DNA of 64,000 bases from Klebsormidium nitens (GCA_000708835.1 DF237044.1:62001-126000), one strand, 5' to 3'. Positions 1-64,000 are shown, numbered from the stretch's first letter. The notes: generated by a model not told the origin, from the letters alone. Numbers and translations: made by a program.

Positions 1-479
1 CTCCGAGTCAGTTCTCAAACACACGCGATTTTTGTTTCAACTTTCTACCAGTTCCTTTCAGCACATCTCGCAGCAGGTTCCCAAAAACTAAGTAGAATTC
101 ATTCAAACGAAGGATTCGCCGGTAGGTGCTATCAATATAATGGTCCTATTGGTACGTAAGAACCCTCGGCCCTCATGATCAAAACGTTTCTTTGTAAACA
201 TCCACTCCTCCGTTCCACCTTTGTTCCGTCTTCTGCTGCGGTAATTCAGACAACAATGAATGCTTCGGCATTGGGGCGCCCTCCAATCTCAAACCCGATC
301 TTTGAACACGTGTCTGTTCTAAACGAACGGCTCTCCTGGGCAGAGATACCTACAAACTTCCTCTCCAAAGACTTTTACTTTCATCCGTTCCGCTGCGATT
401 ATCCAAAGCGGCGCCAATCTGCACATGCAAGATTGCTCATCATTTTGCATGAAAGAAAGCGAAAGTCTGAGACTTCGGG

Positions 480-1540
480 CATGCGTACTCATTTCTCTCC
501 GAGCGGCGATCCGTTCTGCTGCAGCTCCGGTCTTCAATTATCTGCCAAACGCTGCAAGAGACTGGCTTCTGGTTTGGAGCTTCTGTTGATGCTGTTGACC
601 TGTTGCATCCCTCGGGTTCAAGGTTCTTATTCCGCGATCGATCCGCTCGTTCCGCTCGTTCCGCTGTAGCTCCCGGATCACTGCCATGGCACGAAAGGCG
701 GCTCCGACGGAGCGAAGCTAGAACAAACACGTTGCAATTTGAATAGTTCCGTCCTGATTCCGTCCTTTCGCTGTTGTTTCGCTGCAGCTTTTCGACCATG
801 GCCACGGCAAGAGGACGGCATCCAGCGCATTTTGTACTATCTGCACTGCTCTTCACACAAAAATGTTGTGCGCGGTGTATCATGTCACACTTCCGCTAAG
901 GCTCCGCTCTGATCTCCGCTCGTTCCGCTGCAGCTCCCCGACTACGGCCACTGCAAGAAGGCGGAATCCGGCGCGGAGCTTCTGTTCTGAATCTGTTTGG
1001 GCCAACTAACACCGCAAGTCAGGTATCCAAAGATACAACCGATGTACTCAGTCTTTTCCGCTTTACTGATTCCGCTCGTTCCACTGCAGCTCCCCGACTA
1101 CGGCCACTGCAAGAAGGCGGAATCCGGCGCGGAGCTGCTGTTCCACGCGGACGCGGAGGTGAATTGCCTGGCCATCTGGAACGAAGCGGCGGGAAAGCTC
1201 GGGGAGCAGCAGCTGATGAACCGGGCGGAGCAGAACTGGCAGCACTACAGGGAGGCGCATGGTCGGGGAGACAACCCGGAGGAAGCTTGAGAAGGGGGTT
1301 AAGAAAAGGTTAGGTGGCTTATAATCTAGGTGAGGCTACGGGCGGTGGGGCGGCTCGGGGAACGCAAGCGAAGAACGGATTCGGCAGCGCTACACAGAGG
1401 CGCACGGCAGGGGGGGTAACCCGGAGGAAGCTTAAGAAGGGGGGTTAGCGAGGGTTAGGTAGCGGTGAAATCTAGCTTAGCTTAGGGGCGGAGGGGCGGT
1501 ACATGTCCCAGGGAATGTAAACGAAGAACCGGGCGAACGG
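480..1540 (+). repeat. Tandem degenerate copies of the acceptor + exon start (5 copies) and of the exon 3' end with stop codon (2 copies)
   Basis: The motif (ccgctcgttcc)gctgcAGctccccgactacggccactgcaagaaggcggaatccggcgc recurs with AG at 523, 668, 786, 932 and 1088. The segment gaggcgcaYggNNggggNNNNaacccggaggaagcttRagaaggggg-ttag occurs at about 1250-1350 and 1395-1500. Confidence 0.8.
1090..1290 (+). CDS. Probable terminal exon of an unidentified gene (or TE gene) whose upstream exons lie outside the window or are lost; LPDYGHCKKAESGAELLFHADAEVNCLAIWNEAAGKLGEQQLMNRAEQNWQHYREAHGRGDNPEEA*
   Basis: Strongly GC3-biased codons begin right after the acceptor ...ctgattccgctcgttccactgcAG (1088-1089) and run to TGA at 1288-1290. 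No protein family recognised. Confidence 0.45.
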   Translation, partial: LPDYGHCKKAESGAELLFHADAEVNCLAIWNEAAGKLGEQQLMNRAEQNWQHYREAHGRGDNPEEA

Positions 1541-4500
1541 ATTTGAGAAGCATGACCCCCCCATGGGGTGGGGGCGGGAAAAGGAACTATAATAGATTTG
1601 GGCTATATAACTGGCGCTGGGTACATAGGTCTTCGTGTAGCAAATATCAATTGAATAGGAACTTGAATGCTCGGTGGAACGCTATCATTCTTGATATCAC
1701 TCCGTCTTCTGGTTTGAACAAGGATAATGTCGCTCTCCATGGAGAATATATAAACCCCGGGTACCGAAGTCTGGCCGTCCGACGGAATCTTTAGTTAAGC
1801 GCAATCGCGACCTTCTTCTTCGTATGTTCTACCTGTTCTGCAAATGCTTCAAGCGGCACGTTGATGCGACAGACAAATGTCTTAGGAGCTCAGAAAGATT
1901 TGATGCCGTTTTCATGTCCATTCTGATTTTCACTTTATGGGTTTGTGTCTGTTCGTCCAAGAACAAGGAGGCAATGAAGTTGACCTGAACCTGGATGCAA
2001 GCATCCAGTAGACCTCGCAGTATAGTTTTAGCCTCACACGAGAGAGAAGCTTCTCTAAACACTCAGGGGGTTTCGCACTGCTTACTGCCCTGAGTGACTT
2101 CGATTGTTCGAGAATCCTAGCTGCTGTGGTTGGTTGCTCGACGAAGTCTTTAAAAGGCCTGCGCCGGTAGCTTTTCAAGGCAACTTCAAAGTTAAGTACC
2201 ATCTTTAACCGTGTGCTAACGCTATATCGTCGATACCGATGCAAACCCACCAACATAACCACATCTGCTAACCTGCCCGCTCGCCTGCTCACATCTATGC
2301 CTCTGAGCACGGGCGTGTAAGCTGCATGCCGCCGGTTCCACGACGAAACTGGCAGCTAACAGGGTTGCTTGCGGGCTGGTTGCCGCCTGGTTACTTCGAT
2401 AACCAGACAGATAAGCAGGATCAGATCGAATCCATGTCTTCCGAGTACGTATGGATCAACGACAGATTTGTTGCTTGCATGCACCAATCAATTCGGTTCT
2501 TGGGGGTACACGTCAGCACGGCAAAATCGTTTTTGGTCTGTCAGTTGTATCGGTCTGCAGTTTCAGAGGTCCGCAACGGGACGTTCGAATAGTTTTGCGC
2601 AGCTCCCTGTCTGCTTTCCATTTGTATTGTGTGTCTCTAGGCCTTGGCGCCTCCAAGCGCACTGTGTAGTGATCGTCTGTCGAACAAACTCTCCACGCAC
2701 TCTTCGTTTTTATCTGTCGAAAATTCTCTGTCGAAAAAAAAATTTGGGGCACTCTTCGCCCCGACACCTTCCAAACCACATGAATACGCCAACCATGCTC
2801 AGTACTGACTGCATTCCAGTTCTTTAAACCCGGGGTTTCTAAAGGACTGACGGAATGAGAAGCTTCAAATTGCCTCCATGAGTTTGTCAAAGCGACGCGC
2901 CGGGGGCAAGGACGAACAAGTTGGAATGCACACGTTCCAAGTATGCTTTCAGTTCTTTGAGCCTCCTTAAAAGCAACGGTCCGACTTCAGCGGCTTGGCT
3001 GTGCCTTTAATTTTATAACAGTTTTTGCCGAAGACGGAGTACAGACTTAGGAAGCGCTCTCCTCGCGCAAAATCTCAATGTGGGCAGCTCGAAAAAAGGT
3101 AGAGGCGGCCAGTTCAACAAGCCGTCTGGTCGTTTAAAGTTGCAAAGAACTTCGAGTGCTAATCACCGCCCTCGATGCGAGCATATTTGGGATATTGAGG
3201 CTGCCGTTGATCTGCATTTGCAGGGCAATGATAAAAAGAAATGGGCCGTTCGGATGCCCGCGCCCAGAGCTCCTATTGCGATCTGGACATTTCTTGAGCC
3301 CGTTGCTAATCGAAACGGCTTTAGTGGTCAAGTTGGGTACCGCTAGCAATGTTTCGAAAAGTTCATGGGCGCTGAGGACAGGCTTTCACGTCAGCGGCAC
3401 TTCTCTTCAGCTATCTTTGCTCCGCAGCTCCATGTCAAATTCGTTTAAGAATCAGAATAAGACGGCGGCCATGGCCACTGGCAAGGACCGCAGTCTCTTA
3501 CATCGGAAGGGTGTTCTAGAAGACAGTGATCCATGTTCCGTGCCGCCGCGTGCTTTTCGCGCGCCCTGCTTCTTACTCCTTCCGTCCCATTCCGTTCGTC
3601 CCGCTGCGCTGCTCTGCTTTTGGCCCCACCGTGACTAAGGAGGGTTGCGTGTCCTTTTTTAGTATTATCAAAACCGTGTTTTCGATTTGTCACTAATGGC
3701 AGTCCGCTGCACAACCCGCTGCACAGCCTGATTCGGTGCAGTCTGCCTCGAGCTATATCTTCAATCGCTCCACGTATGTACCATGTGCTTCAATCGTTGT
3801 GATGTTCTCTTTAGTAGCCTGAACTTCAAGTTGAAGCCATGGGGTGTTCGTTACGCGCGTGACTGTTGCTGGCCGGAAACCTTCAAGCATTCTGATCTGG
3901 CGGAAGGGGTCTGGCTTGGAGCAGGACTAGCGCCACCTGTCATGAAAGGTTCCCTTTAGGAAATTCCTGGGAAATTGAAAATGGCGAACGCAACTTGAGC
4001 ACCTACCGCATGCCGTTCATCCTAGTGCACCTCTGACTTCACGGTAAATAGTTTTAGCTCACGGCTTGTGACCTGGATCCAAGGTCACGGTAAACCATCC
4101 CAAAAGCTCGGACAAGGCAGCTGGCGATGACATCGCGAGGCAAGCTGTGAATTCTCACAGAGCTCGTGCTTTCTTCACCTGGAACTTGAGCCGGTGCATG
4201 GTCTGAGGTACCGCAACTGTCTTGTTCCATGGATTGCAAAGAATCTAATTGCGGCGCCACAAAGTTGGACTCGCTTAACATAGCGGATTACTGCAAAATC
4301 TTGAAAGACCTGAAAACTTTAATATTCAGCTCGTACAATCTTTTGATTCTCGTCTTTTGGTTCGTACCAGATGGGCCTTGTTGGGCGTGCGCATACCTTC
4401 GAAGTAGTTCCCGTTTGCGACTGCGGCGCTTGCATTAGATTCTGACTCCTGAAACAACTACCGTCGCTTCGTCTCAAATCTTTCAAGAGAAAGATCGATT

Positions 4501-5718
4501 CATGTTACGAATGCAGCTTCTCAGCGCACGAAGCCCAACCAAAAAGTTAAAAAGTTTCTTATCGATCTGGATTGGAACTATGCGCGGCAAGGAAGTGACA
4601 GACCAGTTGGGTGGTGACTGTCGCCCAGACTCTCGCCCCACCTCCGAAGACGATCAAGTAGCGTGGATCAAGAGCTACGGAACTAACCTTTTTTTGCCAA
4701 CGTGGCGTGGAATCATTCGTATCGTCTTGTCTACAACTTCTTCTGGGTACCTGAACGTTCGCAACTTAGGCGAGCTTTGATCGTCTACGAACATCAGTCT
4801 CTCGAAATTTGTCCAGCGACGTTGAGGCTATTTATTCGACTGCTACTTAGGTTGTACAGATTGCCATCGCGGGGAGCAAGGAAGAAAGGGCGCGTATCGG
4901 GGCTTATTTGTGCTCATTTAACACTTCGACCCACTTCTGAAGCTCTCGAAGCCTGCTTTGTGCAGCTGTACAAATGCACACACTGCTCGCGCGCGAGGTG
5001 CTCTTGGTGTGTCTACTTCAGCCCTATGCAAACAATATATCAAACTGGCATCCGTTCAGTCCGACAGTCCGAAAGTCGCTTGATTTTGCAACCCGGCTCG
5101 CAACACTCGGAGTGCGAGCATTGCTTTGCGTCTAGCTAGAAGAAAAAACGTTTGCCACGGATTGGGCACAGCACAAAACGTCTCAGTCGAAGGGCAATGA
5201 TAAAAGTGCGCCTGACTTTGTTTTGTTTGGGTCAGAAGTGCACGTGAGTTGGATCCATTGGACCGAGCCCATCAGAAGTACTTCAAAAAATTTCCTTTAA
5301 CAGTCACAAAGCTTTTGGCGTTTGCCGGTTAAGAATAGTGTTTCGCAAAAATGGGTTCGACTGAATGGCCGTTATCGTGAGATAGAGTGGATTGGTACTG
5401 AGCGTAAACGCAGGGCTCCATGCACCCGTCTTACCAAGCGTTTCTTATTTGTTCGGTTTCAAATTAGCCCAGGCAGTGTTGTTCAGTGGCCCTTCAATGC
5501 TTCGGACGGAGGAACCGCGAAACACGAGTAACACGTACAATCCCCTCGTGATATTTGGGCTCGGAAAAGATTGCTATGTTGGGCTCGTGACGTAGATCAA
5601 CCCAAAATTGACTCACGCACGACGTGGCATCTGAGCCTCCATCCCTTCTACATGTCAAAGCGGATACGTGAATTTGTGAATCCCCGCATGTGCAGTCGAA
5701 GGGCCCCAAATGAATCCT

Positions 5719-5903
5719 CACTATAAATGATAGCCCGATTTAATTAAGATCGTTGTGAGGCCACTTCAGTCTTAAACCTATTCAGGTTTTCAAACTATTC
5801 TGGTCTTAAACGTTGTGTCAGACCATTTTGATCTTAAAAGCTGAATTTCTGAGATCAAAACGGCCTCAGCAAACGATCTTAAAGTGGTTATTGACTTATA
5901 GTG
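5719..5903. mobile_element. CACTA-type non-autonomous element (MITE), copy 1, 185 bp
   Basis: Termini CACTATAA...TTATAGTG (8/8 inverted). Internal gatcttaaa / aagatcgtt-aacgatctt subterminal repeats. Homologous to 7797-7984. TSD not preserved (cct / ggc). Confidence 0.75.
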
Positions 5904-7796
5904 GGCCTTGAACGGATAGGATAATCCGCGGCGACCCAACAACTTGAATCGCCAGCAATGGCGCATGCCCTTTCACCTTCAGATGCTCCCGCATCCGCGG
6001 AGTCACGGTGCATCGCAGCCGCAGTTTGTGAGAGTCTAACCTCGTATGCACCTAAATGAAGAACGGCATGGCTTTACACGCGTATTGCACGTACAAGTTT
6101 GGCTGCCCAGAGCATCAGTAAAACAACCTTCCCAACCCGAAGTCACCAAACGTTTTCTGTACCGCTGTCTTTGTTGCACCAGTGAGCCAGCAAACAAGCC
6201 GAGTAAGCGAAAGAAGGTCTGATTCGTTGGTGAGATCCATCTGAAGCAGCTTCTGTTGATTTCAGTTTCCACGGGTTCGAGAAGAGAGTGGACATTGATT
6301 GGGAGCGCTCGTTAATAGCGCGCCCAGGTGGCGGTTCCGTCTTTCTGAGGCCACCTTGGGCAAGATCTCTCTTCGGTGTGTCTGTAGAGCCTTAGAGTGC
6401 GCATCAGCATTGGGCAAAGCACTGCGGCTGTCAAAACTTGAGCCTTGAACGCGCCCAGGCGCTCAACTTGTAATGAAGCCACTAAGTCAGACAGTCATCG
6501 ACACAAGTTGCAGGGGCGTCTGTTCGCAGAAGGCAAATCCTTCTATTCGCAGGGGCCTCAAGGCAGCAAGTCCTGCGTTAAGGTCGCCGTCAGGATACAT
6601 AAGATGCGCTGTTCGGCGACCACAGCCGCTGCGAACGGGCTTCTCGGTCGCCCAACATGCGACACTAGGACGAAAGCTTCGTCAAGCTAGGTGTCCATGC
6701 GGATTTGCCAGCGTCAGGAAGGCTCGATAGCAAGTGTAGTACGGGCGAAAAATATAAGGTATTATAGCAATAATCAGGTGCCAATCACGTCGTTGAAGTC
6801 CGTCGCTCTCGGGTTCCGGCTTTGAGAAGATCAAGGAATCTAAAGGACCATCGTCTCTACCAAGCGGTTCTACTTCGTGAAAGTAGCTAAACTGCATCAA
6901 GAAAGTACCGGTGAAATTGTTCGTTCCGCTGTGAGTTCGATACCCTGTCGCCCTCATTTGTTCAGGTCATAAGCTCCACACTCAAGAGCGGGGGAAAGAT
7001 CCGGTCGTTCGTGTGCGTAGAACGAGGCAAGGAAGTCTCCTTGAAATTGTGGGTGCCCTTGAGACTACCCAACATGTGATGCTGGCGTTATGGACTCGAG
7101 CCTTTTTGTCCTTCAAATTTTCAATCCAGTTGCGCGTTTCAGAATCCCGTCACGAAGCAAATTGTTGCTCACAACGTGCGCTTGCAGAGATCAATCTTTG
7201 ATTGAAAGTTTAAGCTCGCGAACAAAAGCGAAAGTTTAGGTTTTCTAAAGGGAAAGCAATCGGTCACATGGAGTGTCGTTACAACACATAATACGTCCAT
7301 TGCAATCGTCCTGTAGAAGTAGAAAGCTTGTTGCGCACGCAATATGGTTCAATCTAGACATGGGAATTTAATCTAGGCGCACTATGGTCCAGTCTACTGA
7401 GCGGCGTCCGATTCTTCTGCATACATACTTCTAGCTTGTCGCACAGCAAGAGCAGGATGATCTTCCGCTGTCAGCGTCCCGTCAGAGGAAAGCCAGCTCC
7501 AGCTCGCACGTTTTCCAAAGCCCTGGAACCTAATTTCTTTACGTTTCAGTAAATGTAAGTGCATTTCACTCCGAGTCGATGCGTACGTACCAAAGACCGC
7601 ATGCCTGCTCTCATTTTAGAAACCAATCGATGCATCAGTTGGCCACGCAGCGTACAATGAGCCAGGCGAAACGGCTGGACGTACGTTCGTGGTGCAGTTA
7701 TAAAATTCTGGACCTGGTTGCTTTGAGAGAAGTGGTCCTTGTGTCCTTTGACCGACGCCAGTCCGGCGGTACCTAGCTCTGAACCCTCCAGCCTTT

Positions 7797-7984
7797 CACT
7801 AAAAATGATAGCCCCGTTTAAGATATCGATCGTTGCTAAGACCATTTTGATCTTGAACCGATTCAGCTTTTCAGGTTGTTTTGGCCTTAAACTTTGTGCC
7901 AGACCGCTTTGATCTTTAAAGCTGAGTTTTTGCGATCAAAACGGCCTCAGCAAACGATCTTACACCGGGAAACGTTCTATAGTG
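7797..7984. mobile_element. CACTA-type non-autonomous element (MITE), copy 2, 188 bp, 3-bp TSD TTT
   Basis: ttt-CACTAAAA...CTATAGTG-ttt. Shares cagacc(a/g)(t/c)tttgatctt(a/t)aaagctga and gatcaaaacggcctcagcaaacgatctta with copy 1. Confidence 0.85.
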
Positions 7985-10900
7985 TTTGGAGCGTTCGAAG
8001 GGCTAGTAGCAAGCGCGAAGTGCAAATCAGGACTCCGATCGAAAATCCGGCAATATGTGGGGCGGCCTCTAACATACCCACCATAACAAAGTGTTACTTT
8101 TGAGTCTGGGGCGTCAGATTAAAAGCTCGCAAAGTCTTTGAATTGAAGGCCCTGGAAGCAACCCTGAATGTGGCAACAAGGCAACCTTGAAATGGTCCTG
8201 CCTCGGCCTCAGTGAGAAAGGTTGGACTCCGTTGTTCGGCGCACGGCCGGAGGGCGAAGATAACAAATGACACGCGAGACTCGCTGTCGGCGAAGCACGA
8301 ATTCTTCGGCTTGAGCCACTCTTCTTACTGACACTCATTCAGTGGGAATTCAGTCACCCCGCTCCAAATCAAGACGTACGTTACTGATTAATTATTGCCG
8401 CTCTGCCAAAGAATGTCTGTCGAAGAGTACGCCAAAAAATACGCCAGAGAAAGTGAACGTGGGCGTTGCAAATTCACCCTAATATATGGCCTCCTGTACG
8501 TGTGAAAGCTCCGAGCTGTTCGAAGTTTTCATCATACTACTCAAAAACAGGAAAGCTTGTCGCTGAGTTGATTACCGCGTTGTCGACCTGGCAGAAATGA
8601 TTTCTGCACAAACTTCCCACCGGGTATTCATGTGACTCTGCACGCCGCCCACGATTCTCTCAATTGGTTGTGTGAGGGCGCACTTTAACGAGCTTTGTAT
8701 GCCTGTAATCTTGCATTTTCTTCCTCGTCAAGAGCTCTCTCGTTCATATACAATCGAATACTCAGGAGGACCGTGACAGGGAGTGCGCGACGTAGGAGGA
8801 TTCATGGCGTCCCTTGAGCTCTGAGGATCCTAAGATTTTCTGAAGTCATTACCTCAATGTGGGCAAATGAGAGGCGCGATTAAACTGGAATAAAATTTTT
8901 TGACTGAGTTTCCTCTAGTTAGCTGAGCCTTCAAAGTGGTGGAACACCGCCAAAATCTCAACTCCAAGGTACGGGCTTTTGTGTTGGCAAAACCTGCATG
9001 GATCACTCTCCTAAGTTACACGAAAGTTCTGGTTTCATCAGTGCCGTGACTGGAAGGCATGCGGGATTGACTCAACCAGCAACTTAACTCGTTTGCGCTA
9101 GAGATTAGTCGGCAAGGAAGTCGAAATACCTGGGCGGTTGACCTTGCCCAGTAGATGATACCTAACTGGAGAAACGGAGCCTTCTGATTAATTAGCACCT
9201 TTGGCAGACGCTAGCGGTACGTTCTCAATTCAGAAGGCAAAGTAGTCCCTTGTCATGAGCATGGCATCTATTTCGTACGTCACATGGTTCAATTGTCCGG
9301 CAGGACCTTGTCCTTACTCCTGCCAATTTTTGTGTACTGAATCAATCGAGGGCGCTTTTGGGCCTTGCGTACAATTGCTTCAGTCGCACGGAAGCAGCCT
9401 GAGCTTTACGGGAAAGCACTCCGCGAAGACGGAGAAAATCCTAGATTGTCAAGCAAGGGCGTGCATATTTATAAGAATGATTGAGTTCGCTAACTTTCGG
9501 TATAGCTGATCAGCATGACTTCGATCTTTACTGAATGTTAAGCCTGCAACCGTTTCCCCCGATGCGAGTTCCAATTTAAGCGTTTGAAAGATTATAGGAT
9601 GTGTACAGAGGTTCGGTACGCTTCCCGTCTGTCCCACTTGCTCAGTTTCGCGATACCAGTGCGGGAACGTTTTGCTGGTCTTTCGGGTCTCGCACTACGG
9701 GGCAAAGAAGATGGCTTGCTGTGTGGTGCTTCTGAACGTCCGCCGCCCAGCACGAGCTCGCGCCTTCACTGAGCCTTCGGACCTTCGCTACATCGACTTC
9801 ATTTAAGCTCATGACTACCCGTTACGCTCATGACTACTACTGCCATCAGTGATCAGTACTCGTGAATTCAGGTATCAACACTTGCTTAGAGCACATTCAC
9901 GTGCACGTTAGTCACAGGCTTTATTTCTCCGGTGCACCGAACGGAATGATCTGTACGCCATCGCACGATGTAGAAGAACCAGGCCTTTCTTCCAGATTAG
10001 TTGCCTTCGTACCAATCCGGCCGCTTTCTCGTCTTGGACGCGTCAATCAACCTCGGACAACGTCGGAGATACAAAAATCTGTTTTGGTTCGTCTCTTTCC
10101 ATCCGTTCCACTGCGACCGTCTGACTTTAACTCTTGATATGAAAGACAACGCTTCCGACGCGTGCTGCATTACTTGCGGAGACTACGAAATGATTGGTCT
10201 GAAAGAAGAGACTCTCAGCGCCCGACTCATCTCAGGGAGAAAAACGCCATGAACAAGGCGAAGCATGCACGACACTGATTTATGCAAGTAGACATATTCT
10301 TTCCACGATGTGGTTGACCTCTCTCTCCCCTGTGAGGTTCATTCCCACTCGGCAATGAGGAGCCTGCAAGTGTGGGCACCAGGAATGTGCCCACATGCAG
10401 AATCATGTGACAGGCTGATTGCTTTCCTGGTGTGCGACATTGACTAGGTTTGCCCGCTTTCTAGCGAAGCATTAGACTGTGCCAAAGCCTCCGAAAAGCT
10501 CTTGGATCAATTGTATGCAAAGACCCAGGAAAGCGCCTGTCTTACCTGGGGTCTTGTGAGAATATCGGCGCGATCATGGTACAGGACGCAACGGATCACA
10601 GCATGCGTGGTGGCAGGTCGATGACGCCGTAAGTAGTCATGGGCTAGTGAAAACTATGACAGTGGCTTTGTAGAGCCACATGCGAATGTTTTGTCGGTCA
10701 TTGGTTCATATCGACCGACGGCTGTTCTGACTGTTCGCAATCCAGGCGCGTTACGACTCTTCAACTTGGCCTGGAACGCAAATCCTTGAAACATGGGTGA
10801 AGTATACCGTGAGCGGCTAAACACGTGTCTTCAATTCCGCCACCCGGAAAATACATATTACAAAGCGAGAGCGTATCCTCTCCACAGGCTAGGCACCGCC

Positions 10901-12099
10901 CAGGGCTAAAAGAAACATTGAAGAGCCGTCATGAATGGGATCTTGTTCTCTCCGAGACCAATCTGCTCCTTCTTCCGCCCCTTGCCCGCCCCTTGTTTCG
11001 TGTTTTGAAAGGTAAGGGCACCGTATACGTACGATAACAAATCGGACGCTTCGATTCGTCTTCGGGGAAGAAGCACTCCAGTGTCTGACGTAACACCTCG
11101 AATGGGCGCAGGTCTCTCGGCCGGTGCAGACTTAAGCTAGACTCCCAGTGCAGCAAACGTTCCCCAGGCTGTTCACGTTCTTCAGGCCCCGCAACGTTCG
11201 TGACTGGCCAGCGGCAATGAAACCATCCGAGTGGGCTCGCGCCTAGTCAAAAGACGTAGCGAGAGCAATCGATCCCCTCAGGCTTACAGTTTCAGGGCAT
11301 TCAAGTGGGTATAAGGACCCTGCTTCCTTCGGATGACTGATTGCTGCTTGCAGCCTGGATCTTCGGCCAAGCGGCTTTCAAATGCCGGCAGATTCATCAC
11401 GTCATTCAAAGCTAGCGCTGCATCTGCTTGAGACTAGTGCCCACCCCACGACTGATACTGTAAGACGCAGTCTGCAAGTGACCTTTTAGTTTCCGAATCT
11501 GCTTTAGAATAGGTTCAAAGCATTTGGTTTGCTTTACACCATTGTCCAGCCTCGTGGATCGGCCTCAAAAGCGAGCTGCAGCGCGCGCAGCAGTCTCTCT
11601 AGCTTGTTCACATGCAAAAAGTTCCAAATCAGTCAGAATCCTTGCAATCAGGGATCTTCGCCCGCTTAAATCCATGGATTTCGACGGCCAGGAAAGATAA
11701 GGACGCCAGACAAGTGGGCGATGCCCCACAGCACGAGTCTCCACTAGGCTTTATTTGAGCCTCTGGTTCTTGAGATGATAGAGGAAGCGCGCAACGAAGG
11801 AGGCGGCGCGATGCTGACGTCGGCAATCTGCACTAAAGAGGAGCTTTATGATGGATGCAATATCAGTGTTTATGTATTTGCTGCTTTTCCTGAACAGTTT
11901 AATGTTGTGTTGCCGGCAAGAACGAATCACGTAGGCTTTGAGCTGAGGCCCACTGCGAGGTCTGAGTCGTATCTAAGCCGCCGGTAGTTCAATCTTATGA
12001 AAACGTGACGCCTTCCTAGAATTTTCCACCCCTTTTGCATGATCTTTATATGGAGAATTGTAATACAATCGGTGGGTCCAGTTAGCTAGAACTCTGAAT

Positions 12100-15000
12100 A
12101 TGCTTGACACCCGCAAAGCGCTCAACTTCTCGAGACGATCTTGAGACGGGGAGTTTCAGACCATCAGAACCGCGTGGCAAAGCGATCGCGAATGTTGAAG
12201 ATTCAGGAGACTGCCGGTGGATCGCAACTCCATTTCCTGAAATCCAAGAATACGGTGACACTTTTCAACCGCTAGTGGACGAGACAAGCTCCGGCTTTGC
12301 TGCTGGTTTGAATGTACAGGGCTGTGTGATTCCATCGGTTGTGGTCTTGGATTGGTTCTGCACTACATTAAGAAGGGCAAAGAGAGAACTTTCATGGCTG
12401 TATCACAGCCAAAAAGGCCGTCATGCCTGTCCGAGCCCTTTGCTTCCTTTTCACATTCGCAGCGTATCAAAAATACTGCTTCAAGCTAAGCGTTCCCGAC
12501 GGTTGCTTAGTACTGCGCCTCTTGAATGTTCTCAAGCGTGACGCCATCACGATCCCGGGGAAGCATCATCAACCCTCCGACGTTGTCGAAAGTCCTTTCT
12601 GTCGGACTCTCTACATCCGACCCTTTTTTTCTTGAACCGTGATCGGATAAGGACGCGGCGTTCACAGAGTTTACTAGAACAAAATGATCCACGAGTGATC
12701 GGCTTATTGCCGGCTGGAGAGATTGGGCGGCGGCTCTAGCGCTTGAGCGCCCATCTGTACACTGGGACCAGAATAAAGACACCAGTGAGAAATCTTACGG
12801 TGAACTCGAGACCCCGATCTTCATTAACGAAAGTGTACAAAGGCTTAGAGCCTTTGAAAGTGCGACTGATCGCAAACCGCGCTGCACAGAAAGGAAACGC
12901 GTACGCAGGCAGCCGTCCCTTTTGCACCTGCCTATAGCGCGCTGTGCCACGGGAGTCGAGCACGCACGCGCGCGTGCGGCTCCAGCCGCGAGGGCGTGGC
13001 AGAGCGCGCGGCGCCCTAAGCGAGCGATATTCTTGTCGAAGACACGTCGAATGCTGAGAAAAGAAGAATGGCTCGAGACAACGCTGCAATTTCAAAAGAA
13101 GGTGTGCTCGATCTTTCACCGTGACGCCCAAGCGAGCAGAAAATGCTTCTGACAAGATCGTTGGCAAGATTCTGATCGAGGTGAGAGGGCGCCAGCAAAG
13201 GAGCCGACGCGACCTTCGTACAAACGCAAAAATGCAGGAGGCAGCTTTTGCGTCCAGCGCGGGCGGGCGCGCGGACACGGGCACGCTTACACGTGGCCGC
13301 GCTTGACTTCGAAAGGCGCTTTGTTTCAACCGATCACGAAATTTGTTTTCAATATTTTGTGTGACGCACTCGAGCTGGCTTGTTTCAGACGTCAGTTTAG
13401 TTTATCCTCTCGAGACACCTTCGAGAAGCAGGCTTTCTAAAGGGCTGGGCTAGGAGTGGAAGCTTCCGGGTTCATATACTATAACTCAGGTGCCACAAAC
13501 TCCGAGTCGCCTTTGACATCTGGCGTTTCAATCGTGTCTATGCAATTGATGTTTGCGGCTGAATGGTCAATACTGGCGCGCGCGCGGGAAGGCAAGGATT
13601 GTAGCGTCCCATGCTGGTTGCTCTTGTCAACCAACGATAATCATCTCGAACAATCACTGAGCCCCTCTAATGCGCAATGAGACTTACCAAGGAGAGTCGC
13701 CGGCTCAAACAGTGATCGGTCCGTTTCTCTTGGGACTTACTTTCGGTGCAAGTAAATCTACATAGGGGCTTCGATTTTCTGACACAACGTTTTGACGGGC
13801 GACTGCGTAGGATTGGCACCGGCGTGGACCTTGCAACGTTACGCTGGCCCTTTTGAGTCTCAAAACCCAACTATTTCTCAAGCCTTTGTTTCCATTCGAG
13901 AGCAACAGTTTAAGAGTACCAATCCCGGTCCCACCTCCTATTTGCGAGCTTCGAGCTTCAAACAGTGAGCGGCGCTGGCCTTCCTAGTGCGATGCTGAAG
14001 TTTGGACTCAATCGACAGCTTGAGTCGAATAAAAACGGATCTCCGGGTCTCCCAATGATAGAGATGACTGTTTGCAAGCCTTGCACACAGCACTCATAAC
14101 TGTGCGCGCAAACGCCTTTCTCTGACGGGATTGCAGAGTCAGTCGCTGCCCTTCGCCTAAGATTAATCAACGGATGCATCCGCATCGATCAAAGCCAACT
14201 TATACGACTTTATTGGGTGTCCTGCTTCAGCGGATGGGGATGTCAAAGCAACACTTTTCTCAAAGCTTGAAGCTCATGCAGGTAATTTGACGAACTTTAA
14301 CTTTGATTGAGAAAAGGTTCGCGAGCACCGCTTGGCATACTCAAACGGCGACGTTCGTTAGTTGCCCCAAGGAATCGTGGGACTAGACTCAATTGAACCA
14401 CCACGTTCTGTTCCTGAAAGTTAAGTTTGTATTATAACTAATTAGCAGCTTGAAGCCTAGCCAGGCGCCCTCCTCAGGGCCTGTTGGCTACAAGAGCACC
14501 CGCTTTGTGGCACTCGCGATGTAACATCAAGAGGCCTTGTTGTCCAACGGGAACTTAAATCTTTGCGGCTGACTTGAATGAAGAAGGCAGTGGCGTGCGC
14601 TGGCACGAAGTGGGCAAAGAGGAGCATTTCTGGGTCAATATCGCCCACACGCTGCTTGATTGTACTTGACCATGAGCCCTTACAGTGGACCAGACGAGAC
14701 CATCTCATTTTGAAGTGACACAGTCGGACGAGCAGACGGTCTCGCTCACGGCTCCTGGCACCTCTTCTCAAAACGGTAAGACTTACTTATCCGACATTCA
14801 AAGGCCGCACGTCCACTAGTGGGTAGTCAACATCTTAGTACGGAGCCGCACAACTCATGAGCTTTGATGTCTGAATAGCAAGCAAGGAAATGAAAAGTGT
14901 GGGTGATGGCTCAGACGCGGTTTCCGTGGTCAATATTTATCTTTCGGATAGCCTCAGCTCAGATCGGTCAAGGTGTAATGTGGGCTCGTACGAACAAACT

Positions 15001-18000
15001 GTGCGGGCAACGAGTCAATGGACGATCTGGGCTATACCGAAAGAAACCATCTGGGCTGCTTTCAGATCCAGTGCCCACGAAATCCGGGACAATCTTTCAA
15101 TGAGTCCTTTGTTGAAGGCATGCAGAATAGCATTCTCTCGAGGATCAACCAAAAGACAGCGAGCTGCAAGTTGTACGGAGATCACGGTGCAGCCCCTCAA
15201 TGAGATGTTTTCTCCCCGACTGCTGGCCTAGTGTTGAAGTTCGTACTCCACCTTCGTCCGTTCTTTCGTACCAACTAGTATCACGTATGCCATCCTTTCT
15301 TCAACATGCGGCCAGGTGATTTCGCCCTCACATTGAAGGGCGGCTCATACGGCTTTGAAACACGGGCTGCCACATCACGAAAAGCAGATTCCCACTTTTG
15401 AAGGCACCCAGCAACGTATACATCGCTGAGTTCTTTCCAATCTTGCATTACCGCAAGGTGAGCTCTTGCTGCTTTTGAAACGTGAAGGTGATCGGACTGC
15501 TGTTCTCGCAGGTCCTGATTCTGCTTTGACAATAACGATTAAGGGGTTTCCCTTATCATATCCCCAAAGAAATAGATTTTCGATGCCGCGACTAAGATGC
15601 GGCCGGCTAGGAAGAGAAAGTTTAGCTGGGCTGGTTATAATCTCACCGACAGCGCTTGACTTCTAAGCCGCCGGTCGATGGAATCCACCTTGTAGACGTA
15701 CGTGACGCTCCCTAGTAGGCGGCGTTTTGGGCACCGGTATGACACCTTATACAATTTATGCAAGCGTCGTCACGTTCTAGAAAGTGGTCCATCGTTATTT
15801 TTGCAGACCGAGTGGGTAATCTAACTTACGGGAACACTGAGCTTAGCTACGAAACGATTCTGACAGTATTGTAAGAGCAAATAATTACTGCACCTATAGC
15901 GGGTCGAGTGAATCAAAACTCGGCTCCTGATCGATCTGGCCCAGATCCGGCATTGGAAAAGCCTGATGGCAAGATCTCCATTGACCCCCGTTCTCCCTAG
16001 GTGCCTAAAGGCAATGAACTTAGCTAGAATACACTGGGCGGTCCAGGCCCAAAGACTGTATCGGTCTTCGAAATGAGCCTTTCTCTCTCTGAAAGCATCT
16101 TATCTCTCTATGCATAGCCCACTGCAGCGCCCTTATTCGTAGGCCCACACGCCCCCATCGCTTTTTTGTTTTCTGCTCTAATCAGATGTTCACGAAGTTC
16201 GGCGTCTATTAATTGTTACAAAGCTTGGAATTCAACCTCGGTGGGTCGCCCTCTTGAGATCAGGGCTCGCGATCGGTAGAATGAGAACACGACTTTCTCG
16301 CAGCAGCCCGCATAATCATGATCTGGAGGACTACACTTGTGGGTTTGACCATCCCGCTTTTATGCCCGAAAGCTAAAAGCCTTTGCGGGCGCAAACCCCT
16401 TAATCTCCGGTGAAGCCACGCGCAGCTAGCTCGAGTCCTTCCTCATTACCTTGGACTTCTTCCGTCAGTCCATCGTCCTATCCAACAGAAAAGGTGCAAG
16501 GCTTTACTTTTAGCCATTTCGCGTGTCCTTTGGTAATGACGAGCCGCCGGTCGAGGCCATTGGTACGTGACGTTCCTGTAGGTGTGTGGGGTGTTGAGCC
16601 TGGTCGCAATCATGAACAGTAGTCCATCTTTCCAATGTGATGGTTATTCCAAATCGGGCGTCGATCACTTCGCTTGTCTTATGAGGCATCTATTCCACTC
16701 AAATCCTGGCCGCTAGGCTCCCAGAGCGCACAGGCTGCACGCCCGCACAGTGCAGTAGCAAATGGTCTTGCCTCGGGTCATGACTCGCCTGCTGGCGAGC
16801 ACGATTGCCCTTATGCGAACGTCATCACTTTCTGTAAAAAGCACCATCAACCTGCGCACCGACTCAAACAAATCAAGGCAATATGGTCGATTAGCTTAGA
16901 TTATGCGGCCGCTTCTTTGAATTGTTCGGAGCTGCTTTGCAATACAGCGTAGCGGACCGCATCAATTGTTTTCTTTCCAATGGAAAACGTGACAGCCCCT
17001 CTCCTTTCTTGTGTGTCTGCTTGAAGGCAAGATTCCTCTATTTCTATGGGCTATCCATGCCCACAAACCCTATTCTCGATTAAAGAGCCTTCTTGTGGTT
17101 TTTGAAAGCAGAGTCTGAAGAGAACACTCCGCATGTGAAAGCCGCGCCCTTTAGATCTTAGGCCCACGTAAATTCCGTCGGCTCGGTTTGTTCTGCTTTG
17201 TGCAAAGGCGTTTGATCCTCCAATTGCGGTACGTTACGTACATGGCCGAAGCGCAGCACAGTTACCGGATCATCTCTAGTCTCCTCCTGACAACTTCGAT
17301 TGATGCAGGAACTGCAAGGCGTACCTAAATGCTTTCGGTGATTTGGACCTCACAGACCGTTTAAAAGTATTTTCAGGGCAATGGTTACGAATCCGTCACC
17401 TAGAAGGTGCTTGTCGTGCACGACCTTTGGCGCACCTCCGCTCGCGGGCCTTCGACAGGTCTGCCACGCGCGGACGGAAGATTCAAGTTGCCGTCGACAA
17501 GCTAGCGACAAAATCTTGTTAACGAGGCACAGACTCGCCATGGTTGAGGACGCCTTAGGGCAAAGAAGGAAGTTCCTGGACGCATGGGTTTGCGAATTAG
17601 GGCCCATGTTGTGTGGAGCGGAGCCCGTTGTGAAAAGAAAATATACCAGAAACAAATCACCTTTAAGAAGAGCACGAGGATATTCTGCTCCATGGGATTT
17701 TCATCTTACTTGTCTTTGGAAATCCCACCAACCCAAGATATTATCGCAGCTGATGCGAGACTGCGGATGCTCGCAGTGCTTCATGATTGCGGCTCTAGCT
17801 CCATTTTTGACCTTGTGGCCTCAGAGTTTTCTGAGCTGCGGAAACGGAACAAGTCTCACTCCCGGCTACCCATGAAGGTGGTTGTGCGCTTCAAAGCGGC
17901 GTTGATGGTTCAAAGTTAAGTCATGGGGAACGTCATGTCCCTCAAGGGAGGCAGGGACAGAATCTGAAGCCCGCCCAAACGCGCCCATTTGATATTTACG

Positions 18001-21000
18001 GCCCACTTTTTCCGCCTGCATTTCGTCGCATTCATATGAAAAATGTTTCATATGTCACTTAGGCTAATCTAAGTACTGTTTGGGCGCCTCGGGAAATACT
18101 GCAGCCTGCTTCGTTCAACCTAAACGGATTAACGTCGAGCTTGATGCTGCGAGCTTTGTACCCGACTTAGATTATATTAAAAAGTAGCTTCCAACAATTC
18201 GCAGTCTGCTTCAGAAGTGACTTTTTAGATACTGTGATACTCGTCAATCTTTTGGACTCATAATCAGGGTTTCATCATGTGAAGGTATGGCCGAACTTGG
18301 CCCGGCAACCCACGGATTTTGAGCAAGAACCAGATGAAAAAATAAGTCAAAGCAACGGACGCGGATTCTGGCCAAGGTGCTCTCTTCTCGAAAATAATCC
18401 ACTCTTGAAGTTTCAAGGATGTGAGAGCGAGAGGAAGTCCACAGCAGGTCGCATAAAAAGCGCGGGCGAACGTGCAGCCGCGTGACTTTCCCGCCGGTAG
18501 AGGCGCGCTTGCGTCACGGAAACATCAGCTTGGTAGACCCATCTCCAGCGTGCTCGAGCGGCCCGCCCAACGGTACAGCGCGCGCGCGTGGCACAGCGCG
18601 CAACGCCTTGAGCGAGGGAAATCTCAAGTGTCAGAAAACCCGTCTGCTGCTCGAAATTAGGGAACGAGATCGATGGACGGCTGCTATCTGAATAAAGGCG
18701 GCGGGCTATATATTCCGCTCTGAAGTGCAAGCGAACGGAGTGCGCTTCCAGAGTCATCCAAACCGTTGCGCGCGTCGGGGAAGGAGCCGACGCGGGCAAG
18801 CGCGCAGCCGAGTGCGCGTTTAAACGCGCAAAAGTGAAGCTAGTTGAGCGCGGAAGCGTGCGCGGACGCGGCAGCCTCCGTCACCGCACGACATCTTTCT
18901 GGATCTTCAATTTCTGCAAAGCGTGCTCTCGTTCTACCGCTTGTTGACAGCAAGTTTCGAGTCAGGTTCGTTCATGCTTCGTCCTGTGTGCGCACACACG
19001 TGACACACACGTGTGTGTTACGTGTGACACACAAACACGTATATGTCTCGCAAGGCTCCACCGGCTTCAAGGTCCTCATAGTCGCCGAGGCAGTGACCAG
19101 GATGGAAATATGCCTCTTTGCCAGCTTGTTGGCAGGACGGGCCAGGTAATCTGTGACGCCAATATGATTGGGGTATGATTGTCCATCTGCTAAGCAGCGT
19201 CTGTGAATCGGAGCAAAACGATTGTAATTTTGGTCTACCACAAGCGGAGGTGTCCTTTAGGCTGGTCTTCTCATTGTCGGTTGCGAAGCGTGCACCTCTG
19301 TGCTTCCTAACCGGATCACGGATGCTAGCTAGCGTCGAGGCGTTCTTCGCGAGAACCTTACGCCCGTTTGATTCTGCCGTTTCTCGGACCGTCGGCTACT
19401 GGTCTTTCAGTAAGCTTATAGTCGACAAGCAGAGCTCTAGTAAATTTCGAATCTGATGTCCTAATGCACTGCTGTTGTTTTGCAGATCTTGCCAGCTCCT
19501 TTAGAGCTATATCTAGTGAACAGGCCGTAGTGGGAAAGCTTAAATCTACACCCGAGAAATCTCGCTTGGGGATCATGCCACGGCCCACCTCGTGAGTGCC
19601 GGTTAGGAAGAAAAATGGTCGGCTCCGAGTTGCGGCTCAAAGCCAGTTGTGTTGTATGAAGTCGTGATCATGAACCGGCGCTTGATTCACATGACATGTT
19701 AACTTCTTAGCGCATACTGGATCTCGATACATCTGATGGGGAACTGTCAGGCCGGAGTGCCAGGCTTGGGAGCGCGCGGTACCCCTTCAGTTCGTAAGGG
19801 CCATGCTTTACTCGATCCGATATTTTTGTTTTGTCTGATATATATGCTAGTAAACTCGTTGCAGTCTCCGGCCCGCTTGCGAAAACGCTTTTTATACTAA
19901 TCGAGACCGACCGTGCAAAACCAACGGGACGTTAATGTCTGGAACCCCAACATTCAAATGGATTCAAATTCAAGAACCCAGAAAGCGTTCTTACGACTAG
20001 ATTTCAAAGAAAAGTGGTCAGGCTCCACAACTGTTTACGCTCCATCAGAAACATTCACCACTCACGGACGTGGTCACTACATGCAAACGCCCCGCATTCG
20101 CCAACTAGAACGGGCGCAGGCAGTGGCTACCTTCCGTTGGATTTCTCGAGAACATCAAGAGGCTCGTTGGTAAGGGTTCGCGAAGGGCAAGGAGGACAAT
20201 ATTGTACGCATGATGTGCAAATATGTGCGGATTGAGACGAAGAGCCAGATTTGCTGAGCCCTTTGCAGGCCGATGCACCACCAAATCACCAAGGGTATTT
20301 GAGATAAGTACCGAGTTGTGCTTTGAGGAGCAGCGCACCGAATTGTTTTTCAATCTCCAAAGTCGAAACGAGAACATAAGGCGTCAAGTTAGTGCAATCG
20401 TCTTTACAGGTTCTGATCCGTATTTGATCCGTGTCTGCTTGCAAGCTGTACGATTCTGGGCGGTCCAAGCCCAACTATTGTTTGTGTAGATGTTTTTCTC
20501 CAGATCAGAGGCACACATGGTGACCGTCTGCTCGTTTTGTTCTTCCCAGAGACGCGATTACTGAGAAACTCTGGTGTTTCGTCTCTCAATAGTAACACGC
20601 ATGCTTGAGCCCCGTACAAATTTAACCATACCAGAGCACACTCGTCAGACCGGTCCGGACGTAGGCTGCTTGAGCAATTCAAGGAGAACGCTTTTGCAAC
20701 CGGATATTCCCCGCCTTTGTTACCTGGGCCATCCATGAAAGTCTCCAAAAACTTCCTCTGTCTTGATCAAATGAGTACTTTGATACCCACCAGATAGTTT
20801 TCGTGCACGACCTTCGGCGCTCGCACCCCGCTACCACATACTAGAGGTCTCGAACAGGTCTCCGCATCTCTGCCGTTTGACAAGGAAAAGTTCTCGTTGA
20901 CAACGATAATGAAGTTTGGTACTAAGCACAGACTCGCAGTACTTAAGGACCGCCTTGAGGCAAAGAGGATGCTCCCTCGACTCGCAAACTGGATTTGCAA

Positions 21001-24000
21001 ATAGTGGGTTGGTTTCTGAGCCCTTGAGGACCAATGCATTCGAAATTCCTTCAAAGAGCATGCGTGATCTTGCTACAAGGGTTCTGCTCCACACATTTTC
21101 TTGATTTGCGACGAACCCAAGAGATAAGAAAGGTACGATACTGCGCATAACCACGTTGATTCGAGATAGCGGCTCCAGCTCCGTTTCCGATCTTGTGGCC
21201 TCAGGGTTTTTTTCAAAAACGCGGAGACGGAAGCGGGCTCAGCCGCATCACGAAAAAAGGTGGTTGTGCGGGTTAAAGCGGCGTGTGATGGATTTGCTAC
21301 GTCGTGGGGGGCGGGTTCTTCAACGGCAGAGGAAACATGCTCTGACGCTTCGTGATCAACTGCGTTAATTTGAAAGTTGCACCCCACGTTTTCCGCGGAA
21401 CCTGCATTCCAGCGCCTTCCAAATTCGATGTTCTTTAAGCCCACTTCTATCCCCTAGGCAGTACCAAAGGAGGATTCTTTGCATGGCGCCTCGCGAACTT
21501 CTGCAGCCTGCTTCCTTCGACGAACTAATGCTGCTGGCAGCATCAAATAATTTCTCTGAAGTGCTACGTTTATTAATTAGCTCTACGAAGGCGTAGCTAG
21601 TGTGCTTCCACTTGTATCGTGACCGTCCGATAGGGGGAGTGATCTAGCGGCGTCAACACAATCCTGGGGTCCGGTTCAAGACGTGCAACTATGGTCGATA
21701 CCGAACTGACACCCTACTGAGCACAATTAGATGGCAACGAAGGCAAAGCATTGGGCGCGGTTTCGGCCCAAGCAAGATTCTGGCTATGTTTGTTTGTAAC
21801 CGAGCCGTCGAAATTTGAATCTTGACAAAGGCGAATTAGTGGCTTCCCGCTGTAAGACAGAATTAAGGTTGAGCTGCAGAAGCTTGTCATTCCGTCGACC
21901 CATCATGATTTAAAGCTAGGGTCTGTCAGATTGATCTGTTGTTTTTCTATGAAAGAAAATAGTGATTTCCCCTGCGTCCTGAACTTTCCCAGGCCTCGGG
22001 GATCGTTTACCCTCCGTGACGGTCCTCTTACTGGACTCGAAAAAGTTGTCGCCTTTTTTGCCAAACCTTCGCCCGCGGCGCCAGGCCCTTTATGAAACCG
22101 CGGGCGACAACCAAAGATGATCGACATTCAATCGCAGCACGCACGAAAGGATCTTGTGATTTGCTCACACTCATCGCACTGCGCCGCAAAAGTGTGAAAG
22201 GCGCGCACGCAGTCACGCCCTGATGCGAGCGCGTGGTAAAGCGCGCGGGGCAAAGAAATCAAGCGCGCACAATTGTCGGCTGAAACAACAAAAGATTGCC
22301 CGGCTGACGAAACACTTTAGTTTTCCAAGTGAGTTTGCCCCATGGCTAGTCTGCTCCGAAAAGTACGAGAATTGAGAAAGGTTCCGACAAGGTGATCCAA
22401 ACCTGATCCAAGCCTGCAGCGCGCCGGTGAAGGAGCCGACGCGGTCACGCACGCAGCCAAGCGCGCGTTGAAACGCGCGAGAACGCGCTAATTGGCAATC
22501 GCGGGAGCGCGCGGAGACGCGGCCGCGCTCCGCTCTTAAGCGCACGGAGGAGCCCTTTGTAACGCAGATGATCTTTGACGCAGAGAGGATGAGCCAATGT
22601 TGTGAGCTGCTCGATCTTCGATTTGCCGACGCGGGTTGCCCGCAACTCAGGCGGCACGGCGAAGCCGACTCGGAAAGGCGGTTGATTGTGTTCCCTTTAG
22701 AAGGCTCGCACGCTCGATTATAAAAGATTCTTGTACGCTAGCTCAGAATCTTGAAATGAGGGTTCGAGAGAACATTGGCGATGACGACAAAAGAGCAATC
22801 GTTGGGCGTTGATCGCTGTGCCCCATAGTTTTTTCACCTCTTGGAAGCCAAGCACTTCAAGCAAGTTTGGCATTCGCGCGCCACCTGTGTTCCGTCTGTT
22901 TTTTCGACAGGTTTGATTTTGGAAAGCGATCTTTTTCTTGATCGAAGCCTATCGGCCTGTTTCAATCCCGGTTCTTTCACAGGGAGGATTGGTCGGTAAC
23001 CTAGGTCCAGTAACCTAGGCACCCAGGTTATGCCTAGGTTACAGGACCAAGGTTGTTGACAACCTCGGTATCACCTAGGTTGCTGTACAATAATTTGACT
23101 TGTGTCACGTTGTGAGTAACCGAGGTCCCTAGGTTGTTAACAACCTAGACACACCCAGGTTACAGAAATTTTGGGCCCAGGTTACGCCACAACCTGGGTG
23201 GTTTGTTCTTAATCTGGGCATACAAACAGTATATAGATTTTGTTTGGAGAACGTTTTCAGATCAAAAGAAGCAATAGCAGAGTGGTAAGACGCTTGATTC
23301 TGGTAGACATGCATTAGAACGTGGGTTCGAACCAGAGAGCCCATAGCTGCGCTCTCTTTTTACCTCTCGGAAACGCCTATGAAAAGCACCAAAGTAGACA
23401 CTTTCCCAATCCGTTTTCTCCGTTTCCTTTTCGACTTCGACTTTTTTGCGACTTAACCATGCTTTGGCACGTCCTTTGCTACAAGATGGTGTTATCCTTT
23501 TGGAAAATCTCATGTTTCTTAACGGCCAGAAAGCGTCACAAAGGCTCAAATTCTTCTTCTGCGCATTTGAGTTATCAACAAACCAGGTCGAAGTTGTTCG
23601 CAACCCGGGTCAGCATGGGTTGTGCAGAACCTACCCGGGTTAAGAGTGCCACTCAACCCAGGTCCAAGGTTACCTAGGTTACTACCTATGTTACGCGACA
23701 ACCTATGCAATAACCTCGGCACAACCTACCAAGGTTACTGACCAATCCCCCCTGTGTTTGGGGCACCGTTCTAACAAGCAGAAACACAGAAATCCGTTCC
23801 CCTCATCGAAGTTGACGCAGTGGCAGTGACGCGATTGCCAGAGGCCTCCCTTGCCAGTGTTCTGATAATGGCTGGGAATTGCCTGATGATCACGTGTCTG
23901 ACGCCATGTTGAAACGGTTATATCTGATCTCAATCCTGCAGATTGATCAACGTAGCAAGGTCTGCAAGTTTTCGAAAGCCATAGTTGTGCTTCGGATGAT

Positions 24001-27000
24001 TCTGAGGCTAATTTGTGAACATGTGTTGTGTATGCTAAAGGTCTGCTGGTGTTCCGTACCCGAGCTTAATTATATATGGCCTGCTCCGCACTCTAAGACG
24101 GAACCAAGACCAAATTACTGTAAGCATAGAATACGGAAACCATCGATGGTTGGTTGATCCCACCCATGGTCATCGACTTGATAAGCTTCAGCTCGCTTCC
24201 TGCATGGCCTCAGGAAACCGCGTACGCAAGAGACACTTAGGAATCCCCTCCGTCGAAGCAGTTGCGTGAAGCAGGCGTGTAACGAGTCTGTGAGGAACCA
24301 GCTCCATGATGCTGTGTGGTATTGAATACTGTAGAGCTTGGTAAACAATCCAGGCTTTTAATTTCCGACTGTTGAGCACACAGCTAATAATAACTGGATT
24401 ACTGGCTGCAAGGTTTATGTTGAGAATGTGCCCAGGATGTGGCCGTCCGGCTGCCGCACAGCGTGGAAGAATGAACGTCTCGTGCCCATGTTTAACTCGT
24501 GATATCCGCAAGCACTGTAGCTTGAAGCAAGCTAGCATCTTTTCAGGAAGACGCATGTCTTCACTTTTGCCAACGGCCACGTGGAATTACAGGGCGTCAA
24601 ACAGAATGAGATACGGGACGCCTTTTTGACGCAATCTTTGAGTTGCGCTGAAGAACGACCGCGAAGCGTTCAGATCAGTTTTTGATCGTACTTCGATTTC
24701 GAAATCGAACTCGAATATTGGAAAAGCTCTACTTTACCCTCTTTTCATGCCGCTCCAGGGCAAGGATTTGGCAGACTGTTACGGGCGGTCCAGCCCACCA
24801 ATAACAGCTTCTTGGAAGACACCAAGTGAGCCTGACTCAATATATAATCGCATAGCACATTCAAAGGGGGTCTGACTTAGGAAACCTGCGCCCAAGAGGT
24901 TTAGAGTCGCAGGCCCCAATGCTCTCTTTCAATGTTGTGTGCTCTGCTTTGTATACGTCTTCGGGAACCGGCGTCCCTTTTCGGTAACGACACGTCTTGT
25001 ACATCAGCTCATTAAAATTGCAAGAGAATCACCAAGCTCTTCCGCACAAATCTTCTGGACAAATTACAGGATTCGTAGAGCGTACTTATGCGAAACGGGC
25101 TTGCCGGGCTCTCGTGACTGAAAACCTGCCGGAACGTTTCAGAAATCGGTGTCTTTGTAAAGGGACCATGTCACTGATCAGATGGTCCTCGACCACGCGC
25201 TTCGCACAGCCATGCGCAGGCGGGCCTTGAACAGATCAGTGCGTTTTGATCTGATTGGCAAAGCTTCTGTGGGTGAGGGACCGAATAAGGGCAAAGAAGG
25301 CAAAGGTCCTGAACTCGCAGGGTTGTGCAAGCGATCTGCTCACTCATAGCCTGATCCGAGCCCTTTGTAAAACGATTGATGCACCAGAGAAAAGACGAGG
25401 TTCGTCGCTATCAATTCTCCTTGCGGAAACGTTTCGCACGAACCTGGCACTCAAAAGCCAAACCAGTGTCCGTTTCGTCAGTCATGAGCAACTGAAAAAT
25501 ACAGATATGCGCAAAATCCTGCGGAGAGGCGGCGGTGATGGTCTTGCTTACGTTTTGGGGGACATGCTCTTCCAGTGATGCTTATAGCGAGTTCTCTTCG
25601 GATGCTCGCTCCCCGCTCGCTCAAAGACGCTTCCATGGGTTCTAGCAACCCATGCAAATCTCGTGTTGGTCAGCACGCAATCTAGTATGGTGGAGTGATA
25701 AAGCTTTGTTGAGCCGCCTTGGAAACTGCAGCACCCTGCTTTAGACGATGCTGCTGGCCAAATCAAATCTAATCTAACTGAAACGTGAGGTTTCAAAGGT
25801 TCTAAGCTTAAAGAACTCAAGCGGAGCTCGGCACATGCACACTTGTCCGTTCCGAGACTCTCGCGGTGGAGGGTGCGACCGGGTTTGCATTACGTCGGCG
25901 ACCAGTAAGAAGCATCGGCATCATCATCTGGGTTTGGCTGCGGACCCACCAAAGACGAGACTTGAGAATGGCGTACGAAGCATGGGGTCGATCGGGAATG
26001 CACGAATGATCGTCAAGGAAGGCTCTTTTTTTGCGTCTATGGCCAGTACCTAAGTATCTTCGTGCAAGCTTCCAAGGCACAGTTCTTAGAAGCATGGCGC
26101 TCAGCTGAGCCTCAGTCGGAGGATTCACGAGTTGCGACGAGGCAGACAAAGTACTGGCGCGTTATTTAGATGATCTTTCCGTGGCTGTCGCGTGCTCGAT
26201 CCCAAATTCAGCGTCCCTGCCGGTAGACTAAAACTTCACATGCCGTTTTACGGGAGTTCCTGGGGACGGTGATGTTGCAGAGCTGGTCACGTACGACGCC
26301 AAGATCGACTCCAGCATCCAACTCGGAGCTCCGGCCACTGTGCCTCTATCCGATCAAGCCTTCGAAGGGAATTCTTCCCTCCCCCACAAGATAGTGTGCT
26401 TCATTCGTGCTTATACGAGCGGATGATCGGGTGCTGGCTACTTGTTTCGGCTGCGGACTTGTCCAGAGCATGAATGTGGTTGGGCCACACTACCCGCAGA
26501 CGTTGCGCAGAAGGGCTTAAGGTCGAGCTTGCAAGGACGGCTTGTCAAGGTGCTTGATCAACCTGAAAAGTGGCTTTCAAGACCGGGAGGTAGAACCATC
26601 AGAATGGACGGTCCAGATTCTCTTCATCGCAAGGGCTGCGGAGAGCCGTTAACCGCCATAATACAGGAATATTGAGGCGGCTGCTAAATAATTTTGCGCC
26701 TTGGGTTTCAAGCTGGCAGTCAATTCAGGGCCCTCAGGTGGGTCCGGTAATTTCTGCCTCCCGTTCACAAAGAGCTTCAAGCTGTAATCTTTCCCGAAAA
26801 CATTTACCCCAGCCCATCATTGCTGTTGTTTCCACTTTCGAAAAGCCAGTAACAGCGTATTGCGTCCTGAACGTTTTCAGGCGGGGCACCGTTGATCCTT
26901 TGGAGAGACCCTCTTACTGGAGGCAAAGAAAATGTGTGAACTTTCTGCTCAACCTTCGCCCGCAGAGGCGCCATGCTTTTACCGAAACGCAAGCTACAGA

Positions 27001-28300
27001 CAATCCTAAGACGAAGCGAAGCGCGCACGCAAGCATATTGTGATCCGCTCGCGAATTTGACAGGCACGCACGCGGCCCAGCCTAGACGAGAGCGCGAGGT
27101 AGAGCGGGCCGGGCAGGGCCTCCGAAAGCTTTCTCGTCGGATGAAACAAGAGACCATTGCCCGGCTGACTCGATGCACTTTATTTTCCATCAAGTTTGTC
27201 CTGGCTAGTTCGGTCCAGAATACTTTGCGGACGACTCGACTCTTTCAAAACGTTTTGACAATGTCATCCAAACTTACTCGGCCTGTGCATGCGCTGCGCG
27301 CCAGCAAAGGAGTCGGCGCGCGCGCAAGCACGCAGTTGCAGCGCGCGTTCGAATCCGCGAGAACGTGCTTGCGAACGCGGGAGCGCGCGCGGAGTCTCAG
27401 CGGTTGAAAATGTAGATGATCTTGACGCCAGAGGAGGCCCAAAGGGCGGCTCGATCTTGGATACGTCGAAGCGGGTCGCCTGCAACTCAGGCGGGACGCC
27501 GAAACCGACTCAAATCTTAGGCGGTTTCATGCTTGCTTCCGAGTTTAGACGGGTGGCCACGCTCGATCTTACTATCCTTGTAATGCCCACTTAACTAGAG
27601 ATGATATCGGAATCATGGTAATTCAAGATAAAGGCGATGACAACAAAAGAGCCATGGTTGGGCTTTGCTCGTTTTGCCCAACATGCATTGTCCTTCTGGA
27701 AGCCAAGATGGCCACCTGCTCTGGATACAATATGGGACTTTGATACGTCACTTCTCCATCTAAACTTCCGGTAAATCCGAATTCGATGCAAAGTGAGCTT
27801 TGCGGCTTGATCGAAGCCTATCGGCCTGTGTCGATCCCAGTCGTTGTTCGAGGCACCGTTCTGAATAGCACAGACATAGAAAGCCTTTCCCCTCATCGAA
27901 GTTGACGCTGTGGCAGTGACGAGATGGCCCTAGGCCTCCCTTGCCAATGTCCTGGTAAGGATTGAGCATTTTTGCTCTGTGCTGACGCCATGATGAAGCC
28001 GTTATGTCTCCTGTCAGATCTGCAAAGGGATCGATGCTGCAAGCTGATCTGTGAACGGGCAGAGTGCTTGGTAATTAGGGGTCTGCTGGTATTTCGCACC
28101 CCGCAGCTCACAATCTGGAGGGTCTGCTCTTTAGTGATTGTTCTGGCTCATGTGGCTGGAACTTCTGACATTCTGAGCGCCGCAAGGCCGGTGCGTCCTG
28201 ATTTGCATCCACTAAAACGCTTGCGTTTTCTCCGCTCTCTTTTTGGAGATTGAAATAAGGTTCGGCCAATCATTTGAGTGGTCTCTTGATTGTTGTCTGT
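12100..28300 (+). pseudogene. Tandem array of degenerate paralogs of an unidentified spliced gene (units starting at about 12.9, 18.45, 22.2 and 27.0 kb; a further terminal-exon copy at about 12.1-12.6 kb)
   Basis: Recognisable nucleotide homologies: 17400-17930 vs 20790-21320 (…gcacagactcgc…, …cttgtggcctcag…ggtggttgtgcg…aaagcggcg); 22560-22980+23757-23950 vs 27415-28030; and cctcat…ggcagtgac…gcctcYYttgcca at 19070, 23800 and 27890. All copies carry stops or frameshifts. Unit boundaries are approximate. Confidence 0.65.
22978..23756. mobile_element. 779-bp non-autonomous DNA transposon with CACAG termini, 28-bp TIRs, 3-bp TSD (TTT) and aacctagg/ccYaggtt subterminal repeats (CACTA/CMC-like)
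   Basis: The left TIR CACAGGGAGGATTGGTCGGTAACCTAGG matches the reverse complement of 23729-23756 at 25/28, and both ends are flanked by ttt. The paralogous locus near 27835-27860 is continuous (empty site). Confidence 0.88.
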
Positions 28301-30159
28301 TCTCTATCGATGGAAAGATTGCAGCATGGTTCAAACGTAGATTGTGCAAGTTCGGACTGATGCGTATTGAATCTGTAGTGTCTTTCAATGTTTCAGTGCG
28401 GATCTGCGAGGCAGTACCCGGCAAACCCTCAAACCTTCCGAAATTCTGTGCTTCCCAGGGAAAAGCCTGGGGCACTTCCCATTCCGTCCCCATCAAGTCC
28501 CCGGTCTGGGGTCCCCGGCCTGACACAGGGCGCCTTGGCTTCGAACAGGAACGGAACCGGGGCGGAACCACAGCATTTCGCTCCGGAAAGGTGCTAGGCG
28601 GACGAACCGGAGCTGGGCCCCGGTTCAAGGCCGGTTCAAAGAGGACAAGAACCGGTTTATGAGGACCGGCTCTCAGAAAATCTGAAAGTCGATTTTGAAG
28701 AGAGTAAACAGCATTTGATTGGGGCAAGTTGGTCACCGGCCTTGCGCCGAGTGAGGAACACTGGCATCCCGAAACTTGGAAGCAACAGCGTAATACATGT
28801 GTACGATGCGATCGCTACTTGAGGTCCATGTAAGCGTGACAATTTTTGTAGCATAGAAGCATACTTCGCGATAATTCCGTCCCCGCCGCATCCCTACAGC
28901 GCCCGGCAGCATGCCGAGCACGTGGCTTGGCGCGCGCAGGCGCGGGACGCTCTGTCCGTCTGGCGTCGGCGGCGGATGCCTACACAAGCCTTTGATGCAG
29001 TACCTGTGTATTACAGACGTTTTGGTAATGCACATCCGGACTCATTTCGAAGCCACTCGTGTAAGAGGCAAGAATGTATGGAACAGGCCGGGCTGTCTTC
29101 ATCGATTACTAGCGCCGCCATGCAACTGTGCATCCATTTCAAGGTACGTTAAGTTACTGTGCCACGGCAAAGTCGACGTGCGCGATAGAATTACTGACGT
29201 AGTAGCTGCGCTCAGCTCGATGCACGTATGCACCACGATTGTCAACATTCGGACTGATTCCCTGGCCTTAATTCACGAAGACGCCAAGCAGCGACGGTGA
29301 TTTCTAATCTGCTAACTAACCGTCCGATACAGATATCCGACTGAGTAAAAGCAGGCAGCATATGATACAAGGAACTGCTATCCTACGTCGTCTCCAAGCA
29401 CAAGAGCGGTGTTAAAATACGAGGTCCTGCACAGGCTCGTGATACAAAGACAGGTTCCATTCGTGTCGAAGACTTCGGTCGACGACGTCTTGGCTTCTTC
29501 CTGGATCTACCGCGCTAGCATGGCCGACGTCTGCAACCGCCAGGTACGGGTAAGCTACTCTCACGATAGTCCCGTTGGCTGCAAACAGAGCAGAGAAGTG
29601 CTTTAGTTATTCCAACTAAACTTGTGAAACCTTTGACAAGAGGCTTTCAGTTTCACCGGAAGGTTCGTCTTCTAACCGGGCTAATCACTAGATTTGATTT
29701 GTGTCTGGTTATTGGAAAGAGAACCGGGCTTAAAGAACCGGGCTTCTCCGAAGGCTGGTCACCGCCCTTGGTTACTGGACCTTCAACCAGTGCACAACAG
29801 CCTGGTAAGGGCCAAAACCTCCTATGCTTTCGCAGCCCCAGGTCAAAAGACCCCACAAATCATCCTATGTACCGGTCCCCCCCCTCCCAAATAATCAGAC
29901 GCTGCAGAAAATCTCAGCAATAAAATCGCGTCCATTAAGATACCAATCTCGACGAGAACTCCTTACTGAAGTGAACTGTTGTTTTTGTCACGAGCGAAGC
30001 GCAAGTTGCGCACGTGGCTGCAAAGTTCACACTGACAAATGGTCCGGCAAAGTTCGACGCAGCGCTAGGCATCAGGTCTTTGATGCTTCTGCGATTCTGC
30101 TGTATGATGAGCACGTGCCCGAAAGCGCAATCAAGCTCGACAGCTCAAGAAAGAAGGCA

Positions 30160-31881
30160 TCAGAGTGGGAACAGATCACACAATGTATCGAAATCATCTG
30201 ACAATCCTGGCAGTCGACCCATCTGACCTCCGTCCGTGGTACCCAAATTTTCCATATAGAAAGCAATTGTGGCGGAAAGCTCACCCGCTAGATGTTGATA
30301 CACGTGATCGTACGGCTCTTTTCGACTCGAAAGCTGAACGCTTATCCACCGCAGTATACTTTCATAAGTGTCTCGGTGATACATTGTGGCGAAAGTGCCA
30401 CACGTGTGTAGATTTGCATTGTAGCAGCGGGCTGCCGATGCGTCGTATACCCTCGTGTCGACTTCGTCTCGAATCCAGTTCCAAGCATCGAGGGACCATT
30501 CTGTTGCCCCGAGCAACAACACGCCACCACTGCAAAAGTGAACGTGAAGGGTCGGCCAAGAATGCAGAAGTTTCTATCGGAAGACGGCCAGAAAGACAGC
30601 CAATGGATCTGACTTGCATGCGAATAGGCTCCTGTGAAGATAGACGGAGACGAGATTGTTTGAAACTTTGAAACTTCATGGAGCTTATTGAATAGTACGC
30701 GAGGGTTTTGAGCGAGCACTTGAATTCGTCTAGAGAGAACTGGGAGGCGAAAGCGTCCAAAGACGGCGCAGTAAAGCGTTGAACCGAGAACTCCCCGGTT
30801 CACCACCTACAAAGAAAGTCAACATTCACGAGTGAATGCCCTTGCCGTCTAGCTGACAACCCTGACATCTACGCAGGACATCGCAAGCATCTAGCGGCAC
30901 CCTTCATCGACTGGAGACCTTCGTGCTCTCACGAAATTCTCTTTAGGATCGGAGAACCCACCTACTGTTTCCTCGTAGGTAGTTGGAGCACCGCGCGCTC
31001 GTTGACAAGAGCTCTTTCAGTTTGTCGCCGAACTGCTTGTGAAGCAGAGCATCGTCCTCGAGTACGAGGACTGCAGGCATCCTCATCTTTTGTGCGTGTA
31101 GAAACAGATCTCGCATGGATGCCAGGAGGCCAAGCTCACCGAGCTTTAGCTTTTTGGTACCTGAAGAGGGTTGTGTTTGATGTGTATCAAATTATAAAAT
31201 CTCGCCGATCCGATTACAGGATATCAAGAAGCTCTGTCTTGAGCTGAGGTCGGAACGGAGAAACTGCCAAGATGTATCAAAAGGGCCTGATCTTTTGGTT
31301 GAAAAGCCTTCTAAAGCTCCTGCAACCTGGCTGCGAGCTTGCACGCTCTCTGCAACCGGGACTGGTTCGCCTCATAACCGTCCTTTGAACTTTCTTGTTG
31401 TGACCTACATGCCTTCTGTTCTGTCTCCAGTTGCCGGTATTGGTAGCTTCTAAAACGTTGAATAGACTTGCCTCGGGCACATCGGGCGGACTTCAATAAA
31501 TACCGGTTCCATGCCCGTGTGGCCAGCGTTTTCAGGACATTGGGGGCATTGCCTCAAATCAGATTAAGGTCAGGCACCTTTCAAGCTACCGCATCCCAAA
31601 GTCAATCATAGCGTGCGGTCTGCGGATGTCTTTGAGGTTGAAGATCTGCAAAGACAGATGTCGAGCAATCCTCTATAGCTGCTCAATTCAATAGCCAGTG
31701 AATCGTGTACACCTTCACAGCAATCATCTCAGGACACAGCGCTTGCAACAATCTAAAAGGTTGTCTTACCGCCCTTCCATATATTCGCCCTCCGGAAGGC
31801 CTTGGAGCCATTCACACCGAACCATGGGAACGCAGTCAGACCATACAGCCGGCATATTCGAGCTAGGCCTTCCCACCGCCT
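30160..31881 (-). CDS. GT25-like glycosyltransferase exons (31881-31770, 31160-30962, 30529-30160); possibly the C-terminal module of the upstream GT gene
   Basis: Phase-compatible GT-AG exons give RRWEGLARICRLYGLTAFPWFGVNG…G|TKKLKLGELGLLASMRDLFLHAQKMRMPAVLVLEDDALLHKQF…S|GGVLLLGATEW…TCGTFATMYHRDTYESIL…EPYDHVYQHL. This matches the recalled GT25 pattern (RF.AVDG; GE.G...S; LILEDD; LLLG; T.AY). The upstream exon was not resolved. Confidence 0.7.
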
Positions 31882-32630
31882 CTGCAACATGACAAACGTC
31901 AATCAGCAAAATTGGTTATGATGTTCTCTAGTCACTTGCATCAAACTCTCGTTGCTGCTTGTGTAAGTACGGCCAGTTCACTAAGATTCGTCTTTAACAT
32001 TCCCAGTTACGTCAATGTATGCGCGTTTGGTGAATATCGGTTGTGATGGCTAGCTCGCTGTTTGGGGCCAGACGTCAGCCGTTTTGGGAAGCAGTTTTCA
32101 AGCACGAGAAAGTATCAGAGGCACGGAGGCTTTCACGAATTTGCATTGGAGCAGACGTACTTACAACAGACTGTGACAAACATGTTATCCTCCTAGACGG
32201 ATAATGTAACCGTTGTTCCAACTGGGATCAATTCAGGCAGATCAGTTCCACTTGGGAGCCTTTTCATAAATCAAGTAAAGGGCGAGAGTCTAATTTAAAA
32301 GGAGGAATGACAAAGAATCAGCCAACAGGCCAAACTGATATTGTCGCAAGTCAGTGTTTGCAGCAGGACAAGAGTTTCCTAGGGTAACCGACATATTGAG
32401 TAGGAATGGATCGATTGTTAGGTTGTGTATAAGATCCAGATTTCAAACTGCTCACGAAGCACCATATAAGAGTGCTTATGATTGGCACTACCAACCAACC
32501 GCCCCTGTCCAAATAAGCCGCTCTTGCGGAAAGCTGCATACACTCTGAAACGCACGTTAAGCATTTTTCAAATAACAATTGATGAGAAACATGGCATACT
32601 ACAAGGACGGGTTCTTATGCACGAAGCTTC

Positions 32631-33801
32631 TTAAAGAGGACCTGAATTGGGGGGCGGCTTATGGAGATTGGAGCGGGACTCTACCTGTCCTGGCAGCGTT
32701 AGGATGAAAACGCTGAGGTTGTCAAGGAACTTCTCCGGTGACACGACGGGGTTTTCAGAAGGGCACTCGCGTAACTCAATTGGAAGTTCTTTCCGGAACC
32801 ATGGCCCGTATCCGTGTTCCGCCATCCAGCGTTGGGTGGTCAATAGCGGGTTGCTGTAGCACTGGCCACTGCCAGACTTTGCGGAAGAGACTGCTGGGTT
32901 CTGAGAACCAAGCGGTGGGTCTATTGTTGATTGCCTATCGGTGACAGGAGCTTCAGCGTCTAGGCGGACTTCCACTCGCGTAAGTGCTTTCCTGTATACT
33001 AGATCTTCGAGCTGCTCCGCAAGTAAGGAGCTGGGTTGGACAGAAGGGGCAACGGCTTCCAGGGTGTAAATTTTGTACAGCTTTTGTAGCGCTCCGAGCA
33101 CTTCAATCGGGAGTCGGCTTTCCGGAAATGCTAAGAACACTGTTCGACCCTCCTTGATCTCAGGCTTGACTGCGGTAAAAACTGTTTGCACCAAAGATTC
33201 CAGCACTCCCTCTGAAGAAGACGAGTTAGCAACCGTGCGGTTGACCGCGACTTTCACTGCGTCGTAGTAACCGACTTCTTTTCTGAACGACTCGTACAGC
33301 TGATGCAGCTTGTGTGACGCCGTTAGCGAGACCACTTGTTTGTCGATCCTAAGCCCATAAGGAACGCCTTCTAGCAGCTCGACCCCCTGGAAGCAGAAAG
33401 CTTGGCAGAACGCTTCGACCGCTTCTCCAAGCGTATGACGGCTCGAGTTGCCAAGAGCGAACCGCCGGACGAGAACGCGGTCGTGCTTCGCCTTTGACGC
33501 ATCGTTTGTGTCCGCAAAAGCGCCTTGCTCGTTGAATCCAAAGACCTTGGCGGGCCCCCGTAGGAGTCTCGCCCACTCCGCAGAGTCGCTCTCGGTCGCA
33601 TCAAACCGCGCCCTTGCTTCTTGTATGTCGAAAAGCTGATGAATGGACACGTGTCCACCATTTTCTTCCAGGATCAGGGCCGGAACAACAAGGATACGCT
33701 GGAGAACACGCGCTTCGCGCAAGGCACACGTGAGGGCCAGTCTTAGGGCCTTGTATCCGCCACACGATGCGATGCTCTCAACGCCTTCCCAACTCAGGTA
33801 C
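32631..33801 (-). CDS. Large exon encoding an O-fucosyltransferase-like (GT-B, SUB1/POFUT-like) domain
   Basis: Acceptor ccgcggcAG at 33804-33802. The frame YLSWEGVESIASCGGYKALRLALTCALREARVLQRILVVP continues into the 363-aa ORF 33722-32631 and resembles the 'C..AL.EA..L.R.LV.P' N-terminal motif of O-FucT-like proteins. The donor at the 3' end was not pinned down. Confidence 0.5.
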
Positions 33802-34330
33802 CTGCCGCGGACAAGGAGAGGGCGTGAGCACGGGAGACCTAGATATGCCAGTGGTCAGCGAAAGGGGTCTGCTGAGACGAAATTTTCTGGCTGGCCTCCA
33901 TCACTGCGAATCCAAACATTTTCCCTAAGTCATCAATTATAACGATCAAGAACTTAGCTTGGACTTTCTCGAGGCTGAAGTACCGCTGTGGCAACGTGGC
34001 CTTGAATGTCTGGCGCCTTTCGTATCTACCCTCTTTTGAAGCAGCAAATAAGAATCGAATTGCAGCTGCAAACATTGTTAGACAATCAGCACTTCAGATT
34101 GCGCACGGCACAGGTCTGCCTCTGATTATACTTCCAAATTGAAAGACGACCAATCAGCTGAAAACTTTCTACGCGCTCTCATTCGGAACAAAGTGCTTGT
34201 ACCAGGCCTCAAGTCGGCTCTCTCTGACTTGTTAATCTGCGCCAGACGTCCATTTTTGGAACTTCCGTAGTCACCGAAGTGACCAGGCTCATAAGGAGTT
34301 TAGAAGGAACGTAACGCCAGAAGTCCTTAC

Positions 34331-37300
34331 CTCCGTTGAGCTTTCGCAGCTTCGACCTGTTTGACTATCGACTGCATGTGGTTTGGCAAAGACCTCAGCC
34401 CGCGCACTTTGACCGGGTGCAGAGCGATGGCGTCCAAATGTATTTTCTCCAGCACCGTCGGTAACAGGATCTGCCTGTCCACTTTCCAAGCGCTCTTGAA
34501 GCGGGCCTTCATCTCATTTTCTGAGAACGGCTCAGATCTGCAAGCCACGCCAACGTGCTTGGTGATGCAGCGGCCGACTTCGACGTCCGAGTGCCAGCTA
34601 GACCACTCGACCGCGCACTGGCTTATGTGCGGTCCCAGTTTTTGGAGCGCCGCTCTATTGAGGACATAGGCAGGTCCGCCGACGCAATATGGTAGAAGCT
34701 CCCCATGCCTGGCAGGAAAATGTAAGAATCATCGGGAAAACGTCGAGCTCTACTTTCTTCCAGAAGGCGGCAGCTTTCTGACGGCAACGGCGTGGTTTTG
34801 GATCTTCCAACTTCCAATTGAGCAGCTTTGCTGCGACGAATCGTTGATCGTTGCTCCAGTGTTTCCGCATTGCTTTGTAAAACCTAACCGCAACGGGAGG
34901 TGGTCTAGTGTCGATCGTTGAAGACAATATAAATCAGCACAAGCCCTTCAATTTTGTCAATGAATCTTGCAGACCGAGCCTCACAAAGTCTGCCGCTGTC
35001 AAAAACAACCAACGAGGATCTGAGAGCCAAAAGCAGATCTCGCCCCAGATCCATCAAGAAGGTGCCAAAAACGTGGGATCCAGATTGGTTTGCTAACCCG
35101 TGTCTTTGCTTGTCCACTCGCTGCTAGCTGCTTCAAAGGACAAACGCTGAGGCCAATCTTCCATTATAACATCTTCGCTTTTTCGGAAAAAGACGCCTCA
35201 CTTTCCCTTCTTAACATTCAAAGGTCGACCTTGCGGATCGAATTGCGCTCCGGTTGTTGGCCCGCCAAGGTACAAAGGTCCGGCGGCTCTTTCCGACAGA
35301 GCAAAGCCGCGTAAAAAATCCCAAAGACGCTCGAAGTCGACATATGCGTCGTCGTCCAGATGCATAAACCTGCATGCAAAAGGTCAAAGTCTGCCGTTCA
35401 ATTCCAAGTGCAATGCAAACGGGTTTGCTGCTGCTCGGACGCAACTTGACGGAAAGCTCAGATATTGGCAGGCCGGAGTACAAAGCTGGTGATCAGGTTG
35501 TTGAAAAAGAATAACCTGTTGATGCGTTACGTGCTCCTTGCAAGGGGTGCTCACTGCCTGGCTGAGCAATCTGACTTTGACGAGAACGTTGACGTCCAGC
35601 AGTGACAGATCAAAGCCTCTTTTGCGGCCGATCTTCAAAAAAAAGAGTGCTGTACGTGGAGCCCTTAAAACCATACGCAAATTAGAGGGAGGGCGCTCAC
35701 CAGTCATACTCAAGGGCATGATGCTCGTACATGTACCGCCACATCGCAAGATCTTTCAGACGAGGCGGATAGTTGTCCCTGCAAAGTAAAAACTTCTTTA
35801 CAGGGATTGCAAAATGTACTTATTACAACGGCAACAAAGTCAGAAGCTTGACTGATTTTAACCACACAGCAGAACCTCACCTTGTTTACGTATTGCAAAT
35901 CATTTCGCAGTCACAAAATGAGTGCGTTCCTCGATCACCGATTAAGCTTGAACGGAAAGAACAATGGAGAAGCATCATCGTGGAATCCGAATAAGCATTT
36001 GACTGCCTTGCTCCAGATTGCATGAGATTGCGCGAGACCCTGCTTTTGCTCGTAACCAAACCACCGAAAAATATGGTGACAATGCACTTGCCTAGCTTAA
36101 GTTTGATTCCGTTGCCTGAGGCACTATAGAAATGCTGTATTCCACAGTTCGTTACGACGCAGTTCGTTACGAGAAATGGTCACAAGAACGGCTCCGATAT
36201 CCACTGCTCTCCTTCTTCCCCATCTTGTAGCTCTTGAGAGGGCCACCACCAAGCACAGTCTAACGATTGGATGCTCCTCTGAAACGGCTTGTTGCTTTAC
36301 GAACACTGTTCCTTCGAAAGACGGCAAAAGCTGGAAACCATTTGTACTTAGTCTGATGATCTGAGCTGCAGTCGCCTCCTACCTTGTCAGACAATTCTAT
36401 TTTGTCAGCAATCACCATTTGACCGCGCAACGAGACCCAAACGCTGTCGGAAGACAAGAAGAGACTCACTCCACATCAAGCCACACAAGCGGAAGGCCTC
36501 CATATTCAGCCGCACGTGCTTCTGCAACCTCCTTTCTGGTGCTGTTGCCAACGAACAGGAACAGTTTGGCCTGGTCACCCAGGCTTGCAAATAGAGGCAC
36601 AACTCTGGACCGGAGTTGGTGATGACTAGCCTTGGAAAGGACGCCGACAATCAAAGACGGCTTAGAGAACTTAGGCTCCTCCAGCTGCATCGCCTTGACC
36701 TTAAGCATCTGCAACAAAGAATACTGCAGTGGTTCAGGATGGACATTCCGTTTTGCTGATGGTCTGGTGGTAGTAAGAAAATTTAGCCCAAGGAGAGACT
36801 CACTCCACATCAAGCCAAACAAGCAGAAGGCCTCCATATATGGCTGCACATGCTTTCAGATGCAACCTCCTTGCCGGTGTTGTTGCCAACAAGCAGGATC
36901 ATTCTGGTCTGGTCATCCAGGCTTGCCAACAGAGGCACAGCTCCGGATCAGACTGTAATGATGACTAACCTTGGAAAGGACGCCACTAATGAAAGACGGC
37001 CCCGACAACTTAGGCGCTTCCTGTTGCATCGCTTTGATCCTGCGCACCTGTGACAAAGAATAATGCAAAGTTCAGCTGATCACGGAGATTCCGTTTGGTT
37101 GAGGGCCTGGTAAGGAAATTTGACATTGATTGTGTGCTACCAATAGCTATGCTGAACCTTGTAGGCTACCGCATAGCTGATGCAGATCTTGCAGCTGCAA
37201 GAGCTTTTTATCCTTCTTGAGGATTTCAAAGTAATAGCACTCAAGCCCTGAGGTGAACAGAAGCTTACATGTCTTGACAGCGATACTGCTGAGCAAAGGC

Positions 37301-38343
37301 TAATATCTGCTTGTGCATTGTCCCAGAATCTCTGACAGGGTAGCATCTATAAGAGTCAAATCTTGATGGATGACCTTATGCAGCAACTTGCAGAACTCAA
37401 TCAAAACTGTGCTGGTTTATCAAGGAACGTCTGCCTCGAGACCAGATTGATGCTTGAAAGAAGTTGGTGAAGTGAGTAATTTTGTGTCACGGACATCCAG
37501 AGCCATAAAGCTTCCGGTCAGCGAAGCTTCTGATTGCTGAACACAGGCGGTAATCAGTACTCTTCACAGTAAATGGACACCCACCCAGCAAACCCATGAA
37601 CAAAGTGAGGGCGGATGTGTTGCAAGTATCACCTGCTGATTGAGCAGTTCCGCTGGCGAGCGCAATTGCAGGTAAAGAGCGTTGAAAGCAACTGCTAACT
37701 TCTCACGTCCTGCATTCCTGAATGCGAGCCCAGACCAAAATCGATCCTCGAAGCTCCCAAAGGGCACCGTGTGTAGCGCCCCTCTTCTATGCAGCTCTTT
37801 CAGCTGAGTGGTCCGTTTTCCATCAATTGAAACAAGGTGCAGCTGCAGCGAGCTAGGAAAGCGCTCGCTCGCGAGCTGCAGGTGGATTGCGATGAAGTCT
37901 CCTAAGACGTCTTCACTTTTGAAAATGAGCCTGGACTGCCCTGGAATCTCAAAACTGGAGTTGGTGTTCCAGTCTGAAGTAGCTGAAGAGAGCATCTCCG
38001 TTGCTTCTGCCAAGCTTGAGGTCCCATTTGCTAGAATCCAGCTCCAATCAGCAGGTAAAAGGCACCCGCTTTTGACTATCCAGTGCTCCGTGGGATTTTG
38101 AATTGAGAACAAAGATTGGCAATCTGGTTGCTGCTTGCTGCTGAATCCGTCTAAGAGGTTGGGTGGTTCATTGCTGAGCTGAGGTCTCGGCTCGGTTCTC
38201 AATTGCCACTGTATAAGAGAAAGGGCAACACATGAAGCCAACAACAGAAGGATCATCAAGAGCAACCTAGAGGAAAAGCCCTCCAGGGCGAACGCCCCGG
38301 ATTTGCGTCTCATGCTTGCATGCCACACCAAGTCTGACAGCAT
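34331..38343 (-). CDS. GT31 Fringe/chondroitin-synthase-like glycosyltransferase, type II membrane protein (exons 38343-37633, 36708-36470, 35778-35701, 35369-35202, 34708-34408 or -34331)
   Basis: All junctions are GT-AG and phase-compatible (0,2,2,2). The N-terminal hydrophobic anchor is followed by EDNYPPRLKDLAMWRYMYEHHALEYDW|FMHLDDDAYV…LYLGG…|…PYCVGGPAYVLNRAALQKLGPHISQCAVEWSSWHSDVEVGRCITKHVGVAC, with the DxD motif intact. Confidence 0.88.
36804..37047 (-). pseudogene. Frameshifted tandem duplicate of exon 2 of the minus-strand GT31 gene (pseudo-exon)
   Basis: Intact acceptor (tgtcacAG) and donor (GTGAGT). It is 244 nt versus 239 nt for the in-frame copy and has an in-frame TGA after VRRIKAMQQEAPKLSGPSFISGVLSKVSHH. 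Confidence 0.8.
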
Positions 38344-38814
38344 TCATTGGTCAGCGTTGCAAATTTGCTTTTAGGTAGGACTAGGTAGCTCAGATGCTCA
38401 GCCTCAGAAGCTCAGCTGTGCAGCTGCAGCTGTGATTTTTGGCGGAGATGAGCTTTCTTTTCCGTGTCAATTCCACTCAGATACAAGAGGGCTGAAATAG
38501 GGACATGACCTTGAGTCAGCATTGAGAGCGGATCGACGGCTTCGCAAATCCCAACCTGTGATTGAATGATTGGAGCTCGGCGATGTTGACATCAGCATAC
38601 CGTAAGTTATCACTGCCATGTGGCAGCATTTAAGAACCAACTATTGCACTGCCGGTGTAGGGAATCAGGCAACGGTTCAACGGTTGATATAAAAGGTCAC
38701 AGATTTTGGGAAGGTTTCTAGGTATATGCCTTTTTCAGGAGACCTCAAGGCCCCCCCAATGGCGCAGCGCAAAGGTTCATTTCAGTGTAGCTGGCTGGCA
38801 GCGTAGCAGAGGCA
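38344..38814. promoter_or_regulatory. 471-bp interval between divergent GT31 paralog start codons (candidate bidirectional promoter/5' UTRs)
   Basis: ATG at 38343 (minus) and ATG at 38815 (plus). No specific promoter motif identified. Confidence 0.5.
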
Positions 38815-41800
38815 ATGGGGCAGGCGCGCTTTTCCGGCCAACTGCAGCTCGCGCTCCTCCTGGCGTTCTCCTTACTCGTCCTCTTCGAAACCGCCAGCTT
38901 TCGCACGCCGGTCTGCCTGGTTGCCAAGTGCGACGTGTCAGATACCAGCCTCGACCAGGACTCCCCAGAAAATGTAGTAGGCAACGAGAACAGCATCAGC
39001 GTGTTGACTAGCGATGGGCATCTTTCTGAAGGGTGGTTTGCGGACCTGCAAGATCTGCGGGGGGTTGCGCGGAAGCCTACGGAACTTGGGGGGTGGGCAG
39101 AGGCACATGCTGGAACTGGGAATCAGAGCAGTATTGGATCAGGGTTCAAAATCTCGGACGGTGCCCGGTTATGGCTCAAGAGCAGCGTCGCATTTGCAAC
39201 TCCTCGTGCAATCGAAATCGAGACACTTGGAAACCAGGCAGGGAGTCTGGAGCTGACACTACTCACGCTCGATGGGGGCCACGAGCACTCTGTCCAGGTG
39301 AATGCGTCAAACGGTACTGTTGAGGAAGCTGGGTCAGCGGTTTTTGTGGTGGATCTTAGTGGGGCGCAGTTTCTACTCTGGCAGTCGATTGAGGTAGGGA
39401 GCACTAGGACCGGCCCGCTTTACCTGAGGAGTGTCCAGATTGACTACCCCAGCTCCAGCGAGCTGCTACAAGAGCAGGTGCGGTGTACTTGCATTCAATT
39501 CTATTCTGAGATTGATTGGAAACGCGGGACAGAGGTCACCAGAAGTGCGAGGTGTTTGAATGCTGCCCTGCGCCACAGCCAGCCAGGCTTTTGAACTCAA
39601 GGGGGTGGAGTCTGCTTTGAATTGCAAGCTTGAAATGATTGAGTGTGAGTCTCTCCAGAATTGGTGCGACCTTAAGGAAGGGTGAGGACAGACTGATTTG
39701 AAAGTGATGGGTGGCCATTTTGTTAAGGAACTCAAGTTTGGTGGTTTGATAAATGAATGAGCTTACAGACTAGCTTGGAGCTGCTGCCGCTTGCAAGGAT
39801 ACTTTTGCAAGGAGAAATTCAGACTTATATATATAGATATCTGTGCATTGAAAAACTTGAGCTGAGCTTAGTCTTTTAAGACTGAAGGCTCAACTCCTGA
39901 CAGTAGGACTCCAGGCTGACATGTCAACACCCCCTTCGAGCTGGCACAAGAGCAGTGTGTTCATCGATCAATCAAAACCAGATCTAAGAAGAGAAGTGAC
40001 TAGATTTTGAGGGCGCGTTGCCAGTGGAATAAGAATGAAGTCCTTTCCAACAAGGACGTTCGCGATGCTTGCCATTCTCAAAATTTAACATGAGGAAGTG
40101 ACATCCGAAGTGGATCCCCGCTTCCACTATCCCCCCACTGAACCGAACTGGAAAAAGCTCGCTCACTTGAATCTGACAACCATCATCACAGGTGGAGCGG
40201 ATCAGAGCCGCGTCACCCGTTCTTCCCTCGACTCGGACGGCAGAACCCCAGGGCCCCTCGGTTCTCGTTTCCCTCTCGTCACTTGCGGAAGAGAGCCACT
40301 TACAAAGGCGACTGGTACCGCTGATCTCGGTCCTCGCCGGAGAAGTGGATCTTCTCGTCTTTGTGGGGAACAACACCGGAGAAGCGGAGGCGGAGGCGCT
40401 CGCTCAGAAGTATGGAGGCCTCCCGTTGAAGTGGAGGAATGTGAGGTGGGCCTGACAGTCTTTTAGGAGCTGACGTGGCGGAGTTGGGAGAAAGTGTGTG
40501 ATGAAGCCCAAACCACGTGTCCCGTATTCTACAGGGAGCTGGGCCTGCCGTTGCGTCTGTTCGTTAGGCGACAGTGATTGCATAAGAGGCCCGAATCGTA
40601 ACATCTCGTTGACCTGAGGATTGTTGCGGGAAATGGATGAAGTGCTTGCTACGTCCACACGTCGGAGAATACAAAGTCTGGAGTATTCTTCGGGGAGCTT
40701 GTTCAGAGTTCCTCTAACTTTCTCAATCTTGAACAGCACCGCAAGCGACAAGGCCGGGATTTACCTCTCGCCAGCCAAGCAATAGGCGCGTTGTAAAGCC
40801 TGTTGCAGGAAATCATATTCGACTGACCCGATTATGGAGCTTTGAAGCCTTTCCTTCGTATCCTGAGGTTACATTTCGAGCCACGTGACGTACGAGTCGG
40901 AGCGAGGGCACTCACTTGGTGACGTCAGCCGCACTCATTACTTTTTTTTGCCTGCAGTGACGCGTACCCCCCCCGGCTGAAGGAGTTCGACAGCTGGCAG
41001 TATGTCTACGAGCACCACGTGGCCGACTATGACTGGTGAGCAGAACGCATTGCTTCCCGGGCTTTTGCCGCTATTGCCACTCCCTTGCTGGTTGAAAGTC
41101 TGTGAAATGTCGCTTCGTCTTCTCGAGGCTATTGCCGGGATTTTCTGCCCCAGTCCGGCAGTCGGTCGGTCCGGGAAGGGAAATCGACTGCAGACCTGCG
41201 GAGCAAAGAAGCAAGAGAACCGTTCTTTGGTTTTTGTCAACTACACATGTCGCAAGTACCAAGTTCAGGAAGGATTGGACAAGCAGGGAATCAGTAGCTG
41301 GCTTGAGGCAAGTTGTAAATTCTCGGCGCTTCTTAGTACCGTTGTGCACTTTATTTGTGAAGCTGGAAACAATCGCGGCTGCTTGCTCGTTCATACAAAT
41401 TGCGACAATAGTGCGGTGCTCCCTCTGTCATTGATTACCTGAATGTCACGTCCAACCCCTGTCGCGATGTTGCTCCAAGCGTCTTGCAAAGTAGGAAGCT
41501 AAAAAAGATGTCACTCAAAAGTGAACTCTCGAAAATTGGTATCATTAGAATCCTCCTTGTCGCTATGGAGGCCAAGGCGAGATGGTTGCTCGGGAAGCCA
41601 TAGAGCAATTGACCCCCATTTCTCTTCGAACCGCTACTGATTTTTTTTTCGTAGTCCCCGGTAAAGGACAGCCGTTGTCAGAGACGTTGTGATAAAGTGG
41701 TATAATCAGTTTGTCCCTAATTTAAAATCGATTTTGGCGCGTTCTCTGCCCAATTGACGGCACGTGCCAAACACCCCGAACTGTGTCACTCAAGGCCGCT

Positions 41801-43193
41801 CCATTTCAGTTCCCCCTCCTTCCAAGCACAAGCTCGTACAGCGTCGCAAAGCCCCGGAGAATAGTCCCAATCCGCCTCTGTGATTTCAAAGCGCGTCTGA
41901 TGCTGAAGTTGCCACGTGGCGCTCCCAGGTTCCTCCACATGGACGACGACACGTTCCTGAACGTGGCCAATTTGAGGGCATTTCTCGAGAGCGCATCAGT
42001 TAAAGTACAGAACGAGTCCGAGCCCCTATACATCGGCTCGCCGGGCTTCGGAAGACGACCCACTTCAACGGCCGCCCGCTTGACCTGCCCGTTGGAAGGT
42101 GGGTCCTTCCGTTTCCGTTCTTCCGGTTCCGGCCGCTTCTGACGGCCGCATTCCGCATCACCTCAAATATAAGCGCCAGGGTCCATTTCAAGTTGCTACG
42201 GTTCAAGACTCGTCTCAAAGACGCAAAGAGGAGATCTTTGTGAAAAGTCTACTGTTCGCTTCCTTTTAGACTGCACTCGCACGAGTAGGTTCTGCTCAGA
42301 GTCGCACGTACTGTATTCCCCCGCTTGAGAACTTGACTCTATTCTCAAATTCTGCTCTGTGCCTTGGCAATAACGAGCAAGCTCCCCCCCGCTACCAAAG
42401 AGGCAAAGCTTGGCAGGAATGGGAAAAGAGCATTTTTTTTCGAGAGCTGTAGTCTGGGTCGAACAGGAAACTCCGCCAGGACATTCCGTCCGGTCAGATC
42501 CGTCGAAGGCCAACGGAGCGATCAGCGAATTCTGTATTTCCTCTGCTCTGCCCGAACGGATCGCCGAATAACGCCGCCTCTTGGCACAACTTTAGAGCAC
42601 TATTTCTCCTAGCCTGGTTCAAACGACAGCCTACGATCCGCAACGTCGTCCGCGGATAAGTGACGTGAGGGTTGTAGCCACGTGGCATTGCGTGGTTGGT
42701 CGGGAGGCCCCTTTCTGACTTTCCCTGTCAAGCCCAGCTTCTCTCTCCCCTTAACGAATTCCAAAATTGGGAGATTACGAGCAATAAAGGTCAGCCGGTG
42801 ATCCTACTTTTTTTTCTCTGCAGCGATGGGCAGATCCTGCCGTATTGCATGGGCGGCCCGGGTTACCTGCTGAACCGCCCGGCGCTGACGCGGCTAGGTC
42901 CGCAGTTCGACACGTGTCTCCGAGAGTGGTCCAGCGAGCTGTCGGACACCGAGTTTGGCCGGTGCGTACATAAGCACCTCGGCGTATCATGCGCACTCGG
43001 AAATAGCACGACGCAGGAGCTGCGCGGTCATTTCAGACACCTGTATGATAAACCCTTTGCGCGCGCGGCGAATCTGCAGCACTTTGCGCTGCTATCGAAA
43101 GCCGTTTCGCTGCACTCGATAAAGTTGGACGACGGGGCGACAATGGCGAACCATATGGAGGTCGTGAAGCGACTTGCAGAAAACGTGCTCTAA
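38815..43193 (+). CDS. GT31 Fringe/chondroitin-synthase-like glycosyltransferase paralog (exons 38815-39477, 40192-40445, 40958-41035, 41929-42098, 42824-43193) with an apparent 1-nt deletion in exon 4
   Basis: Signal/TM anchor, then SDAYPPRLKEFDSWQYVYEHHVADYDW|FLHMDDDTFLNV…PLYIGSPGFG…|DGQILPYCMGGPGYLLNRPALTRLGPQFDTCLREWSSELSDTEFGRCVHKHLGVSC. Exon boundaries match the minus paralog, and exon 3 is 78 nt in both. Exon 4 is 170 nt where 171 is needed. Confidence 0.85.
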
Positions 43194-45739
43194 TGACTGG
43201 TTGGCTCGATAACAGTTCGAAAGTTGAGGTCATTGAGGAATTGTAAATGTCGATAGTCCTAGTAACGATCACAAGCTTTGCGCGCGCGAAGAAGAGCAGT
43301 AGCAGCCGCCTAGTTCACATACGACACGCATGCTCGTCAGCATAAGTGGCTAGATTTTGTTGGGTTAAGTTTTCACCAAACTTAGCGCAGTAGAGCAGAC
43401 GGTCATTCTCCGGCCCAGGCCGATTGGGGTGAACAAATAACCATCAATGCATATGCGCAGCAGGGTAGCAATTGTATCATAGTATTGGGATCAGATGTTA
43501 GGATAGTATGATCCTTGTAAATCGTAAGCCGTTTTATTAGAGCGGCGCAAGTAAGGACGGGTTGATTTAGCTAAAAAAACCGGAAATTTTCAGAAATTTT
43601 TTGTCTGATTTCTAAGCTCGTAGAAGGGCCGGCAAGGAATACCGTTCCGGGTTGTGTTCAAACACAGCCACAAGGATTGCCGACATGATCGCGTGTCCGA
43701 GCCCTGTTCTACCTTCGTCAGATTGATTGGACGCTTTTGATTCAAATGCAGTTTTGATCGAGGTAGGTACCGAAGATCACTCGAAATCTCGGCGTTCGTT
43801 ACCCCGAGGTTTCGGCTTGTCCCTGCTTCTTTTATATATTCCAATGGGAGAACGTATAGTCAGGTCGTGCACTGCCAAATTTCAATCCCCGAATGGACCC
43901 GTTATTCATTTGGATTGATGCATGTGTTGCTGATGCTCTCCGAAGCCACAAGTTGGCTGGTGGGATGCTCTTACGCGCGCACAGCGCGGATGAGAATATT
44001 CTTGCCCAGGCTGATCACCAGTTGAGCATCTCGTACTTTTTAGCATTGTAACTTTGTCGAAAGCTTCCTTTCTCCAACGGAACAGATGCGAGATTGCGTC
44101 GATCGCAGACTAAGAATGAGAGCCATGTGCCAGGAAGCGCCTTCTTTGACTCGTATTGAGCCGCGAGTGTTTGAGGCAAATGCGGGCGGAATCGGTCCGC
44201 TTATTTTCAAGCAACCGCAACTTACCGCATCAATCACCTTCGAATGCTGTTTTGAGTTTCATTGGGCGTCCTATATTAGTATGCGTATGCGCGTCCTTTA
44301 TCAGTATGCGTCAGCAAATGGTTGGATCGGCCAGAGGCTTCGCCGTTGGTCAGTGACAAAATATGCTTTCAGCGTTCTTTAGCTTGTCTGGCTGCAGGAA
44401 AAAGCTGAGGCGAATAACCTCCGAGAACTCCGAAGGCCTCTTCGCGACCGGACTTGGAGACGCATGTGTTTCCACGATCGGCAGGCTGTGTATTGATCGG
44501 TTACAAAACCTCTCTTCGATGCCTGATATCAATCCGAGCATTCCACCGATATTGATATAGCGCGCGGCGGTAAATCAAGACGTTGCTTCTCTTCTTGTGA
44601 CTGGCATGGGCACTAGTGATGTTGCTCAGCTGGCCGCAAACGCCATTTAAGCTGGTCCTGCTGACCTTACGTCAATATCGGAGCCCGCTCTGTCTATTCT
44701 GCGAAACGAGACTAATCAACAAGATGACGGATTCCATCCAAGATTTGGAAAGTGGACTGTTTTGGGCTTCATAAAGCCCGGAAAGTAACACGTGCATGAG
44801 GTTTGGCTGGACCGGGCCGAATACCCACAGTTTTGAGCCGCGTATGAATCAGACGGCAAAGAAGTCGACCAGTGGGCGCGGTTTCTGCCCAAAGTCGGTA
44901 CGCCAGTCTTGAGCCGAACAGAGCCGTCCAAGATTTGAATCGTGGCGAAGGAAAGTTGATGGCTCACCGCGGTGCGAAGAACGGTGACCCAGAATATAGG
45001 AAAGGAGGTGGTGATCTTCTCGGATCATGCTCGGCAAGTCAGGAAGGACGCTGTGCAGAGGACAGGCTGATTGTAACGGGGGCCTGCCCCTGACAGAAAC
45101 AAACTTTTGAAAGCGAACGACACTCTGATCCCGATTTGATACAAAACCGAGGGGGCTTCGTAAAGGTCCTTTGTATGCACGTCTTTCACGCTGTCGTTCT
45201 CACGGCCCCTGCACTTTCGATGCACACTAGCTTTCATTCGAAAAACTGAAGTTGGTATACTGGCAGGTCTTGCTTCAGCTTTGCTCTCGCTCTAGCTGCA
45301 GCCCACAGCTGCGTCCAAAACTATTGTTTTCAGTTCGAGAATGACTGTTGCCCATTGCGTCCTTCGTCTTGAAAGGTGCGACTCCGCCGCACCCTTCGCT
45401 GAAGGAAACTTCTGCTGACGCGACGGAGTTACTACAACTTTCTGCCGGCGTGTGCCCCTTATGTATATTCAAAGCCGTAAGCGAGTGGCTATCACGAATC
45501 AACTCAGGAATGATGACTAATTATGCAAGATGTTGATGAGAGAACTAAAGCGACGGCTCTAGATCTAAAATGCGAGCGCCTGCACATGATTTTACGACCA
45601 AGATAAGGGCACCGACGAATCAGTTGCCTCATGTCCACCGTTCACTTCTCAAGAATTAAGTTCCAATCTCCAAAGCCTGTAGGGTTAAGCGAACGTTAAC
45701 TGACCCAAGAGAGCGCAATAGTGAGAAGAAGAGTTGACG

Positions 45740-46500
45740 CGCACGCCGGGGGGGCGGCCGCGCGTGTGTGCCGATGCGCGCTGCGGCACGGAAGTGACCC
45801 ATGCGCATGGCAGGTCGCGGCGCTTTACGCGGGCAATATTCTTGTCGACTCCGACTCGGATCCTCGTCGAAAAGTGGGCACTGTCCGTAACGTAACGAGG
45901 ATGGAATCTGGAACAAGCGGCTTGGACGCTGGTCCATTTCAAAGCGTAACGAAGACAACAAGCTTGTAAAGATGCATTTACAGCTGCTCCGTGTGAAGCG
46001 CGTCGGAGCACGCAGCCGGGCACGCGCAAGACGCGAATCTGACGTCAAGCGCGGCCCTTCCTGACGCACGCACGCGTGCACGCGCGGAGCCGCGCGCCCG
46101 GCTTCGCCGCTCCGTCCGCTCTCTTTCCGTTTCCGTTTTCGGGCCCCGCCGCTGAGAAACGTGTGCGTGCCTGCCCCACGATGCGCAGGCAGGGCAGGAT
46201 GACGTTTTCTGGGTGGGCTGTCCGTGCCCACCTCGACACCCCTGAAGAGGATCTCGCGGCCGCGGCTGCGCTCTGCGTCCAAGCGCGCGCGTAGACAGGC
46301 GAGGAGCAGATCACAAATCTACAACACAGGACGGCGGCCCGAACTCTAAGACGACTCGATCGATTGCCAGACTTCGGCTGAGAGAGCAACTCGGCGCAAC
46401 TCGATCTAGATGCGCTGTGGCAAGGTAGCAACAGCGACAGGGGGACACTTTGAAGCACGTTGGAAAGGAACCGTTGGTGGACATAATCACTTCCTCTTCA
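45740..46500 (+). pseudogene. Additional degenerate copy of the 5' part of the paralog family seen at 12.9-28.3 kb
   Basis: gcgggcaatattcttgtcga (45830) matches gcgatattcttgtcga (13023). gcacgcagccgggcacgcg matches the 18.8 and 22.4 kb copies. The remnant LDTPEEDLAAAAA resembles MILTPEEAQRAAR at 27417. Confidence 0.45.
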
Positions 46501-47833
46501 AAAATCATCTTTCAGTCGTTTTGGAAAATTCCTCATGAATGACGGGCCTCATAAATCGTGAGAAAAGCACTTCCGTGAGGCAACGATGCCACTCGTGGGC
46601 GGCGTTGGGCGGCGCTTGTTCCCATACGCATTCCGGTCGATACATGTTCAACTGAGCCTCTGATCTTTCATAACAAGCTGAACAACGTTATAAATTAGAA
46701 AAAATGCTGGCAGATAGATGGCAGCAAACTCCGGCATGCACATGCACCGGCAGTATTGGTTTCTTCATTCAGGGGAGTAAGAGGGGGTGATAGCTAGAGG
46801 AGGTGCTAAGCCTCCGCTTGCGGATGGTCGTTTGTCTGAGAATAAGCTGCCTCCACGTCTCCGACTCTTTCTTTCGATGCATTTCGGAAGTCCAAACCGC
46901 GACGGTTGGGAAAGCTGACAATTAGCGGATTGCGCTGTCTGAAAAGACTTGCGTGGGCAGAATGGCAAGGAAAGAAGGCTCTGTGCGCCAGTCATCTACA
47001 GCACATGAGCAGCCTTGTATTTTCATATTGTTGAGCCTTTTCTGCTATTCGAGAAGGTATGTATGCTTTCCGAGTTTCGACGGCGGAATGATCCAACGGT
47101 ACGCGGCGGCACGACCCAATTACCGGCTCAGAAAGGCGGTTCACAGTTTGCTTCTCAGTTTGAGAAGGCTGGCGCATGCATGAGGACTTCGACGGCAGTT
47201 ATTTCCAACCCGTTTCTAAAGGTTGGGTTTTAGATTGTATTGGTCAGATACTCAATTTTTGTCCCAAAATAAGTGTGGAACCCGGCTGATGAATGCTGGG
47301 ACGCATCGCCGCTGCAAGGGAAGGGCTTTTTCTGCTTCATCTTGCCCTCACTTTGTACCACTGATGTTAGAAGAGTCTACAATAGGCAAGGATTCTTGAT
47401 GCCATTGCTGGCAAAGCGCCCAGCAAGATACTACTTGTAGCGATCAATCTTCAAGCCAAAAAGATTCTGATGTCGTTAACGTGCAGATTGCGGCACGTCA
47501 AAAGAGATTGATTCACGGCGCGGCTTTAGCACTTGTTTCAGGTCAGGAAAAGCAAACTTCACTGCTTGGTTACGCCCACATATCTCTTTCGTAACAGGCA
47601 CCAGACCAGCCTGAATTGCTGAATCCATGTCTATATATGGAAAAAGCTGTGCATGCGAGGTCTCACCCACGTCTCACCCGTTGTATCAAAGGCCCCTCAA
47701 AGCGGCGGTTCATTCGGCCAATTTTTTCTTCTTTGTGTATATACACACTCAGCGACCATTGGCGTTCCGAGTCCGTCCCGGATGCTGTCTGGCGCCCGTC
47801 TGGCGGTATCGCGAAACCTGTCGCTGCTACTAA

Positions 47834-48025
47834 GGGTGCGCGTCGACCGAAAAGCTGCGAAAAGCCTTCCAGATTTCTTAGCCAATAGGATGGCTTGTTG
47901 GGTCCACGTGGTCACCAAAGGTACATACCAGAAAAGCATAATGGCTTAAAAAGTCCGTACCTCTTACCTGCCGGTACTGCAAAGGCAACACTGAGGCCAA
48001 GTAGATTTTCGGTCGACGCGCAACC
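47834..48025. mobile_element. Tourist-like (PIF/Harbinger) MITE, 192 bp, TAA TSD
   Basis: TAA-GGGTGCGCGTCGACCGAAAA…TTTTCGGTCGACGCGCAACC-TAA. TIR match 19/20; TAA at 47831-33 and 48026-28. Confidence 0.85.
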
Positions 48026-51000
48026 TAACTTTTGTCCAAGAATATCCAGGTGCACCTTCATAGATTGAGAAAAGTAAATTGATCATATATTTCAAGAATT
48101 GTTTCTGTTCGTCCGGGCGCTTCTGCTGATGCATTGGGCAGCTCAAAAACGCGCGGTCTCAACGGTCAACGCCGGTCAAGCGTTTTGGGCTCGGAAGCTG
48201 TTGACAGAAGTACAGTGGCTGAAGGATTCGATAACCGCTTGGTGAGGAAGATCTAAGGGTTGGGCCATTTGATAGCCAAATGCCGAATGGTGTTTCCTGA
48301 GCCAAGACGTTTCATGGTCGGAAGGTAATCTGGGTTACAGCGGTGGAAGGACGACCGCCGGACCTTGTCAGGCTTGGCTAAAAAGCGCCAAAATCGTTCC
48401 AGGCGACAGTCGGTGACATAAGCCTCTGACCCTGAGAGCGGAAACCTTTGTGCTTGCAACATTACTCGAAGTGGAAAAATTGCGCGCTGGAAAAAGCGGG
48501 GCAAAGAGGATGCACCTTACTGGACTAACTTCCGCCCACACCCTTGACAGATTTTGAGCCCTGCATGCAACAATTCTGAAAACCGTGTCACTCGACCTGC
48601 CATATATATCACCTTCAGGAGAGCGGACCGTCTTGATCACCGAGCAACGATTTTTCGGGAGGGCAATATGAAGTGGTCTGCGACTGCCTCTATCTGAAAC
48701 GACACGTCCTCTCGGGTTGCGGACGAGAAGAAGACCAAGTAAGGCATGGTCATGGTGAGCCCGTCTGATTCTGTGGTCTTAGCCGGAACTGTTGAGCGGA
48801 AAAGCCGACACTTCGAACGGAAGCCTCTAGTGCACCCCTTCTCCTGCAAATTTAAAGAATACAATGAAAGCAGTGCAAAGGCTCCGTTTCTGTTCTCATT
48901 ACACGCGGCAAACACGTATTCTTGGAGACGTCTCTTGCTGACCTTGTGGATTCACATAAAGCTCATCTCTGATCACTTGACCGTCACTTCATCCGCTCAA
49001 AAATGACCCGTCAGGGCGGCGGTCCCTAAATGACGAAAAGCAGCAGGGCTCCCTTCTCGCCTCTCGCGTGGCAATGACGAGACGGCCAGTAGCCCTTTTG
49101 CCGAATTTCCAGCATGGGCGTACTGTCTCATATGCCATGTAAAGACGGTTATGGACTTAGTCGTCCATCTTGGAAACTGGACGTAGCGAGCACGTCTTTA
49201 TTGAATCAGCTGTGCTTGCAATCTAGCAAGGTGGCTAGCTTTCTGGCTGAGCTTTGAAAGGAGTTGTGTGCTAGCTTAGAAGTGTGCTGATTAGATGGCG
49301 CACACTGATTCGATGAAGCCTCCAACTCTAGTTTTTCTTTGCAGAATAAACCAGACCCCACTGGCTTACTGCGAAAAACCCTTTGGTATAATCCGGTCCA
49401 AAGTAGATCCGACTGGTTTGGGGTTCAGACAGAGTTCGGACAGATTCGGACACGCTTAAGACCGGTGCTGCAAGACGGACATGAGGTTTCGGATTGGACT
49501 CGGATCTCAGACTTGGCTTGGACCAGACGATCTGTCCGAATCAGACACTGTCAGACGTAACACGAACCGATCCAAAATGAGTAATTCTCTGTCCGAACAG
49601 GACCTGAAAAGGATCCCAAGCGGGTCCGGTGCTGCTCTGAATCCTGTACGGAGTACTGTGAAACCGGCGTACTCCGCTGTGAGAACCTCAGTATAGCCTG
49701 TTCTTGCGATTTTCGTAACGGGGTCCTGTAAGGCTTTCGACCAGGAAAGCTTGGAGGGAATCGATCCCCAAGAGAATCATGCATGTCTGTTTGTGTATCT
49801 CTACTCTCTTTACCTCGAGATAATGACCGGGAGGAAAAATTCGACGCGAAAGAAGTAACCTGGGGATAGCCTCACATGATCGTTTTGCCGGTGAGGAAGA
49901 AACACGTAGTCTGTGGGCTGAGGCACACATTGCTCTTTTGATTCTCTTCTGAGCTGCCGACCTGATCCGTCTTGTAACGCACTTCTGGAAATTATGTGCA
50001 AAACCAGGCGCATAATCTGGAATCCATATTCGTGCGCCAGAAAAGAAAAGCACTTGAACTTCGAAGTTGCTTGAGCAAGCAGAATCAGGGCACCGTAGGC
50101 TGGTCTTGTTGCGAAGCGCTCCCGGTTTCTGATAAGATCCCGATAAAAGCGGCCAGGACTTCGACCGCCAGAGTCGTGCCGAGTAGCGGCGAGAAGAGAA
50201 GACTCAGAGTTTTTTTCATGCAAAGCGGATCAAAAATCTGGTTCATCTCTCTCTTGAACAGAGACGTAAATGGGGGGGGCCAATACATCATGGATGAAAG
50301 GACTCCCTGGCTTTGCGAGGCTACTTGAAACGAAACTCACCAATACTTCAGTCCAACTTTTGATCCTGATTTTTGTGCACTGGGGCGGCAATGGCAAGGA
50401 AGAGGGCTGTTCATGGCTGCGTTTAGGCACAGCCAGAAAAAGTTGGTGCTTACGGCGCCTACACGAGCCCAATGCTCCCATGTCAATTCGGCAAACTCTG
50501 CATAGCACCTATGGATCAGATATTTAAACTGATCCTGACATGATACAGCGTATTTGCAGATTGAGTATGTCTGCAGGCAGGTCACAAGCGGCAGCTTCAA
50601 TGGAAACGGAAGTTTCTCCGACTGATGTGCAGGCATCGCACTGCATATGTATTCTCAGTCACGTATTACGTCAAGTGTTGTATCGGATACCGACTTCAGA
50701 TATTAAGCAGCTTCCGTTTCTGCGTTTTTATGCTTTGACAGTGCAGGGAAGCCAGATTGATTTGGGCGGTCAAATCTCTTAAGCCTTTCGACAAGAAGAC
50801 TAGATGAGCCTTTCTTTCTGCACGAGTTTTTGAGAGCATCATAGCCCATTTGAAAGAAGGCTTTTGAATTGGAGCCCTTTGGCTCGCCAATACAAGGGCC
50901 CATTTTTCGGCGGTTCAAATCGTTCTGCTTTCTGCATGATCTCAAACACTGGTGCTTGCCCCCTTCGGCGACAAGGCTTAATGCAAACCAGTAACTACCG

Positions 51001-51254
51001 CCAATCTCTTCGGCTCCTTTGCAGAACTCAAGAAGATCTCCAAGAGCGTTTTGACAGGCCTATACTCGCAATCGGTCTAGCTCCAGCGATTGCCCCTCCC
51101 AGAACGTGATCGTGACCATCAGTTCTTGTTGCAAAAGTATCCTAAATCTCTGGTGCTTTCGTTGATTGGACAGGGTCACTCACGAGGTGCGTGTCATTCA
51201 CAGTCTTTACATTCTGCGGTGCCCCATCAGTCAGGTCAATAAGACTTCAATTTA

Positions 51255-51408
51255 GGTAAAGTAAGCTTCAGGTAGAGTAAGCCAAGTAGCCTGGACGGGT
51301 GGGGTTAGTTTGGGGGTTAGGGTGGGTTCGGGTGCGGAGCGGGTGATTTTGAGGGTTAGGTTTTTAGTGTTAGGCTGGGAGCTTACTATACCTAGAGCTT
51401 ACTTTACC
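51255..51408. mobile_element. 154-bp MITE with 28-bp TIRs, TA flanks and a telomere-like G-rich core
   Basis: TIR ggtaaagtaagcttcaggtagagtaagc vs 51381-51408 matches at 25/28. TA on both sides (51253-54, 51409-10). Core ggggttagtttgggggttagggtgggttcgggtgcggag. Confidence 0.8.
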
Positions 51409-53180
51409 TAATTTGAAGAGATATGGCCTTGAATACCGATCGCGGTTTCAAAAGGGAATCTGGTTGCCCGGCGGTCACAACCAAGTAGGGCAAGGAAGGC
51501 AGCCTCTTGGAATCTCATAACTTTGCAGATCCGAGCCAGAAAGTCGGCAATCTGAGCCCTGATATATAGAAAATGAGATTGGTGAGTTACTGCTGCATTT
51601 TTGAGTATCTGCCCCCCATTCAAGAACTTCCCGAGACTTATATGCAGTCTGAGAGTTGACGACCTTTGATCAATCACTAGTGCCGCTCTCGACTTGGGAA
51701 TCGTTGCGTCGATTGGCTCTCAGAAGCGTAGTCGATCTCCTTACTCGAGTCCGACTAAGAGCGAATTTCGAACCACACGGATGCAAGAAAAGCTGGGCTG
51801 TTTTTCTTAGAGTGGCGGTGATGTTTGGCACACACATGGGGAAGAGAACGTTCCAAGGACACCCGAAGCCGAGTTCTGACGCTCGCTCAAATCCGCCCCA
51901 AAATCGTTCAGAACCCGACTGCTTTTGCCAAAGCCTAAACCTTAGCTTGCACTCGTGAGATGGTTCGGAGAAGCTTTCGTTGATCCGCCAAAGTAGTCAG
52001 CCTTCTTCGTTTGCAGCTAGTGCAAAGGTTTAAGCCTCATGACGAACAGAAAGATTGCCACTTGCCGAAACTCCATCAGCAAGCAATCTCTCCGCAGCTT
52101 GGCGCGCTCGACTGTGCTTTCCAAGTCGTGAATTGAGGGTGCGACCAAGATTGTTTTTCGTAGCGAAAGGAGGAAGATCAGAAGCCTAGATTACTCCCTT
52201 TCGAGATTGAAAAGCCAGTCCCTTTCGCAAAATTTGCCGACCAGTCCCTTAGTTGACCCGATATATATCACCGATATTGATCCTGAGCTCCCTCTCCAGT
52301 ACGACGACTTTGTGCCTGAAATTTGGAGCCCCGTACCGCTTCTTCTCATGCGATTCTTTAGGTCGTTTGCTCTGATCCAGCGGCTTTCCGGCTACGGCGG
52401 CAGCGGATATTATCGCGGTACTTGAAGCGCCGACACAAAAAAATTGCCACCTGGACGGAGCTTCACTACGGGGAGATGGAGCGAACCTTGAATTGGGCGA
52501 AGAAAGACGGACACCCATCTTGTATTTCGTGTTGTTAAGAGGGTGCGGACAGCCGGGGAGAATGGCGCAACAGATACGTCTGTATAATCGCGCGTGAAGC
52601 TGGCACCGTTCGAGTGCGGTTGGAAAGCGGAGACAGCAAGCATAGCGAAACAGATTGACGGCGAATTTTTTTAAACCTTAGCTTAGAGACTCTGCAATTG
52701 GGAGGGGGTCTTTGGACGCGAGTAGGTACATTGCACCAGTTTTTGAAGGGTGCAGCGGGCTCGTTCCGATGGCAAGGTGCTCCTTGTTGGCTATCCAATA
52801 GGTGCCTAGCAAGATACGTGAATACAGCATCAGGGACTCGCCTGCCCAGGGCTCTTTCTGGTGTTGATTCTAAAACCGTGCCAACGGCTACGAAATATGT
52901 ATGCAAAATCATGATTCGTTGGTTTTTTAAACGCAGAACTCGAAGTTGAAATCAATCGCCGGTCGCCCACTTGAGAAGCAAGATTCTGATCAGGTTTATT
53001 CAGGGCCTTGCTGATCCTAGCTAGTGCAGTCGAATGAGTAAAGGATGAAGCGCTTCAATTCGACAACTACTGCAGGCACGGCCTCCTGTCTATTAAAAGA
53101 CTCCCCGCCATGTATTTTAACCGCCCGCCTCAAAGTGTGCGTTGCCTGCGTGGCTGGCGCCGGCTGCCAATGTCATGTCG

Positions 53181-53292
53181 GTGTTAGAAGTATAACCCGA
53201 GTGGCGGCCAGTGCAGCCCGAGTGGCAGCGCGATAATACTTCTAACAGCGCCAGTGCAGCCCGAGTGGAAGCGCGTTAATACTTCTAACAGT
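53181..53292. repeat. Short inverted repeat plus about 43-bp tandem duplication
   Basis: tgttagaagtat (53182-93) is inverted to atacttctaaca (53236 and 53279). ccagtgcagcccgagtgg(c/a)agcgcg(a/t)taatacttctaacag occurs twice. Confidence 0.75.
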
Positions 53293-54527
53293 CGGAGTGA
53301 CCATCTTGTATGATCTCCATGCAAACGTACTTATAACACAGTATTTAGCATCACAACCGCGCGCTATCCACGCAGCCAGGCATCCATGCCCGTGCATCCA
53401 TGACATTCAGAGTCATGACTCTCTGAATCTAAATGCATCCTGATTTCAAGTTTAGCCTGCTTGCAGTGCTCGCGTTGCATGGCTTTGACAGATCACCGTA
53501 ATGTAAAACTGCCAGCTGCGCTCGCGGCCGCATGTGCGCATGCATTATAGATCGACGCATGCTGACTCCACGTACTGAGATGGTGGTTCCGAGGTTTCGA
53601 TATACGTGTACGTGCCTGGCCGCATGCAAGATGAGTCGGCCCGGGCGCGCCGGCGCGCATCATTGCCAGATAATATGCTCATATACAAAGATAATGTATA
53701 GACAACAATCGATTGCGGACTGATTAATATGATCAGGGCGCGGCCCAGCCGGCCGCCCCCACTGCCAGCAAGCCCCAGGCGCGCGGCATAGCCGATGATT
53801 CATATCACTGAGCCTAGAGAGGCTTAGTATAGTAACTGGCGGACTCAAAAGACAGCATGACGCCCGGTTGCCGTGCCAGCCCAACCATGGCAGGCGATCA
53901 TTGGCAGGCGATCATTGCCAGTGGATTCCAAGCGATCAAGCCTCATGGAGGATGAAAATAACATGCGCAGCATGCCATAATGCATCGGGGACAGTGTTGC
54001 CGGATCATAGCTCTCCCTCGGCCCGCGGCGGCCCACAATGATGGCACTACCGAGGAATTCCGAATCACTCTTGATTGTTGTGAAGCCTCGGAAGAGGGGT
54101 GCGTCAAACTTTGGAGACTGGGAATGGCAACCACTAGCACGTAGTAAAGCATGCGGTGCAGCTTCGGACAGGTAGCCTGGACAAGTATTGAGCTTCGCAA
54201 AAAAAAATCGACTAACCAACTTGTATTGATACTAATAAGTTAACAATCTATTTTAAGCGTGCGGGCGTTGCTGGCAATTTGTAAAGAGGCGAACGTACTT
54301 CGAAAGGCACGGCATATGACTCTGACTAATCTCTAGCTGAGTATCTCGTGTTAAGTTGCCCCACAATCACTTCAGTTTCCCGGGCAACCAGTCCTCACCG
54401 GCGGTATTCACGTGAGGTGCAGGAAGTCAATCTATGTTAGAGCATATCTGTTGAAAACTTTATTTAAGTAACGCCGCTTGCTCCCCCGCAGCTCTATTAT
54501 ACAACTCTGATATCCTAATTTACACGC

Positions 54528-57500
54528 TTACTTCGGCAAATCGAGCCGTTCAAGAAAACCAACGACCGCCTCAATAATGGCCGTATTCTTATAATACGTC
54601 GAATGAGCCAGCTGAAAGTGGCCTCGGACTTCCGACAATCTCTGCTCGAACACACAGCAGATACTCCGGAGTTCGCGCTCGAACTCGGCGTCCGAGATGA
54701 ACGGACTGTGGTCCACTTTGCGCAACTGCTTCTTCAACTTGTTGAACATCCACGAACTATCGGAGAGCTCCATCAATTTCTCCTCGTCCCACAAAAACGC
54801 ATACCTGCTCTCGAACCCCCCGGAAGACAGCCGCACATCATTGCGGCTGCCGACCACGTCAGTCGGCATCCCCGCTCCGCTCGTACCGCCGATGCCATGA
54901 TTGCAACCATTTCCAACGCAGGCGTGGCTCTCACCATCGACCGAGTTCTCTTCGAACATTTCCGGCTGCAATCGTCCCCCCCTGGGCAACGACTCGACTT
55001 TGAAACCCCCCCCGCCGTCGTTACTACTTCCGGTGAAAGCCGTAGAGGAAGGGGATCCCCTCGATCCCGTCACGAACGCAGAGGTCGAGAAGCTACTCTT
55101 CCATCCGCAAGACAGTTCTTCCGCCTCCGCTAAGATCCGCCGGACGTCCCACGTGTGGATGTCCCGGAAGGATCCCCCGAGCGTCAGCTTCTCCGCCGCA
55201 TACACGCTCGCCTTGTTGAGGTTCTCCGTGTCGAGCCCGAACGCCGCGCCGACGAGGATCTTCCGGAGCGTGCCAAACGTGTGGATCACAACCAGCTTCC
55301 CCACCCCCCAGAGAATCGTCCGCGGAATGAGATCGAGCGCGTTGATCAGCAGCGAGCGCAAGACGATCAGAAAGAAGAGCGCCCATTTGCTGAGGCGTGC
55401 GCCGCGGCGGGGAAACCGAGGGAAGGGCACCCAGCCTAGTGAAGACGTGGCACGCTTGACCAGGGGGAGGAGGTAAGCGCGCGCGGCGGGTTCGGTGCAG
55501 AGGGCCAGGGCGGCTTCGTCAAGCTTGCCGGCTTGGACCACGAGGGCGTGCATCGCAGGCGACCAGGGTACCTGTGATTTCAAAGGGGAAATCAGAAGCC
55601 TGCTTCTCGAAAGCGTTGACTTTAAGGCCATGATCCACGGTTGTTTGGTGGATGACTGTCTGGTTCAGGAATGAAAAGAACCAAGAATAAGGAGCTTCAA
55701 CTCACATCTCAAACCCTAATCCAACCCTAACCCAACAGTTTAACTTCTCCGCACCCGTACCCTCCCTAAACCCCACCCTAATTCCTTCCTAAACTGGCGA
55801 GCGTATCACTTGTGCCGCTTATAGTTCCGGATTATGATTCCGCTTATGATTCCGAGCTTACTCGGGGTCATTTTTCTAGGGGCTAGGTCATTTAAATGCA
55901 CCGCGGGCCGCCCTAGTCAGGAGCGAGCTGCAATAAGCTGACCACAGGGGCGAAGTCGGCGCTTCGCAACAGGAACAATGACCCAAAGTACTACTGACTG
56001 TTATTAGTCTTGCGACTCAACTGAGCTGAGTTGCTGTCACCATCCTTTGGCTGCGTGTTTGGTTACAACGTCGACCTAAGCGATGGCAGGAAGGGACTTG
56101 TTGCACCGGTTCTGTGCAGTAACACCTGAGGTTCGGAACAAGCATGCGGGCGCTGTCCTGTCCAGTCTCTCTGAAGCTAGAAGATTGAATCTTTTGGGGC
56201 CAGCATAGTTGCGCAAAGAAATGGCAGGGGGATTTTAAGGCAGAACAGATTCAAGAATAACTCCTTGAGAAAGGCAGAATTGAAGAGCCGGCGAATCCGT
56301 TACCCTGTCCATCTGCTCCATCTTGCTACTCCGAAGCAGTCTGCCTAAGAACAGCCACTCTTTCATCGACGAAGGGCATCAAACTCAACCTCATGACGAC
56401 TTGCTTCGGTACGTAACCCGTCCCATTGTATGTAACCGCCACTGTGCAAATCCTTACGACCGGACAGAACCTGCAACAGCAACGACCTTCTGCGGGGGGG
56501 CATTCACACCGACTTCGAGCCCACTCTTGTTGAAGCTTAGCTGCCAAGCCCCCCGGTGAAGATCCCCGGGTCCGCTCCGTTTCGACGGCGAAACTGACTT
56601 CCTGGTGGTGTTTAAGTTGCTATTAAGGTGGCGTGGTGAAGCTGTACGTACCTTATCCGAGTGGTACATGTTACCGCTCCGCAGCAACGTGCGCTCCGCC
56701 CACGACGCGAGATGCGCCACAAACAGGAAGATCGCAATAACTCCCGAGATCCAGCTCACGAGCCCGAGGCTGTAGTGGTCTGTCTGGAAGAGCCCGACCC
56801 AGATGCTGGTCGCGGTGAACGTGATGAGGTAACCGAGGAGGAAGGAGAACGTGAGCGAGACGGTGAGCTTGAAGCGCGCGCGCTTGGCCCAGTGCTTGTA
56901 GTAGAAGGGAGTGCCTAGGAAGACGACCTTGCCCAGGACGTTGCTGATCGGGCTGATCATGCGCCTGAGAAGAAAGAATACTCAAGTCTGTGCCATGCAA
57001 AAAGTACGCACTGCGAAAGCTGTCTCCGCATACGGATTCATTTTCTGGGACAAACAAGAAGGCTTCTGTTTCCCTGGCATGAAGGCTGTACCGATCGATT
57101 GCATCAATTTGAAACTCGAAAACGGACATCCGCAGAAATTGACGAGCGGAAGATTACCATCTGAAGATCTGACATGGCCTGAAGGATACGGTACGCGGCA
57201 AGTAATCATCAAGGGCCCGCGCAACTGTTCTCCGCAAGCCTAGCGTGCTGTCTTTGCTACACTGAAAGAGAAGCGGTTCACATCATTAGGACCGGGGGGG
57301 TAGCATTCGCTGGATCGAGTGCAAACTGAGGCTGTTTGAATTGAAAGGGCTGTTGCAAACTTTTGAACAGAGATTAATTCACGTTCCAGCACTTCTCGCA
57401 GCAAACAAGGATGCCGGAAATGAGAGTTGATTCCGAGACGGGTCATTCATCCTCCAGTAGAAGACCGATCTCGGACAGCTTTTTGCTTGAGCAAGAGACC

Positions 57501-60500
57501 TGTGTTCAGTTTGAAGGAATAAGAGTTGAAGGGACAGCAACAGTCTCGTCAAGTCTACGAAAGTAATCTCCCTGGAAACACTTTGAGTTGACCACCAACG
57601 AAGGAACTAAGAGACAGCAAGAATTTTGTCAAAGTCCACGAATAAAGTCTCTCTGGACACTTCAAATTGACTATCACAAAAGAACACTTCGTTTAGCCCG
57701 CACATTTCAGAGAAGGCCGCACAGTCCTTCGTCCCAACTGCAGGCTCCTCGCAAGAGCGCCACTGCGTGACAGCATTCAACAATCACAAATCCCGCAAAC
57801 ACCAGATTGTTGTGCGCGAGTTGTGAGCCTGACCTGCGGCTCAGATACTTCCGCTTCCTCCTCCGTCCAAGCCCGAGGCACCAATCCCACCAGTGGTAAT
57901 AGCCCCACGCGAACTGCTCGGTAGTGTGCTTCTCTCCTGCATCGAAAACCCCTCTTTCAGCACTTCAGATGCTATGAATAAATGCTTCAGCGAACTAGAT
58001 GCTTCATGCAAACTGCTCGGAAGTGCGCTTTTCCCCTGCAAAAACCCTCTTCAGCAGTTCAAAAGCTATGAATAACTGCTTCAGCGAATTTGATGCTTCA
58101 TGCGAGCTGCACGGAAGTGTGCTTCTCCCCTGCGTCGACAATTCTTTTCATCATTTCGAACGCTATTAAACACTGCTTCAGCGAACTTGATGCTTCATGC
58201 GAGCCCGTGACATCCGACTATTTCATCAGCAGCCAGCGAGCCAAGACGAGATGGCCCAAAGAGACGGTTCAATCGGTCATTGCCACTGGGTTCCGTTCAA
58301 CCCTATCTCAGCACCTGTCTCCTTTCTTGTACTTGTAGATTAAAGTGCAAGCGTTTTGAGGGGAGTGTGCTTCTCCCCTGCACTAAATAGCCCTCCTCAG
58401 CATTCCCGATGCTGTGATTAACTGCTTCGACGAACTCGAAGGGACTACAGCAGTCGCTCGGGCCTTCCATTGACTGCGGAAATGTAGATGTCAGAGACAT
58501 TTCTTGCCTCACCATGCCAATCGTGATGCAAAGCACGTCAACACACAGTTCTGAAGACGCTGATGTGCGTAGATGTCATCGAGCTTGGACTCAGTGTTCA
58601 TGTGTCCACCAGAGTGTCGCCGTTTCAGTCGCTCAAAGGGAGCCAATCTCGATGTCACAGCTACATCTAGATCTGGAATCATACACTATCCAGAATAAGA
58701 GAATCTCAACAAGAAAAGGATACCCAGTAAACGCGCTCTAGTGAAAGCTCAACAACATCCATAGAGCGCCTTCCGTCTATGTGGAGAAACGCCCCGTACA
58801 ACGAAGGGCCCCCCTGCAACCTGACCCAATAACACACAGGTTTCCAGAAAGTAGCCAGAAACACCCCTGAAGCGCCTCTTCGTCTGACCACTCAGGACAG
58901 GGTCAGGAAGCACTAGAGATCTTCAGACCGATATTGAGGACCTTTGGAAGTGATGACGTGGCGAACTCTGAGGCTTACGGAGGGGGCTTTTACAATCCAT
59001 GTTTGGTCAAACAGGCCCAACCTTGGGGTTTCCCAATAAACCCTTGACTTGTCACTAGTCATCAAAATGTCCTTGGTGTTGACTTCCAGAATCCAACATC
59101 CTTGACCCCGCTCAGAGAAATCTCTCATACCCAATCGAAGAAGAAGTGCATCCCTCACCGTTCGCGCCCCTCCAGACGACCAGAAACGGGTTGAGCGCCC
59201 CACAGCAAGAGACCCCTTCCACGCGCCGCCACTTTCTGAGATGCGCAACCTGCTCCCTGTGCTCCTCCTCAAACTGCTCGCGGATCGCCGTCGGCCAGTG
59301 CCGCATCGTGGACTCTGGCTCCAGCTTCCGAATGTACTGCTCAATGGCCTGCGGGGGATGCGCTGATTACTCATGACGATTCTTTAAACCAACATTAGCG
59401 GGGCAGGAGGAGAAGTTTGTTGGAACATATGCGATGCCCCCACGCGGCTGACAGTGCTTTATTCAATCTGCTCGATGGAATGGTTTGAAGGGATTGTTCA
59501 GAAATAATGATGCTCGAAGTGCAAATGGGATGTCCATGGCTTGCAAAAGTGAGATCAATTTTTGTCCATGTTGGTGTAATGGGGTTACGTTTGGACGAGT
59601 GAACGCAGAGGGGCGGTTGCAAGCAGCCCTTGCGACGCGTCTCGCATCAAGGTTCATATACCACCTCAGCCGGCCGTGGGGAGGGATCCCTCTCAAGCTC
59701 TAAAGGAATCTTTGCAACATTGTACGCCAATTGTAGTATGAAGTTAGGGAGGGCCTCCAAAAGACAAAGCCAGGAAACCAAGTTACTAATAACTCTTACT
59801 TAAGAACCATTGAAGCGCCTGATACACAGCCAGACTCCCTAGCAAAGCCACCACTGCTGATTCCATAGACACAGAGCGTCAGAAACGGGGCGGCTGGCAT
59901 ACCTTGAGGGCCACATTGCCCCCATGAGAGTGCGCGATGATGTGCACCCTGGCAGAGGGATCAACCTTCCCAATATGTTTGATCAGCTTGGCCAGGTTCT
60001 GACCACCTGAACGACAATACAGAAAGCATTGATATCAGCAGAGTCTTGGGGTCGATTACTCCCTGGCCCACTGACCGGGCAAGATTACAAATGTTTGATG
60101 TAGCTTTAAATGATGCGAATGTTTGCAGTAAATGCTTGAGCGAGGTCAACAATGGATAAAGCAATTGCCTGATGCAATTGTATTCCACGATCAAGCCACA
60201 CGAGTTCCTTCACAGGAATCAACAAGCACCACCGATGCTGATCTGAGATGAACTACAAGGTAGCACTGCCCTTCAACTGTTCTTTTCGCAACCCTCAGCA
60301 CACTTCTTTCACCAGATTGCTCTGTCTCTTGGCCTCTCATGGGACGAACAAGCCATCCCTCCTGTCCATCAGGAGAGAAAGTTGGTTCTTAAAACCTATG
60401 GTCCACTGCTCATTGGCAATTGTGTTCAAATACTGCACGTGTAGAGCTCCCTCTTTCAGTAACGGAACACCTTGCCGCACCCAAACAATTATGGTGAAGA

Positions 60501-61003
60501 ACAGATTCTTAGAAATTGGAATCAATAGAAGAGTGCAAGGTACCTTGCTGGCGGCCCTGGTCCGTGTTACTCGCATCCCAGTAGAAAGGATATGTCACTT
60601 CGCTTGGGGCCTTCGCTCCAGGGAGTGCTCTCCATACACATTCCGACCCAAGCGGCCCTTCAGCCAGTAAAGCAGCAAGCCTTCCGCAGAAGTTGTTTTG
60701 CTCTCCGGTAGGATCAGGATGGTGCCATTTGACTTTTCCTGGCTCGTTGCTCTTCACAAACGTCCCATGTACGACGAGAACGTAGTGCGTCTCCAACTCA
60801 GGATTGGCATCATTTGTCCGCACCTTCTGCTGGCTGGGGACTTGCAATCTGGAGATCTCAACCGAGACGTGCTCTTCGAAAGGTGGATAGAGGTCAGGGG
60901 TTGCTGCAACCTGGCTGGTCCAGTCTGAATTGCTCGACAGCAATGAGCTCAAACTGGTGGTCAATTTAGAGCTCGCAGACCTTAACTTTGAAGCCAGGAC
61001 CAT
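54528..61003 (-). CDS. Alpha/beta-hydrolase (lipase/esterase-like) with an internal transmembrane segment; exons 61003-60544, 60006-59903, 59348-59159, [unresolved], 56964-56652, 55571-54528
   Basis: Oxyanion motif HYVLVVHGTF, FYWDASNTDQGR, nucleophile elbow HIIAHSHGGNVALK, VVFLGTPF, two hydrophobic helices (LTVSLTFSFLLGYLITF…; LVSWISGVIAIFLFVAHL), and C-terminal AHSTYY. Junctions are GT-AG and phase-consistent except 59159->56964, which needs one more exon or another donor. Confidence 0.82.
55700..55800. repeat. CCCTAA-rich segment related to the core of the 51255 MITE (opposite orientation), inside the hydrolase intron
   Basis: ctccgcacccgtaccctccctaaaccccaccctaa vs the reverse complement of the 51.3 kb core ctccgcacccgaacccaccctaacccccaaactaa. 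Confidence 0.65.
57911..58440. repeat. About 94-99 bp tandem repeat (3 copies plus a displaced partial 4th) in the hydrolase intron
   Basis: Units start at 57911, 58010 and 58104 and share tgcttcagcgaaYtNgatgcttcatgc and ggNagtgYgcttYtcYcctgc. Partial copy at about 58362-58440. Confidence 0.85.
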
Positions 61004-61211
61004 TCTTGCCAGCCTTCAGCCTCTCAGTGCCACAAGGAGAACTGTCGAACAATTCTGACTCTGCAGCATTGTGCACCCATTGCCGACATCCACCAGAACC
61101 TAAATTGATTCTAAAAGTGTGATCGCCAACAGCTTTAGCTCCATTCACGTCGACTTCGTTGCAACGAAGAAATGAAGCTGCCAGGTCTTTCCACGGAGTT
61201 GCATAAGTAGT

Positions 61212-61355
61212 AGTTATACCATGAGAGCTCGGCGATATCGATGGTTTCGCGTCGAACGAGAGCTGATATCTCCCCGAGGGCGGAGCCCCGAGGGGGATAT
61301 CAAGCTCGAGGTCGACAAGAAACCTTCGATATCGTCGAGCTCGAATGGTATAACT
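61212..61355. repeat. 144-nt fold-back palindrome (MITE-like or hairpin RNA), followed by a perfect 12-bp hairpin at 61409-61440
   Basis: Outer arms 61212-61248 and 61319-61355 match at 33/37, and the inner part also pairs (gagctgatatctcccc / gggggatatcaagctc). Second hairpin: ctgatatacccc-tccgcggc-ggggtatatcag. Confidence 0.8.
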
Positions 61356-61919
61356 CGCTTATCGCTGAGTCCGGACATTGCATCGCCGTCGAACCTGCTA
61401 AGAGATTCCTGATATACCCCTCCGCGGCGGGGTATATCAGTGATATCTCCCCGCCACGTGATTCGACTTCGAAACATTTCTGATGGCTCCCGGCAAAATG
61501 GCTGAGCGAAAAACCCGGACGGGCGATAAGATTAGATTCCTAAGGAAGCCATGGTGTGCAGGCTGCAGCGTCCCTTGAATATCAGAACTTAGAAGCAGTG
61601 CTTTGCGAACTGGCAATGAACATTTCTCGAAAGACTGATCGATCAAAGTCCATTGTCGGGTTAGTACGGGTCCTTTCAGTCCAAGAGAACCCTGTTTCAA
61701 GCACGGGGTCCTTCGGTTAACCTGAATAAACTAGGTAGTTACATCTTAACCCACATTGTGCAATCCACCTCTTGACTCTTGGGAGAATTGGGGCGAAATT
61801 TCCCTCGCACCAAAAAGTATCTCGAGGAACAAGAAAAACAACTTCCAAGGAGGTTCTCTTTGATGGATAGTGGTGTTTCTACTAGTAGGAAGCACCCTTG
61901 AAGTTGACTGCCTCGTATC

Positions 61920-63843
61920 ATGGCCTCCACCGACCATGGTGATGGAAATCAGTCTCCGCTTAGGGGCGCCCAAATGCAGGAGGCCCGAAACAGGATGGCC
62001 GACGTTGGTGAGACGTTCAACTTCCTTAAGCTGCCCTCCGACTTCCAGAAAGCGGCCTGGTGCGCGCGCGTCGACCTCCTCAAAGAATTCCTGTCCAACC
62101 CCTTAAGGGAGGAGTTTTTGAAGCAGAGGGAGCCGCTCCTGAACTTCCCGGTTCTGCATTTGGTGGTGTTTGGGGCGCAGCGGCACGTGGAGCGTTCTGG
62201 ACCGCCTGGAGACTATCCTCAGGTATTAGGAAAGTCCCAATTGTGTTCTTCTGTTGTTCCGTTTTGAAACAAGAGCGCAGTCTGTGGAGTTTGTTCAGCC
62301 ACATCGGCTGTCAAATGTCTGATCTTGAAAGTGGACTCTAGTCAGTGCCATGCCACACATGCCTCCATTCCAAAGAAGAGAAGTCAATTTCATCTAGTTT
62401 TGTGCAATCAACCATACACCAAAGAACTTGAAAGAACTGGCAATGTTTGAGTTGATTATTTGAGGTGCGCAGCTCAAGGGGTGTCCTGTAATTCATCGCA
62501 CCGTAGTCTCCTTCCTTGTTTCTATCATGCTCATGTTCGCTCTACCTATTCCCAAAACCGTAATTAGACTAGATGCTACAAGAACCTGGCGTAGCCCGTT
62601 GTGGCGCCAGATCTCAAAGAATTAACCATCTTTATGGTTTTTCCAGGCCTGCCAGCTCCTCCTAGAGGCTGGCGCCAACGTGCACGCTCGCGATTGCAAC
62701 GGTTACACCGCTCTACACCACGCAACCTCCCACCACGCCCAACTGGACCTCGCTCGCCTCCTCCTGAAACACGGCGCCGACCCCAATGCTCGCAACCGCT
62801 TCGGCAACAACGCTCTGATGGAGCCGGTGATGCTCAACAACTTTGAGGCATGCAAGCTGCTGTATGATGCGGGGGCCGATCCAGATCTGGAGGACTTTGA
62901 CGGGTTTACTCCCAGGAAGACTGGGATGTCATACCCCGCGCTTCAAGCACTTTTTGCTCGGCGGCGAGAGGGGAGAAGTGGGGGGGAAGCACGGGGAGAC
63001 GCTCCTGGAACGAACGGAAGGGAAGGGGCTGGAAGAAAGCCACGGAGACCGGAGGATGAACTGGGGATGATATATTGCAGTTTGTGCGAAAGGAAGATGA
63101 CTCCGGTGGAAGCGAAGCGGTGCTCGGGGTGTCATGTTCGGCCGTACTGCAGCAAGGGTAAGGCTGTTGACACCATCCATCTTAAGTCTCTTGAAGGGCA
63201 GGTGGAATGTGGCTGAAGTTTGGAAACATTAGCGAGCCTTTGATTGGCATTGCGCAACATGACTCTTGAGTCTACGGGTTCTAACAGGAGGACGGACTCT
63301 GCCAACGAAAGTCTGACCAGTTGTGTTGTCAATGATGACTTAGGCTTCAAGTTCAGGTCAAGTTCTGGGCTTGATGAAAAACTTCACATTACGCTCACGG
63401 CAGCGAGAGTCTTGTCAAAGAATGGGCATACGAGGAGAGGCTATCGCTTTCTTGTTCTGTTGTCTCGAGCTGCAGGAATCGCTGGGAGCTATTCATCCAA
63501 CGTTAGAATGGTAGCAACCCCAGCTTCCGTGTCCCTCTGAACGAAGTGCATATCTTTGTGCACCAGTTCTTGTGCAAAGGCGACCCTTTCATATTGCCCT
63601 CGCAAAGTCGATGTAACTTTAATACTCTAATTCACTTCCTTTACCAAAAAGTTGCCTTTGTGTGCAGAGTGTCAGCGGAACGACTGGAAGGAGCACAAGC
63701 TGACGTGCAGAAAGGACTCCAAGCCGCATGAAGTCGTGGTCACGCCCGTAGTGCCGCCCGGTGTCATGTCGAGCGTCCCCCTCAGCCAGTTCCTTGAAGA
63801 TATGTCACGGGGGAGCGTCGCTGAAATAAGTGCGAAAGTCATG
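61920..63843 (+). CDS. Ankyrin-repeat + MYND zinc-finger protein (exons 61920-62222, 62647-63157, 63668-63843; continues beyond the window)
   Basis: Ankyrin repeats (LLLEAGANVHARDCNGYTALHHA…LLLKHGADPNARNRFGNNAL…LLYDAGADPDLEDFDGFTP). MYND finger CSLC…KRCSGCHVRPYCSK|ECQRNDWKEHKLTC split across a phase-1 intron. Exon lengths 303, 511 and 176 keep frame. Confidence 0.9.
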
Positions 63844-64000
63844 GTAAGATCAAAAAATCGACTTTCTTTTGTAGAACCCAGTCATTGAGCTCTGCTGAGT
63901 GTCGTTTCTGCATGCAATCTGTCCTCGAGAATCATATATCAGTCGTACTTTTAAGGGCTCTCTTTGTCAGAGGTTCCGTTACGCTGCGAATGTGGGGGCC

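Follow-up and report, generated by a model that had tools for sequence, protein, structure and literature searches.

Gene model of the locus

The window analysed here is a 64,000-nucleotide stretch of Klebsormidium nitens DNA (GCA_000708835.1 DF237044.1:62001-126000), and all positions are counted from its first letter. Its minus strand holds ten exons that run from 38343 down to 29412 and, in a GT-AG model, give a predicted coding sequence of 3414 nt (1137 amino acids plus the stop codon). This predicted coding sequence is a multiple of three with no internal stops. All nine modelled introns are GT-AG, with lengths between 331 and 924 nt and phases, in model order, of 0, 2, 2, 2, 2, 0, 1, 2 and 1. 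The three minus-strand coding blocks that had been predicted at this locus are present in the expected order, the GT31 and GT25 blocks being identified by Pfam. We ran the database, HMM and structure searches exon by exon; Pfam gave no matches on the raw open reading frames, and exact open frames or exact exons were required for matches.

Exon 1 (37633..38343, on the minus strand like all the exons described below) has 237 codons, opens with an ATG at 38343 and ends at a phase 0 donor, CAG/GTGATA (here and below a slash marks the splice site). It encodes a short cytosolic tail, a predicted membrane anchor at residues 23-49 (about 38197-38277) and, in an AF2 model, a luminal beta sandwich at residues 78-229 (about 37657-38112). 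The start codon and the anchor helix are found in the first block only, as originally predicted. The exon is shared by three related loci (L001, L003 and L005) and by a paralog within the window, with the common ending ELLxxQ/GT.

The GT31 domain begins in exon 2 (36470..36708; ..SLIVGVLS..FVGNST..LVWLDV), which is entered in phase 0 through the acceptor ttgcag/ATG and left through a phase 2 donor, GA/GTGAGT, where the unspliced frame meets a TGA at once; its counterpart in L001 is 85% identical over 83 amino acids. Exon 3 (35701..35778; DNYPPRLKDLAMW..EYD-W) is phase 2 on both sides, with the donor TG/GTGAGC, and in L005 and L006 it forms a single exon with exon 4, the intervening intron being absent. 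Exon 4 (35202..35369) carries the GT31 DxD motif HLDDDAYV, with the DDD at about 35348-35356, and a phase 2 donor, AA/GTGAGG. The domain ends in exon 5 (34331..34708; GGPAYVLN.., HSDVEVGRC, LHPVK), and the in-frame donor that had been proposed for the end of this exon, cggAG/GTAAGG, is indeed there, in phase 2 with the exon ending at 34331.

A proposed intron of 529 nt (33802..34330, minus strand) leads to the middle-module exon b2 (32685..33801), which consists of one nucleotide and 372 codons and ends at a phase 0 donor, CAG/GTAGAG. Its phase 2 acceptor cag/G, with the exon starting at 33801 as predicted, is in frame with the donor at 34331. The GT25 exons follow. Exon g1 (31770..31881; RRWEGLARICRLYGL..WFGVNGSKAF) is entered in phase 0 and left through a phase 1 donor, G/GTAAGA, and is kept in L001, L003, L005 and L006. 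Exon g2 (30962..31160), entered in phase 1 and left in phase 2, contains the DxD-type motif VLVLEDDALLH, with the EDD at about 31051-31059, and exon g3 (30285..30529; GGVLLLGATEW..CYNAN..PYDHVYQHLA) ends at a phase 1 donor, G/GTGAGC. The original prediction closed the gene at a stop at 30160; this stop is intronic, lying beyond the donor GCGG/GTGAGC at 30285, and a last exon, g4, follows at 29578-29412. Exon g4 (29412..29578; ..NGTIVRVAYPYLAVADVGHASAVDP..LYHEPVQDLVF) has a phase 1 acceptor, ttgcag/CC, and the stop codon TAA at 29412-29414, and is 62-75% identical in L001, L004 and L005. The exon count of the original prediction is one short of that of the ten-exon model.

Head-to-head with this gene lies a plus-strand paralog (38815..43193) whose modules are limited to anchor, beta sandwich and GT31, the two ATGs being 471 bp apart. 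It terminates after GT31, as had been noted, in ..AENVL TAA TGA (..ctc TAA TGA at the nucleotide level), with no donor and with neither a middle module nor a GT25 module after it. In the flanks examined around the related loci, no such head-to-head paralog was found.

Junction between GT31 and the middle block

The apparent stop of the GT31 frame, a TAA at 34327-34329, lies inside the phase 2 donor AG/GTAAGG. A stop appears after GT31 because any phase 2 GTAAG or GTGAG donor reads through to one; exons 2, 3 and 4, with phase 2 GTGAG donors, likewise run into an immediate in-frame TGA, so the stop after exon 5 is not special. Splicing 34331 to 33801 restores an Arg codon (AG+G), followed by YLSWEG. 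In six loci (the window, L001, L007, L004, L005 and L006) a GT stands exactly 14 codons and 2 nt past a conserved His-Met, and in the same six a YAG acceptor and one leading base precede YL[SVY]W[ED], the split codon always encoding Arg or Lys. The junction is therefore phase-conserved to the nucleotide across six loci at 25-63% identity. The open frame of L005 and L006 continues 3 and 14 codons past the donor, which means that conservation extends to the donor but not to the stop. In a seventh sequence, the fragment L008 (83% identity), GTGAGC stands where the window has GTAAGG, and the TAA stop becomes TGA.

In length the disputed 529-nt intron is mid-range among the nine, and tblastx against the related loci gave no match within it that would indicate conserved coding sequence. 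The corresponding introns of L001 and L007, of 432 and 774 nt, are 66% identical, whereas the synonymous sites of the flanking exon differ by only 16%. The linking exons that had been expected between the blocks are not needed, as exon 5 splices straight to the middle block in the model. One candidate for such an exon, the frame MFAAAIRF.. at 34.07-33.85 kb, was unmatched in all related loci. Enumeration of mini-exons likewise gave no conserved candidate for a separate first exon in the gap, with an ATG, a phase 2 donor and a hydrophobic anchor.

The same stop can also be read as the end of a gene, such that a GT31 gene finishes at the TAA at 34327-34329, an adjacent gene for the middle and GT25 modules starts from a short exon in the gap, and the pair has stayed side by side through duplication as a block. 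The TAA would then be a legitimate stop, with the GT31-only paralog as an example of a viable protein that ends near this point, and the window does offer an ATG at 34075 with possible phase 2 donors; this ATG is not conserved, and has a weak phase 2 donor, CG/GTACTT. We nevertheless consider two genes improbable. At the homologous codon it is the donor and not the stop that is kept in seven sequences, the gap is unconserved at the protein level, and in no locus does it contain an ATG exon that combines a good donor with a hydrophobic stretch of membrane grade. Furthermore, a gap of 420-774 nt would need room for the 3' UTR of one gene and for the promoter, 5' UTR, first exon and first intron of the next, and the second product would have no anchor or signal sequence: the middle block itself brings no anchor, and in four of the six loci has no in-frame upstream ATG. 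The paralog serves as a control here, since without downstream modules it ends in TAATGA without a donor.

Junction between the middle block and GT25

In six loci exon b2 ends in ..[FY][IV]LTLP[GR]Q/GTA, the donor after LTLPGQ being kept. Conservation halts at that donor and restarts at the GT25 exon with RRWEGL.., and the C-terminal VFILTLPGQ of b2 resembles the opening strand of a GT25 domain. A gap from 32631 to 31881 had been predicted at this point; its acceptor at 31881 is right, but the block ends at the donor at 32685 and not at the stop at 32631.

Taken at face value, the open frames that stop at 34327, 32631 and 30160 could be three independent tandem genes. However, blocks 2 and 3 have no start codons, both of their stops (32631 and 30160) come after conserved donors at which conservation ceases, and the GT25 domain would be divided between two genes. 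Three genes are contradicted by the conserved donors and the phase-consistent ten-exon model, and we give this reading a negligible probability.

Conservation of block order among relatives

The block order is identical in all five independent related loci. The middle-block relative lies on the same strand, 350-780 nt downstream of the last GT31 exon, in five of five, GT25 exons come next wherever the contig continues, and none of the five middle-block relatives is without an upstream GT31. This repetition across related loci is, in the sequence comparisons, beyond chance. The domain arrangement is kept in every relative found, and every module is under purifying selection. Metagenome locus scans gave no additional loci. 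The database relatives are all single-exon fragments, and a protein crossing a splice junction was absent from both protein databases, as searched with the 407-aa frame (seeing entries of 224-712 aa), with exon 5 (seeing 69-219 aa) and in an all-length representative library.

Exon structure, splice phases and the conserved state of both junctions can be read directly from these loci. Together with the synteny, and as far as sequence can tell, they support the fused gene behind one anchor that was originally proposed: very probably this is a single ten-exon minus-strand gene, encoding a type II Golgi-style protein with an anchor, a beta sandwich, GT31, a fucosyltransferase-like GT-B domain and GT25.

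Identity of the N-terminal, GT31 and GT25 domains

The domain identities are supported by HMM or fold searches. The exon 1 model, made by AF2 from 5 sequences, has a mean pLDDT of 70, and of about 85 in the beta domain. In Foldseek it matched APC10/DOC, F5/8 type C, CBM29 and CBM32 structures (E 3.5e-5 to 1e-3); there were 47 matches at E <= 1e-3, all of one fold class, with TM-scores of up to 0.66 of the target. On this model, the N-terminal domain is a galactose-binding-domain-like (CBM-type) beta sandwich, for which sugar binding is only putative.

For GT31, Pfam CHGN matched exon 5 with an E-value of 2.1e-9 (37 bits versus a cutoff of 23), and the same exon aligned to the GT31 domain of human CHSY3 (E 4.9e-11, CHSY3 residues 277-370) and to CHPF (E 7e-5). 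Because exon 5 aligns to CHSY3 277-370, we take the first ~80 positions of CHGN, the part of the profile that it matches, to fall within the CHSY GT31 domain. Pfam Fringe scored below its cutoff of 21 on both exon 4 (E 8.4e-4, profile positions 90-122) and exon 5 (0.012), because the exons were scanned singly. The motifs HLDDD[AT][YF]V and HSD[VT]E[VI]GRC are found in the window and in all the related loci; from its position, we assume the second to be the Asp-containing catalytic-base motif.

Pfam PF01755 matched exon g2 (E 1.3e-6 to 3.6e-6, 27.4-28.9 bits versus a cutoff of 24) over profile positions 58-116 of 199, so that both the GT31 and the GT25 labels of the original prediction pass Pfam cutoffs on single exons. 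The acidic motif of GT25 is present in every locus and reads LEDDALLH in the window and L001, FEDDALLH in L004 and FDDDALLH in L005. Exons g1, g3 and g4, which do not have the length to score singly, were assigned by order and conservation, and single-exon PDB searches with the GT25 exons gave no match to solved structures.

A possible fucosyltransferase-like fold in the middle module

Exon b2 lays out ~300 residues of a GT-B-like fold, then a conserved linker (C..NP..GY..FR..RECP), and then VFILTLPGQ. Relatives are scarce, only 5, all of them orphans, being found by profile searches of databases of 5.8e9 and 1.84e9 proteins. The AF2 model of the module, made from six sequences, has a mean pLDDT of 46 and served for ranking fold matches, not for mapping residues. 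With this pLDDT 46 model as the query, the best six of 48,161 structure comparisons were all fucosyltransferases, with VIA-align Z scores of 8.5 for NodZ, 7.7 for POFUT2, 7.4 for AtFUT1, 7.4 for CePOFUT2, 7.2 for FUT8 and 6.5 for POFUT1; the next scored 4.9. A Z below 8 can reflect a common arrangement. The top Foldseek match for the model was also a fucosyltransferase, FUT8 (E 2e-3), and the ESM Atlas features of two diverged members led to O-FucT clusters (0.94 and 0.92). None of the six members matched Pfam O-FucT (PF10250) at E-values up to 10, and a profile search of the middle module against PDB sequences gave no match; one member scored 0.075 against DUF7075, which accompanies O-FucT in one Atlas cluster. 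The O-FucT-like label given originally thus holds at the fold level, where fucosyltransferases head the structure ranking, but not at the level of the Pfam family. The middle module is probably a very divergent, Pfam-negative fucosyltransferase-like GT-B fold, an assignment to the predicted model that rests on low Z scores (6.5-8.5), notable only because a single family accounts for all of them.

The second half of the module opens with YD[AS][VF][KR][IV], which holds the only conserved basic residue there, Lys in four of the six members and Arg in two. In fucosyltransferases the Arg of motif I binds the GDP phosphate. The equation of YD[AS][VF][KR][IV] with motif I is putative, given the low-confidence model.

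The middle domain may be non-catalytic. The fusion would then be real but a two-enzyme machine, in which GT31 and GT25 are catalytic and the middle fold is an inactive spacer, dimerisation or acceptor-holding domain, a reading we find quite plausible if somewhat short of an even chance. The module has no Pfam match, its expected motif I residue is Lys in 4 of 6 members, and its dN/dS of 0.29-0.35 (0.31 where set against 0.04-0.15 in the GT-A exons) is two to seven times theirs, the middle domain evolving roughly twice as fast; the inactive GT-like domains of CHPF in chondroitin synthase complexes are a precedent for non-catalytic domains of this kind (PMC13389171). However, purifying selection acts on the middle domain in three paralog groups, where its frame stays open down to 25% identity and 39 columns are invariant, and the Lys/Arg position is never lost, its mapping to motif I being in any case taken from the low-confidence model.

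We also entertain, as a tentative and rather unlikely reading, that all three transferase folds are active. The protein would then be an assembly line on one chain, eukaryotic and luminal, that has its own carbohydrate-binding module and makes a three-linkage repeat, or a backbone and branch, of a wall or mucilage glycan of streptophyte algae, and its middle module would be the founder of a new GT family in the fucosyltransferase GT-B clan.

Proposed mechanism and comparison with known systems

As a single fused protein, the predicted chain would run from the cytosolic tail through the membrane anchor and the beta sandwich to GT31 (GT-A, DDD), the GT-B domain and GT25 (GT-A, EDD), and we hypothesize that it builds a glycan in several steps on one polypeptide. 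The GT31 and GT25 families are both inverting, and for this reason each GT-A module would be expected to add one beta-linked sugar from a UDP-sugar. The middle module could add a third sugar, or could be a rigid spacer or partner domain, and the N-terminal sandwich may grip the growing glycan or the acceptor. For the product, natural guesses are a polysaccharide of the cell wall or mucilage and the glycan of a glycoprotein.

Multi-module glycosyltransferases make repeat polymers such as chondroitin, heparan, matriglycan and bacterial O-antigens. Chondroitin synthesis is not known in streptophyte algae. The animal Golgi enzymes CHSY1/CHSY3 and CHPF (GT31 + GT7) resemble the predicted protein, being type II with an N-terminal anchor and joining GT31 to a further GT domain in one chain, and they share with it both the DxD motif and the presumed Asp-containing catalytic-base motif. 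Each CHSY domain contributes one sugar to the repeat unit (PMC13389171). Unlike CHSY and CHPF, the algal protein lacks a GT7, a helix linker and a cystatin-like domain; the fucosyltransferase-like GT-B and GT25 modules are found instead, and a beta sandwich replaces the disordered stem.

The closest functional analogy to a three-module assembly line is found in bacteria, where WbbB has three GT modules (GT99/GT102/GT103) and WbdA of serotype O5 has three mannosyl-GT modules on a single polypeptide, one for each linkage (PMC11231755). These bacterial enzymes have no sequence relationship to the algal protein. They are cytoplasmic and peripheral to the membrane, belong to other GT families and in some cases carry coiled-coil rulers, whereas the algal protein is eukaryotic and, as modelled, luminal and anchored, with a mix of GT-A, GT-B and GT-A folds.

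The middle module shares with the O-FucT families an N-terminal GG..L...L.....A..L.R..V.P motif, and its six best structural matches, obtained with the low-confidence model, fall in the groups of NodZ/FUT8 (GT23), POFUT1 (GT65), POFUT2 (GT68) and plant FUT1 (GT37). It differs from the GT-B fucosyltransferases in that it is never free-standing, lying always between GT31 and GT25 in the six sequences known, in having no PF10250 or PDB sequence match, and in mostly having Lys at the putative position of the motif I Arg. The last module is like GT25 enzymes such as COLGALT1/GLT25D1 and the bacterial LPS beta-1,4-galactosyltransferases in its PF01755 match and its (E/D)DD motif. COLGALT1 has a second GT-like domain N-terminal to its GT25, but the N-terminal partner domains of the algal protein are unlike it.

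We found no description in the literature of a eukaryotic GT-A/GT-B/GT-A chain with one anchor and a CBM-like domain. Streptophyte algae are the lineage that gave rise to land plants, and a new domain combination would point to a novel glycan in these algae, for the finding of which this gene would be a compact target. The middle module itself could turn out to be a new fucosyltransferase-like family, or else a natural case of a GT fold turned scaffold. Since every phase 2 GTAAG or GTGAG donor is read as a stop, gene callers readily split fusions of this kind.

A decayed duplicate of exon 2

Intron 1 contains a decayed tandem duplicate of exon 2 (36789..37067, minus strand). The duplicate was not detected by Tandem Repeats Finder and was seen by repeat search and alignment. 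Its AG acceptor and GA/GTGAGT donor are intact, and its frame is shifted by +1 and +4 indels.

Gene structure of the three-module locus

The window consists of eukaryotic DNA of about 50% G+C with many introns. The hallmarks listed in the original prediction were all found on the minus strand, at 38.3 to 29.4 kb: an open frame that starts with ATG and encodes a hydrophobic anchor (38343-37567), GT31-type sequence such as HLDDDAYV and GGPAYVLN..HSDVEVGRC, an open frame of 407 codons lacking an ATG, which we call the middle block (33854-32634), and GT25-type sequence such as VLVLEDDALLH. Exon edges were placed by conservation against related loci from metagenome or read assemblies, and every GT and AG was then listed with its phase. 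One consistent model of 10 minus-strand exons resulted, with exon 1 at 38343 to 37633, the GT31 exons e2 to e5 at 36708 to 36470, 35778 to 35701, 35369 to 35202 and 34708 to 34331, the middle block b2 at 33801 to 32685, and the GT25 exons g1 to g4 at 31881 to 31770, 31160 to 30962, 30529 to 30285 and 29578 to 29412. All nine introns are GT-AG (331-924 nt; 529 nt for the disputed one between GT31 and the middle block), with phases 0,2,2,2,2,0,1,2,1, and the coding length of 3414 nt gives 1137 codons plus TAA. The linking exons previously proposed for both gaps flanking the middle block are not needed in this model. The end of the middle block also had to be moved, to a CAG/GTAGAG donor (32685) with the stop 54 nt beyond, and the stop predicted at 30160 is intronic, the conserved exon g4 completing the GT25 domain.

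The apparent stop after GT31 is probably a conserved donor

Exons 2, 3 and 4, which are beyond doubt internal, each end in a phase-2 GTGAG donor, such that the read-through frame gives G-TGA right after the exon. Exon 5 ends likewise, with GTAAG, and the apparent stop after GT31 therefore has just the appearance of a phase-2 donor. In agreement with the predicted in-frame donor just before the GT31 stop, all six loci have a GT at exactly 14 codons plus 2 nt past a conserved His-Met and a YAG acceptor followed by one leading base and then YL[SVY]W[ED], and the codon rebuilt across the junction is Arg in five and Lys in one. In two related loci, L005 and L006, the frame continues 3 and 14 codons beyond that GT, and therefore it is the donor that is conserved and not the stop. 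The closest relative of the last GT31 exon (83% identity), in a 742-nt soil metagenome contig (L008:225-742), carries GTGAGC in place of the GTAAGG of the window, so that the stop codon is altered, the donor consensus retained and the split Arg kept. This contig stops before any middle module could appear. The plus-strand paralog provides a control within the window, having no downstream modules; as had been predicted, it terminates after GT31, 11 codons past His-Met, with CTC TAA TGA and no donor.

Module order in related loci

Searches of 5.8 billion and 1.84 billion proteins, run exon by exon like all our searches, found only five relatives of the middle block (63, 59, 39, 28 and 25% identity), all of them single-exon ORF calls from metagenome or read-assembly contigs. 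All five contigs carry GT31 exons, the middle block and then, wherever the contig continues, GT25 exons, on the same strand and in the same order. The predicted fusion thus finds support in a module order and a GT31/middle junction conserved across six loci. At the other end, the middle exon closes in all six with ..[FY][IV]LTLP[GR]Q followed immediately by GTA, where protein similarity ceases; it returns with RRWEGL..YGL..W.GV.G after a phase-0 acceptor. In their position and pattern the two stretches resemble the first strand and helix of a GT25 domain, and on this reading of the sequences the middle block and GT25 form a single unit. The six loci form three identity groups (the window locus with L001 and L007; L003-L004; L005 with L006), one locus from each occurring within a single metagenome sample, and this grouping suggests that the three-module architecture is older than a three-fold duplication in this lineage. 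The window copy is intact.

The intron between e3 and e4 (window 35778-35202) is missing in L005:8396-8665 and L006:599-847, where ..DW runs directly into FMHLDDD..; the GT31/middle-module intron, unlike this one, is present in every locus. The four successive phase-2 GT[AG]AG donors of e2 to e5 (36470, 35701, 35202, 34331) each create an immediate in-frame stop, and since each reads as a stop, gene callers that are naive or of prokaryote style break the gene up exon by exon. The database relatives are all such single-exon fragments.

Alternatively, the middle block and GT25 could start separately on a message of their own, which we consider improbable. In four of the six loci the middle frame lacks an in-frame ATG before its acceptor, and in-frame stops lie 6 to 48 codons upstream. 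A gap of 420-774 nt would need room for 3' UTR, promoter, 5' UTR, first exon and intron together, and the separate product would carry no anchor. By tblastx against the related loci, no conserved coding sequence was found in the gap, and a listing of ATG-to-phase-2-donor mini-exons in the six gaps gave none that was conserved and none with both a decent donor and a membrane-grade hydrophobic stretch. In the closely related L001 and L007 the gap shows 66% identity (432 vs 774 nt), against a difference of only 16% at synonymous sites in the flanking exon, and it therefore behaves as unconstrained non-coding DNA. The candidate frame originally proposed at 34.07-33.85 kb has no counterpart in any related locus.

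Identities of the modules

The predicted protein has one reading frame, one anchor and four folded modules. In the AlphaFold model of exon 1 (five sequences, mean pLDDT 70), residues 23-49 form a helix and residues 78-229 an all-beta domain (pLDDT ~85), for which Foldseek gave 47 matches at E <= 1e-3, all of the galactose-binding-like jelly-roll class, among them APC10/DOC, F5/8 type C, CBM29 and CBM32. Pfam returned no matches on crude ORFs; on open frames and exact exons it matched Fringe on the DDD exon (8.4e-4) and, above cutoff, Glyco_transf_25 (1.3e-6 to 3.6e-6), bearing out the GT25-like label. The last GT31 exon matched CHGN above cutoff (2.1e-9), the GT31 domain of human CHSY3 (E 4.9e-11) and CHPF (7e-5), and the CHSY/Fringe-like label is therefore right.

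The O-FucT-like label probably holds for the middle module, at the level of fold only. Its model is poor (pLDDT 46, from six sequences only), and with this model the top six of 48,161 ranked chains were all fucosyltransferases (NodZ, two POFUT2 structures, plant FUT1, FUT8 and POFUT1; Z 8.5-6.5, next 4.9), FUT8 also being the top Foldseek match. For two members with a mutual identity of only 28%, protein-language features pointed to O-FucT clusters. However, the Pfam O-FucT HMM did not match. We thus accept a fucosyltransferase-like GT-B fold, as modeled, and reject membership of the Pfam family as tested.

Every module is under purifying selection. The rate of protein change varies along the gene: between the window locus and L001, dN/dS is ~0.3 for the beta sandwich (37633-38343) and the middle module (32685-33801; 0.31), and 0.04-0.15 for the GT-A (GT31 and GT25) exons. 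In the low-confidence model, the basic residue at the expected motif I Arg position is Lys in four of the six middle-module members. With this residue and its higher dN/dS, the middle module may be non-catalytic.

Possible function and neighboring sequences

Judging from the families, this would be a type II protein whose catalytic parts lie on the lumenal side of the Golgi or ER. Its two inverting GT-A modules may each add one beta-linked sugar from a UDP-sugar, the acidic motif holding a metal, and the beta sandwich may bind acceptor or product; the middle GT-B module could add a third sugar or act as a spacer between them. Possible analogies are chondroitin synthase, in which GT31 and GT7 modules on one chain add one repeat sugar each (PMC13389171), and, for three modules on one chain, the bacterial O-antigen polymerases WbbB and serotype O5 WbdA (PMC11231755). 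Glycosyltransferases with several modules are familiar, whereas this combination with its orphan middle module is not, and no chain joining GT31, fucosyltransferase-like and GT25 modules was described in the literature searched.

The gene (ATG at 38343) and its GT31-only paralog (38815-43193, plus strand; it has the anchor, the beta sandwich and a GT31 whose DDD is intact) are transcribed in opposite directions from a shared 471-bp interval. No head-to-head partner lies within 5-6 kb of the related loci. It is purely speculative that the two proteins might pair in the manner of CHSY and CHPF. A degenerate tandem duplicate of exon 2 and its flanks lies within intron 1 (36789-37067, minus strand), 80-88% identical with a spacing of 339/338/334 nt. 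The copy keeps an AG acceptor and a GA/GTGAGT donor, and its inclusion would break the message because indels of +1 and +4 put it out of frame.
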